From: Bdellovibrionales bacterium
Lineage (GTDB): Bacteria; Bdellovibrionota; Bdellovibrionia; Bdellovibrionales; UBA1609
Length of the DNA: 64,000 bases
Reading direction: 5' to 3'
Assembly: GCA_965199825.1 (NCBI GenBank)
Contig: OZ241329.1
Span: 1,248,001 to 1,312,000, forward strand
This document shows, in pieces, positions 1 through 64,000 of the stretch. A model generated the notes under the pieces. That model did not search any database. It was given only the letters and a program-made list of their open reading frames with translations, and was not told where the DNA came from. The stretch's first letter is position 1, and every line of letters starts with the position of its first letter. The translations under genes and the position numbers were made by a program.

Positions 1-723
1 ATGATGAATGTCGAGATGTCGCTGCTGTGAACAACGTTGACCATCGTCATTGATATGTGTGCATTGGCTCTGGTGATTGTGATGAACTTTGCGCTTTTTA
101 ATAGTGGATAGATTTTCAGTTTTTGAAGGCGGGCACGATTTCTTGAGTGGATCTATTTTTTGTAAAAGCGTTTTGACCGCCGAGACACAAACGTCATTGA
201 TTGTTGCGGATCGACCCAACTTTTGACTCATCAAATCTTTTGCTCTTTCGAGCTCGTTAAATTCATCTCCGCTGACTGAATATGAAACTTGCACCCTCAC
301 TGTTACACCTGCTTTACAATATCGTGCCCGCTCAGGAATTGCTTTTTCGGGTTGAGCTTTTGCAATCGCTTTTTCGAGGTTTCGTTTTGTACCCTGTGCG
401 ATGGGTAACCACTCTGCTGCATTTTCTGGGGTCTAAACACTACATACTCGATTGCCTTTTGAAATCGATATTTCGCCCGAAGCGATTTGGGTTTTCAACT
501 CAGGAACTTCGATGAATTTTTTTGCCAGTTTATTGAAAATGCTCGCAAGTTCTTCAGAAAGTTTGAGGTGTTTGGTTGAATACTCGAATAGTGAGCGGCA
601 GCCAAATTGGGAGTAGGTTTTGTTTCGCCATACAATTTCTAAAGCACTAAGTAATTCGATTTCTGTTTTACGGTGATTGGCAGCGGCTGACACTGCCTGG
701 GAATGTATTTTAGAATGGTCCAT
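1..723 (-). pseudogene. HNH endonuclease with DUF222-like N-terminus, interrupted by one in-frame TAG at 433-435; runs off the left window edge
   Basis: Manual translation past the stop stays open and co-linear with the 21559-22380 paralog: ...RVCSV*TPENAAEWLPIAQGTKRNLEKAIAKAQPEKAIPERARY...QCTHINDDGQRCSQQRHLDIHH. SD AGGAG precedes the ATG at 723. Confidence 0.85.
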
Positions 724-978
724 AAACTTCTCCTGTTTAAATGAAAGTTATATCACGGGTTTTTCAATTCATTTTTTTATAGGGAATCAACCTGCTTTTA
801 ATTTCGTTAGTTTGAGGGGTTTTTTTGTTATGGCGCGAGTCGGTGAAGCCGGCGCAGCTTTAAAAATGTCCAATTCAATGCTGGGCAAACAAGTGCTGCT
901 CTTGACGATGCAAAAAGGTGTCAACAATTTTTTGGCAAAAAATTAACTCGTATTGTACCATCGCTCACCTTTGAGTTC

Positions 979-1066
979 GCGGGCACGACAAATCTCTTCC
1001 GAAATAATTAACCTAAACCAGTCATAACACCGCCGGAGGTTTCGCGAAATGCAAGCGGGCACGACA
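979..1066 (-). repeat. Two exact copies of core TGTCGTGCCCGC (plus strand GCGGGCACGACA at 979-990 and 1055-1066) upstream of the HNH pseudogene
   Basis: Read directly. Same core and same orientation relative to the HNH gene as the array at 20841-21323. Confidence 0.85.
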
Positions 1067-1165
1067 ATTCACGCCTACTTCACGAACCCCCGCCCAATCC
1101 CGTCACCCCCCTCTGCCAAAAATAGGCCCACAACTTGTAAATCCTATCTTAAATCGCAAATGAGG

Positions 1166-1181
1166 CGGCCCTGGCTTTGCT
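1166..1181 (+). promoter_or_regulatory. Possible sigma54 -24/-12 promoter for the lipoprotein gene
   Basis: cGGccctggcttTGCt gives GG-N10-GC spacing about 43 nt upstream of ATG 1224. Confidence 0.4.
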
Positions 1182-1223
1182 CAATAGACTAGTGGGTAAC
1201 TAAATTTCATTGAGGGGTAGATA

Positions 1224-2807
1224 ATGAAAGCATTCCGTTTCGGCGGGGCTTTAATAGCTTCGGTAGTATTTGTAGCATGTTCGAGCGGCGGGAGCGGCGG
1301 ATCTAAGCCACCACCCATTCGCGACGGCGCATTTCAATGTCCAGTTGGCGAAGACTGTACTCGACGCCCACAGCGACCACTGGCTCAGCCAACTGCACCC
1401 GTTCGTCAAGAGACGGTGCAACCCGCTCAGGTCACACAGATCACAACAGGATCTCCAGAAACCACAGCGGTAACCACCTCCACATTAAGTGAGAGCGGAA
1501 TCAGCGGCACACCCAATGGTGGCTATCATTCTGAGCCCATCGTTAACATTCCTCAGGTTGATCAATCTCGCGGTTTGCAAGCCCAAGTGCCACTCCCACG
1601 AAACGAAACTGGGGCGGCGACTGAAGGTCGAGTGTTTACCGACACCATCGATGATCCGGCTCTTTATTTTTTACGTGTGATGGCAAATAATGTTCCTAAA
1701 GACATTCTTGAAGCGAGCCATAAATTTGCCGAAGGTATTGAAGCGGTAGAAGTTTCGCTTGATGCAAACGGAAGCGACACTGCGATTATCTCATTTCGAG
1801 ACGGAGATCGTGACGTCGTTGTGCGATTGGTTGGACCAACGCATCCAGAAAAACGCAACAACGTGACCTTTTTGGTGGCTGAGCTTTCGCAGCAAGAACA
1901 GGCCGCATCGACCGGAGCACCTTATGACGGAAAAATTTCGGCAACCGCAACTTGTATTGATGCAGGCAATAGCTGTCAGCACCAAATTTTGACCATTCGT
2001 GAATTGAAGCGAGGTCCAAAAGGCTTAGAGCCATGTAAGATTGCTTATGTGATTGCACGATCTTTTGATGCGCATATTCGCTTAGCAGCCATCGATACGG
2101 TTCGACCAGAAAGTCAGCCCAATGCCAATTACGCCAAGGTCATGACTTATTTGAATAACACTGTGAAATGTTCGAACGCTCGCCGAGGCGAAGGCCCATG
2201 GACATTATGTAAACCACCCGCATCCTCAACCATTGGTTTGGCTTCATGGAGCGTTGCATTTGGTGCATCCGCATTTGATCTGACTCTTGAAGAAGACGCG
2301 GGCACAAATCAACCCATCGTTGATGTCACTCGTCTTTCGGGATTGTTAACATCTCCTGGAGGCAACGTTGAATCGGGTCCAAGTACTCGTCGATTGAGAG
2401 TTGAAGGTGGCCAGAAAAATATTAATTACGGCAACGATCGCACTCTTTATCAACTTAAAGAACGCACCGGAAAATATGTTTCGGCAATTCAGTTTGCACA
2501 GTTGACCAAAAATAATGGACGCGGTCGGCTGAGCATCAATCTCAACTTTGGTTACAATGCCTCAGCTGAATTTGATGTGTTTCCTCTCGCATTCCCAACA
2601 ATGACAATGGAGCAACTCAAAAACTTGGTGCAGCCCGATCAAGCGCAGGCCCCAGCCGCAGCGCCTGCTCCAGCTCACCAGTCTGCAAATCAGTGTGAGA
2701 GATTTTTTAGCGATCCAAAAAAATATGTTCGGGCTCAGGGCAATTGTTGCGATGATCTTGAGCATCTTTCTAAAGCACGGGTGAACATCTGCACCCAAGG
2801 TTCATGA
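1224..2807 (+). CDS. Hypothetical lipoprotein with Pro/Thr-rich linker and small Cys-rich C-terminal module
   Basis: 527-aa ORF, lipobox VFVA-C-SSGGSGG, SD GAGGGG. Confidence 0.75.
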   Translation: MKAFRFGGALIASVVFVACSSGGSGGSKPPPIRDGAFQCPVGEDCTRRPQRPLAQPTAPVRQETVQPAQVTQITTGSPETTAVTTSTLSESGISGTPNGGYHSEPIVNIPQVDQSRGLQAQVPLPRNETGAATEGRVFTDTIDDPALYFLRVMANNVPKDILEASHKFAEGIEAVEVSLDANGSDTAIISFRDGDRDVVVRLVGPTHPEKRNNVTFLVAELSQQEQAASTGAPYDGKISATATCIDAGNSCQHQILTIRELKRGPKGLEPCKIAYVIARSFDAHIRLAAIDTVRPESQPNANYAKVMTYLNNTVKCSNARRGEGPWTLCKPPASSTIGLASWSVAFGASAFDLTLEEDAGTNQPIVDVTRLSGLLTSPGGNVESGPSTRRLRVEGGQKNINYGNDRTLYQLKERTGKYVSAIQFAQLTKNNGRGRLSINLNFGYNASAEFDVFPLAFPTMTMEQLKNLVQPDQAQAPAAAPAPAHQSANQCERFFSDPKKYVRAQGNCCDDLEHLSKARVNICTQGS

Positions 2808-2859
2808 TTAAATAAATCAGAGATTGTCACATGCGGACTTTGCATGTGACGATCCTCAA

Positions 2860-3744
2860 ATGGAAATCGAAACACCTCATCTGCGAACAAAGCCCCAACT
2901 TTCCGCCTACACAGATTTTCGCAAATACTTAAAAGATTTTTTTGATCACAAAGTCTATGAGACCCGCAAAGATCGCAGGCCCTATAACTATTCGCAGTTT
3001 TCGGTTGCTGCCGAAATCAAATCTCCCGCTTACTTAAAAATGATTATCGAAAATCAACGCAATCTTTCACCCGTGATGGCCCAAAAATTTGGGTATGCAC
3101 TTGGGCTTCAAAAAGAAGATATTCAAGAATTTATTTTGCTCGTGAACTACGGCCAGGCAATTGATCCGCTTGAGCGCAATCGTCATTTAAAAAAATTAAG
3201 TGAATTTCGTGTGCGCTCCCAACTCAAAAAAGGTGAGCTTGAATCTGACGTGTGGGACAAAGTGCCCTCGTGGATCACATGGGTTTTGTATGCCATGGCC
3301 GATCAAAAAAATGTTAAATTTGAGGCCGAAAATCTAAAGCAGTTGATCAAAAATAAACCCCCGTTTGATGAGATCAAAAAAAGTCTTGAACGATTGCTGT
3401 CATCCGGCGAGTTGCAGCCCAACGAACTCAATGGCGAAATGGTAAAAACACGCGAACTGATGGCGGGGGTTGAAAAAGTGCCCACAGCTCTTGTGCGTAA
3501 ACTCCAAGCCGAATTGATTTACTTGGGATTAGATTCGCTCTTTCAAGATTCGCCAACTGATCGCGAATTTGGAGCATTAACTTTTGCGCTCACCGAAGAA
3601 GAATTTGAATCCTTAAAATTTGAGCTGCGACATTTGCGTAAGCGCTTAAATAAAGATTTTGCGGTTAGTCGAAAAGCGGTCAAAGGAGATCGAGTTTTTC
3701 AACTCAACATTCAGTTATTTCCGGTGACGTATAAGGCGAGATAA
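2860..3744 (+). CDS. TIGR02147/DUF4423-family protein (HTH-containing)
   Basis: YTDFRKYLKDFF, YSQFSVAAEIKSPAYLKMIIENQRNLS and terminal VFQLNIQLFP are typical of this family. Start moved to ATG 2860. Confidence 0.8.
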   Translation: MEIETPHLRTKPQLSAYTDFRKYLKDFFDHKVYETRKDRRPYNYSQFSVAAEIKSPAYLKMIIENQRNLSPVMAQKFGYALGLQKEDIQEFILLVNYGQAIDPLERNRHLKKLSEFRVRSQLKKGELESDVWDKVPSWITWVLYAMADQKNVKFEAENLKQLIKNKPPFDEIKKSLERLLSSGELQPNELNGEMVKTRELMAGVEKVPTALVRKLQAELIYLGLDSLFQDSPTDREFGALTFALTEEEFESLKFELRHLRKRLNKDFAVSRKAVKGDRVFQLNIQLFPVTYKAR

Positions 3745-3865
3745 AAAACCCGTTAAGCCTTAGCGATGAACGTGAGGAACTGGCTGGTTCCGTACTTTCT
3801 TCGAGGGGGGGGGGGAAAGTGCCCATCGCTAAGACCTAACAAGTAACAACAAACGTACTACAGCA
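3743..3865 (-). ncRNA. Candidate structured small RNA with C-rich loop and U-tract end
   Basis: 3752-3771 and 3821-3840 form an uninterrupted 20-bp stem only on the minus strand (4 G-U pairs). It encloses two hairpins and is followed by GGGUUUUUU. Possible TTGCGA-N18-TATTCC promoter upstream; 5' end approximate. Confidence 0.5.
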
Positions 3866-4033
3866 ATGGGAATAACAGAGTTTTTGACTTCGTCGCAATC
3901 GAATATTTCACGACAATAAGGTTTGAGATAAAATTTCTAACCCGTCGAATTGTTGATCATTTTGTCTCTAATTGGCACTTAACGCCGTTGGAGTTCGACA
4001 GCTAAATTAAAACGTGCTCTAACGAATTCGACC

Positions 4034-5251
4034 ATGAAGCGAAACCCAGTTCTCATTATTTTTTTTACCGTATTTTTAGATTTGGTTGGATTTGGAATGA
4101 TCATTCCACTCAACCCTTATCTTGCGCGTGAGTTTGGTGCGGGCCCCTTTGAAGTGGGCCTCTTGATGGCGGTTTACTCACTGATGCAATTTGTTTGTTC
4201 GCCGTTTTGGGGAAAGCTCTCCGACCGCATTGGACGCAGACCTGTCATCTTGGTTTCACTTTTAGGTGTGGGACTGGCTCATTTGGCATTTTCGTTTTCG
4301 CAAACCTACACCCTTTTATTTTGCGCGCGGTTGCTCGCCGGGGGATTTGGTGGAAATATTTCGACCGCGATGGCTTACATCGCCGACGTCACTCCACAAA
4401 ATGAACGATCCAAAGGAATGGGATTGATTGGTGCGGCGTTTGGATTGGGATTTTTGGTTGGACCTTTTCTTGGTGGAGTGATGTCGATTGTTGGTTCAAA
4501 CCTTGGATCACAACCTCCGCTTGGCCCGAGCTTTCCGGCCTTGGTCGCCGCGGTTTTGTGTTTTTTAAATGTGGGCTTTGCCTATAAGTTTTTAGGTGAG
4601 AGCTTAAAAACTCGGGTGCTTAAAAAGCGTGAGCCCAGATTTTTGTTTTTGATCACCTATTTGACCAAACCCGTGATTGGTCAATTTATGATTATTTATT
4701 TTTGTGCCTCTTTAGCAATGGCGCATATGGAAGCCTCACTGTTTTTGTTTATGCAAGATCAGTTTGGTTGGAATCTGATGCGTGCAAGCTTTGGATTTGC
4801 CTATGTCGGAATCGTGATGGTTTTTACTCAAGGCTATTTGATTCGTAAACTCTTACCGATTTACGGCGAGCGAGTGCTCTTGGTATGGGGCTTAAGCTTT
4901 TCGATGGTTGGGTTTTTGGGAATTGCCCTCGCTCCAAGTATTTTGTTGATGGCTGTTGCGGTAACCTTTTTAGGTTTAGGTAATGGCTTGGCCAATCCAT
5001 CACTTTCAGGCTCGATCAGTTTATTAACTAACGAAGAGGATCAGGGCAAAGTCTTGGGTCTGAACCAAAGTCTCTCGGCTTTGGGACGAGTGATTGGGCC
5101 CGCAACCGGCGGCTTGGTTTATCAAGGTGTTTCAAGACAAGCCCCGTTTTTGGCGGCGGCCGCATTAATGTTGGTTGGTTTTGGTTTGGCCTTTCGAGTG
5201 GCAAAGGAAATTCCTGATGTTCAAAGACGACATCCTCACCCTCAATCTTGA
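4034..5251 (+). CDS. MFS transporter, TetA/DHA1-like
   Basis: Motif A GKLSDRIGRRPV, about 12 hydrophobic segments, AYIADVT..ERSKGMG. Confidence 0.9.
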   Translation: MKRNPVLIIFFTVFLDLVGFGMIIPLNPYLAREFGAGPFEVGLLMAVYSLMQFVCSPFWGKLSDRIGRRPVILVSLLGVGLAHLAFSFSQTYTLLFCARLLAGGFGGNISTAMAYIADVTPQNERSKGMGLIGAAFGLGFLVGPFLGGVMSIVGSNLGSQPPLGPSFPALVAAVLCFLNVGFAYKFLGESLKTRVLKKREPRFLFLITYLTKPVIGQFMIIYFCASLAMAHMEASLFLFMQDQFGWNLMRASFGFAYVGIVMVFTQGYLIRKLLPIYGERVLLVWGLSFSMVGFLGIALAPSILLMAVAVTFLGLGNGLANPSLSGSISLLTNEEDQGKVLGLNQSLSALGRVIGPATGGLVYQGVSRQAPFLAAAALMLVGFGLAFRVAKEIPDVQRRHPHPQS

Positions 5252-5501
5252 TCAGCTCGATAATTTATTTGAGCAGCGCGTGCCTTTTTTATTTATTGAT
5301 ACTTTAGGTCAGCACAAAAAAGCGCATCATATGGCCGAAAATGAAATCGCAAATTTTATCAAACAAAACAATCCAGCAGCGCATTTGCCAATTGTTCTTG
5401 CCGGAATCAGTTCGCCCAAGGTGATTCAAAAATTAATTAAACTCACCTCACACACTCACTTTTACATTTTGGAAACTGACACCTCCGACGACATCGGTTA
5501 G
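5217..5501 (+). CDS. Small hypothetical protein (possibly degenerate rhodanese-like)
   Basis: ORF fills the gap between the MFS gene and valS; AAGGA before ATG 5217. Confidence 0.5.
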   Translation: MFKDDILTLNLDQLDNLFEQRVPFLFIDTLGQHKKAHHMAENEIANFIKQNNPAAHLPIVLAGISSPKVIQKLIKLTSHTHFYILETDTSDDIG

Positions 5502-5511
5502 GGTTTTGGGC

Positions 5512-8172
5512 ATGGATCAAATCTCAGACCGATATTCGCCAAAAGATGTAGAAGCCCGAGTGTATGCATGGTGGGAAGACAAAGGCTTTTTTGAAGCCGA
5601 AGACGTCTCGACCAAACCTCCCTATTGCATCATTCTTCCTCCCCCCAACGTGACTGGGGCCTTGCACATTGGTCATGCTCTTGATCACACCTTGCAGGAT
5701 GTTTTGATTCGCTGGAAGCGCATGTCGGGGTTTAATACTTTGTGGATTCCGGGGAGTGATCATGCAGGGATTGCAACCCAATCGGTGGTTGAGCGTGAGC
5801 TTAAAAAAACGGGACTTAAGCGCAAAGAAATGGGACGTGAAAAATTTGTAGCTGCCGTTTGGGATTGGAAAACCACCTATGGCAATCGCATTTATGAACA
5901 GATGCGGAGCCTTGGCGATTCCTGCGCGTGGAAGCGCGCGGTGTTCACTCTTGATGATGGAGTTTCAAAAGCGGTTCGACATGTTTTTGTTTCGCTCTAC
6001 AATAAAGGTTTAATTTATAAGGGCACAAAGCTGATCAATTGGTCGGTGGGATTAGAAAGTGCAATTTCAGATCTGGAAGTGGAGCATCGCGAAGTCAAAG
6101 GTTCGATCTATCATGTGCGCTACTCACCAGAAATTATTGTGGCGACCACCAGACCCGAAACATTGCTCGGTGATACCGCAGTGGCGGTTCATCCAGAAGA
6201 TGAACGTTACAAAAAATTTATTGGTCAAAAAGTAAAAGTGCCGCTGACAGATCGTTGGATTCCGATCATTGCCGATGAGACGGTGGATCGTGAATTTGGA
6301 TCAGGAGCGGTTAAAATTACTCCGGCTCATGACTTTAACGATTATCAAATGGGTCAAAGGCACAAATTGCCGATGATCAATATTCTAAATAAAGATGGCA
6401 GCCTCAATGCGGAAGCAGGGGCTTATCAAGGATTAAAAAATCCTGAAGCTCGTAAAAAAATTCTTGAAGATCTCGAAGCCCAAGAAATTTTGGTTAAGGT
6501 CGAACCTCATGCTCATTCGGTGGGTCACTGCCAACGCACAGGCACCGTGGTTGAGCCGTTTTTGAGTGAACAATGGTTTGTCAAAATGGACCAGATTTCG
6601 ATTCCGGCTCGGCGTGTGGTTGAGAGTGGAACTATTCGATTTGAGCCTGAGTCGTGGACCAAAACTTATTTGCATTGGCTCAGTATTATTCAAGATTGGT
6701 GTATCTCGCGGCAATTGTGGTGGGGGCACCGCATTCCGGCTTGGTATTGCCAAAAATGTGAAAACATTGTTGTGGCCGAGAACACTCCAAGTGTTTGTCC
6801 AAAATGTCAGAGCAAAGATTTAAAACAAGAAGAAGATGTTTTGGACACTTGGTTTTCGTCAGCACTCTGGCCATTTTCGACTATGGGTTGGCCCGAAGAT
6901 ACCGAAACCCAAAAAACTTTTTATCCAACCGATGTTTTGGTCACCGGCCACGACATTATATTTTTCTGGGTTGCGCGGATGATCACCATGGGTCTTGAGT
7001 TCAAACGAGATGTGCCATTTCGCACGGTGTATGTTCATGGCTTGATTCGTGATTCTCAAGGTCGAAAAATGTCGAAGTCGCTCAATAATTCGGTAGATCC
7101 TGTTCAGCTGATCGAAGAGTTTGGTGCCGATTCTTTGCGATTCACTTTACTTTCTCAAGTGGCTTCGGGACGCGATCTTAAATTTTCTTCGTCACGTCTT
7201 GAAGGCTATCGTAATTTTATAAATAAAATTTGGAATGCCACCCGTTTTTCTTTAAACGCTCTTAAAGATTTTTATGTTCCGAGCGAAGGTGTAAAAGCTT
7301 TGCCGCTTAAAAAAGATTTAAGCACGGCAGACCAGTGGTTGATTTCAAAACTTAGCGGTTGTGAAAAAGCGGTGGACGAAGCCTTGCATGCATTAAGATT
7401 TTCTGATGCAGCAAATGCGGTATACAGTTTTGTTTGGCACGACTTCTGTGACTGGTATCTCGAATTTAGTAAACCGGTTGTGTATGGTGAGCCGAGCGAT
7501 TCACGAACCGCAACTCAGCTTGTGCTCACACAAACTCTCAACCGCATTATGAGACTGCTCCATCCCTTTGTTCCATTTGTAACAGAAGAGTTGTTTCAAA
7601 AATTACCCATCCGAAGTGCCGCATTGATTGTTGAGACATTTCCTACCATTCGCAATGATAAGGAGTGGTTGTCGTTAGGATCGGCGGAAGCGTTGATCGA
7701 AATGGATGTGGTCAAAGAGGTGATCACCGCAATACGAAATATCCGTGGTGAAAATCGTATTAAGCCTTCTGTTAAAATTGCGACCCGACTGGTGCCTCAG
7801 AGTGAGTTGGCTGAGAAAATTTTGACTGCAAACAAAACTGCTATGATCACGTTGGCAAAACTCGAATCGTGCGAAATTGTGCAACAAACTTCGATGCAAA
7901 AATGTGCGGTCACTCCGGTTCGTTTGGGTGACATCGGGGTCGATGTGGTGATTCCGCTTGAAGGTCTTGTCGACATCAATGAGGAAATTGCGAGACTTAA
8001 AAAAGCGATCGAAAAAACTCAGGCCGAAAGTGTGGGTCTTGAGCGCCGATTGAGTGATAAAAAGTTTTTGGCCAATGCTCCAGAAGAGATTGTGCTTGAA
8101 GGGCGCGAGCAGCTTCAGACGTTTAAGAGTAAACTTGATAGTTTAGAACAAAGTTTAATGCGGTTACGCTAA
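5512..8172 (+). CDS. valS: Valine--tRNA ligase
   Basis: PPPNVTGALHIGH, DWCISRQLWWGHRIP, KMSKS, C-terminal coiled coil. Confidence 0.98.
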   Translation: MDQISDRYSPKDVEARVYAWWEDKGFFEAEDVSTKPPYCIILPPPNVTGALHIGHALDHTLQDVLIRWKRMSGFNTLWIPGSDHAGIATQSVVERELKKTGLKRKEMGREKFVAAVWDWKTTYGNRIYEQMRSLGDSCAWKRAVFTLDDGVSKAVRHVFVSLYNKGLIYKGTKLINWSVGLESAISDLEVEHREVKGSIYHVRYSPEIIVATTRPETLLGDTAVAVHPEDERYKKFIGQKVKVPLTDRWIPIIADETVDREFGSGAVKITPAHDFNDYQMGQRHKLPMINILNKDGSLNAEAGAYQGLKNPEARKKILEDLEAQEILVKVEPHAHSVGHCQRTGTVVEPFLSEQWFVKMDQISIPARRVVESGTIRFEPESWTKTYLHWLSIIQDWCISRQLWWGHRIPAWYCQKCENIVVAENTPSVCPKCQSKDLKQEEDVLDTWFSSALWPFSTMGWPEDTETQKTFYPTDVLVTGHDIIFFWVARMITMGLEFKRDVPFRTVYVHGLIRDSQGRKMSKSLNNSVDPVQLIEEFGADSLRFTLLSQVASGRDLKFSSSRLEGYRNFINKIWNATRFSLNALKDFYVPSEGVKALPLKKDLSTADQWLISKLSGCEKAVDEALHALRFSDAANAVYSFVWHDFCDWYLEFSKPVVYGEPSDSRTATQLVLTQTLNRIMRLLHPFVPFVTEELFQKLPIRSAALIVETFPTIRNDKEWLSLGSAEALIEMDVVKEVITAIRNIRGENRIKPSVKIATRLVPQSELAEKILTANKTAMITLAKLESCEIVQQTSMQKCAVTPVRLGDIGVDVVIPLEGLVDINEEIARLKKAIEKTQAESVGLERRLSDKKFLANAPEEIVLEGREQLQTFKSKLDSLEQSLMRLR

Positions 8173-8217
8173 CAAATTCATAAAAACTATGGCCCAATTA
8201 TATTGGGGGCCACGCTT

Positions 8218-8850
8218 ATGTTATTTCGTTTGTCGTCAGCTGCACTTTGTCTTGTGGCATGCACGCAAGGGACTTCACCAAGCGAGCAAAGATCGATGAG
8301 CGCTCAAGAGCGTGTGATGTTTGATCAAGTCACAAACTTATTTACCAAAAATATTGCTGCAGGCGATTCTTTTCGAGTGGAAGATTTGCCATTTAAAGCA
8401 GTACTTAAAGACTGCGACGTTGATTTTCAAACCCCACAAAAAAAAGGTGTTGGAGCCGAGTCGGGTTATTTTTATCTGATTGTTGGCTCAAGCCGCTGCC
8501 CTTTGCGTTTTGAAAATCGGGTGAGTGTGATCCATGCTCAGCCTGAAGGCCGAGTGAGCTTTCGTACTGCGCTGACCATTGTCGACAGCGAAAAGGCGGG
8601 TGAGCTTAAATCCTATGAGGCTGAGGGTGTTTTGGCACTGATCGATTTTGATCGGGGTTACAGGGTGAGCGGCACACTCCAAGGTGTGATTTATCAAGAG
8701 CCCAAAATCAAATTTGAAATTGTGATCGATGGAGATGTGACCTCAGGCTATGTGTCGCTTGATCGAGAAATCCAAATTTCATTTCCGAGTTTTACATACA
8801 CGTCAAAGAGTTTAAACCTCCTAAACTTCAATTTGTCGAAGCCCAATTAA
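8218..8850 (+). CDS. Hypothetical lipoprotein
   Basis: Lipobox CLVA-C; start uncertain (8203 or 8218). Confidence 0.6.
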   Translation: MLFRLSSAALCLVACTQGTSPSEQRSMSAQERVMFDQVTNLFTKNIAAGDSFRVEDLPFKAVLKDCDVDFQTPQKKGVGAESGYFYLIVGSSRCPLRFENRVSVIHAQPEGRVSFRTALTIVDSEKAGELKSYEAEGVLALIDFDRGYRVSGTLQGVIYQEPKIKFEIVIDGDVTSGYVSLDREIQISFPSFTYTSKSLNLLNFNLSKPN

Positions 8851-8856
8851 TTAGAT

Positions 8857-10953
8857 ATGACTCTCAACAGAGGTAAATACTCATTGAGATCTGATAAAAA
8901 AAATATTTTGAATGGAACCATAAAGCGACATCCCGATGGCTTTGGTTTTTTTATTTCCGAAACTCCCGATCAACCCGACGTCTATGTGCCAAAAAATGCA
9001 ATGACCGGCGTGATGACCAACGATCGTGTAACGGTCGAAGTTTATCCCGAACCTGGCGGCAAAAGATTTCGTGGTGAGGTCAAAGAAATTTTAAAACGGG
9101 CATTTACAAAAGTGACTGGCGTTTATACGTCGCGCTCCCAAAGTACCGGAATTGTTTATGACAAAAGTTTAAGTTGGGGCGAGGATCTTTTTGTCGACAA
9201 CAACACCAAACTTAAAGTTCAAACAGGCGATTGGATTTCTGCAGAGATTGATCGCTATCCGGGCGATCCCAAAGGGTTTGCGGGTCATCTGACCTCGGTG
9301 ATCGGAAGTGGACAAGATCCCTTAACCGACTCACTTCGCATATTACATTCAAGTCACATTCCTTTTGAGTTTAGTCAAAAAACTTTGAATGAAGCCCAAA
9401 AAATTCCGGCCGATGTTTCGGCCAAGGATATGAAAGGCCGAAAAGACCTTCAAGATTTGCACCTGATCACCATCGATGGCCAAACTGCCAAAGATTTTGA
9501 TGATGCGGTTTGTGTGCAAAAAGAAAGTGGCGGGTACCGACTCTGGGTCGCGATCGCCGATGTGAGCCACTATGTGAAGCCCGCAACCGCAATCGATGAG
9601 GATGCTTACCTGAGAGGGACGAGCACTTATTTTCCAAACTTTGTAGCCCCCATGTTGCCCGAAAAATTGAGCAATCATTTGTGCTCCTTGATGCCCCAAG
9701 TTCCACGACTTTCTTTTGTGGCCGAAATGAAGATCAACACCAATGGTGAACTTCAGGATTCAAAATTTTATGAGGCGGTCATCAATAGTCATGCGCGGGT
9801 GACGTATGGTGAGGCCCAAGAAATTATTGATGGCTCTCGAATCAAAAAATTAGATCATGTGTCCAAAGATATTTTGATGGCCTCAGAGCTTGCAAAAATT
9901 TTGATGGCGCGACGGTTTCGTGATGGATCGTTGGATCTTGAAATCCCTGAGACGATTATCGAAGTGGACGAAGGCGGAACGCCTGTTGATATTTTGAAAG
10001 CGGCACGACTCTTTTCGCACCGTTTGATTGAAGAGTTGATGTTGATGGCCAATATCGCAGTGGCCAAAGAATTTAGTAAGCACAAAGTGCCCGCACTTTA
10101 TCGGATTCATGATCGACCTAAAGAAGACGACATCAAATCGCTCCAAAAATTTATGGGCAGCTTTGGGTTAAAAGCCAATTTTAGCGGTGGGCTATTACAA
10201 AAAAAATTAACTAGCGCGCTTCAAGAGATGCAAGGGCATCCGAAGGCTCAAGTTTTACAAATCATGACGTTGCGATCAATGGCGCAGGCCAAATATTCAC
10301 CCAACAATGTTGGCCATTTTGGTTTGGGATTTTCGGATTATGCTCATTTTACCTCGCCCATTCGTCGCTATCCTGACTTGATCGTTCATCGCCAGCTAAA
10401 AGCTGTGTTGCGAATTCCTGGCTATCCTCTTGAGCCCTTAGAGCAACTTGTGACTGATGGGACCATGCTTTCGGCATGCGAACAGCGATCGGTCAAAGCC
10501 GAGCGCCTGATTCAATCGATCAAAAAAGCTCGATTTATGAAAGGCTTTTTGGGTCAAGAGTTTGAGGGAATTATTAGTTCAGTTACAAAATTTGGGGTGT
10601 TTGTTCTTTTAAGACAGTACGATGTGGATGGTCTGGTTCATGTCGATGATTTGTTTCAAGAGCCGTTTGAATTTGATCAACCCAATTTGCGGCTTGTGGC
10701 TAAACGATCGGGCCTTTCCTACTGCATCGGTGATGAGATCAAAGTACAAGTAGCTGCAGTCGATATCGATAACGGACAAATTGATTTTTCATACGGGGAG
10801 CAAAAGAATCGAACGAAACCACGAGCGCGTAAAGTACAAGCGCAGAAGCCCTCTAAAGGACGCCGCACGACTGAAGACAATCGTGGCGGTGTTCGCAAAG
10901 CACGGGTTTCAAAATCTCGTCGAAAGGGCAAAGCTCGGCCGATTTCTCGTTGA
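8857..10953 (+). CDS. rnr: Ribonuclease R
   Basis: HPDGFGF cold-shock domain, RNB motifs ITIDGQTAKDFDDAV and HFTSPIRRYPDL, S1 domain, basic tail. Confidence 0.95.
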   Translation: MTLNRGKYSLRSDKKNILNGTIKRHPDGFGFFISETPDQPDVYVPKNAMTGVMTNDRVTVEVYPEPGGKRFRGEVKEILKRAFTKVTGVYTSRSQSTGIVYDKSLSWGEDLFVDNNTKLKVQTGDWISAEIDRYPGDPKGFAGHLTSVIGSGQDPLTDSLRILHSSHIPFEFSQKTLNEAQKIPADVSAKDMKGRKDLQDLHLITIDGQTAKDFDDAVCVQKESGGYRLWVAIADVSHYVKPATAIDEDAYLRGTSTYFPNFVAPMLPEKLSNHLCSLMPQVPRLSFVAEMKINTNGELQDSKFYEAVINSHARVTYGEAQEIIDGSRIKKLDHVSKDILMASELAKILMARRFRDGSLDLEIPETIIEVDEGGTPVDILKAARLFSHRLIEELMLMANIAVAKEFSKHKVPALYRIHDRPKEDDIKSLQKFMGSFGLKANFSGGLLQKKLTSALQEMQGHPKAQVLQIMTLRSMAQAKYSPNNVGHFGLGFSDYAHFTSPIRRYPDLIVHRQLKAVLRIPGYPLEPLEQLVTDGTMLSACEQRSVKAERLIQSIKKARFMKGFLGQEFEGIISSVTKFGVFVLLRQYDVDGLVHVDDLFQEPFEFDQPNLRLVAKRSGLSYCIGDEIKVQVAAVDIDNGQIDFSYGEQKNRTKPRARKVQAQKPSKGRRTTEDNRGGVRKARVSKSRRKGKARPISR

Positions 10954-12457
10954 GAAATTATTTTCTCCCGAGGCCGACGAGCTTTCTGCACCCGAACGAC
11001 TCAGAATTTGTTTTGAACAACTCGGGCCAACATTTGTAAAGCTTGGTCAGGTTTTGGCCACAAGGCCTGATCTTATTCCAAAATCTTTTTGCAATGAATT
11101 TAAAAAACTTCATGACCAAGTTCCTGCGGCGCCCTTTTCGGTCATTGAACAAACTCTGCGCGATCATTTTGATTGCGATCTTAAAACTATTTTTGATTCG
11201 ATTGATGAAGTGCCCATCGGTGCCGCAAGTATCGCCCAAGTTTATAAAGCCGTATTAAAAAATGGCGAGCATGTGGTGGTCAAAGTTCAGCGTGCCGGAA
11301 TCGAAGAGGTGGTTGCCGAAGATTTAAGTGTTTTGTTTCGCTTGAGTGAATTGATGGAAAAATATTTACCCGAAACCCGCAATTACAGTCCTATCCGCAT
11401 TGTTGAGGAGTTTCGGCGACACATCGAATTTGAAACAAACTTTGTTGTCGAGGCCAATAACATCCGTCGCTTTGCCGAAAATTTTGCCGAGGAACCCAAT
11501 ATTCATATTCCAAAAATTTATTCGGAATTTACGGGCCGTCGGGTTTTGGTGATGGAAGAGGTTTTAGGTATTCCGTTGAGCCACAAGAATGCATTGGCTC
11601 AAGAGGGGATCGATGCCGAGGTTGTGCTCAGGCGTGGTCTGCATGCCTATTTAAAAATGGTGTTTCGCGATGGACTGTTTCATGGCGATTTGCATGCGGG
11701 AAATTTATTTATCATGCCTAACAACAAAATTGGTTTAATCGATTTTGGTGTGGTGGGCCGCTTAAAAGCATCAACCCAAAGTGCCATCGCTGTTTTATTG
11801 ATGGCGCTTTATGATGAAGATTACGAATATTTCGCCACGACCTATATGGACCTTGCGCCTTTTAGCGAAAAAGTGGACGTGGATGCATTTGCGCGCGACC
11901 TTCAGGATTATATCGCTCCCTACTTTGGAATGACACTGTCGCAAGTGAACGTCGGCCGGCTATTGATGGAGTCCACAACTGTTGCGGCTCGGCATGGATT
12001 AAAACTTCCGCCGGAGCTTTTGCTGTTTTTTAAATCGATCACCACCATTGAGGGCATGGCGCGCATCCTCATGACCGATTTTGATTTTTTGGCCACCAGT
12101 ATGGAATTTGCGCGCGAGATTGTGCTCGAAAAAGCCCAACCTCAACAATGGGTCAATGATCTCACATTGATTTCGCGTGATCTCAAACTTTTGGCGTGGC
12201 CCTTGCCCCGTCAACTGCGCCAACTGTTTCGCAGGTGGAGCCAGCCCGAACATGCAATTCGAATCGAATGGGTGGCTCAAGAAGAACTTCGGCGCAGCTT
12301 GATTACCGCATCACAAAAAATATTTTTGGCTTTGATCGTCGCAGCACTTTTGATTTCATCATCAATTATGGCAAGCCAGGCCGTACCGTGGGAATATGTG
12401 ATCGCAGGTTTTGTGATTTCGCTGCTACTGGCTTTGTTTGGTTATTTTCGCGGGTAG
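10781..12457 (+). CDS. ABC1/AarF/UbiB-family kinase
   Basis: LGPTFVKLGQ, AASIAQVY, VVKVQR, FHGDLHAGN, DFG, two C-terminal TM helices. Start uncertain; overlaps rnr. Confidence 0.9.
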   Translation: MIFHTGSKRIERNHERVKYKRRSPLKDAARLKTIVAVFAKHGFQNLVERAKLGRFLVEKLFSPEADELSAPERLRICFEQLGPTFVKLGQVLATRPDLIPKSFCNEFKKLHDQVPAAPFSVIEQTLRDHFDCDLKTIFDSIDEVPIGAASIAQVYKAVLKNGEHVVVKVQRAGIEEVVAEDLSVLFRLSELMEKYLPETRNYSPIRIVEEFRRHIEFETNFVVEANNIRRFAENFAEEPNIHIPKIYSEFTGRRVLVMEEVLGIPLSHKNALAQEGIDAEVVLRRGLHAYLKMVFRDGLFHGDLHAGNLFIMPNNKIGLIDFGVVGRLKASTQSAIAVLLMALYDEDYEYFATTYMDLAPFSEKVDVDAFARDLQDYIAPYFGMTLSQVNVGRLLMESTTVAARHGLKLPPELLLFFKSITTIEGMARILMTDFDFLATSMEFAREIVLEKAQPQQWVNDLTLISRDLKLLAWPLPRQLRQLFRRWSQPEHAIRIEWVAQEELRRSLITASQKIFLALIVAALLISSSIMASQAVPWEYVIAGFVISLLLALFGYFRG

Positions 12458-12483
12458 TGGTTTTTTTGAACTCTCGGGGCAGC

Positions 12484-12813
12484 TTAGTGCAAGGTGCTGC
12501 CATAAAGAATTGATAAAATTTGAATCGATCGTTCGGTCGAACTTTGCGAGCTGTTGAGCAAGCGGCGAAGTCTTAGGATCAATTGTTGTTTCGCACGAGA
12601 ACTTGCTTCATAAACCGTAGGCCCGTGACCCTCAGTCTCGACTGGCGTGCTATCGTGTGTACTTAAACTACAGTGAAAATTACCCTCAGGCGAGCGTTGA
12701 ACCACGATGGTGATCGGGCCACATCCCGGAGCTTCTTGCTGAATCTCTGTCACATGGTTATAAATAATTGCGCGCTCGTCTTGACTTAGGTCGTATTTTT
12801 TTTGCTGTTCCAA
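12484..12813 (-). CDS. Hypothetical protein, weak resemblance to HPF/RaiA fold
   Basis: 109 aa, SD GGAG before TTG start. FHCSL...EGHGPTVYEASSRAKQQL resembles the HPF beta-beta-helix end. Confidence 0.5.
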   Translation of the reverse strand: MEQQKKYDLSQDERAIIYNHVTEIQQEAPGCGPITIVVQRSPEGNFHCSLSTHDSTPVETEGHGPTVYEASSRAKQQLILRLRRLLNSSQSSTERSIQILSILYGSTLH

Positions 12814-12849
12814 AACTCACTCCATTGCTGGTGTTTTGAAAGTTGCAAG

Positions 12850-13473
12850 CTAAGGGCCAAGCTCGAATTTTTTAGAAAGATGCGGGCTTCCTTTTATTCC
12901 AAATCTTAGGGGCCAGAGCGCGGCGTCGCCCGCATAATCAACACCAATCCGAACCCCAGTTTCGAATTCAAAATCGAATGGGTCTTCAATGATAAAGAGC
13001 TGATCGGACTCACACAGATCAAGTCCATTTTGTGGCCGCGCAATTTGCAACGCTTGGCAGAGTTTGCCAGGGCCAGAACACAAATGAATCAAATCGGTTT
13101 TTTTGCGATTGATGCGCATCTGATTTAATCCCTCTAGGGGTTCCAGTGCGCGAATCAACACCGCCTCGGGTTCGTCGAATTGGGTGACCACATTAAAGCA
13201 GTAATACATTCCGTAAATATGAAACACGTAAGCAGTCCCACCAGGCTGATACATTGTGGCGGTGCGATTGGTTTGTCGTTTGCCAAAGGAATGAGCTGCG
13301 GGATCTTCAATTCCTAAGTAGGCTTCGGTTTCGCAAATACGACCGGCAAGAGTGATGGTCTTACTAAAGCGATGAACAAGAATTTTTCCGAGCAAATCTT
13401 GTGCGACTGTTATCGTATCTTGTTGATAAAAACTTCGTTTTAATTTTAGAGATTGCCTTAAGAGTTGCATCAC
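12850..13473 (-). CDS. mpg: 3-methyladenine DNA glycosylase (MPG/AAG family)
   Basis: LLGKILV, GRICETEAYLG, YGMYYCFNVV, AVLIRALEP, GPGKLCQAL, RIGV. Confidence 0.93.
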   Translation of the reverse strand: MMQLLRQSLKLKRSFYQQDTITVAQDLLGKILVHRFSKTITLAGRICETEAYLGIEDPAAHSFGKRQTNRTATMYQPGGTAYVFHIYGMYYCFNVVTQFDEPEAVLIRALEPLEGLNQMRINRKKTDLIHLCSGPGKLCQALQIARPQNGLDLCESDQLFIIEDPFDFEFETGVRIGVDYAGDAALWPLRFGIKGSPHLSKKFELGP

Positions 13474-13518
13474 GTCTTATTTATCGTTTTAACAGCCGAC
13501 CTACAAGAAAGGCTTCCC

Positions 13519-14229
13519 ATGGTTGACGGCGCACTTATCCCATCTTGGCAAAATCAGCTCGCAGATGAACTCCAAAAACCTTATATGCAAGAGCTCAAAA
13601 CTTTCTTAAAAAATCAGGTTGAGCAAAAAAAAACAATCTATCCGCGAGCCAAAAATTATTTTGCAGCTCTCAATAGCACACCGTTTGAAAAGGTGCGGGT
13701 GGTGATCTTAGGCCAAGATCCCTATCATGGGCCACGGCAAGCCCATGGCTTGTCGTTTTCGGTTGAACCCGGGGTCGACATTCCACCGTCACTTCAAAAT
13801 ATTTATAAAGAACTGCATATGGATGTTGGATTTAAAATGGTCAACCATGGCCATCTCATGAGTTGGGCTCAGCAAGGGGTGCTGTTACTCAACTCGGTTT
13901 TGTCGGTTGAGGCGGGCAAAGCGGCCTCTCATCAAGGAAAAGGCTGGGAGCATTTTACCGATAAAATTATTCAGTGCGTGAACGATGGTTTGGAGCATGT
14001 GGTGTTTATGTTGTGGGGCAGTCATGCACAAAAAAAAGGGGCCCAGGTCGACCGCAAAAAACATTTGGTATTGACCGCGCCGCATCCCTCGCCACTATCG
14101 GCCTATCGTGGATTTTTGGGCAGCAAGCATTTTTCTAAAGCCAATGATTACCTGATCAAAAATGGACGAACACCTATTGACTGGCAACTTCCTGATAGCT
14201 GTACAATCGAACACGATGCATCAGTCTAG
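13519..14229 (+). CDS. ung: Uracil-DNA glycosylase family 1
   Basis: GQDPYH, PPSLQNI, GVLLLN, HPSPLS. Confidence 0.96.
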   Translation: MVDGALIPSWQNQLADELQKPYMQELKTFLKNQVEQKKTIYPRAKNYFAALNSTPFEKVRVVILGQDPYHGPRQAHGLSFSVEPGVDIPPSLQNIYKELHMDVGFKMVNHGHLMSWAQQGVLLLNSVLSVEAGKAASHQGKGWEHFTDKIIQCVNDGLEHVVFMLWGSHAQKKGAQVDRKKHLVLTAPHPSPLSAYRGFLGSKHFSKANDYLIKNGRTPIDWQLPDSCTIEHDASV

Positions 14230-15253
14230 AGTTGAATACCTCAATACTTTGCCCTCGGCAGATCATATTGCCAAAAGTTTAGGATTTAACCCCGAGACCG
14301 TGCTTTTGATTTACGATCGGCGACTTAAAAAAAAATTGTCCAAGTGGCTTAAACTTTTTCCCTATCGGTATGCGGTCAAAGCGGGCGAAGACTTAAAGTC
14401 GCTCAACGATTTTCCAAAACATGTTAAAAAAATAATCGATCTTTTAAAAAATTCAGCACCAAGAAAAAAAACATGTTTTGTAGGAATTGGTGGAGGATCA
14501 GTCGGAGACTTCACAGGCTTTTTGGCAAGTGTTTATAAGCGTGGAGTTTTTTTGATTCATATCCCTTCGACTTATCTTGCCGCCATCGATTCGGCTCATG
14601 GTGGTAAGACCGCCCTCAATATTAAAAGGTATAAAAATCAGATCGGCACTTTTTATTCGGCTCACACTGTATTTATTGTTCAATCGCTGCTCGAAGGGTT
14701 ACCAAAAAAACAGACGCGATCGGCAATGGGCGAGCTATGTAAAATGGCACTCATTGATGGAGACAAATTTTTTTCGCAACTCTCGAGCGAGAAAAATCAA
14801 GATCGCATTTGGGATTATTTGCCCTTGGCGATTGAGGCCAAAAATAAGATTGTCGAACAGGATCCTTTTGAAGCTAAAGGAATCAGAGAAATTTTAAACC
14901 TTGGCCACACCTTGGGCCACTGTTTAGAAATGCAATTGCAGCTTTCGCATGGTGAAGCTGTTGGATATGGAACTCGATTTGCTTTAGAGTGGAGTCACCA
15001 CTGCGGCTATTTGGATTTAGAAGATCTTGCATTGTCTTTGGAGCTTTTAAAAAAACATTTAAATCTGCCGCAAAAACAAAATATATTTACTAAAAGTAAT
15101 TTAAGAAAATTGGTTGTTCAAGATAAAAAGCTGATCGACAAAGATCATATTCAATTTGTATTTCTCGAAAAAATCGGCAAGCCCTTTGTAAAAGCGGTCA
15201 GTCTGGATTCTTTTTTGACCGAATGCGAACGACAAAATTGGATCAAGGGATGA
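14216..15253 (+). CDS. aroB: 3-dehydroquinate synthase
   Basis: GIGGGSVGDFTGF, DSAHGGKT, KNQIGTFY, LNLGHTLGH, HGEAV. Confidence 0.93.
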   Translation: MHQSRVEYLNTLPSADHIAKSLGFNPETVLLIYDRRLKKKLSKWLKLFPYRYAVKAGEDLKSLNDFPKHVKKIIDLLKNSAPRKKTCFVGIGGGSVGDFTGFLASVYKRGVFLIHIPSTYLAAIDSAHGGKTALNIKRYKNQIGTFYSAHTVFIVQSLLEGLPKKQTRSAMGELCKMALIDGDKFFSQLSSEKNQDRIWDYLPLAIEAKNKIVEQDPFEAKGIREILNLGHTLGHCLEMQLQLSHGEAVGYGTRFALEWSHHCGYLDLEDLALSLELLKKHLNLPQKQNIFTKSNLRKLVVQDKKLIDKDHIQFVFLEKIGKPFVKAVSLDSFLTECERQNWIKG

Positions 15254-16416
15254 GAGAGTTTTTCTTTGTTGGCCGTGTGCCTTGCTCAAAGTCGCTACTC
15301 AATCGAGCTCTAATTTTACAAAGTTATGAGCCCAAGCTTGTGATCAAGGGCGACTCTGAGGCCGAAGATGTTATCAAGATGAAGGAGGGTCTAAAGGCTC
15401 TGCTTTCAGATCAGCCGGTGGACTGCGGGAGTGCAGGCACGGTTTTGAGATTTTTGGCATTAAGAGCCGCAAGGGTTAAAGGTCAACATCTGCTCAAAGG
15501 AACACCCAGATTATTTTCGCGTCCAATGGATGAACTGGTCGGGTTACTTTCGCAATTGGGGTCTGAGGTCAACATTTTTGAAGACCACATGATCATCAAG
15601 TCCCAAGGCTTTTTTGTGATGGGCGATATGATCAATGTGCGAAGCGAGAGATCCAGCCAGTTTTTGTCGAGCCTGTTACTCAACTGCTGGGATTTGGATT
15701 TTGATATGTTTGTCAACATGGGCTCGCAAATCGCATCAAAGGCTTATTTTGAAATGACTTATCAGATGTGCGAAAAGGCGGGACTAAAACCTTTTCGAAA
15801 ACAAAATGAATTGATGCTGGCAAAAAATCAAAAAATAATTCCACAAGAGTTGGTGATTGAATCGGATTTGAGTTCGGCTTTTGCTTTGTGCGCGTGTGCG
15901 GCGGTGGGTGGCAGTGCCACTCTTATTGATTTTCCAAGCTTAAGTCTTCAGCCGGATCGCCTTTTTGTGATGGTTTTAAAAATGATGGGTGTGGGTGTTG
16001 AGTCCCACGGCAATCAGCTTAAAATTACCAAAGCCGACACGCTTGTTGGAGTCGATGTGAATCTTTACGATGCGCCGGATCTCTTTCCGGTTTTGGCATC
16101 GCTTTGTGCTTTAGCCGAAGGGTCGTCGCGTCTTTTTGGAGCGCCTCAACTCAATTTTAAAGAATCCAACCGGATTCAAAAAACCGCAGAGCTGCTTCGA
16201 CCTTTAAGACCTTCGCTTGAGGTTCAGCACGACGGTATTTATTTTCCACAAGAAAAACTTCAAAAATTAACTCAACAAATTGAGTTTAACCCGGATCAAG
16301 ATCACCGCATGGCCATGGCCGCGGGTGTATTAATCCAAGCCGGCTATCCGGTCCATATCACCGAGCCTTCGGTGGTTATAAAAAGCTTTCCACAATTTTG
16401 GTCGTTTTTAACATGA
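15250..16416 (+). CDS. aroA: EPSP synthase
   Basis: SKSLLNRAL, CGSAGTVLRF, RPM, SSQFLS, KESNRI, DHRMAMA. ATGA overlap with aroB. Confidence 0.93.
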   Translation: MREFFFVGRVPCSKSLLNRALILQSYEPKLVIKGDSEAEDVIKMKEGLKALLSDQPVDCGSAGTVLRFLALRAARVKGQHLLKGTPRLFSRPMDELVGLLSQLGSEVNIFEDHMIIKSQGFFVMGDMINVRSERSSQFLSSLLLNCWDLDFDMFVNMGSQIASKAYFEMTYQMCEKAGLKPFRKQNELMLAKNQKIIPQELVIESDLSSAFALCACAAVGGSATLIDFPSLSLQPDRLFVMVLKMMGVGVESHGNQLKITKADTLVGVDVNLYDAPDLFPVLASLCALAEGSSRLFGAPQLNFKESNRIQKTAELLRPLRPSLEVQHDGIYFPQEKLQKLTQQIEFNPDQDHRMAMAAGVLIQAGYPVHITEPSVVIKSFPQFWSFLT

Positions 16417-18065
16417 TCACGGTTTTGATCGGCCATCGAGGTGTTGGCAAAACCAGTTTTTTAAAACGAATTCAAAATGCGTTCGATCAACAGGTTGAGA
16501 CCGTCGACCTCGACTTGCTGATCAAAGAGCACTTTGATGAGATTGGTGAGACTGAGTATCGCAAAAAAGAACACGCCGCATTTTTAGAAGCGATAAAAAA
16601 TAGAAATAAAAAAACATTTATCGCCTTAGGTGCCGGATTCAATTTTGAAATTTCATCTGGGATCGAAATTATTTGGATCCGGCGCGAAACCGATCGATGG
16701 GGCAGGATTTTTTTGGACCGCCCCCGACTTGAACCCCAGCTTTCGCCTCTTGAGGAGTATGCGGTGCGCTTTCGTCAAAGAGATGATCGCTTTCGCAGGC
16801 TCGCCCATCGCCAGTATATTTTGCGTGAAGGATCTTTTGATGAGCTCAAAGCCGACAGAGCTTTTTTTAAAATTGACCAAGAGCCGATGAATGGATCGCT
16901 CACGGTACTGCCCTGGATGCTTCAAACTTTGGAGAATGAAAAAACCGCGCGGTATCTTGAGCTTAGGGATGATCTGCTTGATAAAAGTCAAATTTCTCAA
17001 GCTTTAACTTTAGATAAATTATTTTTGATGACTCATAAAAAGTCCCCAGATTTTGAAGAGTCTAAAGCCGTTCATGATTGGCCACTCGAAAAATTTAAAA
17101 ATTCAAGCGGTGTGGTGTCGCTTCATCAGCGAAGCCATGACCTCAATAAAGATTTTAAACGTCTCGAAAATTTTGAGCGGGTGAAGTTTGCACCGATGAT
17201 CGAATCCTTTGAAGAGCTTGAGCTCTGCCATCAGTGGTGGAAGCAAAAACCGGATCAACGCAGTTTTTTACCCTGCTCGGAGGATGGACGCTGGAGTTGG
17301 TACCGGGCGCTCTTTGGGCCAAAAATGGAGATTGGGTTTTTTCGTTACGATGAGGGAGCCAGTCCCGATCAACCGACCTTTGCCGAATGGTTCTATAGCA
17401 GAAATTTCGAAAATCATTTTGCCGCAGTCTTAGGCGATCCTATTGAGCATTCATGGAGCCCCTCTTATCATACCAATTTTTTTGCTGGGTTTAAAATGCC
17501 CATGGTTAAAATTAAAATCTCCAAAGCCTCTGACCTTAAAATTTTAAAGTCGATGGGACTTGTGGCGGCTGCAATCACCTCACCATTCAAAAAACTTTTT
17601 AGAGCTGAAGCCGCAAACACTGTGTGCTGGGATTTTGTCGAACACAAATGGCAGTGGACCAATACAGACAAAGAGGGACTCAAAGTCGCTCTCGAAACAT
17701 TTCAGGAAATCAAAAATTGGGCGGTTTGGGGCGGCGGCGGATTGATCGAAACATTTAAAGACCAATTGCCCGAGGCCCAATACTATGGGGCCCGCAATGG
17801 ACAATTAAAAAGCGGAAAACAAAAAGAGTTTGATGGATTGATTTGGGCCTGCGGTCGAGGCACTCCATTTCAATTTCCGGTTAAAAGACCTCAGCTGATC
17901 TTGGATTTGAACTACACCGAAAACTCACCCGGTTTAGAGTTTGCATTAAGAACGGGTGCAAAATATTTTTCTGGTGCCACTTTTTTTAAAGCTCAGGCGC
18001 AAGCTCAGCAAAAATTCTTTGAAGCCTATTTACAAAAACGACCAAGGATGATCACTACTCTTTAA
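16413..18065 (+). CDS. Trifunctional shikimate kinase / type I dehydroquinase / shikimate dehydrogenase fusion (AroK-AroD-AroE)
   Basis: P-loop GHRGVGKT and RP motif; type I DHQase-like ELRDD, VSLH and VKFAP; SDH motifs LGDPIEHSWSP, TSPFKK, AANTV, NTD, GGGG, DLNY. ATGA overlap with aroA. Confidence 0.8.
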   Translation: MITVLIGHRGVGKTSFLKRIQNAFDQQVETVDLDLLIKEHFDEIGETEYRKKEHAAFLEAIKNRNKKTFIALGAGFNFEISSGIEIIWIRRETDRWGRIFLDRPRLEPQLSPLEEYAVRFRQRDDRFRRLAHRQYILREGSFDELKADRAFFKIDQEPMNGSLTVLPWMLQTLENEKTARYLELRDDLLDKSQISQALTLDKLFLMTHKKSPDFEESKAVHDWPLEKFKNSSGVVSLHQRSHDLNKDFKRLENFERVKFAPMIESFEELELCHQWWKQKPDQRSFLPCSEDGRWSWYRALFGPKMEIGFFRYDEGASPDQPTFAEWFYSRNFENHFAAVLGDPIEHSWSPSYHTNFFAGFKMPMVKIKISKASDLKILKSMGLVAAAITSPFKKLFRAEAANTVCWDFVEHKWQWTNTDKEGLKVALETFQEIKNWAVWGGGGLIETFKDQLPEAQYYGARNGQLKSGKQKEFDGLIWACGRGTPFQFPVKRPQLILDLNYTENSPGLEFALRTGAKYFSGATFFKAQAQAQQKFFEAYLQKRPRMITTL

Positions 18066-19280
18066 ATGTTTTTATTTCTAATTTTTCTGATCCCTGCCTT
18101 TGCCAGGCTTGATGCGCCTTTGCCCCAACAATATATTTCTGGCAAAGAGCTGTGCGAGCGATCACAAACTCAAAATGAGGATCGCGGTTTTTTTGTTGAT
18201 GTCCCGATTGATTATCAAGACCTGTCAAAGGGACTCACTCCCATCTACGGATTTTTTCCTTTTGCCCCCTTTGATCCCCAAAAGCCTTCACTGATTTATT
18301 TTTCGGGTGGACCTGGATATTCAGGGCATCATCTTTCGCTCGAGGATCATCCCGGAAGTTTATTTAGTGAATATAATGTTTTGCTTTTTGATCAACGTGG
18401 AACAGGGTGTTCTCGGCCTGCGACCTCTGAACTTTATAAATCTTTTGATTTTTATAGTTCTGTTGCCACAGCCCGCGATGCTGAAGCTCTACGGCAGCAC
18501 TTAAATATTTCAAAGTGGTCGGTGGTGGGACGCTCCTATGGAGCGGTGCCCGCATTTATATCGGCGTCGTTGTTTCAAACAAAAAGTGTTTCGCTCACCC
18601 TTTTTGCCGCATTAATGGATAAAAACAAACAGCATCAAACGATTGAAAAATATGATGAGTGGCTCCTACAGCATTCAGAGGTTCAAAAGGCTTTCAATGC
18701 CGCCACCTATTTACCTGGATATGATGAAATCCAAATTGAAGAATTTAAAGAAAATATTTTCCAGCGATTTTATGACCATATCAAAACACATGGAACGATT
18801 GGGCTCGAAGTCTTTTCACAAAAGATGATTGAGCAAATTCAATATGCAATTGCACCACAAATTTTAAGATCGCAAATCACCCATATCGAAGATTTATTTT
18901 CCAAGTCTGATCCAAATGTCTTTTATATTTTAAAATCAAAAGAAAATTTGTTGGGCGATATGCAACCGTTCGGTATGAAGCAATCTCTTTACGAACACTA
19001 TCCGGTTGAAATTCCGACTACCTTTTTTCAAGGTCTTCATGACCCGAGAACTCCGGCGTCTCGTGTTTTAAGATATTTAAAAAATCATCGTCAGGTCCAA
19101 GTTTATTTGTTCGATGAGGCCGGGCATATGGTGGTGAACCCTCAAGTCGAAGGTCAATCAAATTTATTTACAGCACCTTCGTGGGTTTTGGAACAAGCCC
19201 TTCGTGGTGAAATCAGCAAATACCCCTGCCAAAAGTTTTTAGAAAAAGGCACCAAGCGCTTACTTTTGTCGCGACCATAG
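18066..19280 (+). CDS. Secreted alpha/beta hydrolase (proline iminopeptidase-like)
   Basis: GGPG, DQRGTGCS, nucleophile GRSYG, G.HD..TP, AGH. Confidence 0.85.
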   Translation: MFLFLIFLIPAFARLDAPLPQQYISGKELCERSQTQNEDRGFFVDVPIDYQDLSKGLTPIYGFFPFAPFDPQKPSLIYFSGGPGYSGHHLSLEDHPGSLFSEYNVLLFDQRGTGCSRPATSELYKSFDFYSSVATARDAEALRQHLNISKWSVVGRSYGAVPAFISASLFQTKSVSLTLFAALMDKNKQHQTIEKYDEWLLQHSEVQKAFNAATYLPGYDEIQIEEFKENIFQRFYDHIKTHGTIGLEVFSQKMIEQIQYAIAPQILRSQITHIEDLFSKSDPNVFYILKSKENLLGDMQPFGMKQSLYEHYPVEIPTTFFQGLHDPRTPASRVLRYLKNHRQVQVYLFDEAGHMVVNPQVEGQSNLFTAPSWVLEQALRGEISKYPCQKFLEKGTKRLLLSRP

Positions 19281-19347
19281 GCCTGTCTAAGAGATCCGCA
19301 GAAGTCGTACCAATCAGGTTTTCAGGCTCTAAGCCCGAAAACTTTGA

Positions 19348-20835
19348 ATGGCATTCTTACTCCTGTTCTTTAGTCTTAGTTTCGCAACCGAAGTCTCTCA
19401 CTGTACTCAAGGCAAAATTGACGGTGAATACCTCGTTCGCTACCAAGAGACTTTAAGTCAATTTCGTACATTCACTTTGAATGTGATCTTAAAACCTGAT
19501 CGTGTTTTGTATCGACCAAAAAATCTCAAAGTCGATGTGATCAGCGATCCATTTTTTTCGGCACAGGCAGTCAGGCGAGTTGAACCCACCATTTCGGTTT
19601 TTTCAAATCGTTCTGAGGCCGACATGCAAATTTTTTTAAACCGCGGCGATGTGCTCTCTGTAGAAGAAAATTGTTTAGTTCATTCTTCATCACAAGCCAT
19701 CACCAATGATCCACTAGTGGGCAAGCAATGGTATCTCAATAGCATTCAAGCACCAAAAGCTTGGAGCAAAACAAATGGCAGTCATGATGTAACCGTTGCG
19801 GTGATCGACACCGGTGTAGATATTGATCACGAAGACCTGATTGAAAATCGTTGGATCAATGAGGCCGAACTCAATGGCCGCCCCGGAGTTGATGACGATG
19901 CCAATGGCTATATTGATGATGTCTATGGTTATAATTTTAACGGCAAAAATCCAGATCCTCGTCCCGGAAATTTGAGCGATGATGAGCATGGAACACATGT
20001 GGCCGGAATTATCGCCGCTCGCGGAAATAATGCCCAAGGCATTGCAGGCATCGCATGGCACCTCAATATTATGCCGTTGCGAGTTTTTGCAAGCGGCGGC
20101 GATGCAGCAGTTTCTGATATGGTCTCAGCCGTTTTTTATGCGGTCGATAACGGAGCTCGAGTGATTAACTCAAGCGTTGGAGCTCTTGCTCCTGCAACAG
20201 AAGCCGAAAAGCAAGCCTACACCTATGCTCTAAACCACGGAGTGATTCCATTTGTGGCAGCCGGAAATAATGGATTGGATGCGATGGCCTCTTCACCCGC
20301 ATCGATCACTGGCGTATTTGTGGTGGGCAGTACCGATGGATCAAGCGACCTTGCAAACTTTAGCAATTATGGCAGCAAAGTAAATATGCTTGCTCCGGGT
20401 ACCGCAATTTATTCTACAGTGCTTAATAACCAATATGATTATTTGAGCGGAACCAGCATGTCGACACCGATTGTGGCGGGAGCTGCAGCGCTGATGCTTT
20501 CGGTGAATAATTCGCTTAAAGGTTCAGACATTCAAAAATTACTTATGAGTTCCGCCTCCACAATTAAAGTTCACCAAAGAACTGGTGTTGGCTCGTACAA
20601 ATTCCTTAATGTGGCGGGTGCAGTACAGTTGGCACAAAAATCGGTATCATCAAAGGTAATGTCGTTTGATTCTGAAGCGGGGCAAAGTACTTTGTCCTCG
20701 GAATCGCCTCAGTCGCCTTCGACGGGATGCGGAAGAGTTTCTGGGGACTCTTCAAATTCTGTGTTGAGCGTGATGATATTGATGATTCCACTTGTGATGC
20801 TGATTCAACGGCGCAGGCGGGCTCGTTTTGTTTGA
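19348..20835 (+). CDS. Subtilisin-like S8 serine protease with C-terminal membrane anchor
   Basis: VAVIDTG, HGTHVAG, AAGN, GTSMSTP; C-terminal GCG + TM helix + RRRR. Confidence 0.93.
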   Translation: MAFLLLFFSLSFATEVSHCTQGKIDGEYLVRYQETLSQFRTFTLNVILKPDRVLYRPKNLKVDVISDPFFSAQAVRRVEPTISVFSNRSEADMQIFLNRGDVLSVEENCLVHSSSQAITNDPLVGKQWYLNSIQAPKAWSKTNGSHDVTVAVIDTGVDIDHEDLIENRWINEAELNGRPGVDDDANGYIDDVYGYNFNGKNPDPRPGNLSDDEHGTHVAGIIAARGNNAQGIAGIAWHLNIMPLRVFASGGDAAVSDMVSAVFYAVDNGARVINSSVGALAPATEAEKQAYTYALNHGVIPFVAAGNNGLDAMASSPASITGVFVVGSTDGSSDLANFSNYGSKVNMLAPGTAIYSTVLNNQYDYLSGTSMSTPIVAGAAALMLSVNNSLKGSDIQKLLMSSASTIKVHQRTGVGSYKFLNVAGAVQLAQKSVSSKVMSFDSEAGQSTLSSESPQSPSTGCGRVSGDSSNSVLSVMILMIPLVMLIQRRRRARFV

Positions 20836-20840
20836 CGTGG

Positions 20841-21323
20841 TGTCGTGCCCGCAGGTTTGAGCGGCGGGGAATGGTTTCCGAAGTGCATTTCAGTTTGTCG
20901 TGCCCGCTGGGCTAGGGGAGCAGGAGGATGCTTTTCGAACTTCACTTGAGTGTGTCTTGCCCGCTGTTGTAAGCGGTGGGGGAATGGTTTTCGAAGTTCG
21001 TGTTAGTTTGTCGTCCCCGTCGTTTTTTTGAATGTGGCGTTCGAAGGATCAATCGCAGCTCTGGGCAGTTTATCGTGCCCGCATTTTTTTGGGCAGCTTG
21101 AGAATGGCTTCCGAAATTTATGTTAGTGTGCCGTGCCCGCAGGTTTGAGCGGCGAGGACATTGTTTCCGAAGTTCATTTTAGTTTGTCGTGCCCGCAGGG
21201 CTATGGGAGCGGGAGGATGCTTTTCGAACTTCGCTTGAGTATGTCGTGCCCGCTGTTTCAACCCGCAACTCAAGGTGACGCCGTAAAGCTGAGTCGCAGC
21301 TCTAGGCAGTTTATAGTGCCCGC
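20841..21323 (+). repeat. Degenerate tandem array: nine copies of core TGTCGTGCCCGC at 55-70 bp period, upstream of the HNH gene
   Basis: Cores start at 20841, 20896, 20953, 21009, 21071, 21129, 21185, 21242 and 21312. A second motif TTYCGAA occurs in most units. Confidence 0.9.
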
Positions 21324-21518
21324 AATTTTTAAATAAAAATAAATAATCAAAATTTGTTGACACGTTTTTTACTGTTATCTTTGGGCCTGAGTTGAGTTTG
21401 CGAGTTGCGACGCTTTTGTTTTTCTGTCTTACTCAAATAAAATGCTTTAGTGGGCCTAATAGTCGTAGAAATTAAGACGTTAGAAAACCTCCGCCCATAG
21501 ACCAAAATCTTATTTCTC

Positions 21519-21558
21519 AAAACCCATGATAAGATCTTCTTTTAAACAGGAGATAGTT
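21519..21558 (+). promoter_or_regulatory. Extended -10 (TGaTAAGAT) and SD (AGGAG) of the HNH gene, conserved in the paralog
   Basis: AAAACCCATGATAAGAT..TTTAAACAGGAGA..TATG versus AAAACCCGTGATATAAC..TTTAAACAGGAGA..TATG at locus 1; the TG is 32 nt from the ATG in both. Confidence 0.6.
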
Positions 21559-22380
21559 ATGGATCATTTGGTTGTTCACTCTCAAGCTGTCAAAGCGGCT
21601 CAAGCTCATCGTAAATCTGAAATGGATTTGCTCAATGCTTTAGAAATTGTTTGGAAAAATAAAACTTTTTATAAGTTTGGATGTAATTCATTGTTTGAAT
21701 ACTCAACTCAGCAATTAAAACTTTCTGAAGAGATGGCCAGCATCGTCAATAAAATTGCCAAAAAATTTACTGAACTGCCTGAATTAAAACTAGGCATGGA
21801 GTCGGGTGATATCTCACTCTCAAAAGTCAATCGCATCGCTTCTGTTGTCACTCCAGACAATGTTCAACACTGGATAGATTTAGCCAAAGGCACAAAACGC
21901 AATCTAGAAAAAGAAATCGCAAAAGTTCAGCCAGAAAAAGCAATTCCCGAGCGGGCACGATATCAAAAAGCTGGGGACACTTTGAGGGTTCAGATTTCTT
22001 TTTCGGTCACGCAAGAAGAATACGCGGTTTTTGAACGCACCAGAGATCTGTTGAGCCAAAAATTAAAACGTCCCGCGAGTATTGGCCAAACACATGTTGC
22101 CGCCATTTATGAACTCAACCAAAAATTAGATCCACTTAAAAAACCGATCCGAGAAAAAGCAACGGGCACCACAAAATTGACACTTAATTTAAAAAGAAAA
22201 TTGCACCACAAATACGACAGTCAGTGCACGCATGTTGATTCAAAAGGACAGCGCTGTACCCAGAGGCGGCATCTTGATATTCATCATATTGTTCCTCAGT
22301 CACACGGTGGAACTCATACCGAAGATAATCTCACCCTGCTGTGTTCGGGGCACCATCGTGCCCACCATCGAAATATGTGA
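21559..22380 (+). CDS. HNH endonuclease with DUF222-like N-terminal region
   Basis: C-terminal QCTH...RC...LDIHHIVPQSHGG....NLTLLCSGHHRAHH; N-terminal GCNSLFEYSTQQLKLSE. Start set by SD and alignment with the paralog. Confidence 0.9.
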   Translation: MDHLVVHSQAVKAAQAHRKSEMDLLNALEIVWKNKTFYKFGCNSLFEYSTQQLKLSEEMASIVNKIAKKFTELPELKLGMESGDISLSKVNRIASVVTPDNVQHWIDLAKGTKRNLEKEIAKVQPEKAIPERARYQKAGDTLRVQISFSVTQEEYAVFERTRDLLSQKLKRPASIGQTHVAAIYELNQKLDPLKKPIREKATGTTKLTLNLKRKLHHKYDSQCTHVDSKGQRCTQRRHLDIHHIVPQSHGGTHTEDNLTLLCSGHHRAHHRNM

Positions 22381-22470
22381 CCCCTTCACAATCATTTTTT
22401 ACAGAGGTGAGATCAACACCTTGCAAAGATCTTTCAGGCCGCTCAGAATTAAAGCACAAAGCGAGGTCTC

Positions 22471-23478
22471 ATGTCAGCCAACCAATTTGGAAACTTATTT
22501 TGTTTAACAACGTTTGGTGAAAGCCATGGGCCGGCGATGGGTGCGCTCATCGATGGGTGCCCTGCGGGTGTCGAATTTGATCAACAACTGCTCTTAACTC
22601 AACTCGCACGGCGAAGGCCTGGCCAAAGTGCGGTGGTCAGCTCACGTCAAGAGGAAGACCTTCCCGAAATTTTAAGTGGGGTCTTTCAAGGAAAAACTTT
22701 GGGCACTCCCATACTCATCGTGGTTAAAAATAAAGATCAGCGCTCGGAAGATTATCAATCGCTTAAAGATCGGATAGGCCATGCCGATGATGTGTGGCGA
22801 GAGAAATTTGCACACGTTGACCCGCGCGGGGGAGGACGCAGCTCGGGGCGCGAGACTCTCTCAAGAGTGTTAGGTGGTGCGGTGGCCGAGATGTTTTTAA
22901 AAAGCCTGCACCCCGATTTAAAAATTGTGGTGGCGGTTGAGCAAATTGGTAAAAACAAATCCACAATTCCTCAAGACCTCACGCGGGAACGAGTGGATCA
23001 ATCTTTAGTTCGCATGCCCGACCTTCAAGTTTCAGATCAAGTCATAAAAATTTTAGAGCAAGCCAAGATCGATGGCGAAAGTTATGGCGGGGTAGCTCTA
23101 TTGCGAATTACCGGAATGCCGAAGTCCTTAGGCCAGCCGGTGTTTCATAAACTCAAAAGTGATTTGGCCTCGGCGTTGATGGGAGTCGGTGCGACTTGTG
23201 GTGTGGAGTTTGGATCGGCGGACGTCAGCCTTAAAGGAACAGAATTTCATAAACAAAATCTATATGGTGGAGTGCGTGGTGGGATTTCGACGGGTGAGCT
23301 TTTAGAAGTTCGGGTGAAGTTTAAGCCCACGTCGAGTATTTTGGATGTAGCAAAAAAAGGCAGGCATGATCCTTGTATCGTACCTAGAGCGTGCAGTGTG
23401 ATCGAAGGTATGGCGGCTCTTGTTTTGGCGGATCATGTTCTGTGGCAGCGGCTTGATCAGTTGACCATTCCGCGATAA
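22471..23478 (+). CDS. aroC: Chorismate synthase
   Basis: TTFGESHG, RRRPGQS, GGGRSSGRET, FKPTSS, GRHDPCI. Confidence 0.96.
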   Translation: MSANQFGNLFCLTTFGESHGPAMGALIDGCPAGVEFDQQLLLTQLARRRPGQSAVVSSRQEEDLPEILSGVFQGKTLGTPILIVVKNKDQRSEDYQSLKDRIGHADDVWREKFAHVDPRGGGRSSGRETLSRVLGGAVAEMFLKSLHPDLKIVVAVEQIGKNKSTIPQDLTRERVDQSLVRMPDLQVSDQVIKILEQAKIDGESYGGVALLRITGMPKSLGQPVFHKLKSDLASALMGVGATCGVEFGSADVSLKGTEFHKQNLYGGVRGGISTGELLEVRVKFKPTSSILDVAKKGRHDPCIVPRACSVIEGMAALVLADHVLWQRLDQLTIPR

Positions 23479-24167
23479 ACAAAACTTGCTCCGCACATCA
23501 AAGTTTGAAACTCAACTTTTGAAAACTGACCTGTTTGTTTCATCAATTCAACAAATTCTGTTTTGGCCGGAAATGTTCCAGAGGATTTATTTAAATATTC
23601 ATAAGCCCACTTTTGGCCGGTGACTACAGCACCAATACGAGGGACGATTTTTTCGAAATAAAATCGCATCAAAGGTCTTAACATATTTTTTTGGTCATCG
23701 CCGGTTTCTAAAATCATAACGGTGCCACCTTTTTTTGTGACTCGGGCCATCTCGGATAAGGCCTTTACCGGATCTGAAACATTGCGAATGCCGTAGGCGA
23801 TACTTGTGACATTAAACGAATTATCTTTAAAAGGCAGATTCATCGCATCGGCCACTTCAAAATCCACTTTTAAGTTTTTTTTGAATGCCTTTTTTGGTGC
23901 AAGCTCGAGCATCTCTTTACAAAAATCGGTTCCCACAACGTGAGAGGTGGCTCCTAAATATTTTTTGAATTCGATTGCGAGATCTCCCGTTCCGGTTGCG
24001 CAGTCTAACACCGAATCGCCAGGCTGAGCCCGACTCCAACGTACAACTTTTTTGCGCCATTTTCTGGCCATCCCAAAAGTCATCACATCATTGGCGCGGT
24101 CATAGCGTTGCGAGATGCTGGCAAATAAATTTTTTATTTTTTGTGGATCTTTTTGGGCGTTGGTCAT
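23457..24167 (-). CDS. ubiE: Demethylmenaquinone methyltransferase (UbiE/MenG)
   Basis: YDRANDVMTFG, VLDCATGTGDLA, DAMNLPF, YGIRNV, AYEYL. Confidence 0.93.
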   Translation of the reverse strand: MTNAQKDPQKIKNLFASISQRYDRANDVMTFGMARKWRKKVVRWSRAQPGDSVLDCATGTGDLAIEFKKYLGATSHVVGTDFCKEMLELAPKKAFKKNLKVDFEVADAMNLPFKDNSFNVTSIAYGIRNVSDPVKALSEMARVTKKGGTVMILETGDDQKNMLRPLMRFYFEKIVPRIGAVVTGQKWAYEYLNKSSGTFPAKTEFVELMKQTGQFSKVEFQTLMCGASFVYRGMVN

Positions 24168-24943
24168 TTGCGGGCCTCCAAAATTTTTGGCAATCGCATC
24201 ATCAATTCTTCGAACTGTTGATAGTTGAGGGCTTGGTCTTTATCAGACAATGCTTTTTCGGGTTCGGGATGAACCTCAATCATCACCCCATCGGCCCCCA
24301 CCGCGGCTGCGGCCAAAGCTAAAGGTGCAACAAGATGGGCAATGCCGGTCCCATGTGAGGGATCAACAATCACCGGCAGCTCCGACATTGTTTTCAAAAG
24401 AGCGACCGCATTGAGATCAAGAGTGTTTCGGGTTGCGGTTTCAAAAGTACGAATGCCGCGCTCACAAAAAATCACCTGGTCATTGCCACCTTTTAAAATA
24501 TATTCGGAGGCCGAAACCCATTCATGAACGTAAGCCGAAAATCCACGCTTTAAAACCACCGGCGTGCGACCAAGCCCAAGTTCTTTGAGTAATTCGTAAT
24601 TGTACATATTGCGTGAGCCCACTTGAAAACCATCAACAACCTCCGACATTTCTTCGATCTGTCTTGGGTCGGTGACTTCGGCAATCACAGGAAGTCCTGT
24701 CAGTTGTCGAACGGTGTGAACGATGGAATAGGCTTTTTGTTTTAAGCCCTGGAAATTGGATGGGCTTGTGCGCATCTTGTAGATGCCACCACGAAGTTGG
24801 GTCGCACCTTTTGATTTTACAAATTGGGCCACATCGATAAAATGCTGTTCGGATTCAATCGAGCAGGGGCCTGCAATCACCGCAAAGTGATCAGGACCAA
24901 TCGTTGTATTTCCAATCTTGACCGCTCGTGTTTGGTGTTTCAT
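24164..24943 (-). CDS. aroF: DAHP synthase, type I-beta, no regulatory domain
   Basis: IAGPCSIES, GGIYKMRTSP, QVGSRNM, LKRG, CERGIRTF, DPSHGTG. Start ATG 24943 with SD AAGGA. Confidence 0.9.
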   Translation of the reverse strand: MKHQTRAVKIGNTTIGPDHFAVIAGPCSIESEQHFIDVAQFVKSKGATQLRGGIYKMRTSPSNFQGLKQKAYSIVHTVRQLTGLPVIAEVTDPRQIEEMSEVVDGFQVGSRNMYNYELLKELGLGRTPVVLKRGFSAYVHEWVSASEYILKGGNDQVIFCERGIRTFETATRNTLDLNAVALLKTMSELPVIVDPSHGTGIAHLVAPLALAAAAVGADGVMIEVHPEPEKALSDKDQALNYQQFEELMMRLPKILEARK

Positions 24944-24953
24944 GACTTCCTTT

Positions 24954-25964
24954 ATGACTTTGCAAGAACTCTTGAAAAAACCGATCGCCTTTGTCAGAAA
25001 AAATTCGAACACTTGGGCGTTTGCTCTTCATATTGAATGTGTCAAAGGCAGACTACAGCCGCAAGATTTTTTTGTCTGTGATTTTTATCCATTCGATCTT
25101 ACAATCCTACGTCCAGAACGGTCTGTTGCACTAATGCCCAACGATCTCGATGATCTGCTCGAGCATCACAAAACAAATTTTGATTTTACCGAGCCTCAAA
25201 AAGAGACTTTTTTAAACACCTTTGAATCTTTGATGGATCAATTGAAACAAAGCCAATTTCAAAAAGCGGTGCCCGTAGTCGCCGCCACAAGTTCGCATCA
25301 ACCAAAAATTGTTGAGAGGCTTTCGATTTTAAAAAAACTGATCTCAGCACCAATGTCGGTTATCCCATATGGCTACTGGGCTAAAGATCAGGGTCTGATT
25401 GGGGCCACTCCAGAAATTTTATTAAAGCAAATTTCACAAACCGAATTTTTAACCATGGCGGTTGCGGGAACTCGGTTTGAAAAAGATTTGCCCTCGCTAT
25501 TAGATCGTCCAAAAGATTTAAGCGAGCATCAATTTGTGATTGATGACATCACTCAATGTTTAAAGCCTTACGGTGAGGTGAGTGTTGGCGAAACCTTGGA
25601 GGTCTCAAGCGGGCAGCTCAAACATTTAAAGACCGAAATTAAACTTCGATCCCATGCGGATTTTATGACATTGTTAAAAGCACTTCATCCAACAGCGGCA
25701 CTTGGAGCATTTCCGCGGGCAAAGGGTTTGAGTTGGCTCAACCAACAGCCCCGCCCATCGAAATCTTTTGGTGCTCCTTTTGGATATTGTGATGAGTGGG
25801 GATTATGCACCGCTCTGGTCGCCATCCGAAATATTGAATGGGATGTAAATAAATTAAGTTTAGGATCGGGTTGTGGAATTGTGCGCGAAAGTCAGTTTGA
25901 AAAAGAATGGGAAGAACTAAAAATGAAGCGCCAGTCGGTCCGCTCAATTTTGGGAATCGAATGA
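24954..25964 (+). CDS. menF: Isochorismate synthase
   Basis: GATPEIL, AVAGT, EHQFV, LHPTAALG, VAIRN, GCGIV..S..EKEWEE. Start uncertain (24942 or 24954). Confidence 0.88.
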   Translation: MTLQELLKKPIAFVRKNSNTWAFALHIECVKGRLQPQDFFVCDFYPFDLTILRPERSVALMPNDLDDLLEHHKTNFDFTEPQKETFLNTFESLMDQLKQSQFQKAVPVVAATSSHQPKIVERLSILKKLISAPMSVIPYGYWAKDQGLIGATPEILLKQISQTEFLTMAVAGTRFEKDLPSLLDRPKDLSEHQFVIDDITQCLKPYGEVSVGETLEVSSGQLKHLKTEIKLRSHADFMTLLKALHPTAALGAFPRAKGLSWLNQQPRPSKSFGAPFGYCDEWGLCTALVAIRNIEWDVNKLSLGSGCGIVRESQFEKEWEELKMKRQSVRSILGIE

Positions 25965-27481
25965 ATATCACCTTTGCTCAAAAAATAATAAGCGAGCTCG
26001 CAAACTTTGGGGTCGACGAATATATTGTTTGCCCCGGTGCGCGCAATGCACCCTTTGTGGTCGCACTTCAAAAGGCGCGGGGGGTTTCGACCTTTCATCA
26101 TTTTGAAGAACGCAGTGCGAGCTTTTTCGCCCTTGGCCGAATCAAGACTCACGGTCGAGCGGTTGCGGTGGTGACCACCTCTGGAACGGCTGTGGCCGAA
26201 TGTTTTGCGGCGGTGATTGAGGCTTATTACTCAGGACTTCCATTGGTGATTATTTCTGCTGATCGGCCAGAACGCTATCGGGGTTCGGGTGCTCCCCAAG
26301 TGATTGAGCAAAAAAATATTTTTGGGATTTATGCCGACCCCACGATGGATTTGTCGACTTTTAAAAAATGGAAGTGGAAGCAGAACCGAACGCTTCATCT
26401 CAATATCTGTTTTGATGAGCCCTTATTGAGCGGGGAAGCCACTTTTTTTAAGCCCGAAATAAAGCATCGACCAGTTGAGCGTGTCACTTATGATAGCGAA
26501 CGGCTCAATGCCTTTAAGAGCCAAAAGCCAGTAGTTATTTTAGGCGCATTGTCGCGTGCCGAAAAAGATATGGTGATTCCAGAACTTCAACGTTTGAAGT
26601 TGCCGATTTATGCCGAGGCCTTGTCACATTGTCGTGAAGCGCATCAATTGGATGGTTACATTCTTCACTCAGGTGAAAAGATTCTTTCGCGTTTGAATGC
26701 CGATGGAGTGATCCGGATTGGGAGTGTCCCCACTGCTCGGTTTTGGCGAGATCTCGAAAACTCAAAGCTCAATGTGGTTTCGTTTTCTCATTTGCCATTT
26801 AGCGGTTTATCGCGCGATCCGTTAGCTCCTTTACCACTCGAAGCCCTCAAAAATTTAAAAACCTTTAATTGGACCACAACCGAACTCCAAAAGGTGTGGG
26901 ATCTTGATCACAAACAAAGTTTAAAACTCGATCAACTGCTAAAAAAATATCCACGCTCTGAAGCCTCCTTTGTGAGTCATCTGTCAGGCCGGCTCGAGAC
27001 CAATGCAAAAATCTATCTCGGCAATTCACTTCCCATCAGACATTGGGATTTGGTGTCTGGATTTGAAAATCGCGATCTCGATTATCAGGCGAACCGCGGA
27101 GCGAATGGGATTGATGGTCAGCTTTCGACTTTTTTTGGATGGTGTACGAAGGAAGAGATCAATTATGGGTTGGTTGGCGATTTGACCGCACTTTATGATT
27201 TTGCATCCTTGTGGCTCACTCCCACTGAATCTCAATTTCATTTGATCATTTTAAATAATCACGGCGGCTCTATTTTTAAACCCATGTTTAAGAATGCCGC
27301 TTTCGAAAATCGCCATAAACTTAATTTTTCGAGTTGGGCTGAGCAATTTTCGCTCTCGTATAAAAAAATTGAGGATGTCGAGTCACTGGATCATTTTGCC
27401 CAAATCAATGAACTTTGTCCCGATACCATAAGCAGCGAAAAGTTTCATGAAGCTTGGGGCAAATCTTGGCTCAAAAAATAA
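25961..27481 (+). CDS. menD: SEPHCHC synthase
   Basis: CPGARNAP, EERSASFFALG, TTSGTA, ADRP, NRGANGIDG, GDL. Confidence 0.93.
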   Translation: MNITFAQKIISELANFGVDEYIVCPGARNAPFVVALQKARGVSTFHHFEERSASFFALGRIKTHGRAVAVVTTSGTAVAECFAAVIEAYYSGLPLVIISADRPERYRGSGAPQVIEQKNIFGIYADPTMDLSTFKKWKWKQNRTLHLNICFDEPLLSGEATFFKPEIKHRPVERVTYDSERLNAFKSQKPVVILGALSRAEKDMVIPELQRLKLPIYAEALSHCREAHQLDGYILHSGEKILSRLNADGVIRIGSVPTARFWRDLENSKLNVVSFSHLPFSGLSRDPLAPLPLEALKNLKTFNWTTTELQKVWDLDHKQSLKLDQLLKKYPRSEASFVSHLSGRLETNAKIYLGNSLPIRHWDLVSGFENRDLDYQANRGANGIDGQLSTFFGWCTKEEINYGLVGDLTALYDFASLWLTPTESQFHLIILNNHGGSIFKPMFKNAAFENRHKLNFSSWAEQFSLSYKKIEDVESLDHFAQINELCPDTISSEKFHEAWGKSWLKK

Positions 27482-28128
27482 TTGGTCTTCATGGTTTTGG
27501 TGGGCGCTTTTCTGACTTTGATCAAGTTCAAAAATTTATTGCGATTGAGGGTCCAAATCTTTTTGAGCGTGGCTCACTCGATTCAACTCATGACTTTAAA
27601 TCGTGGACCAAAAATTTTATAGAGCATTACGGTGAGGGGCGACCTTGGCTTTTGGGATATTCGCTCGGAGGCCGATTGGCACTCCATGTGGCCGCGCTGT
27701 ATCCTCAAAAAATCGGTGGAGTGATTGCGATCAGCACTCATCCTGGTCGTTCGCCGGATCCCCAAAGATCTGAATGGGAAACGGATTGGCAAAATATTTT
27801 TTTAAACGATCCGCTCGCGTTTCAAAAATGGCAAACCCAAGAGATTTTTAAAAACACCAAATCCATAAGCATGCATGACCAAGACCGAAAGCTGTTAGCT
27901 CTGAGTTTTACAAATTGGTCTTCGCAAAAACATCTCTTTGATCCGACTGAAATCAAGAATGTCGATTGGGTTGTGGGTGAACACGATGAGATGTATCGCA
28001 AAATTCTATCCGCCTATCATCCAAAAATTATTTTTGGGGCTGGACATCGAATTCATTTGGATGCGCCCCGAGCCTTGGCGGATCATATTCAGACAATTAT
28101 AAATGAAACCAGGAGAACAACATCGTGA
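27454..28128 (+). CDS. menH: SHCHC synthase (alpha/beta hydrolase)
   Basis: LHGFGG, GYSLGGRLAL, GEHD, AGHRIH; directly after menD. Confidence 0.85.
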   Translation: MGQILAQKIIGLHGFGGRFSDFDQVQKFIAIEGPNLFERGSLDSTHDFKSWTKNFIEHYGEGRPWLLGYSLGGRLALHVAALYPQKIGGVIAISTHPGRSPDPQRSEWETDWQNIFLNDPLAFQKWQTQEIFKNTKSISMHDQDRKLLALSFTNWSSQKHLFDPTEIKNVDWVVGEHDEMYRKILSAYHPKIIFGAGHRIHLDAPRALADHIQTIINETRRTTS

Positions 28129-28319
28129 AGACTTTTTTAGAGTTAAAAACCACCGATAATCAAAAGGTTTGGATCCGCAAAGATGCGGTTGAAGCATTAG
28201 AAGAACAACCCTCAACCGCGCGCGCTCCGGGACACATGAAGGTTTATCTTGGATCTTACAAATTTTTAATTCTTGATCACACACCCGATGAGTTGATCAA
28301 AAAAATCGAAGGGGTTTAA
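28125..28319 (+). CDS. Small protein, FlbD/SwrD-like pattern
   Basis: 64 aa, SD AGGAG, GTGA overlap with menH. Confidence 0.6.
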   Translation: MKTFLELKTTDNQKVWIRKDAVEALEEQPSTARAPGHMKVYLGSYKFLILDHTPDELIKKIEGV

Positions 28320-28322
28320 CAG

Positions 28323-29144
28323 GTGAAAGAGACTTGGATTTCTCTTAAAAAATTTAGCGATATTCTTTATGAACGCACCGAAGATGGGGTTGGCAAAATC
28401 ACCATCAATCGCCCCGAAGTGCGCAATGCTTTTCGCCCACAGACGGTTATCGAATTGCGTGAAGCCTTTGAACTTGCGCGCGAAGATCAAGATATCGGTG
28501 TGGTGATTTTAACCGGCCAAGGTCCCGATGCATTTTGTTCAGGTGGCGATCAAAAGGTGCGCGGTGAGGCAGGCTACATCGGAAAAGATGGCATCCCACG
28601 TTTGAATATCTTGGATGTGCAAAAACAAATTCGCCAAATTCCAAAACCGGTGATCGCGATGGTTGCGGGTTATGCCATTGGGGGTGGACATGTGCTTCAT
28701 GTGGTTTGTGATCTTACCATTGCGGCAGACAATGCGCGATTTGGTCAAACCGGACCAAAAGTTGGATCCTTTGATGGCGGATTAGGATCAAGTTATCTCG
28801 CTCGAATTGTGGGACAAAAAAAAGCACGAGAGATTTGGTATCTGTGTCGTCAGTATGATGCACAACAAGCCCTCGATATGGGACTCGTCAATCATGTGGT
28901 GCCGCTCAAGGAGCTTGAAACAGAAACTTTGAAGTGGGCAAGAGAAATGCTTGAGCATTCGCCACTGGCCCTTCGCTGTTTAAAATCGGCACTCAACGCC
29001 GACTGTGATGGTCAAGTGGGGCTGCTCGATTTTGCGGGCAATGCCACTTTGCTGTACTACATGAGCGAAGAAGCCCGCGAAGGTAAAAATGCATTTGTTG
29101 AAAAACGAAAACCCAATTTTAAAAAATTTCCGCGGCTGCCATGA
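28323..29144 (+). CDS. menB: 1,4-dihydroxy-2-naphthoyl-CoA synthase
   Basis: [45 protein letters not shown]. Confidence 0.97.
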
Positions 29145-30013
29145 AGTTGTGGCTCCTTGCATTTAGGCCCAAAACTTTAACCGCAGCAGTTGTTCCGGTT
29201 GTTGTGGCGTCGGCTTTGGCCTATGCGAGCGATGTGATTTTTGAAATTTGGATTCCAATTTGTGCCATGCTCTCGGCAGTTTTTATTCAAATCGCCACAA
29301 ATCTTTTTAATGATGCCATCGATTTTCACAAAGGGGCTGACACATCCGAAAGAATTGGCCCACGCCGAATCACCGCTAGCGGTGATGCTCACAGTGCGGT
29401 GGTGTTGCGAGGTGCAATTTACTGTTTGGCCATGGCACTGGGTTTTGGAATTCCATTGGTGATTCATGGTGGACTTCTTTTTGTGGGGATTGGACTTGTC
29501 AGTATGTTTTTGGCTTATGGCTATACCGGGGGTCCGTTTCCGCTGGCATATCTTGGGCTTGGCGATTTATTTGTGCTGTTGTTTTTTGGATTTATTGCGG
29601 TAGGTGGCAGTTACTATTTGCTGAGTCTCACATGGTCGATGGATTGCCTTATCGCGGGTTTTCAAATTGGCGCACTCGCAACTGTGCTCATTGCCATAAA
29701 TAATTTGCGCGACAGTCACCAAGATATTTTGGTGGGCAAAAAAACAATGGCGGTGCGATTGGGCAAAACGTTTGTGCGCTACGAAATTGCAACTCTGTAT
29801 ACTGTCACATTTTTTTTGCAGTTGTATTGGTGGCAAAGGGGTTTTGGAGTTGCCGCAGTATTGCCCCTTTTATTTTGGCCATTGGCTTATGCGGTAACAA
29901 AAAGTATTTTTCGTAATGAGCCTTCTGCAATATATAATAAATATTTAGGCCTTTCGGCATTGGTGCATATGGGTTTTGGTTTTAGTTTTGCTCTAGGGCT
30001 TTTTTTATCATGA
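29141..30013 (+). CDS. menA: DHNA polyprenyltransferase
   Basis: [38 protein letters not shown]...GKKT. Confidence 0.93.
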
Positions 30014-30891
30014 GTCATCAAATTCATATTTATGAGCTCGAAGCTCTTCAGGTTTTAAATGCTCAAACAAAAAGCCTAACCCGCAAGGGGGCACTCCTTT
30101 ACACCGAAGGGGGATATAGCGATATTCATCCTTGGCCTGAGCTGGGCGACCCGGATTTAGAAACGGTGCTGGAACATCGCGGAAAATTGTTTACCCGCGC
30201 CGAGGAGTTGGCGCGGCTCGACGGGAGTGCTCGAGCTCAAGGAATTCAACTTGAAAGTGATGTGCTAGCGTCGCATCGTCTTGTGCGAGATTTGCAAATG
30301 CCATTGAAAGGTTTTGCCGACGATGCGATTTTTAAGCTCAAAGTTTCGGATCAGCGTGAGGCTTTGAAACTCTTTGTGATGCGGCTGAAGTCCACCCAAA
30401 AATTGCGGCTCGATTTTAATGCCAGCCTTACTCCTGATAAATTTAATTTATTTATGGAGGAGACGGGCGATTGGCTGATCCCTCAACTTGATTTTATCGA
30501 GGATCCATGTCCCTATGATCGTGAAACTTACAATCTCTATAAAGATCTGATTGCCTTTGATCGCATTGCGATTCCAGAAGATTTTGAGGCGGCGGTAAAA
30601 GTGGTCAAACCTGTGCGCGAGAATATCGAAAAACAAAAAGCATTTATCCAAAAACGGATTAAGCGCATCGTCTTTACTCACAATATGGATCACCCCTTGG
30701 GCCAGAGAACCGCGCGGGTGTGCGCCTCGCAATTTTATCAAAAATATCCTGAATTTAAAGATGTGGGTGGGCTTGAGAGTTTTGATGGCTACCATCTGCG
30801 TGAAAGTTTAATCGGCGAAGAACAAGAAACCGGATTTGGATTCGATCGCTACCTCAAAGGGCTCGAGTGGCAACCGCTATCGATTGGTTGA
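30010..30891 (+). CDS. menC: o-succinylbenzoate synthase (divergent)
   Basis: KLKV, LRLDFN, FIEDP, AFD, VVKP enolase-superfamily motifs; men operon context. Confidence 0.82.
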   Translation: MSHQIHIYELEALQVLNAQTKSLTRKGALLYTEGGYSDIHPWPELGDPDLETVLEHRGKLFTRAEELARLDGSARAQGIQLESDVLASHRLVRDLQMPLKGFADDAIFKLKVSDQREALKLFVMRLKSTQKLRLDFNASLTPDKFNLFMEETGDWLIPQLDFIEDPCPYDRETYNLYKDLIAFDRIAIPEDFEAAVKVVKPVRENIEKQKAFIQKRIKRIVFTHNMDHPLGQRTARVCASQFYQKYPEFKDVGGLESFDGYHLRESLIGEEQETGFGFDRYLKGLEWQPLSIG

Positions 30892-31907
30892 GCGACCAAA
30901 CTCATATTGTTTATAATCCACTATTGAAAATTCAATTTAAACCTCCGGTCGATCTCAAAGGTCATATTTGGATCCGGAGCTCGGGGACAACTGGGGTTGA
31001 AAAATGGATTGCGCTCGGTAAAAAAGCTTTTTTGGCCGCAGCTAAGGCTGCGAACAGTCATGTTGAATCCACCGACAAAGATATTTGGCTCAGTGTCTTG
31101 CCTGATTTTCATGTGGGTGGACTTTCAATTTTTGCCCGCGCTTTTTTATCTGGCGCCAAAGTATTAAAGCAAGACAAGTGGGATGTGGATCAATTTCTAA
31201 AATCTTCAAAAACCGCAACCCTCACCAGTCTTGTGCCCACCCAAGTGAGCGATCTGGTGACGGCGAAGCTCAAAGCCCCCTTAAGCTTAAGGGCAATCAT
31301 CGTGGGGGGTGGAAACTTATCGCAGGATCTCTACCATCGTGCACGAGAGTTGGGTTGGCCGGTGCTGCCGAGCTTTGGAATGACCGAGTGTTGCTCACAA
31401 ATAGCAACTGCAACCTTGGAGACTTTGAATCACAAGGAATATCCGCCTTTGACTTTGCTTTCACATATTGAGGCACGAGCAAGCAATCAGATCTTAGAAA
31501 TTAAAAGCGAGGCTTTGTGCACGGGGATCGCAATCGATAATCAATTTATTAAAACAGGGGATTGGCTGGTGACCCAAGATCGCGCTGAGGTAGATCCCCC
31601 TTTTTTGGTTCCTCTTGGGCGCAGTGATGATCAATTTAAAATCCTTGGCGAGCTGGTGGATCTACATCGTTTGCAGACCTTGATTCCTGAAGTTTACTTG
31701 TTTGTTCTGCCGCACTTAAGAAATCAAAATGAAATTGTTGGAGTAATTGAGCTTAGCCAAGATTTGTGGGAGAGCGAAAATCAAATTCTAGAATTTAATA
31801 AAAAATGTTTGCCCTTTGAGCGCATCACTTCGCTCTATCAAGTGACAAAAATTCCACTTACCCCAATGGGTAAAGTCGAGCGCGCAAGTCTTAAAGCCTT
31901 ATTATAA
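30867..31907 (+). CDS. menE: o-succinylbenzoate--CoA ligase, short form
   Basis: SSGTTG, FHVGGL, SLVPTQ, SFGMTE, TQD, GRSDD, GKV. Confidence 0.88.
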   Translation: MATAIDWLSDQTHIVYNPLLKIQFKPPVDLKGHIWIRSSGTTGVEKWIALGKKAFLAAAKAANSHVESTDKDIWLSVLPDFHVGGLSIFARAFLSGAKVLKQDKWDVDQFLKSSKTATLTSLVPTQVSDLVTAKLKAPLSLRAIIVGGGNLSQDLYHRARELGWPVLPSFGMTECCSQIATATLETLNHKEYPPLTLLSHIEARASNQILEIKSEALCTGIAIDNQFIKTGDWLVTQDRAEVDPPFLVPLGRSDDQFKILGELVDLHRLQTLIPEVYLFVLPHLRNQNEIVGVIELSQDLWESENQILEFNKKCLPFERITSLYQVTKIPLTPMGKVERASLKALL

Positions 31908-32396
31908 ATCAAAAAGTTTATTGATACGCTCGCTCGAAGACCAATAAATAATTTCGCGTCGAAAGACTTGTTGTACAAAGCTCTCGAAATAAGTTTTTTC
32001 TTGATCCTCTTTTAGGCTCATCTGATTAATTTTTCTTTCGATTTTAAAATTCTCCCACAATTTTTCGGGCGAAAGATGGAGCAGATGATGTGGATATTGA
32101 ACCACCACAATAAATTGATCGGTGATCACATAGGCGCGGTGATCAAAGGAGCGCTGAGCTCGCTCAAGGTCCGAGAACGAGGGGAGCGATTTCCATGTTT
32201 CACCGCTCGACGAAGCTGCGATGTCAAATTTCAATTTTTTATCTTCTACATGAGAACCTATTGCAAGCTTCCAGGTTGAGTCATAAATAAACCGCACGCC
32301 GCGGTCGCGAAAGACATAAGCATTTCTTAGGGTTTGCACGCTTGGCCCTACGGGGAGAGGATAGATTCCGTTTTCTGATTGGCCCAAAAGGAGCAT
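31902..32396 (-). CDS. Hypothetical protein
   Basis: 164-aa ORF filling the gap between menE and alkA; an in-frame TGA sits immediately before the ATG. Confidence 0.5.
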   Translation of the reverse strand: MLLLGQSENGIYPLPVGPSVQTLRNAYVFRDRGVRFIYDSTWKLAIGSHVEDKKLKFDIAASSSGETWKSLPSFSDLERAQRSFDHRAYVITDQFIVVVQYPHHLLHLSPEKLWENFKIERKINQMSLKEDQEKTYFESFVQQVFRREIIYWSSSERINKLFDL

Positions 32397-32491
32397 TCAG
32401 GTGAAAATTGCGTTCATGTTTTTGAGCAATATCATACTGCTTAAAAAGTTCCAGACCTTTTAAAAACTGCATATAGGATTTTTTACTAAAT

Positions 32492-33373
32492 ATGTTTAGC
32501 GATAATTATGGATTAAAAATTTCGATTCCCTATAAAGCCCCTTTTGAATTTGGGGCGTTACTCAATCATTACCGCAACTACAAAATTGGCGAGCTCGAAG
32601 AATTCGATGAGCATAAGATGTATCGCATCGTGAATTTTGAAAATACAGTGGGCAAGGTTGCGATCTCAGACGAACCGCAAAAAAATTCGGTTTTGGTAGA
32701 GATTGATTATCCAGAGGCACTTAAAGTTGATGAGATTCTCTCACGCGTGAAAGCGATGTTTGATCTTGAATCCGATCCGGAAATTATCGCCAAGGCCTTG
32801 TCGGTGGATGATCATTTTAAAAAAATTGTGGAGAAACATCCGGGCCTTCGAATGCCCTCGGGGTGGGATTCGTTTGAGCTTGCGATCGGGACAATTCTTG
32901 GCCAGTTGGTCAGCACCCAAAGAGCGCGCGAACTTGTGAGAGATTTGATTGAGTTGGTCGGAAGTGAAATCGTATTTGAGGGTAAATCGATCAGACTTTT
33001 CCCGACTCCAGAACAGCTTGCAAATGCTGATCTTGAAAAACTCAAAACAACTAAGATTCGTAAACGAACCTTAAAAACATTTGCCCAGCATATTGTGGAC
33101 AAAACCTTGTCTTTCGATCCTGATCAGGATGCGGATCAATTTATCAAAAACGCCTTAAGCATTTCGGGTATAGGTCCCTGGACCGCAAACTATATGGCGC
33201 TAAAATGTTTGCGCCATGCCGATGCCTTTCCTGGATCAGATTTAATTTTGGCGCGTGCGCTTCAGATTCATTCAAGATCCACCATCGAAAAGATGAGCCC
33301 TTGGCAAGGATATGCCGCAATCTTATTGTGGCGCGAATACGCAGGACTTTTAAAAAAGGAGAAATCAAAATGA
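32492..33373 (+). CDS. alkA: DNA-3-methyladenine glycosylase II (AlkA_N + HhH-GPD), lacking Ada domains
   Basis: PGLRMP, ILGQLVS, FPTPE, GIGPWTANY, DAFP..D, PWQGYA. Confidence 0.9.
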   Translation: MFSDNYGLKISIPYKAPFEFGALLNHYRNYKIGELEEFDEHKMYRIVNFENTVGKVAISDEPQKNSVLVEIDYPEALKVDEILSRVKAMFDLESDPEIIAKALSVDDHFKKIVEKHPGLRMPSGWDSFELAIGTILGQLVSTQRARELVRDLIELVGSEIVFEGKSIRLFPTPEQLANADLEKLKTTKIRKRTLKTFAQHIVDKTLSFDPDQDADQFIKNALSISGIGPWTANYMALKCLRHADAFPGSDLILARALQIHSRSTIEKMSPWQGYAAILLWREYAGLLKKEKSK

Positions 33374-33849
33374 AAATTCAATGGGAGATGCGATCAACGA
33401 TTTGCCCCCTCTTTTTAGTTGCCTCAGACCAAGGGATTCATGGGGTTCATTGGACAAAACAGCCGATTGAATTTGCCCCTGATTTAAAAGGATCTACTCG
33501 TCGCATCGAAATTTTAAAGGAGACCATCTTTCAAATCGAGCAGTATTTTTCGGGTCAAAGAAAAGTTTTTGATGTTCCACTTGTGGCCCACGGAACCGAA
33601 TTTCAACTCAAAGTATGGGAAGAGCTCAAAAAAATTCCTTATGGTAAGACCTGCTCTTATTCTGATATTGCTCAAAGGGTCGAAAATAAAAAAGCGGTGC
33701 GCGCGGTGGGTGCAGCCAATGGCAAAAATCCGATCTCAATACTAGTTCCCTGTCACCGAGTGATCGGTGCAAACGGAAAGCTTACCGGATTTGCAGGTGG
33801 ACTAGATATCAAATTAAAACTATTGAGAGTCGAGAAGTCTCTTCTCTAA
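33370..33849 (+). CDS. ogt: Methylated-DNA--protein-cysteine methyltransferase
   Basis: GTEFQLKVW, IPYG, RAVG.ANGKNP, PCHRV. ATGA overlap with alkA. Confidence 0.95.
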   Translation: MKIQWEMRSTICPLFLVASDQGIHGVHWTKQPIEFAPDLKGSTRRIEILKETIFQIEQYFSGQRKVFDVPLVAHGTEFQLKVWEELKKIPYGKTCSYSDIAQRVENKKAVRAVGAANGKNPISILVPCHRVIGANGKLTGFAGGLDIKLKLLRVEKSLL

Positions 33850-33925
33850 AATTATTTAGAAAAAAAGAGAACTTGCCGCCAAAATCTTGAGTTGACCTCC
33901 GAACCAAAATTATTAAAATTTTTGA

Positions 33926-35329
33926 GTGATAAACTTATTACTTTTTATGGTGGGACTGCAGGTCACACGCAGTGCCCATGCTAATTTTTTGGGCAATGGC
34001 ACCCAAAATTTTAATCCTATTGCCGGATCGAGCACTTATACCATGGTTCACGACCGTGACGCACAGTCTCTCAACACCCTAAGCACCTCTTTTTTTTTAA
34101 GTGAAGCCTGGAATAGCCTTCCAGATACTTTTTTAAATGGAAGTCCCGTCCATTCTAAAGACACCACGCTATCTGGTGATTTGGGTTTACGTTACGGCAT
34201 TTTGAACCACGTTGATTTTGATCTCAATGTGAGTAGCCTATTTAGTCAGCAAACCAACCGTGAGTTGAGTGGGGCTCAGTTTTCTTCTAGCGGATTAAAC
34301 AATCTTCGTGTTGGTGCAAAATACAATTTTTTGGATAAGGCGGAGTGGGGATTGAGTTCGGTCATTTCGCTTGATCTGAATCAAGCACGCCAAAATCCAT
34401 TTGTCGGAAACAAGGCTGGCCCCATTTATAATATTGAAGGAATTGTTGATCGAAAATTAAGATCAACCGCTATTGCGTTAAATGTGGGTTACCGCGTTCG
34501 ACGAGGCGAGAACATTCCAAACTCTGTCTACTCGGCTTTGTCGGATCAATATATTGCATCGCTCGGTGTACGCCAATTTTTAAGTCAACGGTGGTCTGTC
34601 TCAACCGAAATTGCAGCATCAAAATTTTCACATTCGGTTTATTCAACAAATTCGAATGAGATTCCAGCCGAACTGCTTGTGACCACACGATTCAATCAAA
34701 ACCAATGGATGTGGAATATGGGTGGGGGTGCCCGAATCAGTAATGGTTTATTCACACCAGATTGGCGTTTATTTGTTGGTGTCTCATTGGATATTGGCTC
34801 TAAAAAACCAGAGCGTCACGCCCAACTCAATGCCGAAGATGTGATCCAAAACTTCGAAGTGCCCTTTGACCACATGATGAAATCACATGAATTTCGTTTG
34901 GTTAAAACCGTCGATCATGAGGGTTTTACGAGTGATAAGCCGCCTTTTGAATTAATAAGGCTTTATAAATTTGATTTTGATTTTGGTTCGACCAAACTTC
35001 GGCCGGAGTACATTGCCTTGATCGATCAGATCGGCAGTTATTTGGACTCTCCTCCACCGGTATTAAAAGTGAGGGTTGAGGGGCACACAGATTCACTCGG
35101 ACTCAGAGAAAGAAACCGAATTGTGGGGCAGGGCCGAGCCGACAATTTGGTCGGATATCTCAAAGAGCGAGGTTTTTTAAAAAGCATTCCGGTTGAGGCC
35201 GTGGGATATGGTCCTGACCGGCCCATCGCCGATAATGCCACCATCAGCGGCCGCCAGCAAAATCGCAGAGTTGAAATTCGAATTTTGCGAAGTCCACAAT
35301 CACAAAAAAATCTAAAGGATGATTTATGA
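33926..35329 (+). CDS. Outer-membrane beta-barrel with C-terminal OmpA-like peptidoglycan-binding domain
   Basis: Amphipathic beta strands ending PDWRLFVGVS; FDFGS, VEGHTDS, RA, G.G..RPIADN, NRRVEI. Confidence 0.85.
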   Translation: MINLLLFMVGLQVTRSAHANFLGNGTQNFNPIAGSSTYTMVHDRDAQSLNTLSTSFFLSEAWNSLPDTFLNGSPVHSKDTTLSGDLGLRYGILNHVDFDLNVSSLFSQQTNRELSGAQFSSSGLNNLRVGAKYNFLDKAEWGLSSVISLDLNQARQNPFVGNKAGPIYNIEGIVDRKLRSTAIALNVGYRVRRGENIPNSVYSALSDQYIASLGVRQFLSQRWSVSTEIAASKFSHSVYSTNSNEIPAELLVTTRFNQNQWMWNMGGGARISNGLFTPDWRLFVGVSLDIGSKKPERHAQLNAEDVIQNFEVPFDHMMKSHEFRLVKTVDHEGFTSDKPPFELIRLYKFDFDFGSTKLRPEYIALIDQIGSYLDSPPPVLKVRVEGHTDSLGLRERNRIVGQGRADNLVGYLKERGFLKSIPVEAVGYGPDRPIADNATISGRQQNRRVEIRILRSPQSQKNLKDDL

Positions 35330-35892
35330 AAAGCCTGAGCTCGCTTTTTTGGGTTTTATTTTTGATCTCGTGCTCGCCAGCCGCTTTTGATACGGTGAAA
35401 CCGACCACAGACACCACTCTCTCCCCGCGAGCGCCATCACTGGTCTATAGCACGATCACTGTCACAGGACCCTCGATTGCCGATGGTATTACGCCAACTC
35501 TGGTTACGGTTAAGCTTATGGACCAAAACAACACCCCCATCGTTGGTGCACTTTTGCAAATGACCGTTTCAGGTATGCAAAATGTGGTGGTCAACTTCAC
35601 CCCATCAAATCAAAATGGTCTTGCCTACGGAAAAATTTATTCCTCTTTTGCCGAAATCAAAACTGTAACGGCAATTGGACAAATTACTCTAAATAAACAA
35701 TTAATATTTAATCGAGTTTCTTATACCCGCAGTGTGATTGGCATTACAAGCTCCGGAAATGTCCAACGTGCGGTCACAGGCCAAAAATTTATTACCATTA
35801 TCGGAAACGCGTTTGCACCCGCACCTATCAAGGACTCAACAGGAACAAAAAGAACATTGCCGTCTATCTTAGGCGGGATCGTCGATAACTAA
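35326..35892 (+). CDS. Lipoprotein with invasin/Big_1-like Ig domain
   Basis: Lipobox LISC; ADG..TLVTVKLMDQNNTPIVG pattern. Confidence 0.7.
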   Translation: MKSLSSLFWVLFLISCSPAAFDTVKPTTDTTLSPRAPSLVYSTITVTGPSIADGITPTLVTVKLMDQNNTPIVGALLQMTVSGMQNVVVNFTPSNQNGLAYGKIYSSFAEIKTVTAIGQITLNKQLIFNRVSYTRSVIGITSSGNVQRAVTGQKFITIIGNAFAPAPIKDSTGTKRTLPSILGGIVDN

Positions 35893-35906
35893 AAGGAGAA
35901 CATCAA

Positions 35907-38900
35907 GTGACAACAGCAATTTTTGGTTTTGTATTTTTGATTTCAAATGCGGCTTTTGCCGCAGATCCTCCGTTGATGTTCAATTTTAGTGGAAAGCTGT
36001 TTCAATCAAACGGAGTTGATCCTGTTGAAAACGCTTCGGTCACTTTCAAAACCCAAATCTTATCGCCCGATGGGACATGTTTGCTTTTTGAACAAACCGA
36101 TTTTCGCGATATGACGAGTACGGGCGGTGTGTTTTCGTTGATGGTTGGGACCGGCACGGTATCAAACGCAAGTGCTCTAAGTATTCCCCAAGTATTCGAT
36201 AATTTAAGTCCAAAAACGGGCGCTGCAAACTGCAACTACACTCCCGCAAGTGGTGATTCAAGACGGATACGTTTTAGTTATAATGATGGCTCATCAACCA
36301 TTTTGTTGCCCACCGATCAGTGGGTAGCGAGTGTGCCCTATGCTCTTACCGCACAATCACTTGGAGGCCTGGGCAAAGATGGCTTTATCCAAGTGTCTTC
36401 GAACATTACCCAAACAAATCTTGAATCTCTCACCCAAAATGTTTCAGCCATATTAAATGTGGCTTCGGGCACATCGACCACCTACGCAAAAAGTTCTGAC
36501 TTACCGGTGACCAATGGGGTTTTAGATCTCTCTTCAAGAGGGGTTGAGGTTCCAAACGTACCGCCAGCCGCGATTTTTGCTGTAAACAAAAATTATTCAG
36601 ACGCCAATATTGCCGGTAGAGCAGTCGATGTGAGCACTCTTGCAAACGGGCAAGCACTGGTTTGGAATTCGACTCTGAACAAATGGCAAGCCAACACCCT
36701 GGCGATGGGAACTGTGACCTCAATCACCGCAGGTTCTGGATTAACCGGTGGAACCATTAATGGGAGCGGCACAATCGCTTTAAATAGTGTGGGCACCGCC
36801 GGCACCTATTCAAAAGTCACTACGGACTCATCGGGACGAGTGGTGAGTGGAAGTAGCTTACAGCAAAGCGATATGACGACAGCACTTGGTTACACCCCTC
36901 TAAACAAAGCAGGAGACACTTTGTCTGGTGACTTAAATCTTGCGGGTCATAATCTTATAAACACAGGTTATTTAACTCTCGGAAGCGGAAAATATTTAAG
37001 TTTGGGAAGTTTTGATACCACCACAGAAGGAGCCTTGATCACCTCAACTCTTTCACCCGGTGGAATGACCTATGCCGGCGTGGAATGGTTTAACACTGCC
37101 ACAAAAACAATAAAATATTGGGACGGGACACAGCCTCAGATTTTGACTTCAAGTGTGAGCGGAGGGGCACTTCAAAGTTTTAATGGTCAAACCGCCGCGA
37201 CACAAACAATCGGATTTGGGTCGACGGGTCTTTTGCCGAATGTGACATCACTCAATGGTGTGCATACTTTTAATTTTCCGATGGCTTCGGGTGCAGGAAT
37301 TACCGCCGGGCTAATTTCAAATTCGGATTACGCCATCTTCTCATCAAAGCAAGCAAGCCTCGGATACACACCGATTGACCGCAGCGGTAGCAACTCGATG
37401 GCGGCCAATCTAAATATGTCGCCCGATAATGGAACAACCACATTTAAGATCACCAATCTTAGGGATCCCACTGCAGCTCAAGATGCCGCAACAAAAAATT
37501 ATGCCGATCAAACTGTCGCCGGAAATAAATCGTCCATCGGTATTTTAAATAATTCAACGGACATAAACAAAATCGCTCAGTGGACAGGTACGACCACAGG
37601 TTGGATGATGACCATTCCAACAAATGGAACCGTCACCAATGTGACAGCGTCAGCTCCCTTATCTGTCAATACGTCATCAACGACCCCACAGCTCTTTTTG
37701 CAGGCGGCCGCTATGTCAGGACAATCGTTAAGTTGGAATGGATCGGCATGGGTCAGTGGTTTTGCAAATACCAGTCAGTTGCGATCGGCTACCGGAACAA
37801 ATCAATTTCCGACCAACTGTACCGCCTCCCAAACCCTTGTGTACTCCTCGGTGTCGGACACATTTCAGTGCACAAATATCACGGTGGCTGCAGCCACCGG
37901 AATTGCAACTCCTGGCACCTATCGCTCGGTGGTTGTGGATACAACCGGCCGCGTGACCAGTGGAACAAATCCGACAACACTTGCTGGCTACGGCATTACC
38001 GATGTGGTTCCGGTATTAACAGGTGTAGATTCCGCAAAACCCACAGCGTCGATCAACGGCCGAATATATGTAGCAGCTGATAGTAAAATTATTTATTTAG
38101 ACAATGGCAGTCTATGGATCCCGGTGGCCTCTAACGGGAGTGTTGGCTCATCATTCTCGAGTCTTACAGGCGACGTTTCAGCCAGCGGGACGGGTGCAGC
38201 GAGTGCCGTGGTCAACAGCGTCGGAGGATCCACCGCACTCAACGTTCATTCCGCAGAAGTTTTGGCCAATGCCTCTACAAACTCAAACACCGCAAGCACT
38301 ATTGTGAAGAGAGATGGCAGCGGCAACTTTGCGGCGAACAGTTTAAATTTAAGTTCGGTGGTTTTAAAAGACAGCTCCACAAATTCACTAACTCTGCAAT
38401 CGCCTACGACTTATTCCACCTACGCACTTACGTTTCCAGCCGCAGCCCCAAGCAGCAACAATCAGATTTTGAGTTCAACAACAGCTGGCGTTTTATCGTG
38501 GACTTCGCCTTACGCGGACACCAATGCTCGCGCGGCGATTTCGGCGAGTTCCCCTTTGAGTTACAATTCAACAACCGGTGCACTTTCGATTTCGACTCTT
38601 TCAAGTTTGACCGGAGATGTAACCGCAAGCGGGACGGGTGCAGTAAGTTCAGTCGTCAATAGTGTTGGAGGCTCCACCGCATCGAATCTTCATGCGGCAG
38701 AGGTGTTGGCCAATGCCTCCACCAATACAAACACCGCAAGCACCATTGTGAAGAGAGACGGCAGCGGAAATTTTGCGGCGAACAATATAAATTTAAGTTC
38801 GGTGGTTTTGAAAGACAGCTCAACAAATTCGCTAACTTTGCAATCGCCTACGACTTATTCTAGTTATGCACTTACGTTTCCAGCGGCGGCACCGAGTAGC

Positions 38901-40661
38901 AACAATCAGATTTTAAGTTCCACAACGGCTGGAGTTTTATCTTGGACTTCGCCTTACGCGGACAGCAATGCTCGCGCGGCGATCTCAGCCAGTGCGCCAT
39001 TGAGTTACAATTCGACAACCGGTGCAGTTTCGATTTCAAATTTACCTGTTGCAAACGGCGGAACCAACTCAACCGCAGCACTAAATAATAATAGTTTAAT
39101 GATCTCAAGTGGAGGTGCTATCGTCGAGGCTTCGGCTTTAACTCACGGACAAATATTAATTGGATCTACAGGTGCTGCACCCACCGCTGCGACTCTGACT
39201 GCAGGAAGTGGAATTGCGATCACAAATGCGGCAGGTTCGATCACTATTGCTGCGAATGCGGCATTGGGCTCGGCGAGCGGGGATCTCTCAGGAACATTTC
39301 CCTCGCCGACGGTTGCAAAAATCCAAGGGGTGGCAGTGAGTTCAACCAGTCCAACCAGTGGGCGATTTATGGAATACAACGGAACAAATTGGATCGACAA
39401 ATCGGTGAACATTACCGATCTTAAGAGCTCGATTGCAGGAAATTTGTTTAGCTCGCCCAATTGCTCGGCTGCACAAACTTTATCGTGGAGTGCGATCAGT
39501 GATCAATTTAGTTGCGTCACGATTGCGATCACCGACAGCAATGTGACCTTTGGAACAAAAGCGGCAAATACAATTTTGGCTGCACCCAGTGGCAGCAGCG
39601 GAACGCCCACCTTTCGCGCACTCGCGGCCACAGATTTACCGAGCGGGGTTGTGACTGCCGGGACCTACAATACGGTCAGCGTGGATACTTACGGCCGTGT
39701 GACAGCGGGCACCAATCCGACCACTCTCTCAGGACATGGAATTACGGATGCGGTACAAAATGCGGGAGGCATACCATCGCTCACATCTGGACTGGATGCC
39801 GCAAAAGGAAGTGCCACAACAGCTGGTCGCCTTTACGTTGCCACCGACACATTAAAAATATATCGCGACACCGGTTCCAGTTGGACGGTGGTGTCTTCGG
39901 CAAATGGGAGTGGTGGAACCTTAACCTCGCTCACTGCAGGCGCAGGCTTGACTGGTGGAACTGTCACCGCAACTGGCACACTCGCGGTTGACTCCGGAAC
40001 AACGGCCAACAAAATTGTTGTCCTTGATGCCAATGCCAAACTTCCCGCGGTGGATGGCAGTCAACTTACCAATCTTCCTCAACCCACTATGGCCACCTAC
40101 ACTAATGTCTATTCCACCGATGCAACCTCAACTTGGACAGTCCCCGCAGGGGTCACACGCGTTTATGTTCAAGTTTGGGGAGCAGGCGGCGGCGGGGGCG
40201 GCGGAAACGCCCTTGGTATGGGCGGCAGCGGCGGTGGAGGCGGCGGATATGGCGCAGCTTTTCTCACTGTTACACCCGGAGCCGCAATGGCCGCGACTGT
40301 GGGTACCGCCGGAACCGGAGCTGCCGCGGCAGCGGCAGGTGGGGCTGGGGGCAGCTCGATTTTCTCAACAATCACTGCGACGGGAGGCGCCGGAGAGATC
40401 GGCTCTGGTCAGGCCCCAATCGCGGGCGGAACTTCAAGCGCAACCATAAATGTGGCGGGTGGACGTGGATCTTCGGGGGCATCGGGTTCTTCTGGTGGCA
40501 CGGGCGGAGCTGCGGGTGGTGGTGGCGGCTCCGGCGGTGGTGGATCTTCTTCGAACACGATTGCCGGCGGTGCGGGTTCGACACCTGGTGGTGGCGGCGG
40601 CGGGGGCGGAGGAGCTGCCAGCGGCGCTGGCGGATCGGGACGGGTCACAATCTGGTATTAA
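35907..40661 (+). CDS. Giant phage-tail-fibre-like secreted adhesin (Bdellovibrio MAT-like) with Gly-rich C-terminal domain
   Basis: Signal peptide; N-terminal FSGKL...CLLFEQ...SVPYA domain; GTVTSITAGSGLTGG, GTY.KVT.D..GRV, PTTLAGYGITD and DAATKNY fibre motifs; WTVPAGVT.V.VQVWGAGGGG tip. Confidence 0.85.
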   Translation: MTTAIFGFVFLISNAAFAADPPLMFNFSGKLFQSNGVDPVENASVTFKTQILSPDGTCLLFEQTDFRDMTSTGGVFSLMVGTGTVSNASALSIPQVFDNLSPKTGAANCNYTPASGDSRRIRFSYNDGSSTILLPTDQWVASVPYALTAQSLGGLGKDGFIQVSSNITQTNLESLTQNVSAILNVASGTSTTYAKSSDLPVTNGVLDLSSRGVEVPNVPPAAIFAVNKNYSDANIAGRAVDVSTLANGQALVWNSTLNKWQANTLAMGTVTSITAGSGLTGGTINGSGTIALNSVGTAGTYSKVTTDSSGRVVSGSSLQQSDMTTALGYTPLNKAGDTLSGDLNLAGHNLINTGYLTLGSGKYLSLGSFDTTTEGALITSTLSPGGMTYAGVEWFNTATKTIKYWDGTQPQILTSSVSGGALQSFNGQTAATQTIGFGSTGLLPNVTSLNGVHTFNFPMASGAGITAGLISNSDYAIFSSKQASLGYTPIDRSGSNSMAANLNMSPDNGTTTFKITNLRDPTAAQDAATKNYADQTVAGNKSSIGILNNSTDINKIAQWTGTTTGWMMTIPTNGTVTNVTASAPLSVNTSSTTPQLFLQAAAMSGQSLSWNGSAWVSGFANTSQLRSATGTNQFPTNCTASQTLVYSSVSDTFQCTNITVAAATGIATPGTYRSVVVDTTGRVTSGTNPTTLAGYGITDVVPVLTGVDSAKPTASINGRIYVAADSKIIYLDNGSLWIPVASNGSVGSSFSSLTGDVSASGTGAASAVVNSVGGSTALNVHSAEVLANASTNSNTASTIVKRDGSGNFAANSLNLSSVVLKDSSTNSLTLQSPTTYSTYALTFPAAAPSSNNQILSSTTAGVLSWTSPYADTNARAAISASSPLSYNSTTGALSISTLSSLTGDVTASGTGAVSSVVNSVGGSTASNLHAAEVLANASTNTNTASTIVKRDGSGNFAANNINLSSVVLKDSSTNSLTLQSPTTYSSYALTFPAAAPSSNNQILSSTTAGVLSWTSPYADSNARAAISASAPLSYNSTTGAVSISNLPVANGGTNSTAALNNNSLMISSGGAIVEASALTHGQILIGSTGAAPTAATLTAGSGIAITNAAGSITIAANAALGSASGDLSGTFPSPTVAKIQGVAVSSTSPTSGRFMEYNGTNWIDKSVNITDLKSSIAGNLFSSPNCSAAQTLSWSAISDQFSCVTIAITDSNVTFGTKAANTILAAPSGSSGTPTFRALAATDLPSGVVTAGTYNTVSVDTYGRVTAGTNPTTLSGHGITDAVQNAGGIPSLTSGLDAAKGSATTAGRLYVATDTLKIYRDTGSSWTVVSSANGSGGTLTSLTAGAGLTGGTVTATGTLAVDSGTTANKIVVLDANAKLPAVDGSQLTNLPQPTMATYTNVYSTDATSTWTVPAGVTRVYVQVWGAGGGGGGGNALGMGGSGGGGGGYGAAFLTVTPGAAMAATVGTAGTGAAAAAAGGAGGSSIFSTITATGGAGEIGSGQAPIAGGTSSATINVAGGRGSSGASGSSGGTGGAAGGGGGSGGGGSSSNTIAGGAGSTPGGGGGGGGGAASGAGGSGRVTIWY
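38157..39038 (+). repeat. Intragenic tandem duplication, 444-bp (148-aa) period
   Basis: 38157-38594 and 38601-39038 encode near-identical SSLTGDV...STTGA.SIS modules. Confidence 0.92.
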
Positions 40662-41347
40662 TCCTCGATCGAAAAGCAATAGCCCTTTTTGATTACCGCC
40701 TTTAGATACTGAGCGGATGGCCCAATTTTTTTACGTAACGTAGAAATATGGGCATCCACTGTGTGATCCGATACATGAACCGCACTGCCCCAAACTTGAC
40801 CGACAAGGTCTTGTCGACTCAGAGTCACCCCTTGGTTTTGGAGAAAGTGCATCATCAATTTAAATTCGGTGGGTGTCAGATTCAAATCTTCGCGATCACC
40901 CGAAGAAGGACTTCTAAATATTTTTTGCAATTTCAGATCAATTCCAAAATTCGCCTTTTCAAAAAAAGTCTCCATCGCGGGCGACGATCGCTTCAGTTTT
41001 GATGCCACACGCGCCTTAAACTCTCGCGGCTCAAGAGGCTTTGTGATGTAGTCATCAGCACCCAGCGCAAAACCTTGCACCCGCTGCTCCACCTCGGACA
41101 ATGCGGTCAAAAAGATGATCGGAGTGTTGGCCCAACGCGAACTCTCGCGCAGCTTTTGGCAAAACTCAAAACCATTTCCATCGGGCAATTCAACATCCAA
41201 AATAAATAGATCAACATTCAAGGTCTCAAGTTTAGCCATGGCCTCTTTGATGGTACCCGCGATGGTGAGTTCGCAAAGAGATGAGATTGTGGACTGGACT
41301 AATTTTGCGGTGAGAGCATTGTCTTCGACACAGAGGACAGTGGGCAT
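40658..41347 (-). CDS. OmpR-family response regulator
   Basis: VED, LDVELPDGNG, GADDYITKP, LTPTEF, VDAHISTLRKK; SD AAGGAG before ATG 41347. Confidence 0.92.
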   Translation of the reverse strand: MPTVLCVEDNALTAKLVQSTISSLCELTIAGTIKEAMAKLETLNVDLFILDVELPDGNGFEFCQKLRESSRWANTPIIFLTALSEVEQRVQGFALGADDYITKPLEPREFKARVASKLKRSSPAMETFFEKANFGIDLKLQKIFRSPSSGDREDLNLTPTEFKLMMHFLQNQGVTLSRQDLVGQVWGSAVHVSDHTVDAHISTLRKKIGPSAQYLKAVIKKGYCFSIED

Positions 41348-41439
41348 GGGGGCTCCTTTGTTAATATATTTGTCTAAAGCAGACGGAGCAGCAACTGTTT
41401 TTGGGGAGGGCGAAACCAAGACGAGACTAATAGTCTACA

Positions 41440-42472
41440 AACTGGCCCCTTTGACTGTGTTTATAAACATAGAAATTTTTTATTACAAAATCTTAAACAG
41501 AGTGACCGATCAGTTTACGAAATTTTCGATGACACTTGTGAGGCTGAATCAGAAATTCATTATGGTAGAGCACATAAATTGCCAGATGATTACGCAGCTC
41601 TTCGATCTTTTTAGTCGTGCACCACGTTCGTCTCGACATTCGTTTGAGATTATCACGAATCATTGCACAGGTATGGTTGAGCGTATGGAGTGGATCAAAG
41701 CCGCCGCGCTTAAGTTCGCCTTGTCCAACGATACAGCCCCTTCGTCCTTTGAATTGCTGATATTTATGGTCTTTAAAATATTTTTTGATGTCGGGTGGGT
41801 AATGAGGGTTTTGGTCGGACATAAAAGTGCAGTCATCGGACACTATCGACTTTAATTTTGTAAACAAAACCTTTCGTCCATCAGGTCGCTCATCTTTGCG
41901 CCGTCCGTATTTGAACCGCGCTTTTTTAGCGAGAAGTCCGCGGGCCGGCATCGGACTGCATTCGAAAGAAAGGATGCGTCGACTACGGTTTTCTACGGCT
42001 AAAGTAATCGAAACAGGTTTGAACTTAGTATGTTCAAATGTTTCCATATCATCAAATTGGACATCACGAACTTTTGGGAGAACCAAATTTTGTTTATTTG
42101 TTATTTCAAACGCAAGGCCTGCCAGAAATCGAAATTTCCGGATCACGGTTTTTCGGTTGGTTTCGAGTACGATTGCGGTTCGCCTTTTTGAAAAGCCGCC
42201 ACAAAGTTTATGATAAATCTGAATATTGAGATGACGTTTTTTTTGACGATAACAAATGTCTTGAGTTGCATGCGAAAAACTTTTTTTGCAAACCAGACAA
42301 CGGTAACGCTGAATCTTTTTTTGATCACATTTGCGGATAAAGAAGCCGGATTTGCGAATGGCCATCCGGTCTTTTCCGAACTCTTTGTTGCAAGCGCAAA
42401 CTGGAATTGATCTCTTCATCGTGAGGGATCAAGAGAGCAATTCGCTGGCCAGCACAATCAAGTGGGCCAGTT
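41440..42472 (-). mobile_element. IS1/IS1595-like insertion sequence with about 20-bp imperfect terminal inverted repeats
   Basis: AACTGGCCCCTTTGACTGTG (41440-41459) versus the reverse complement of 42453-42472, AACTGGCCCACTTGATTGTG: 17/20 identical, bracketing a transposase ORF. Confidence 0.75.
41493..42419 (-). CDS. Transposase-like protein (Zn-ribbon + HTH + DDE-like domain)
   Basis: QRYRCLVCKKSF, HTH RRTAIVLETNRKTV, QFDDMET, MSD..PHY, R...KRMSRRTWCTTK, YHN. Confidence 0.8.
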   Translation of the reverse strand: MKRSIPVCACNKEFGKDRMAIRKSGFFIRKCDQKKIQRYRCLVCKKSFSHATQDICYRQKKRHLNIQIYHKLCGGFSKRRTAIVLETNRKTVIRKFRFLAGLAFEITNKQNLVLPKVRDVQFDDMETFEHTKFKPVSITLAVENRSRRILSFECSPMPARGLLAKKARFKYGRRKDERPDGRKVLFTKLKSIVSDDCTFMSDQNPHYPPDIKKYFKDHKYQQFKGRRGCIVGQGELKRGGFDPLHTLNHTCAMIRDNLKRMSRRTWCTTKKIEELRNHLAIYVLYHNEFLIQPHKCHRKFRKLIGHSV

Positions 42473-43016
42473 AGGAGAGGACCCCCGCGCTTTTTTTGGT
42501 TTTGTGTTTTTGGGTCTTCGCCCGCAAACTCACAAACTTCTTCAGCATCCCATGATTCTTTTCACCACTTGCCGCCTTGCGAATCAATGGCAACAGATCG
42601 CGTTCTTCTTCTTTTAAATGATGCTCAACAATTTCTGAAAGCACATTCGCGCTCGCCGACCATTTGAGAGCGTTTTTTTGTTTTTCGATTCGTCCCATCA
42701 GATCCTCGGCCAAGCTGTGTTCGACATACCCTTCGCTCACTTTGATATGCATTTCTTTGCCAACAAGTTTCATTGAGGGAGTGTAAACCGCTTGCTCTTC
42801 GGCAATGGTGTGGGACTTCAAAAGATCCGAAAAGCTTTTATAAGCAGCGCGACGCTTTGCCATCGGCTGATCTGTGTCTTTTAAAGTATCCAAGTAGTTT
42901 CGCAGGGCTTGGTGGTCCATCTTGATTGCATCGACAATATCCTTTGGGGTCGACGAAAAAAGGGAGACGAGTTGGTGAGAGAATTCCTCTATGTATTTTC
43001 CGACCGATGATTTCAT
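42471..43016 (-). CDS. Hemerythrin/HHE cation-binding domain protein
   Basis: DH, H..AEE..VY, EH, HHLKEEE..LLP. Confidence 0.85.
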   Translation of the reverse strand: MKSSVGKYIEEFSHQLVSLFSSTPKDIVDAIKMDHQALRNYLDTLKDTDQPMAKRRAAYKSFSDLLKSHTIAEEQAVYTPSMKLVGKEMHIKVSEGYVEHSLAEDLMGRIEKQKNALKWSASANVLSEIVEHHLKEEERDLLPLIRKAASGEKNHGMLKKFVSLRAKTQKHKTKKSAGVLS

Positions 43017-43120
43017 TTTAGAACTCCAAATTGTGATAAATCGTTCGCATAAAAGGAAAATATAGTCGTTAAATCCGAATAAAGGTAGTTATTGTGCTTA
43101 ACCTTTTTGATAGGAGCTAT

Positions 43121-44026
43121 ATGAAAAACCAAAATTATCCAAAAACAGAGCACGTGACGTCAGATTCCCATCGTCATTTGCTATGCTGGAAGTCGACCTT
43201 AGCTGGTCTACTGATTACGATCATGGGATTTATGATGTTAACCGCATTGGGCGGAGTGGTTGCGGGTTTCACCGCTGAAGGCTTAATCACCAACGAAAGC
43301 GGCGGCGGCTCGGCTCTCGCAAGTGGTGCAGGCCTCTGGCTTGGACTTTCGGCAGTGATCGCTTTATTTTGCGGCAGTTACTTTGCTTTGCGCATCTCGC
43401 GATTTGTGACCGCAAAAGTTGGAGCGGCTCATGGATTTGTGATTGCCTCACTCTTTTTTATTTTGATGTTTGTCAAAATTGGCTCGTTTATGGGCGGAGC
43501 AATGAGCAACTTTGCAAAAGTGGCTCAAGGTGCGGGCGACCAGGCTTCGAGTCTTTCTTCAAGCCCAATGGTCCAAGACACTTTTAATAAAGTGATTGGC
43601 AATGCGAATCTAAAATCGGATCCAAAAGAAGTGGCGCAAGGCCTGACCAATCGTCTTCTTCAAGGCGATGTTGAGTCGGCAAAAAATTACTTGGCTTATC
43701 AAACCGGAATGAATGCTTCAGAAGTGGATGCAAAGATTGCTCAACTGAAGAGTGATTTTGAAGCTGCGGCAAAACGTGTTGGTGAAAAAACCGCTCGTGG
43801 GGTTGCTGATGCTTCGCTCAGTCTTTTTGTTGTATTTTTGGCAGGCTTAATCGGCGCAGTTGTTGGTGGTCGCGTAGGCGCTCATTCCAATAACGACCGT
43901 CCTTTTGCCACTTTCAGTCCAATGAGCAACGCTCGTGGCAGCATGATGCCTTATGTTTTGGGTTGGTTCTTAGGCGTTCCAGCATCGATTCTTATGTTGA
44001 TTGCGGTGTTACGTAGTATTTTTTAA
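43121..44026 (+). CDS. Hypothetical multi-pass membrane protein
   Basis: W..TLAG, several TM helices around a soluble helical loop; SD AGGAG. Confidence 0.75.
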   Translation: MKNQNYPKTEHVTSDSHRHLLCWKSTLAGLLITIMGFMMLTALGGVVAGFTAEGLITNESGGGSALASGAGLWLGLSAVIALFCGSYFALRISRFVTAKVGAAHGFVIASLFFILMFVKIGSFMGGAMSNFAKVAQGAGDQASSLSSSPMVQDTFNKVIGNANLKSDPKEVAQGLTNRLLQGDVESAKNYLAYQTGMNASEVDAKIAQLKSDFEAAAKRVGEKTARGVADASLSLFVVFLAGLIGAVVGGRVGAHSNNDRPFATFSPMSNARGSMMPYVLGWFLGVPASILMLIAVLRSIF

Positions 44027-44034
44027 ATATCTTT

Positions 44035-44065
44035 AAGCCAGAGCTTTACCGCTCTGGCTTTTTTT
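44035..44065 (+). terminator. Intrinsic terminator
   Basis: AAGCCAGAGC-TTTACC-GCTCTGGCTT followed by a T run. Confidence 0.85.
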
Positions 44066-44078
44066 AGGGAGAATCAAG

Positions 44079-44414
44079 ATGACTTATCAAGGTGGATGTC
44101 ATTGCGGAAATGTTCGATTCGAAGTTGAGATGGATCTCAAAAATGCGGTCTCTTGCAATTGTTCGATTTGTCTTAAGCGCGGAAGCCTATTTGATTTTGT
44201 TCCTGAATCTCAATTTAAATTGATGAGTGGAAATCTCAAAGAATATCTCTTTAATAAAAATAAAATTCATCACCAGTTTTGCAGCAACTGTGGGATTTTG
44301 CCATTTGCCAAAACCTCTGCACCAGAAACGATGGTTGCGGTGAACGTGCGCTGTCTTGATAATATCGATCTCTCAAAGCTTTCAATCCAAGAGCATGATG
44401 GAAAGAGCAGCTAG
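44079..44414 (+). CDS. GFA/CENP-V family Zn protein
   Basis: GGCHCG.VRF, CNCSIC, FC..CG, VNVRCL. Confidence 0.92.
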   Translation: MTYQGGCHCGNVRFEVEMDLKNAVSCNCSICLKRGSLFDFVPESQFKLMSGNLKEYLFNKNKIHHQFCSNCGILPFAKTSAPETMVAVNVRCLDNIDLSKLSIQEHDGKSS

Positions 44415-45121
44415 AGTCTAAACCAGGTGCTCAAAAGATCTTGGTAGTAGTTTTGTGAATCCTCCGAATCAAATGAATTATCTAAGCGCCGAATCCTTTC
44501 GATGACGCTTTTGTAAAAATCCTGATCCACATGAATATGATTGGTAAATGAAGATTGAATGGCTTGAGCCACCATTGGGTTTGAGGGTTCGATCTCGCGA
44601 AAATAAGTTTTAAGTCTTGCGGCTGCGTCGGCCACTTGATCGGCGGCGTATTCGGGGTCGTTGGACTGCATCGCTCGGTGGGCCTCATAAAAATTTTGGC
44701 GGGCCAGAATCAAAAATTGGTTGATCACGTTGCGGCTCATCTGGGCATTGAGGCTATAATTTTCCTGAGTCTTGACCCATACCGATTCAAATGAAGCATC
44801 AAAATCTTCCTGTTGAAAGGTTGGCGAGGTTTTCATTCCGAAAGCTTTTTTGCGAAACCAAGAAGAGATCGGCTCCCAGATCGGCGCACCAAAAACAAAA
44901 ACTCCGAGGGTTGCAAATTGCGACACAAAGGTCGATAAGAATTTATATTTTTGGGGGAGGGCCGCTGTCAGATAAGTTGTTCCAACCGCACTTAAAACCA
45001 TGGTGCCCACAAGAATGGAGTAGCCGTAAATTTCTTGAGTGCTGGTTTTTTTTTGTGGCGGTGGTAATGAAAAAGACGAACCACAAAAACAAAACAAGAT
45101 GATAAATAAAAATGCTCGCAC
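44411..45121 (-). CDS. Hypothetical membrane protein
   Basis: 236 aa, signal peptide plus two TM segments, SD GGAGG. Confidence 0.65.
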   Translation of the reverse strand: MRAFLFIILFCFCGSSFSLPPPQKKTSTQEIYGYSILVGTMVLSAVGTTYLTAALPQKYKFLSTFVSQFATLGVFVFGAPIWEPISSWFRKKAFGMKTSPTFQQEDFDASFESVWVKTQENYSLNAQMSRNVINQFLILARQNFYEAHRAMQSNDPEYAADQVADAAARLKTYFREIEPSNPMVAQAIQSSFTNHIHVDQDFYKSVIERIRRLDNSFDSEDSQNYYQDLLSTWFRL

Positions 45122-45155
45122 ACAACCTCCTGCTCGCTACGTAGCAGAGATTGAT

Positions 45156-47534
45156 TTATGCGGCTAGCGATTCGAGCGTGACAAGAGTGATTACCTGTTC
45201 GGCCACACGGTGAACTGGAAATCCTTGGGCAAAAAAGACCGGATCGGTAAAGGCGACCGAGGTCACAAGGTCTTCGATCTGTTGGACCACATACCCAACC
45301 AAGACGCCGGCGTTTCGAACAACAATCACATCAAGGGTTGAGGAACTCCAGGGAACCAAGGGGGACTTCATTGCTTGAGCCATATCGATCAATGGCAAAG
45401 AGCTATTATTATAAAGAATAAAGGCTTGATCCTTCCAATACTGAACGCGGGTGATATCGATTTTTTCGATCCTAAAAATCGCGTCTTGTGAAAGGGCGCA
45501 CAATGTTTTGTTTGATAAGGTAAACAACAAATAATGCGAGACGGGCATTGCAACTTTTTGGTCTGTGTCGATCAACGGCTTTTTATTGATCTGAAATTCT
45601 TGCGAGATTTTTTCGCAATCCAAAATCAATCCCACGCGCCTGTCGCCCAAAAAAGTGCAGCCTTTGTAGATATTGAGATTTTTAAACCAGCCTGAGACCG
45701 ATTTTACCACAATATCTTCGGCACCCAAAATATCGTCCACACAGATGCAGAACACACCTTTTTGGGTGCGGATACGGATCAGATAACCTTGGAGCTTTGA
45801 TCTCAGTGGTTTGTGAAAGATATCTTCAACCTGAATGATCGAGTCGATTTGGTCTTCGCAAACAAAAAAAGTTTTTCTGCTGATTTCGGTCAACGTCGCT
45901 TTTTCGACCGAGATAATGCGGTCCACATGCTCTTGGGGGATCGCATAGGTCTCTTCCCCAAATTTGACTAAAAGTGAGCTAATGATCTGCACCGATTTTG
46001 GAATGGGAAGTTTAATTGTGAACTCGGTCCCTTTGTTGACTTCGGATTGGATCGAGATCGAGCCGCCAGTTTCGATAATGGTTTTTTTGACCATATCTGT
46101 TCCGACTCCACGGCCAGAAACATCGGTGACAACTTCGGCGGTACTAAATCCGGGTTCAAAAATTAAAAGTTGAAGTTCACCATCGGTTTTTTTGGCGGCG
46201 TCGAGTTCGGTGAGCAATCCTTTTTCAATTGCTTTATTTTTTACTCGCTGGGCATCGATCCCGCGGCCATCATCTTTGACGAGCACGATGATTTCGGTTT
46301 CGAATTCCAAAAATTCAATTTTGATTTTTCCGGATTGGGCAATCCCATGGTCGGCGGAGTTTCGAACCAAATGAATCAAGCATTTATTGAGAGCTTCAAA
46401 TAATCTTTGATCAATGCGTAAATCGTCGCCAACAAATTCGAGCCGGATTTGTTTTTTTAAGTTTGTGCACAAATCTTTCACCACACGCTGAAGAGGGCGG
46501 GTCAACTGACGAACCGGAATTTTTTTGAGCTCTTCGATTTGATTCTGCATCGACTCAATCGAATTTTGAAGTTCACTCATCAATTCATTGAGCATTTGGA
46601 CATTGGGATCATTGGCGTAAGTATTTTCGATAACATTCAAAGTCTTATTGACCATGTTTCGAAGTACGGTGATCTCACCGTTTTTTTCCATAAAGCGGTT
46701 TAGGACCGAGAGTGAGATTTTCAAAGAATCTTCTTTTTTTTCTTTACGGTCATTGCTAACCAAAGTTGGTTTTACAAAAAGACTTAATAAATCCTCAAAG
46801 GATCCCAAAAATGGTTTTTGGGTTTTTAATAACTCCACCAAATTTTTGAGTTGATCCAGCCCACTTAGTAGCACCTGACTTGATTTTGAGTCGAGGATCA
46901 TCTCGCCTTTTTTGATCAACGACAAATAATCTTCGTAGCGATGCATAAAGCGGTGAATGGTGTCGGGCTTAAAAAATCCGCTGGCCCCTTTGATGGTGTG
47001 GGCACATGCAAAGACTCGATTGAGATTATCCGCATTTTGGGGTTCATCTTCGAGCTTAAAAATCAGATCTTCCATCTCTTCAATCAGCTGAGTCGCATCG
47101 GCAACAAAACCCTCACGCAATTCATCGTCTTCGAGGATCGCTGCGATTCGGTCCTTGCTGTGCACTTCAATACTTTGAGTGAGCTCTTCGTTTGAAAAGG
47201 GCTTAGGCAAAAATCCGGCAATCTTAAGATTGATCGCTTCAAGAGCGGTATCGCGCGAGATATTTCCAGAGATCAAAACAAACGGAATATCTTTGTATTC
47301 GCCGAGCATTTCGCGACGCAGATCAAACCCGGTACCCGAGGGCATCGTAAAATCAGAAATGACCAAAGCAATGCGTTGACCCTCAGACCGAATGATTTCG
47401 AGAGCGGCGGGCGGGGAGTCGGCAGTCAGAATTTCAAAACGAGTTTTAGATAATAGCTTTTTTAAAAGATCTAAGAGATCTGGTTCATCATCAACAAGTA
47501 AAAGTTTTAGAATTGGCCCGTTATTGCTCGTCAT
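45156..47534 (-). CDS. cheA: Hybrid CheA-like kinase: REC-Hpt-dimer-HATPase-CheW-CheW
   Basis: LLVDD..SDFTMP..KP; AHTIKG; HLVRNSADHG, DDGRG, GFST, SGRGVG; two CheW-like domains. Confidence 0.88.
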   Translation of the reverse strand: MTSNNGPILKLLLVDDEPDLLDLLKKLLSKTRFEILTADSPPAALEIIRSEGQRIALVISDFTMPSGTGFDLRREMLGEYKDIPFVLISGNISRDTALEAINLKIAGFLPKPFSNEELTQSIEVHSKDRIAAILEDDELREGFVADATQLIEEMEDLIFKLEDEPQNADNLNRVFACAHTIKGASGFFKPDTIHRFMHRYEDYLSLIKKGEMILDSKSSQVLLSGLDQLKNLVELLKTQKPFLGSFEDLLSLFVKPTLVSNDRKEKKEDSLKISLSVLNRFMEKNGEITVLRNMVNKTLNVIENTYANDPNVQMLNELMSELQNSIESMQNQIEELKKIPVRQLTRPLQRVVKDLCTNLKKQIRLEFVGDDLRIDQRLFEALNKCLIHLVRNSADHGIAQSGKIKIEFLEFETEIIVLVKDDGRGIDAQRVKNKAIEKGLLTELDAAKKTDGELQLLIFEPGFSTAEVVTDVSGRGVGTDMVKKTIIETGGSISIQSEVNKGTEFTIKLPIPKSVQIISSLLVKFGEETYAIPQEHVDRIISVEKATLTEISRKTFFVCEDQIDSIIQVEDIFHKPLRSKLQGYLIRIRTQKGVFCICVDDILGAEDIVVKSVSGWFKNLNIYKGCTFLGDRRVGLILDCEKISQEFQINKKPLIDTDQKVAMPVSHYLLFTLSNKTLCALSQDAIFRIEKIDITRVQYWKDQAFILYNNSSLPLIDMAQAMKSPLVPWSSSTLDVIVVRNAGVLVGYVVQQIEDLVTSVAFTDPVFFAQGFPVHRVAEQVITLVTLESLAA

Positions 47535-48459
47535 GTTGAGTGTGTCGATTTCTTATAGAACGGCGCTGGCCGAGGAGACTTGAGATCTCGTCAGATATTA
47601 CTTTTTTAATATCCTCTTTGCCTTGCGACTGAAGGAACTCGCTTAAGTCTGAAAATTGATACATCAACAAATTAATCGAACTATTTAGCATTTTACTTAA
47701 CTTAAATTTTTCAAGTGCGTTCAAGGCAACTTCAATTACCCGAATCAGATCAAATGGCTTTTCGATCACGCCGAAAACTCCAAGATGGATGGCCTTTAGT
47801 AGAGAATCTTTGTTTACATAGCCACTGATGAGCACCACCGGGATATCGGGATGGTGTTTGCGAACAATTTTAAGAAGATCAAGACCACTCACATTCGGCA
47901 TCGAAATATCAGAGAAGATCACATTGGGTTTATGTTTTTCGATATCGGCCAAAATATTTTCTGCAGATAAGACGCCGCAAACTTCGATATTTTCGGAATT
48001 TAAAATTTTAGCCAGGATTTTTACGATGTCTTCTTCATCGTCGACCACAAGAATGCGCCCTGCAGATTCTTTTTCGACCATCACAGGCGGGAGTGTGGCA
48101 GCTGGAGCAGCGGCGTCTGCAACCACAGTGTAGTCAAAGGTAATACTTTTACCTTCGATCAGTGAGCGACTGCCATCAAAACCGCGTAGAAAAAAATCGA
48201 CATAATTTTTTTCGAGATATTCTTTTGATTTTTGTTCGACAAAAATTGTTTCAAGTTGATGCATATGGGTTTGAAGCTCGGTCAAATCCATCATGCCTGC
48301 CGCACCTTTAATGCTATGAAGGGCGCGAAAAATTGAGTCGTACTGGTTTTGGAGTTGATCGCCTTTATCTAGTTTTAATAAACTCTTTTCGGCGCTATCT
48401 AATAGTTCTTCGGCTTCAACCTTGAACGCTTTTATTTCATCATCAGTAAACGACATCAT
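47521..48459 (-). CDS. Hpt-REC phosphorelay protein
   Basis: FRALHSIKGAAG, then ILVVDDE..SDISMP..EKP. Confidence 0.85.
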   Translation of the reverse strand: MMSFTDDEIKAFKVEAEELLDSAEKSLLKLDKGDQLQNQYDSIFRALHSIKGAAGMMDLTELQTHMHQLETIFVEQKSKEYLEKNYVDFFLRGFDGSRSLIEGKSITFDYTVVADAAAPAATLPPVMVEKESAGRILVVDDEEDIVKILAKILNSENIEVCGVLSAENILADIEKHKPNVIFSDISMPNVSGLDLLKIVRKHHPDIPVVLISGYVNKDSLLKAIHLGVFGVIEKPFDLIRVIEVALNALEKFKLSKMLNSSINLLMYQFSDLSEFLQSQGKEDIKKVISDEISSLLGQRRSIRNRHTQHDEQ

Positions 48460-48518
48460 ACACCCCGCAAATAGTTTATCGGAGTATAAACGCTGATTCA
48501 AAATGTTAACAAAAGAAT

Positions 48519-49202
48519 TTAATATTTAAACCGGTAACCCACGTGAGGAATACATTCTACAGCAGCAGCATGTGTGCCAAGTTTACGTCGTAAACCAAAA
48601 ATATGAGAGTCAACTGTGCGTTGTTGGATATGAACGTCTGGACCCCAAATATGTTCAACCAACTCTTGGCGAGAAAAAACCTGATTTTCATTTTGAGCCA
48701 ACAGCGCAAGAATTTTAAATTCTTTTGCGGTCAAAGGCAGTGCATTTGAATTGGAACCCTCTTGAATATTGGCTCGCAACAGCGCGAGATCAAGGGTAAG
48801 CGCGCCTTTCACCAGTTTGGTTGCCATTGTTTTTTGTTTTTGGTTTTTCTTGAGTCTCATTTCAACTCGCGCACGAAGCTCGGCGCCGGTAATTGGTTTG
48901 ATAAGATAATCTTCTGCACCAAGATGAAATGCGGTAATTTTCGCGTCGAGATTCATATTGCTGGTTAAAAAAAACACCGGGACTGTGTCGCCAAAGCGAT
49001 GATGAATTTGCTCGAGAATATATAAACCTTCGCCATCGGGAAGACTCGAATCGAGAATAATCAAATCAAACGGCGGCTCATCTTTTAAGGTGATCAAGGC
49101 TTCACGACAAGTTCCGACAATATGAACTTCGAAATTGTTTAACGCTCGTTTAACCAGAATTTGATACTCTTGAAGATCTTCGACTAATAAAATACGCGAC
49201 AT
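48519..49202 (-). CDS. OmpR-family response regulator
   Basis: ILLVED, LDSSLPDG, GAEDYLIKP, LTAKEF, RTVDSHI..LRRKL, GYRF. Confidence 0.92.
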   Translation of the reverse strand: MSRILLVEDLQEYQILVKRALNNFEVHIVGTCREALITLKDEPPFDLIILDSSLPDGEGLYILEQIHHRFGDTVPVFFLTSNMNLDAKITAFHLGAEDYLIKPITGAELRARVEMRLKKNQKQKTMATKLVKGALTLDLALLRANIQEGSNSNALPLTAKEFKILALLAQNENQVFSRQELVEHIWGPDVHIQQRTVDSHIFGLRRKLGTHAAAVECIPHVGYRFKY

Positions 49203-49325
49203 AGATCCATCCTACCACGCCTTACGTGATGTCTCATAAAGAGATTGAGATTTCTAAACCAAAACCCAACAGGAACACCATCGGATCTCACTCATCATAA
49301 ATTGATCAAGTACGATAAATTATTT

Positions 49326-51863
49326 ATGAATCATGATGAAAATATGGAAGCTGCGTTGTTTGAGTATCTCGCGGAATGTGATGAACTCAACCTTCGTATA
49401 GGTGAAAGCTTGCGTTCGTTTGAAAAAGGCCCACAGACCCCTGAGGCCATCGATTCGCTCTATCGCGATATCCATACTCTTAAAGGGTCATCCCAACTTT
49501 TTGGTTTTAAGCAGCTGGCAGAAATCACTCATAACATCGAAACTAGCCTAGACCCTATTCGCCGCAATCAGATTCAACTCCAAACTCCACAAATTGATTT
49601 GCTTCTCAAAGGTCTAGATTTGGTTGATCGAATTCTCCAAACCGTAAAGACCAATAAAAAAGAAAAAGATTTTTCGGTCGAGGTTGCTTATTTGATTCAA
49701 GAGATCTCGGCAACACAACCCTCAACGACTGTGGCACCCAAGGTTCAAATCGTGGCTGCACAACCCACGGCGCATGCTCCTGAGGGTGCAGATCCAAGCT
49801 CGAGCATTCGAGTGCCGGTCACATTGTTAGACAAACTGATGAATTTGATGGGCGAAATGGTTTTGGTCCGTAATCAGGTTTTGCAATATGCCAATCAAAG
49901 TGAGTCTTTGGATTTTTTAAATTTAAGCCAGAGATTAGATATCGTCACAAGCGAAATTCAAGGCGAAGTGATGAAAACACGAATGCAACCGATTGGAACG
50001 ATCCTTTCGAAATTTAACCGGGTGACTCGCGATCTTGCCAAGGAACTCAATAAAAAAATTGATCTCAAACTTGTAGGTGTAGAAACAGAGCTCGATAAAA
50101 CATTGCTCGAGGCTGTTAAAGATCCTGTGATGCATATTGTTCGTAACTCTTGTGATCACGGTTTAGAAACTCCTCAAGAGCGCCTTGCGGCTCACAAGCC
50201 AGAAACCGGAACCGTTACTGTTCGCTCGTTTCATGAAGGTGGGCAAGTGATCATCGAAATCAGCGATGATGGCCGTGGACTAAACAAAGATAAGTTAATT
50301 GCTAAAGCCATCGAAAAAGGACTTTTAACAGCAGAAAAAGCGAGCACTCTTCCGGAGCGTGATGCTTTTGCTTTAATTTTTGCTCCAGGATTTTCTACCG
50401 CTACTACCGTTACGAATGTTTCTGGTCGTGGTGTGGGTATGGATGTGGTCAAAAATAATATTGAAGGCATTGGTGGCCTTGTAGAAATTCAAAGTCAATT
50501 GGGTAAGGGCACAGTCACACGACTTAAAATTCCTCTAACGCTTGCAATTGTTCCAGCAATGATTGTGCGTATTGGTGCTGAGCGCTTTGCCATTCCTCAA
50601 GTGAAATTGGTCCAATTGGTACGAGTTGAAAATTCGAATAATTCAATTGAAATGCTACAAGGTAAACCCGTATTTCGCTTACGCGGAAATATTCTTCCTT
50701 TGATCACGCTGCGCGAAGTTCTTAAAATGAAAGAGCCAGAAACTCCAAGCGAAGTCACAAATATTGTGGTGGTCAACGCCGAAGGCACACTCGTGGGCCT
50801 GATTGTCGACGAGGTTCAAGACACCGCAGAAGTTGTGGTAAAGCCCCTAAGCCATTTTTTAAAAAATCTCTTTTTGTATTCGGGCGCAACCGTTTTGGGT
50901 GATGGATCGGTGGCTCTAATTTTAGATATTGTTGGGATTGCACAAAAAAATAATCTCAGCCGTGAAAATCAATCCAATAGACGCAATGAAGAAGAAGAAG
51001 CCGCACGCCTCGTGGACGAACAAGAATTTTTATTGTTTAAACTGAATTCTCCCACACGCCATGCGATTCCGCTCAATCTCGTTCATCGACTCGAAGAATT
51101 TAAATCATCTGACGTGGAATACTCGGGAGAGCAGCGGTTTGTGCGCTATCGAGATTCGGCTTTGCCAATATTATCGTTGAATAAGATCTTGGGCTTTCCT
51201 GAAAAAGAATCCACCGGATCTTTGTCGGTGATCGTTACCCAACGCTCCTCACGGCTTTTTGGGATTGAGGTCGAGGAGATCTTTGACGTCCTGAACACCA
51301 GCGCGCCAATGGACGATGGATTTTCGGATCGTCGTGGAATTTTTGGTAACCTCGTGACCGATAACGAATTGATCGTGGTGGTCGACACATTAAGAATCCT
51401 TGATGATGTTAATAACGCGCTCTCCAATTCCGATCCGAATAAGGTGGAAGAAAAAACTCAACATCACGGTCAGGGTCGACGCATTTTATTTGTCGAAGAC
51501 ACCGCATTTTTTAGACGACATGTTTCGGCCGTATTAGAACGAGCCGGATATTCCTTAAAGACCTGTGAAAACGGACTTGAAGCCCTTAATTTATTAGAAA
51601 AAACTCCAGCCAATCAGTTTGATCTGATTTTATCAGATATCGAAATGCCCAAGATGAACGGAATGCAACTCGCAACTGCTGTTCGACAGCTTGATGCTTG
51701 GAAGAACGTTCCGATGATTGCGCTCACCACAAAATTCAATCCTGTATTTGTGGACGAAGGTAAAAAGGCTGGATTCAATAGTTATCTTGAAAAGTTGAAA
51801 CCAGAAATTTTACTGGCCGAACTTGAACTTTATCTCAGCCACGTTGAACGGAGAAGCGCTTGA
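49326..51863 (+). CDS. cheA: Hybrid CheA: Hpt-dimer-HATPase-CheW-CheW-REC
   Basis: IHTLKG, IRVPV..LD.LMN, HIVRNSCDHG, SGRGVGMDVV, two CheW domains, C-terminal SDIEMP REC. Confidence 0.93.
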   Translation: MNHDENMEAALFEYLAECDELNLRIGESLRSFEKGPQTPEAIDSLYRDIHTLKGSSQLFGFKQLAEITHNIETSLDPIRRNQIQLQTPQIDLLLKGLDLVDRILQTVKTNKKEKDFSVEVAYLIQEISATQPSTTVAPKVQIVAAQPTAHAPEGADPSSSIRVPVTLLDKLMNLMGEMVLVRNQVLQYANQSESLDFLNLSQRLDIVTSEIQGEVMKTRMQPIGTILSKFNRVTRDLAKELNKKIDLKLVGVETELDKTLLEAVKDPVMHIVRNSCDHGLETPQERLAAHKPETGTVTVRSFHEGGQVIIEISDDGRGLNKDKLIAKAIEKGLLTAEKASTLPERDAFALIFAPGFSTATTVTNVSGRGVGMDVVKNNIEGIGGLVEIQSQLGKGTVTRLKIPLTLAIVPAMIVRIGAERFAIPQVKLVQLVRVENSNNSIEMLQGKPVFRLRGNILPLITLREVLKMKEPETPSEVTNIVVVNAEGTLVGLIVDEVQDTAEVVVKPLSHFLKNLFLYSGATVLGDGSVALILDIVGIAQKNNLSRENQSNRRNEEEEAARLVDEQEFLLFKLNSPTRHAIPLNLVHRLEEFKSSDVEYSGEQRFVRYRDSALPILSLNKILGFPEKESTGSLSVIVTQRSSRLFGIEVEEIFDVLNTSAPMDDGFSDRRGIFGNLVTDNELIVVVDTLRILDDVNNALSNSDPNKVEEKTQHHGQGRRILFVEDTAFFRRHVSAVLERAGYSLKTCENGLEALNLLEKTPANQFDLILSDIEMPKMNGMQLATAVRQLDAWKNVPMIALTTKFNPVFVDEGKKAGFNSYLEKLKPEILLAELELYLSHVERRSA

Positions 51864-52285
51864 TCAAGCAATTTTCGACATTCTATATTTCTGATCGTAT
51901 TTACGCGATTGATGTGACCGAGGTGCAAGAAATTGCAAAACCTCTTCCGATCACACCAATCCATCTGGCGCCAAATTTTGTTTTGGGTTTGATTAATCTA
52001 CGTGGTCAGATTGCAACCGCGATCGGACTCAAAGAACTTTTCGAACTGCCTGAAGACACTCATCTGGATAAGATGTCGGTGGTCTGTAAATGCGAGGGAG
52101 CCTTACTCTCGCTCTTGGTTGATCAAATTGGCGATGTGGTCGAAGTGTCGGACGACGACTTTGAACAGACTCCCGCAACTATTGATGAAACCACCAAAAG
52201 ATTTTTAAAAGGCGTTTATAAAACTCCGACCGCAATTTTATCAGTCATTGAAATTAACAAAATAAATAACTTCCTATCAAAGTGA
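51860..52285 (+). CDS. cheW: CheW
   Basis: [22 protein letters not shown]. Confidence 0.92.
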
Positions 52286-52292
52286 GGCCACT

Positions 52293-54269
52293 ATGAAAGA
52301 CAAAAAAACAAGCGACATCGAGCTTATCGACTCCCCTGAAGACCAAAATCCTCGCGAACTGGAAGCGATTTCGGAAGCATTGAATCGTTCACAAGCAGTG
52401 ATTGAGTTTACTCCTACTGGTGAGATTATCACTTGTAACGAGAACTTCTTAAGCACAGTGGGCTATTCATTAAACGAAGTTAAAGGAATGCATCATTCGA
52501 TGTTTTGTACTCCTGACTACGTTAAAACAGCTGAGTACCCCATGTTTTGGAAAAAACTGGCTCGCGGCGAATTTCAATCTGGCGAATTTTTACGTTCGGC
52601 AAAAGGTGGCCGCGAAATTTGGCTGCAAGCAACTTACAATCCTATTCTCGATAAAAATGGCAAAGCAACCAAGGTCATTAAATTTGCGTCTGATATCACA
52701 GAGCAAAAAAATCACGCCGCTGATTCCGATGGAAAATTAAAAGCGATCGACAAGTCACAAGCTGTGATCGAATTTAACACCGACGGTGTGGTATTGACCG
52801 CCAATGAAAATTTCTTAAAAACTTTGGGATATGAACTTCGTGAAATCCAAGGCAAACATCACCGCATGTTTTGCGAACCAAAGTATGTCGATTCAACCGC
52901 ATATCGTCAGTTTTGGGATAAATTAGGTCGTGGCGAGTTTGAATCTGGAGAATACAAACGCGTTGGACGTGGCGGAAAAGAAGTTTGGATTCAAGCTTCG
53001 TACAATCCTATTTTTGATGCCACCGGACGAGTTGCAAAGGTTGTTAAATTTGCTTCTGACATCACAGAAGAAAAAAACAAAAACGCAATTTTCGAAGGCA
53101 AGGTCAATGCGATTGGTAAAGCTCAGGCAATTATTGAATTCCAACTTGATGGAACAATCATCACCGCCAACGAGAATTTCTTAAAAACTTTAGGTTATGA
53201 CCTCCGAGAAATTCAAGGCAAACATCACCGTATTTTTGTTGAACCTTCCTACTTAAATTCAGCCGACTATCGCAACTTTTGGGAACGCCTTGGTCGCGGT
53301 GATATGGATGCGGGACAGTACAAACGGATTTCAAAAAATGGTTCTGAAGTTTGGATTCAGGCTTCGTACAACCCTATTTTTGATTCTGAGGGCCGTGTGA
53401 TTCGTATCGTTAAGTTCGCCACCGACATCACTTCTGAAAAGAAAAAACTTGTTGAATTCGAAGGTCATGTTTCTTTACTTGAAGAAACGGCTAATGATCT
53501 TGCTGCAGCATCTTCACAGTTAACTGCAACAGCGTCACAAATGAGTTCTACTGCAAAGCGCACGAACGAAGAATCTATGGCTGCTACCAAATCTTCTGAA
53601 GATGTGGCGGGCGGATTTGAAACCGTTGCGACAAACACCGAAGAGATGGTTGCTTCGATCAAAGAAATTTCGCGCTCAGCCAATGAGTCTGCAGAAATGG
53701 CAAAACTCACTTCGCGTAAAGCCCAAGAAACCAACTCAACGGTCACTCAGCTTGGAGCAAGCAGCCAAGAAATTGGCGAAGTGATCAAAGTGATTAGCTC
53801 GATTGCTCAGCAAACAAATTTACTAGCACTGAATGCGACGATCGAAGCCGCTCGTGCGGGTGATGCTGGAAAAGGTTTTGCGGTTGTTGCTAATGAAGTC
53901 AAAGAACTTGCAAAGCAAACTGCAAAAGCCACCCAAGATATCACCAACAAAATTGGCGCTATCCAAAAGGATTCACAACGTGCGGTTGATGCGATTGGTG
54001 GAATCAATCAAGCGGTTGACCGTTTGAATGGAATCTCTGGAACTATTGCTGCAGCTGTTGAAGAACAAACTGCAACCACAAACGAAGTTTCACGAGTGGT
54101 TCAGCAAGCAAGTCGAAGTGTTCAAGGTATTTCTGGCAACATTCGATTGGTTTCGGTTGCGGCTGAAGAGGGTACCGCTTCGGCGAATCAAACTCTTGAA
54201 GCTTCACATAGTTTAACCGCTTTGGCGCAGAAATTAAAAGAAGTCGTCAAAAAGGTGAAGGCTGCTTAA
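52293..54269 (+). CDS. Cytoplasmic chemoreceptor with three PAS/PAC domains (BdlA-like)
   Basis: Three 122-aa PAS repeats (366-bp period), [20 protein letters not shown], no TM segment. Confidence 0.93.
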
Positions 54270-55352
54270 TTGAGCTCTGAAAAAGTTAAAGTTTTTATTG
54301 TCGATGACTCAACGCTGTTTCGATCACAAATTCGAGCAGCGCTTGAGAGTGTCAATGACGTAGAAGTGGTCGGTTTTGCTCCTAATGGGCAATTGGCCAT
54401 TGATGCGTTAAAGCACAAGCAAGCCGACGTGGTTACACTCGATCTTGAAATGCCCGTATTGAACGGCATCGAAACTTTGATCGAACTTAAGAAAATGAAT
54501 TTCGCAGGACGAGTTTTGGTCTTTTCGTCACACTCAAAACGTGGGGCTGATCTGACTCTTAAAGCACTCGAAGCGGGTGCGAGCGATTTTTTACTTAAGC
54601 CCCAACTTCAAGACACTCCGGATCTGACTCCGATGGAAGCAATCAAAAAAGTTCTCGAACCAAAGATTGCCCAATTTCGATTTGTGAAACCTCAAGTCGT
54701 TGAAGTCAGGCCTCAACCAAAAAAGATTTATCCAATTTTAAATTTGAATTCATTTAATCCTCAAATGGTTGTGATTGCATCATCAACTGGCGGGCCCACC
54801 GCACTTGAAAAATTATTTTCGTTAATCACCGGCCCCTTGTCTTGCCCAATATTGATTGTGCAACATATGCCTCCTGTGTTTACCCAAGCCCTTGCCGAAA
54901 GATTGCAGCGCATCTCTGGCTTAGATGTCAAAGAGGCCACCAATCTGATGCCCATAAAAAAGGGAAGTGTGTATATTGCGCCGGGCGATTTTCATATGTC
55001 GGTTGCGATGATCAACGGAGCTCCAACTCTGATCACAGATCAGCGTCCGATGAGAAACTCGGTAAGACCTGCCGCAGATTTTCTTTTTGAATCGGCAACA
55101 GCGGTTTACAAAAATGCAACTCTTGGATTGGTTTTAACCGGAATGGGTGCAGACGGTAAAGACGGAGCACTCGCAATCAAAAACGATGGCGGCGGAATTT
55201 TTATTCAAGATCAAAAATCCTGTGTGGTGTTTGGAATGCCAGGTGCGGTGCATGCCGATGGCGCTTACGATTATATGTCGGACATTGATGGGCTAGCAAA
55301 AAAATTAAGTGATCTCTCGATTTGTGGAATCAAAAAGGAAATTATAAAATGA
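54270..55352 (+). CDS. cheB: Chemotaxis methylesterase (REC + CheB)
   Basis: LDLEMP, SSTGGP, QHMP, LTGMG.DG, VFGMP. Confidence 0.95.
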   Translation: MSSEKVKVFIVDDSTLFRSQIRAALESVNDVEVVGFAPNGQLAIDALKHKQADVVTLDLEMPVLNGIETLIELKKMNFAGRVLVFSSHSKRGADLTLKALEAGASDFLLKPQLQDTPDLTPMEAIKKVLEPKIAQFRFVKPQVVEVRPQPKKIYPILNLNSFNPQMVVIASSTGGPTALEKLFSLITGPLSCPILIVQHMPPVFTQALAERLQRISGLDVKEATNLMPIKKGSVYIAPGDFHMSVAMINGAPTLITDQRPMRNSVRPAADFLFESATAVYKNATLGLVLTGMGADGKDGALAIKNDGGGIFIQDQKSCVVFGMPGAVHADGAYDYMSDIDGLAKKLSDLSICGIKKEIIK

Positions 55353-55726
55353 AAAAGATTTTGATTATTGATGACTCAAAAGCTGTGCATGCATTTGTTA
55401 AAGACTGCTTAAAAAGTTGTAACTATCAAATTCGTGACGTGTTCAATGGTCGAGAGGCTCTTGATCTGATCAACACCGGCGAAGCTTTTGATTTAATTTT
55501 ACTCGATTGGGAAATGCCAATCTTGGACGGTCCCTCAACCATGGACCGCATGCCCAAATCACAAAAAGCACCCGTCTTAATGATGACAACAAAAAACAAA
55601 CCCGAAGAGATCTCGATGATGCTCGAAAAGGGTGTGAGCGAATATATCTTAAAACCGTTTACCGCCGATATCATTGTCGAAAAAATTCAAAACGCCATGA
55701 GCGAAGGTATGAAACATGCAGCTTGA
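55349..55726 (+). CDS. Single-domain response regulator, CheY-like
   Basis: IIDDS, LDWEMP, KPF; ATGA overlap with cheB. Confidence 0.88.
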   Translation: MKKILIIDDSKAVHAFVKDCLKSCNYQIRDVFNGREALDLINTGEAFDLILLDWEMPILDGPSTMDRMPKSQKAPVLMMTTKNKPEEISMMLEKGVSEYILKPFTADIIVEKIQNAMSEGMKHAA

Positions 55727-56549
55727 AGCCATCACTTATTTTGCAAGCCTGATCGAAAAAGAATTGGGAATCGTTTATTCGGAATCCAATTATTTTCAGC
55801 TCCAAAACCGTCTAGAAGAAATTGCCAAAATGCGTGGCTTTCGCGATATTCAAGAGCTGCTCCAAGAGGCAAAACTTGGGATGTCGAGTGTGCTCAAGCA
55901 ACTCGTTTTGGATGTAGCCACCAATAACGAAACTTCGTTTTTTCGTGATGCCAAATTGTTTCAAGGTATCAAACAGGTTTTGATTCCAAAACTGATCGAG
56001 GAATCAAAGGGAACCATTCGGATTTGGTCTGCGGCTTGTAGCTCGGGCCAAGAGGCATACTCGGTCGCAATGTTGATTCAAGAGCAACTTGAGCAATCTC
56101 AAAAGCAAGTGGATTTTAAAATTATCGCCACCGATATTTCCTCGCGTATTTTGCAAAAGGCCCAAGAGGCCCGCTACTCGCAGCTTGAAGTTCAACGCGG
56201 ACTTCCAGCAAATTTGATGATTAAGTATTTTCAAAAAGATGAGCAAGACTATTGGTCGCTCAAACCCCAAATCCGCAATAAAGTTGAATTTCATAAATTA
56301 AATCTGCTCGATCCTTTTGATCGTATGGACAATTTTGATGTGATTTTGTGTCGCAATGTTTTGATCTATCAAGATGTTGAAAACAAAAAGAAGTGCATCC
56401 AAAAAATCACCGCAAAATTAACCCAAAAATCTGTTCTGATTCTTGGCGCGGGTGAAAGCATGATTGGTCTTAATGATAATTTTGATTCAGTTAAAATCGC
56501 TGATGCGATTGTTTACCAATTGAAGCCATCCATTTCAAAAGTGGCTTAG
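55716..56549 (+). CDS. cheR: Chemotaxis methyltransferase
   Basis: NETSFFRD, IWSAACSSGQE.YS, ATDIS, CRNVLIY. Confidence 0.95.
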   Translation: MQLEAITYFASLIEKELGIVYSESNYFQLQNRLEEIAKMRGFRDIQELLQEAKLGMSSVLKQLVLDVATNNETSFFRDAKLFQGIKQVLIPKLIEESKGTIRIWSAACSSGQEAYSVAMLIQEQLEQSQKQVDFKIIATDISSRILQKAQEARYSQLEVQRGLPANLMIKYFQKDEQDYWSLKPQIRNKVEFHKLNLLDPFDRMDNFDVILCRNVLIYQDVENKKKCIQKITAKLTQKSVLILGAGESMIGLNDNFDSVKIADAIVYQLKPSISKVA

Positions 56550-56558
56550 AGGTTTTTT

Positions 56559-58184
56559 ATGAGCTCAGAAGAAGGTAAAAATCGTCTTAAGGAACTTGCT
56601 GATTACAAGATTCTAGACACCGAGCCCGAAGAGCAATTTAATAAATTGGTCGCAATGGCCGCTGCCATCTGCGAAGTTCCAATCGGAAAAATTTCATTCG
56701 GCGATGGCAACCGGAGATGGGTCAAAGCTTGTGTGGGAAGCGATCCGTTAGAAACTCCCTTAGACTTTTCTTTTTGCGAAGCCGTAACTGAATCGCGTAA
56801 GCAAATGATTATCTCAGATCTCTCAAAAGATCCACGCTTTGCAAATAACCCTATGGTTGTTGATTCCTCTCATTTTCGTTTTTATGCCGGTTTTCCACTG
56901 ATCAGCAATGGACATGTTCTTGGCACGTTATGCGTGATTGACACAAAGCCTCGCACCTTAAAACCAGTCCAAATTGAATTCCTACAAATTTTGGCGAGCG
57001 AAGTTTTGAGTCATCTGAAATTGCGCAGAACATTGCTTGAGCTCAACGGCGCACAGGCCGCGATTGCCGAAGAAAACAACAGATTTAATAATCTGGTGAA
57101 TCATCTTAAAGAAGCTGTATTTCAAACAGATTATGAAGGGCATTGGACTTATCTTAGTCCTGCATGGACTGAAATTTTAGGATATTCTATAGAAGAAAGT
57201 TTAAAAAAATCTTTTATAGACTACCTCCATCCTGATGATCAATTGTTGACTGGATTTGAACCCTTGCTCAATGGTGATGTGACTTTCGTTCGCCGCCAAG
57301 TTCGGTATCTCAAAAAAAGTGGCGACTACTGTCCGATGGAAGTTTCTATTAGCGTCACCTATGGCAAAAAAGGTGAGATTCTTGGACTTACCGGAACTTT
57401 GACCGACATCACCCAAAAATTGATCAATGAAAAAATAATGGAAGATCAAAGACTCAAGATGATCCACTCAGGAAGACTGTATTCTCTTGGTGAAATGGCT
57501 GCAGGCATCGCTCACGAGATCAATAATCCCTTAGCGATTATTCGTGGTGCGGCTCAGGTCTTACAGCTCTCGGTGAAAGACAACAGCGTTGATGTGCTCA
57601 GCGTGAAAGAGACCGCGGCAAAAATTGATTCGACTGTTAGTCGCATTTCTAAGATTATTTCTGGCCTTCGATCCTTTGCGCGTGATGGTGGAACAGATCC
57701 TTTTGTTTCAACCTCGATCAAGGCGGTGATCACAGAGGCTTTGGAATTGTGTCAGTCACGATTTCGCAATCATGGCATTGGCCTTATTGTTGAAAATACT
57801 GAAACCGATTTGCATATTCAATGTCGTCCCGTTCAAATTTCTCAAGCCATTTTGAATTTGCTCAATAATGCTTTTGACGCGATCGAAAAATTAGAACGCA
57901 AACAAATTCGAATTCAACTGATCGAAGCAACAGAGGTCATCAAGATCAATGTTTATGATTCGGGCAAGGGAATTCCTGAAGAGTTGTTAGCCAAAGTCAT
58001 GCAACCCTTCTTTTCGACCAAAGGTCCCAATCGTGGGATGGGTTTGGGTTTGAGTTTGTCTAAGGGACTTATCGAGAGTCATGGGGGCTCGCTGGAGCTC
58101 AGCACGGTCTATGGCTGGACATGTTTTACGATCACCTTACCAAAAAAACAGGCGAGCCCATCGGCTGTGCGAATCGCGAGTTAA
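56559..58184 (+). CDS. GAF-PAS sensor histidine kinase
   Basis: GAF (LDTEPE, RFYAGFPL, GTLCVID), PAS, AHEINNPL, NAFDA, DSG.G, FFSTK, GLGL. Confidence 0.93.
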   Translation: MSSEEGKNRLKELADYKILDTEPEEQFNKLVAMAAAICEVPIGKISFGDGNRRWVKACVGSDPLETPLDFSFCEAVTESRKQMIISDLSKDPRFANNPMVVDSSHFRFYAGFPLISNGHVLGTLCVIDTKPRTLKPVQIEFLQILASEVLSHLKLRRTLLELNGAQAAIAEENNRFNNLVNHLKEAVFQTDYEGHWTYLSPAWTEILGYSIEESLKKSFIDYLHPDDQLLTGFEPLLNGDVTFVRRQVRYLKKSGDYCPMEVSISVTYGKKGEILGLTGTLTDITQKLINEKIMEDQRLKMIHSGRLYSLGEMAAGIAHEINNPLAIIRGAAQVLQLSVKDNSVDVLSVKETAAKIDSTVSRISKIISGLRSFARDGGTDPFVSTSIKAVITEALELCQSRFRNHGIGLIVENTETDLHIQCRPVQISQAILNLLNNAFDAIEKLERKQIRIQLIEATEVIKINVYDSGKGIPEELLAKVMQPFFSTKGPNRGMGLGLSLSKGLIESHGGSLELSTVYGWTCFTITLPKKQASPSAVRIAS

Positions 58185-58185
58185 A

Positions 58186-58215
58186 CCGTCTCAATATCAA
58201 ACAAGTGTGAGACGG
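58186..58215. repeat. Intergenic inverted repeat CCGTCTCA-N14-TGAGACGG
   Basis: Perfect 8-bp arms and no U-tract; could be a protein-binding site or a weak terminator. Confidence 0.55.
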
Positions 58216-58246
58216 CTTGTGTGAACCATGGTATCCTAAAACAACA

Positions 58247-60124
58247 TTGAAAAAACTCGGCGTTTTAGCCTTACTCATTTTGCCGCTCGTATTATTTCAA
58301 AATTGTTCAAAATTGAGCAGCACTCTCTTTGTGACCTCGTTGTCTTCAAATGCAGGATTCGCATTAGATCAAAAATTTACATCGACAAAAATGATTTCGA
58401 ATCAAAACCAAATTATTTTTACAGGCGTGTGTGCTGCGGGCTCTGAGATCACCATTCAAGATCAAACAGAAACTTTGACCACGAACTGTCAAAATGGATC
58501 TTGGAGTTGGACCTCTGTGAGTTCGACCGGTGGATTAAGAACCTATTCATTTACCCAAAATAATGTGAGCCTGTCGATGCGGGTATTGCGAAACTTTTCG
58601 CTCAACGGATCCTTTGCCGAAGGGGCAACCGACAGCGATGATATTTTTGTATTTACTATGGGCTCTCAATTGATGCTGGTTCAAAATCCATTTCATGCCA
58701 CAGACTTTACTGGCACATCCATTTTTAGCGAGTCCAATCCGATTCAAGCGGTTGCTCTGAATCCTTCGGGGCGACAGGCCTACTACGTGATGGGTGGAAA
58801 TCTTTATTGTTATGCATTTTCAAATCTTGATGAAAATGACAACTGTCGCAACCGACGAGCCGATGCCCATACTCTGCAAGCAACCAATATTCAGATGCAT
58901 GGCGTGCTCGCACAAATATCAGGAACTGCTGATAAAGCCGAGTGGATCGCACCTTCAACAATCAATGTGCAGTCTCAAGGGATCGTAATTTCATCGTATC
59001 AAATCCCAAAGCCCACACTGATCACCCAAAATTTAAAGGTGGGTGTAAATATAAAAATGAATGGCGATGCTTACCAAATGGGAGCCGACGCCATTTTTAA
59101 AAAACTTTCTGATAATGGATTTAAAAGTGCTCGTTTGTTCTTAGGAATTCCACCCCTCACCGCAACCCAAACATTTAATGATACTGTGGGATACTTAAGA
59201 ACCTACGTCACCGCCGCCCAAAAATACGGAATACAAATTTATTTAAATTATCAGGTGGAGTGGATTGTTTGCCCCTCGGATAGCTTCACATTTCAAACTC
59301 AAGATCAAAATGCAATTTATCAAAGTGCCTACCAAACCACTCAAGCGTTTGTTGATCATTTTAAAAATGATATTGTCGAGTGGGAACTTGGCAATGAGCT
59401 CGATCTGAAAAGTGGAACATCAAATTCACCCGGCGGTTGGCCCTATGGATTTCAAGCAGCCGATTGGGATCAAGTTTCGGCTCACGGAAGCTCCGATTAT
59501 TACGGAAATTTTGCCGCCGCTCTTAAAGGGGCTTCTGATGCGATCAACGCTGTGAATACCGCCTCGGGCACTCATATGAAACGGATCGTAAATTCTACGG
59601 GCACCCATCTTGGATTATGGAAATTTTTAATTTCTAAAAATGTTCAGTTCGACGAGATTTCGTATCACTATTACCAAACATCGGGCACTTCGGCTTATGC
59701 CTATGCGACCACCGATCCTAATTACCCGGGCTCTCAAGCATGGAACGTGGTGGGAAGTCTTGCCCAGTTTAATAAGCCTGTCCAGATTACCGAATTCAAT
59801 TGCGGCGAAATCTATAATGACAGTTTTCAAAATACATCGAGTGATCCACTTTACGCCCAATGTTTAAAGAGCTTAAAAGTTCAACTGAATTATTGGACCA
59901 AACAAACTGTGTTTGATCTCTCGGCAATTTATGCCTACGAGCTTTTTGATGAGCCCTCGCAACCCGATATCCACGAAAAACATTTTGGTTTATTTTATGC
60001 CCTAAATGATGGCTCGACCTCACCCAAATCGACCCTGTCGATTTGGCAATCTTTGGCCGGCATCACGCTCACCCAAGCCCAAATCGATGATCTTAAAGGT
60101 TATAACGTCTGGCCGCTGTTTTAA
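58247..60124 (+). CDS. FQNC-lipobox lipoprotein with C-terminal clan GH-A glycoside hydrolase domain
   Basis: LVLFQNC signal; WELGNE (acid/base), SYHYY, ITEFN (nucleophile), YELFDE, HFGL. Confidence 0.75.
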   Translation: MKKLGVLALLILPLVLFQNCSKLSSTLFVTSLSSNAGFALDQKFTSTKMISNQNQIIFTGVCAAGSEITIQDQTETLTTNCQNGSWSWTSVSSTGGLRTYSFTQNNVSLSMRVLRNFSLNGSFAEGATDSDDIFVFTMGSQLMLVQNPFHATDFTGTSIFSESNPIQAVALNPSGRQAYYVMGGNLYCYAFSNLDENDNCRNRRADAHTLQATNIQMHGVLAQISGTADKAEWIAPSTINVQSQGIVISSYQIPKPTLITQNLKVGVNIKMNGDAYQMGADAIFKKLSDNGFKSARLFLGIPPLTATQTFNDTVGYLRTYVTAAQKYGIQIYLNYQVEWIVCPSDSFTFQTQDQNAIYQSAYQTTQAFVDHFKNDIVEWELGNELDLKSGTSNSPGGWPYGFQAADWDQVSAHGSSDYYGNFAAALKGASDAINAVNTASGTHMKRIVNSTGTHLGLWKFLISKNVQFDEISYHYYQTSGTSAYAYATTDPNYPGSQAWNVVGSLAQFNKPVQITEFNCGEIYNDSFQNTSSDPLYAQCLKSLKVQLNYWTKQTVFDLSAIYAYELFDEPSQPDIHEKHFGLFYALNDGSTSPKSTLSIWQSLAGITLTQAQIDDLKGYNVWPLF

Positions 60125-60969
60125 GGAGTTGAAGAGCTCGAGGGTGGATTATTTTCGACCATTGCATTGCCGTGAAATCTTTTGTTCATCGAATTTTGCA
60201 GAGCAACCTTAAAAGCTTCGGGATCAAATGGATTCGAGGTGCATTGAGCAACCAACTGCGCTCCCGATTTTTCGATCTCTAAAGACATACTGCCCTTGGA
60301 GTGAGCTTCGTCCATACAACTGCTTTTGAATTTAACCGTACCATCGTTCATCAATTTGCCTTCAGCAATTTTATGATCACTGGTCTCAACTCGTAATCCG
60401 TTTTTGTCACAGGTTGCCGATAAAATTTTAAGCTCTCCCTGCTCTCGGGGTGCACACGGCACAAGAGTTGACCCCAATGCCACACCCACGGCATGGGTGG
60501 TTGTGTTTTTAACATTGAGCCAAAAAGAGGGGGCTGTGGGAGCTGAGGTCGCCCAGCCCAAAATCACAGTTTGTATGGCAGCTTCGCCCAAAGGGGCTGC
60601 GATAGCCTGAGGGATAAAAAATGAAAAGTGAGATTGTCCGGGTCGCATGCGCTGGTACGCATCCTCAACAGCCACATCAAATGATTTTGAAGAATCGGTT
60701 TTGTAATTCACACCGTTGTAGGTAAATGTTTTGTTGTCCGAGCTAAATTTTATTTCGCGTCCGGAGAGCCAAACCGTTTTGTGTTTGACTGTGACCGGAA
60801 CCAGTTGATCGAGATTTATTTTTTTTGCGTCAACAAATCGGGTGATGCCGTCGGCTTCAGATTTGGATTTTTCGGAAAGCAAAACGGTTAAGAGACTTCT
60901 TAAGTTGGGTTTAGCCAACTCGGCGGCATGAGCATTGATAATAAAAAAAGATAAGATTAGAGTTTTCAA
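60121..60969 (-). CDS. Hypothetical secreted protein
   Basis: Signal peptide ending AHA, SD GAGGTG; internal second signal-like motif FFIPQAIA. Confidence 0.65.
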   Translation of the reverse strand: MKTLILSFFIINAHAAELAKPNLRSLLTVLLSEKSKSEADGITRFVDAKKINLDQLVPVTVKHKTVWLSGREIKFSSDNKTFTYNGVNYKTDSSKSFDVAVEDAYQRMRPGQSHFSFFIPQAIAAPLGEAAIQTVILGWATSAPTAPSFWLNVKNTTTHAVGVALGSTLVPCAPREQGELKILSATCDKNGLRVETSDHKIAEGKLMNDGTVKFKSSCMDEAHSKGSMSLEIEKSGAQLVAQCTSNPFDPEAFKVALQNSMNKRFHGNAMVENNPPSSSSTP

Positions 60970-61025
60970 AATTCACCTCGCTTCGAGATAAATTTAAAAC
61001 TAAAAAATCATGATTACAAATTACT

Positions 61026-61769
61026 TTATTTAAAACAAGACGTGTAAGGTTTTATTTGTGTCTGCATCAGTCCCGCAAAAAGTGTACTGAGTTCTAATGA
61101 GTTTCGCACATTGTAGCACTGTACCGATGCCGAGCCAGATGAAACAAATCCATCCACCTGAGCGCCTGATTTTGGCGAAAAGTTTTTAACACCGGTGTAA
61201 CAAAACGTTTGATCAGGCAGAGTGGTTTGGGCTGCAGAGTCGAGTGTTAAAACACAAAACGGCAAAGCCAATTTTGAAACAGTGCTTGCGAAATCAAAAG
61301 CGCTGCCGCTTCGCACGCCTAAGTGTTCATATTTTTTTTGCTTCTTTTCGATCTCAGCCTGATGCTGAAGTTGTTGTAAAATCCAATCATTGATGGGCGC
61401 GGCCTCAGGAATCTGAGGTGCGATCAAGTAGCTTTGATCATGGACAAATCGAAACGATGTGGTCACCGCAAGTAAATTAGGAATACTTAAAGTGGGTAAT
61501 AAATTTTTATTTGAGTTGCCGATCACAAACTTTTTGAGATTGAGTTTAAGTTCTTGCGATTTTTCAAGCAGCAAAAGATTCCAATCATTTTTTAAGCTGT
61601 TTGAAAGATAAATCAGATCTTCGGGTGTTTCATATTTAAATGGTCCACACACATCCGCAGGGCAAGCTTCGGTCTGAGCTGCCGGAGTTGGAGTTTGGCG
61701 AGTTGAAGTTTTATCTCCAGCACTGCAGCCCAAAAGCATAAAACAAATAAAAATCGCTGACGACTTCAT
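61026..61769 (-). CDS. Hypothetical lipoprotein
   Basis: Lipobox LLG-C after ATG 61769, SD AAGGA. Confidence 0.65.
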   Translation of the reverse strand: MKSSAIFICFMLLGCSAGDKTSTRQTPTPAAQTEACPADVCGPFKYETPEDLIYLSNSLKNDWNLLLLEKSQELKLNLKKFVIGNSNKNLLPTLSIPNLLAVTTSFRFVHDQSYLIAPQIPEAAPINDWILQQLQHQAEIEKKQKKYEHLGVRSGSAFDFASTVSKLALPFCVLTLDSAAQTTLPDQTFCYTGVKNFSPKSGAQVDGFVSSGSASVQCYNVRNSLELSTLFAGLMQTQIKPYTSCFK

Positions 61770-61893
61770 TTCGGTTCCTTTTACAAGGGAGTGACAATTT
61801 TTGTCGTCCAGGTCGGATTCAATTGGTGTTTGAACGGTCCACTTGGGCAACTCTTAAGATGAGAGCAAACGGTGAACCATGGTACCGCCAGTA

Positions 61894-63174
61894 TTAAAGG
61901 CGGACCATCAAGGCAAAATTGATTCTGTCTTCGACTTTGACCAAGTCGGGGGTAAATGAAGGCACGTCGGAGCCCGGCAGACCCATGTTTCCACCCACAG
62001 GTGTGATTCCGTTAGGCCCAGAAAAATAGGGGACATCGGCCTGGCGGTGAACGAATTCGACGCGGTAAGTGATATATTGTTTTGGCATATAATCAAAACT
62101 TGTTGAGGCATCCCAAGCATGAAAGGGATCGCCAGCATTGGTGGTAAAACTACTTGTTCCCGATGCGGCTGTTGCTCCGTTCACTGCGGGCATAAGGACC
62201 AAATATCGCCCGGGATTTGAAACATAGCCTCCGCCAAATGTGACAGCATAATGATCGTGCTCAAACCAAAGTCGGTTGTAAAACATCAGGCCCAAAAAAT
62301 TTTGATTCCCACAAGAAACCCCGTCTCCAGTTTCGCAACCCACATCCGCCGTAAATGAAAGTGCTGCCTTACTTAAATTTGCCGCTGGTCGGTCGAGATA
62401 TTTGTATTGCAGACTATTGTCACTATGAAATCTATGGCGTTCGGGTGTGGTGAGCCAATCTTCTCCGTAATATTCATTTGTGACAAAGGACCAATTGCCT
62501 GTTGGGCGCCACAGCACTTGAAATCCAATTCCTGGGGCCTCGTTAAACATCCCATAAGATTGCCAACCATTTACCAGCCATATTTCGTATTTTAATTTGT
62601 CTGTGGGAAAAATCTGGAGCCTGAGTCCGTTAAAATACCAAGGCGTATTGGCCGAGACATAGGACATTTGATAGATCCAATTTTCAAAATTATAATAGCT
62701 GCACAGACCGATGTAGGACATAAAAATGCCGGCATCGAGATTGATGCCTTCTAAAACATCAAAGTGATATCCACCATAAGCCTCAGACAAATAGCGATAA
62801 GCATTGTCCATGTTCCATTGACCGCGAGTGGGGCTTGGATCATTTCGCGGAATCATTGTGGAATAAAGACCAAACTGTGTCATCACTCGCCCGCGCACAT
62901 TTTCAAAATTAAAATCACCTCCAATACCAAGGTGCTGAACCTGAAACTCGCTGGTGCGACCGGTGTTTGTCGAACCGACCAAGGTGTGATCTTTTGGATT
63001 ATTAAAGTCGTGAACATAATTTGTATCGAGGGTAAACTGTCCAACAAAATTTTTAGTTGTGAGTGGAAAAGTGGTTTGTCGGCTATTGCCATTGAGCCAG
63101 GAGAAGTCGGCAAACGAAAAAGGTTCGGCGTAACTTTTAATTAAAAACAGAAACGTGAAGATGATGATATTCAT
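61894..63174 (-). CDS. Putative outer-membrane porin (beta-barrel)
   Basis: Signal peptide; SEAYGGY, DAGIFMSYIG, TPWYFNGLR, VNGW; amphipathic terminal strand. Confidence 0.8.
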   Translation of the reverse strand: MNIIIFTFLFLIKSYAEPFSFADFSWLNGNSRQTTFPLTTKNFVGQFTLDTNYVHDFNNPKDHTLVGSTNTGRTSEFQVQHLGIGGDFNFENVRGRVMTQFGLYSTMIPRNDPSPTRGQWNMDNAYRYLSEAYGGYHFDVLEGINLDAGIFMSYIGLCSYYNFENWIYQMSYVSANTPWYFNGLRLQIFPTDKLKYEIWLVNGWQSYGMFNEAPGIGFQVLWRPTGNWSFVTNEYYGEDWLTTPERHRFHSDNSLQYKYLDRPAANLSKAALSFTADVGCETGDGVSCGNQNFLGLMFYNRLWFEHDHYAVTFGGGYVSNPGRYLVLMPAVNGATAASGTSSFTTNAGDPFHAWDASTSFDYMPKQYITYRVEFVHRQADVPYFSGPNGITPVGGNMGLPGSDVPSFTPDLVKVEDRINFALMVRL

Positions 63175-63244
63175 TAAGACCTTTCGACCAGCTAAGGAAC
63201 AGTTTAATAACTGTTGGCCAATTCAAACAAAAGGACAAGCGGTA

Positions 63245-63607
63245 ATGAACAATAAAACTCCTCCACCAAAGAATTGCGAAAGCTGCGGCCGGCCGATGGA
63301 GTACCGCAAAAAATGGGCGCGCAATTGGGATGAGGTCAAATATTGCAGTGAGGAATGTCGCCGCAATAAAAACCAGTTTGACTATCGCGATCAGATTTTA
63401 AGTTTGCTTGAAAACCGGGGTTTGCAAAAAACAATCTGCCCAAGTGAAGTTTTGTCTCCAAATGACAAACAAAACTCAGGTATGATGGAACACGTTCGTA
63501 GAAGTGCAAGACGTCTTGCAAATGAAGGAAAAATTGATATTACCCAAAATGGAAAGCGTGTAGACCCCGAAAATTTTAAAGGGCCTATCCGGTTGAGATT
63601 AAAATGA
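63245..63607 (+). CDS. DUF2256 Zn-finger fused to DUF3253 domain
   Basis: KNCESCGRPMEYRKKW...WDEVKYCSEECR, then KTICPSEV...ITQ.G..VDP...KGPIRLR. Confidence 0.85.
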   Translation: MNNKTPPPKNCESCGRPMEYRKKWARNWDEVKYCSEECRRNKNQFDYRDQILSLLENRGLQKTICPSEVLSPNDKQNSGMMEHVRRSARRLANEGKIDITQNGKRVDPENFKGPIRLRLK

Positions 63608-64000
63608 TGGAAATTACAACTCAATATTTATCAGGCTTAGTGTTGCTCTCTTTTTTGGTAGCAATCGCGGCATCGTTTGTCGCACTTGATATGGTACAAA
63701 GTCTTTCGCATGCAAAGGGTTCAAGTAAACTCTTTTGGTTGACCGGAGGCTCACTCGCAATGGGCTGCGGAATTTGGAGTATGCATTTTATCGGCATGCT
63801 CGCCTTTGATATGCCCGGTATGACCATGGGTTATGATATTCAGCTCTTAATTTTATCGATCGTTGTGGCGGTGGCCGGCTCGGCCTTTGCCCTCCTGATC
63901 ATGAGTAAAAATCCGATTTCACACACGATGTTGTCAATGAGCGCGTGTGCGATGGCTTGCGCAATTGCGGGCATGCATTACATCGGAATGTTTTCGATGC
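63604..64000 (+). CDS. MHYT-domain membrane sensor, truncated by the window edge (absent from the ORF track)
   Basis: MMEITTQYLSGLVLLSFLVAIAASFVALD...GIWSMHFIGMLAF...IAGMHYIGM; ATGA overlap with the upstream gene. Confidence 0.9.
   Translation, partial: MMEITTQYLSGLVLLSFLVAIAASFVALDMVQSLSHAKGSSKLFWLTGGSLAMGCGIWSMHFIGMLAFDMPGMTMGYDIQLLILSIVVAVAGSAFALLIMSKNPISHTMLSMSACAMACAIAGMHYIGMFSM

Follow-up and report, generated by a model that had tools for sequence, protein, structure and literature searches.

Why does a gene for an HNH endonuclease in a Bdellovibrionales bacterium stand directly behind a tandem array of short repeats? The locus lies in a stretch of 64,000 nucleotides that we analysed as a whole and that we call the window. 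A first-pass annotation, made from the letters of the window, left three readings of the array: a processed RNA array for the nuclease, a set of protein-binding sites, or satellites that the HNH protein propagates. The last two fit the evidence and are merged in the explanation that we favour, in which the array would be both a set of sites for the protein and a product of its activity.

The array and the HNH gene of the window

In a motif scan of the window, TGTCGTGCCCGC is matched nine times on one strand at 20841-21323, each time with 0-2 mismatches. The cores start at 20841, 20896, 20953, 21009, 21071, 21129, 21185, 21242 and 21312, with periods of 55, 57, 56, 62, 58, 56, 57 and 70 bp, so that the nine copies and the periods of the first-pass annotation are recovered as they were given. 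Core matches in the window number 19 against a shuffle mean of 3.0, and 0 of 100 shuffles reach 19. The array (20841..21323, + strand) is made of TGTCGTGCCCGC and its variants in units of about 56 bp with G+T-rich spacers, and it includes a higher-order duplication in which units 1-4 are similar to units 6-9. It is absent from the calls of Tandem Repeats Finder because good conservation is confined to the core. A terminator-like hairpin lies within the array (21062-21081), and shuffled sequences yield as much. Phage and plasmid records searched with the array plus leader, a check that had been proposed for the variable segments, give zero matches. Samples X1 and X2, both with contigs covering the locus, show no variation in array length and no informative joints.

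The proximal core, TATAGTGCCCGC (21312..21323, + strand), is the left edge of the conserved cassette described below, and its end is 33 bp from a TTGACA box (21357..21362, + strand) that is followed by a T-run and may serve as a -35 element or as a site for a protein. The AT-rich leader occupies 21324..21558 on the + strand and measures 235 bp, as had been estimated. Towards its end, directly 5’ of the ribosome-binding site AGGAG (21548-21552), is a conserved block, CCCATGATAAGAT (21523..21535, + strand), that resembles an extended -10 element and has the family consensus AAAACCCATGwTACACT. A promoter scan of the locus does not find a canonical sigma-70 site. Among the paralogs of this gene, the TTGAC box is at -198 to -204 in 23 of 25, and it is also found in relatives of other genera. 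The leaders are conserved in length (TTGAC-ATG distance 206-212 nt) and poorly conserved in sequence. The consensus fold of 25 leaders has 0 pairs, with a mean z score of -0.48, and an Rfam search of positions 20000-23000 returns nothing at E <= 1.

The HNH gene runs intact from the ATG at 21559 to the stop at 22380 (21559..22380, + strand), on the strand of the array as annotated, and encodes 273 aa. The protein has a ParB/KorB-type HTH fold (residues 16-126), a flexible linker (about 195-208) and an HNH domain (209-273). Pfam PF01844 (HNH) matches residues 231-271 with an E-value of 2.3e-8 and 34.5 bits against a cut-off of 21.4; the HNH catalytic motif is present, and its His, Asn and Cys columns are invariant across the family alignment. 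By structure comparison, residues 16-126 match the DNA-binding domains of ParB, Spo0J, Noc and KorB with Z scores of 8.3-6.5 and rmsd of 2.6-3.4, in alignments of about 100 residues that make up 10 of the best 20 rows; Z scores of 6-8 are moderate for a helical domain, and the likeness to ParB and KorB is one at the level of the fold. Pfam HTH_ParB gives weak matches in 7 of 25 family members (best E 0.0014). A ParB/Srx (CTPase) domain has no Pfam match at the N-terminus of the window protein, nor would it have room, because the alignments begin at residue 16 of the model, against chain residues of about 115-150 in the matched structures.

The HNH domain matches those of IscB, McrA and phage proteins in structure and profile comparisons, and the nearest structure is the HNH domain of IscB (Z 7.0 over 58 residues). 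The NCBIfam IscB model NF040563 matches residues 206-271 only, at 30.9 bits against a cut-off of 175. The TasH structure 9w04 likewise aligns to the HNH part only (residues 210-273, Z 5.8), and the PADLOC matches, to DpdF and a type IV restriction enzyme, are limited to the HNH domain. No RuvC, cas or Nop match is seen in Pfam scans of the protein, its relatives and the neighbouring ORFs, and the Nop family is absent among the 25 most frequent of 35 Pfam families in 25 relatives. The label “DUF222-like” that the gene had been given is not supported by Pfam: PF02720 (DUF222) has no match in the window protein at E up to 1 and is also absent among those 25 most frequent families, and the sole lead, to be taken as a lead only, is one protein-atlas cluster with DUF222 on 12% of its members. 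Longer fused forms of the protein were not found, which is weak evidence.

Around the locus, a Pfam scan of 22 ORFs (at least 150 aa, 8.8-33.8 kb) matches housekeeping genes only, for shikimate, menaquinone and DNA repair, and agrees with the first-pass annotation that no cas gene is nearby. The second HNH paralog with upstream cores, also noticed there, is a pseudogene with one TAG that runs off the window start (1..723, - strand). It has cores within the ORF at 320-331 and 129-140, and two exact cores 5’ of it on its own strand (979..1066, - strand; 979-990 and 1055-1066).

A family of paralogs bounded by cores

The genome holds 27 HNH loci and one fragment. The paralogs are 45-83% identical in amino acids, and 24 of the 27 are intact. 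The exact 10-mer TCGTGCCCRC occurs 415 times where about 5.4 are expected, an over-representation of about 80-fold, and 185 of the 415 are within or directly upstream of HNH units. Same-strand upstream cores are found at 25 of the 27 paralogs, and upstream cores have the orientation of the gene in 161 cases and the opposite one in 2. The link between nuclease and array that had been proposed from one locus is therefore far stronger than the window alone shows, and the genome scan gives a strong association with HNH genes, not the scatter without association that the first-pass annotation had named as counter-evidence. The last upstream core ends a median 28 bp 5’ of the TTGAC box (9-59 bp at 21 of 25 loci), and arrays are confined to the upstream side of the gene with two exceptions. 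This architecture and copy number we regard as established.

Arrays have units of 16-70 bp overall, near-identical or duplicated within each array and including blocks of identical units. Many of them have units of 16-20 bp, with 4-8 bp between cores and identical spacers, and one 18-bp unit recurs across arrays of different loci. Of the 415 exact cores, another 185 are in nine orphan arrays. The only trace of an HNH remnant at these is a weak match of 34 aa, and therefore arrays can exist and expand without an adjacent gene. They reach 49 units at sites far from any HNH gene. The cassettes are intergenic in either orientation, with the upstream neighbour on the same strand in 15 cases and on the opposite strand in 12, which rejects the array as the 3’ UTR of an upstream gene. 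The bias in replication strand expected for single-strand transposition is not found, as replication runs in the same direction as 15 of 27 cassettes and 5 of 9 orphan arrays. At two loci, p535332 and p576436, the 3’ end of the gene is repeated in tandem in degenerate form, and other small repeat families are also present in the genome.

The core is also found inside the gene. The 3’ core, TCGTGCCCAC (22356..22365, + strand), occupies codons CAT-CGT-GCC-CAC (H-R-A-H) of the HNH motif, and across the family it is CAT-CGT-GCC-CAY (HRAH) near the 3’ end of every intact paralog. In the 24 intact paralogs, the H-R-A codons are CAT in 24, CGT in 24 and GCC in 23. For comparison, 4-6 codons are in use at each of 8 further conserved Arg columns, and 3-4 at each of 9 further conserved Ala columns; the codons neighbouring the 3’ core vary among paralogs, and the C-terminal tails beyond it differ in length and sequence. 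The synonymous sites of the 3’ core are frozen, and it is unusual for a cis-acting DNA site to overlap a catalytic motif as cleanly as these 10 frozen nucleotides do in the HRAH codons. An inverted core (21951..21962, - strand), which reads GCGGGCACGATA on the + strand, encodes E-R-A-R; at this position (+392) the codons are fixed in most paralogs, with GAG in 21 of 23 and CGA in 21 of 23. In the linker, the window gene has a degenerate inverted core with 2 mismatches (22162..22173, - strand). This linker core is exact (GCGGGCACGACA) and inverted in most paralogs of subfamily A, and subfamily B has a forward linker core about 17 nt upstream of the subfamily A position. Nucleotide constraint on the in-gene cores is thus established.

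The cores are also where the likeness between recent paralog pairs starts and stops. These pairs are 87-96% identical in nucleotides, from the upstream core (-231; -292 in one pair) to 0-45 nt beyond the 3’ core, which is the right homology boundary between paralogs; outside this core-to-core span, arrays and flanks are unrelated. Paralogs p876415 and p904299 show no difference between +288 and +808, and their sequences part about 10 nt beyond the 3’ core; in p37218, the sequences of two other paralogs are combined in a mosaic. Beyond such conversion tracts, a mosaicism test gives no clear case of segment swapping bounded by cores. The cassette ends, established by these boundaries, are direct copies of the core. 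A classical insertion sequence is rejected, as there are no terminal inverted repeats and the only ORF of the cassette is the HNH gene.

In 30 relatives, HNH matches range from 0 to 35 per genome, many of them at contig ends. Core pairs number 252 in the source genome and 0 in the 30 relatives, where no TCGTGCCCRC arrays were found, and the core motif is lineage-specific. The HNH genes of relatives have other repeats, sometimes 3’ of the gene, or none. In the closest MAG, a different motif forms tandem arrays directly 3’ of the stop codon; in genome G015, members of one HNH subfamily stand between direct repeats of about 40 bp; and the HNH copies of genome G030 are without arrays. When full loci from other species were tested for flanking repeats, no more than 5 of 37 exceeded shuffled controls. 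Homologs without upstream arrays had been named as a point against the proposal, and outside this genome the point is borne out in part: the core is confined to the lineage and some genes have no repeats, while others have repeats of another kind. In all of 14 relatives, an HNH homolog is missing from the 1.5 kb on either side of aroC, and no empty cassette site was found among them, none being definable because the S8-aroC gene order is not conserved in these 14. A report on Peredibacter gives 10-13 HNH genes at partly strain-specific sites (PMC13147790). The family includes at least 235 protein clusters, annotated only “HNH endonuclease”, in Bdellovibrio-like predators. No published description of the architecture of HNH cassette and core array was found in the literature searched, mostly at abstract level.

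Readings of the cassette and its arrays

Our best explanation, offered tentatively and as somewhat short of probable, is that the HNH copies are selfish cassettes, similar to homing endonuclease genes and bounded by direct cores, and that the arrays are minisatellites of the protein’s binding or end site. The cassette would be about 1.0 kb long and present in about 27 copies, each with a core, a 200-bp leader and an HNH gene that ends in the same core. In this scheme, the ParB/KorB-type HTH domain would recognise the core TCGTGCCCRC (10-12 bp), and the HNH domain would then make a nick or a cut in a core or close to one. Repair would copy another cassette from core to core, by which cassettes would spread and homogenise. 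Where repair at the end core slipped or went out of register, the core would be expanded into the tandem arrays, which would thus be minisatellites of the cassette’s own end or binding site. Protein bound at the proximal core may also control its own promoter, a possibility raised by the median distance of 28 bp between that core and the TTGAC box.

Several observations speak for a selfish cassette: the oriented link between genes and over-represented cores, the likeness of recent pairs from core to core, the constrained cores inside the gene, the ParB/KorB-type fold joined to HNH, the copy number of 0-35 in relatives, the intergenic positions, the lack of an HNH homolog near aroC in relatives, the end-linked repeats elsewhere, and the exchange tracts that abut the cassette ends. 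Others speak against it. Most paralogs are old (45-83% identity), which makes recent movement a rare event, and the recent pairs may have arisen through gene conversion among existing copies instead of transposition. Arrays are upstream only, where a simple insertion into an array leaves cores on both sides. Nine arrays are without an HNH gene, and flanking repeats are not family-wide. The core is non-palindromic, where known ParB and KorB sites are palindromic, and the fold Z scores are moderate. The two samples do not differ in array length. We see it as possible, though rather unlikely, that the cassette is a form of mobile DNA so far unrecognised, in which an HNH-only unit with direct terminal sites has its right end in the codons of its own catalytic motif, a ParB-type domain reads the site, and the activity breeds minisatellite arrays of that site throughout the genome that serve as landing pads.

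Much of the same evidence can be read without mobility. The paralogs may be old, immobile and domesticated DNA-binding nucleases with slippage-grown arrays that act as operators or iteron-like binding sites, at which the ParB/KorB-type domain represses or insulates its own promoter or organises DNA. The N-terminal fold, the proximal core 9-59 bp 5’ of the TTGAC box at 21 of 25 loci, the iteron-like periods of 16-20 bp, and the age of most paralogs, which are under purifying selection with 24 of 27 intact, all agree with this. We nevertheless consider it unlikely, as it leaves unexplained both the core frozen in the last codons and at +392 and the homology of recent pairs that starts and stops at cores, and it does not account for a copy number of 0 to 35 among relatives or for arrays of up to 49 units distant from HNH genes. 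The orphan arrays, which hold 185 of 415 exact cores without an HNH remnant, could suggest in turn that the cores are an independent family of minisatellites or REP-like elements, spread by host recombination or another enzyme, beside which HNH cassettes insert or persist with no HNH action on the cores. The 18-bp unit that recurs at different loci and the presence of other small repeat families are in keeping with such a family, but an orientation of 161 to 2 relative to the gene and a core embedded and constrained within the gene are not, and we find this account distinctly improbable. The only other enzyme examined, an IS200-like Y1 transposase, adjoins a core array in 1 of 17 cases and has a different motif of its own.

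A guide-RNA reading, in which a transcript of the array would be processed to give the nuclease its small guides as in CRISPR, TIGR-Tas or OMEGA systems, is the least supported of the three readings of the first-pass annotation, and we give it very little credence. Array, leader and nuclease gene do share a strand, a superficial likeness; the HNH domain is closest to those of IscB and Cas9 type, and the inverted cores in the gene are complementary to those of the array. However, the arrays lie 5’ of the conserved promoter-like TTGAC box, their spacers are duplicated or near-identical, G+T-rich and without phage or plasmid match, and many have 16-20-bp units with 4-8 bp between cores. There is no Rfam match and no conserved leader structure; cas and RuvC matches are not seen, nor is Nop among the 25 most frequent of 35 Pfam families; TasH aligns to the HNH domain alone, and the N-terminal domain has the fold of a dsDNA-binding ParB/KorB-type HTH and not of an RNA-binding module. 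The arrays are likely protein-bound DNA sites and not guide-RNA arrays. Scarcely credible, to our minds, is a role as contingency repeats, in which shifts in copy number would change the promoter context and switch individual HNH genes by phase variation. The arrays are tandem, variable in number and just 5’ of a promoter-like box, and their blocks of identical units indicate frequent slippage, but the repeats are outside the -35/-10 spacer and outside the ORF, the in-gene cores and orphan arrays go unexplained, and array length is the same in both samples with the locus.

Known systems and implications

Of the known systems compared, free-standing HNH homing endonuclease genes, such as phage I-HmuI and the T4 Mob-type enzymes, share with the selfish cassette a small gene in which a flexible linker joins HNH to a separate sequence-specific DNA-binding module, and a multi-copy, patchy and intergenic distribution with exchange tracts that abut a specific site. 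They differ in that here there are 27 copies on a bacterial chromosome, for which homing and cleavage would have to be supposed, and the target would presumably be the 10-bp core, which is dispersed, borders the cassette in direct repeats, recurs in the final motif of the nuclease and has been multiplied into arrays; on its predicted structure, the DNA-binding module belongs to the ParB/KorB type. With ParB, KorB and Noc and their parS, OB and NBS sites, the shared features are the fold of residues 16-126 and several short cognate-like sites near the gene, including just 5’ of the promoter as in KorB operators. Here, in contrast, both the ParB/Srx CTPase domain and a ParA partner are missing, the core does not form a palindrome, a nuclease is present, and the paralogs number 27.

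The REP/BIME elements with their RAYT (Y1 HUH) enzymes likewise have a short GC-rich motif in intergenic clusters and one linked gene family, as with the roughly 80-fold over-represented core; here, however, the core forms no palindrome or hairpin, the repeats are direct and not inverted pairs flanking a gene, and the enzyme is HNH and not HUH. A RAYT reading is rejected: a Y1_Tnp gene follows one orphan array, yet only 1 of 17 Y1 paralogs is near cores. The REP13E12 family of Mycobacterium consists of multi-copy DUF222-HNH genes with a helical N-terminal domain in a repeated unit of about 1-1.4 kb. The present proteins are shorter and have no detected Pfam DUF222, and we know of no counterpart to the core arrays and in-gene cores in REP13E12 proteins.

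CRISPR, TIGR-Tas and IscB-OMEGA systems share a nuclease gene beside a same-strand repeat array, and an HNH domain of the IscB type. CRISPR repeats are of about 23-50 bp, whereas the conserved core is of 10-12 bp and the spacers are duplicated, not unique; CRISPR-Cas is rejected, with unique spacers and adjacent cas genes (22 ORFs, 8.8-33.8 kb) both absent. TIGR-Tas systems have a Tas protein with a Nop-type RNA-binding domain and arrays of short units, each with distinct spacers, whereas the units here are 16-70 bp and near-identical or duplicated. IscB/HEARO-OMEGA is rejected by the score of 30.9 against 175 bits for NF040563 and by the lack of a structured omega RNA in Rfam and in the fold of 25 leaders.

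If the selfish-cassette explanation is true, it would describe a simple nuclease-driven route for gene multiplication within a bacterial chromosome. Site-specific nicking could create and maintain minisatellites, the origin of which is poorly understood in bacteria. At least 235 clusters annotated only “HNH endonuclease” would gain a name and a testable function. A 273-aa protein with a programmable-looking HTH, an IscB-like HNH domain and a defined 10-12-bp site might also prove to be a compact nickase with site specificity.

The core array and its genome-wide family

In the window, TGTCGTGCCCGC matches 19 times against 3.0 expected, and none of 100 shuffles reaches 19. Nine same-strand copies with 0-2 mismatches, starting at 20841, 20896, 20953, 21009, 21071, 21129, 21185, 21242 and 21312, form an array with a unit of about 56 bp, and these starts agree exactly with the periods claimed in the first-pass annotation. 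On inspection, there is a higher-order duplication in which units 1-4 resemble units 6-9. A subtilase gene ends 6 bp ahead of the array, which is followed by an AT-rich leader of 235 bp and an intact HNH gene of 273 aa (ATG at 21559, stop at 22380, RBS AGGAG). The other neighbour of the locus is a chorismate synthase gene, and the wider region includes enzymes of shikimate, menaquinone and DNA repair. As that annotation also held, there is no cas gene within ~12 kb of the HNH locus, nor any Nop, RuvC or transposase gene. A terminator-like hairpin at 21062-21081 (GGGCA...TGCCC, then a T-run) is built from a core and the sequence preceding it, and the last core (21305-21330) has a similar arrangement. 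A 555-aa ORF at 16398-18065, between EPSP synthase and hydrolase genes, has no Pfam match at E <= 1e-5.

The window's genome (2.84 Mb, 43.8% G+C, Bdellovibrio-like) carries 27 HNH paralog loci and one fragment, with 24 intact genes and amino-acid identities of 45-83%; one damaged copy is found where the window begins, on the minus strand. The proposed pairing of nuclease and array is borne out by a whole-genome scan, which places the core upstream and on the gene's own strand in 25/27 loci; the two loci lacking standard upstream cores have variant ones. Upstream cores of the 27 loci number 161 on the same strand and 2 on the other, and a single locus has between 1 and 27. Where ~5.4 exact copies of the 10-mer TCGTGCCCRC would be expected, the genome has 415: 133 in same-strand arrays upstream of HNH genes, 52 inside HNH units, 190 in 12 clusters elsewhere (185 of them in nine orphan arrays, with no adjacent HNH gene), 39 single, and 1 upstream of an HNH gene but on the opposite strand. 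Array periods go from 16-20 bp (core plus 4-8 bp) up to ~100 bp. This genome has 252 pairs of cores at most 50 bp apart and each of 30 relatives has none, so the core is lineage-specific. The pattern is real and strongly non-random, and it extends further than initially noticed. On the gene's strand, the sequence between cores is rich in G+T (G 25% vs C 15%, T 34% vs A 26%; genome-wide, and in the window 20841-21323), with recurrent motifs such as GGTTTGGGTTTTG. Along the whole chromosome, cumulative GC skew bottoms out near 0.96 Mb and peaks near 2.35 Mb; 22/27 HNH cassettes fall within 0.03-1.57 Mb, and just one within 1.6-2.5 Mb.

Cassette layout, in-gene cores and exchange

All paralogs share one order of elements: last core, gap, TTGAC box with T-run, leader, AAAACCCATGwTACACT block, RBS and ATG. 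The gap has a median of 28 bp, the box with its T-run lies at -198 to -204 from the ATG in 23/25 loci, and the box-to-ATG leader is constant in length (206-212 nt) and poorly conserved in sequence. Homologs from other genera also have the TTGAC box and the block at -40. Folding the leaders together yields no shared RNA structure (no pairs in the consensus, mean z -0.48), and Rfam has no match.

Cores also occur inside the gene. The end of the HNH motif (G-H-H-R-A-H-H) is CAT CGT GCC CAY in every intact paralog, which includes TCGTGCCCAY. The codons of this 3' core are fixed among the 24 intact paralogs (CAT 24/24, CGT 24/24, GCC 23/24), whereas 4-6 codons are in use at eight other conserved arginine columns and 3-4 at nine other conserved alanine columns. 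The flanking codons on both sides vary freely, and the C-terminal tails beyond are unlike in length and sequence. The constraint thus acts on nucleotides and is limited to ~10 bases. An inverted core, GAG CGG GCA CGA, lies at +392 with fixed codons (GAG 21/23, CGA 21/23), and the variable linker contains a third, which one subfamily has in forward orientation (AAATCGTGCCCGCC, +586) and the other in inverted orientation (GCGGGCACGACA, +603).

Recent paralog pairs, at 87-96% nucleotide identity, are similar only over a stretch that begins at an upstream core (-231; -292 in one pair) and ends 0-45 nt past the 3' core; the DNA after the gene and the arrays farther upstream are unrelated. Between +288 and +808, paralogs p876415 and p904299 do not differ at all, and their divergence sets in ~10 nt past the 3' core; identity is 93% in the 5' parts and 75% in the leaders. 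In p37218, the 5' end matches p639324 and the last 150 nt are identical to p1170848. Exchange between copies is therefore ongoing, with tracts that abut the cassette ends.

The protein and its relatives

The AlphaFold model of the window protein averages a pLDDT of 89.4. Its HNH domain spans residues 209-273, with IscB (Z 7.0), phage HNH and McrA as nearest structural matches; sequence searches concur, and the sole Pfam domain is HNH (residues 231-271). Residues 16-126 align over ~100 residues to the central DNA-binding HTH domain of ParB, Spo0J, Noc and KorB at Z 8.3-6.5, which is moderate for a helical domain. These proteins make up 10 of the top 20 matches and are also recovered by a structure search independent of Foldseek; Pfam HTH_ParB gives weak, independent matches to 7/25 relatives (best E 0.0014). 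The modelled build is modular and homing endonuclease-like, a predicted sequence-reading HTH module plus an HNH nuclease. The earlier DUF222-like label is not upheld: Pfam detects no DUF222 in the window protein or among the 25 most frequent families of 25 relatives, and one protein-atlas cluster offers no more than a lead. At least 235 protein clusters belong to the family, named merely 'HNH endonuclease' or 'McrA'.

Homologs occur in 16/31 genomes searched, with 0 to 35 matches each, and many matches in public MAGs lie at contig ends. The closest MAG (44-68% identity) is without forward cores, and its genes have the 3' end CAT CAA GCC CAT. Directly 3' of the stop codon it has tandem arrays of a different motif, (CCTCAATTACAGG)n, ending in a hairpin. 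Its paralogs L054, L055, L065, L077, L097, L098 and L112 have near-identical 3' ends, each gene being followed by GTTTGGTTTTATACTT, tandem CCTCAATTACAGG-like 13-mers and the hairpin CCTCAATTATTTGAGG; contigs are broken within the HNH gene. Other lineages have different tandem repeats upstream of the gene. Subfamilies with their own end structures include L005, L027 and L028 (genome G015), L019 and L020 (also G015), and L002 and L013-L018 (genome G030). One subfamily has ~40-bp direct repeats on both sides, holding the palindrome ACAGTTCTTAAGAACTGT, another ~60-bp inverted repeats, and another a 3' hairpin, AACTTTTCAAAA...TTTTGAAAAGT, without arrays. In a blind test flanking repeats exceed shuffled controls in only 5/37 full loci; given this and the varied end structures, cassette-end repeats recur but are neither universal nor of one kind. 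An HNH homolog lies within 1.5 kb of aroC in 0/14 relatives; gene order there is not conserved, so this neighbourhood is no empty site. A Peredibacter study reports 10-13 HNH genes at partly strain-specific sites (PMC13147790).

Orphan arrays and the reading of the core

The nine orphan arrays lie on the chromosome that carries the window, at 808626-810312, 1575771-1576469, 1355529-1355989, 1618393-1618836, 484398-484713, 751481-751747, 953713-953893, 246213-246857 and 1538409-1538545. They have periods of 16-20 bp and 9-34 exact cores each, up to 49 units when mismatches are allowed. Several share the unit CTCAAAGTGTCGTGCCCGC with arrays heading HNH genes. At block boundaries inside the array at 246213 and those upstream of p512867, p841266, p2566095, p564951, p1133427 and p1203249, another short motif recurs, one that includes a small palindrome (AACACCGCCGGAAATT or AACACCTCCGGAGTTT). 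Single cores and small clusters also occur in long coding repeats at 204-240 kb and 1.326-1.341 Mb, which we assume to be fibre genes; these cores look like a conserved coding motif and not members of the array family. A second multi-copy family consists of IS200-like Y1 transposase genes (PF01797; 14 copies at 52-85% identity and 3 distant ones), as at 247000-247539 and at 13-16 further loci, such as 1243437-1243970, ~4 kb ahead of the window. All eight upstream regions inspected contain AATGACATTGCCCC or a motif much like it. Only one copy adjoins a core array. Tests gave no support to a RAYT/REP system, to the array as a 3' UTR or to single-strand transposition.

Four observations indicate that the core is a cis-acting DNA site belonging to the cassette, in the simplest case the one that its own protein would read: direct copies of a single 10-bp site delimit the cassette, this site is frozen within the gene, exchange tracts stop there, and relatives differ widely in copy number. 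Repair of nicks or breaks at cores could draw on other cassettes, which would spread and homogenise them; slipped repair at the end core could build arrays, and binding at the proximal core may regulate the promoter as well. Several observations count against such a selfish cassette: most copies are old, no HNH gene or clear remnant was found beside the nine orphan arrays, arrays lie almost exclusively upstream of the gene, the core is non-palindromic, and the array shows no variation in the two samples that contain the locus. That the array is instead a source of guide RNA for the HNH nuclease is unlikely given its position, its non-unique spacers, and the lack of a structured RNA and of an RNA-binding domain.

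We found no published description of an HNH cassette family with core arrays in the literature searched, and there is a minority chance that the family is a new kind of mobile element. It is best filed under selfish, homing-endonuclease-like HNH genes, with an unusual cis site and satellite arrays.
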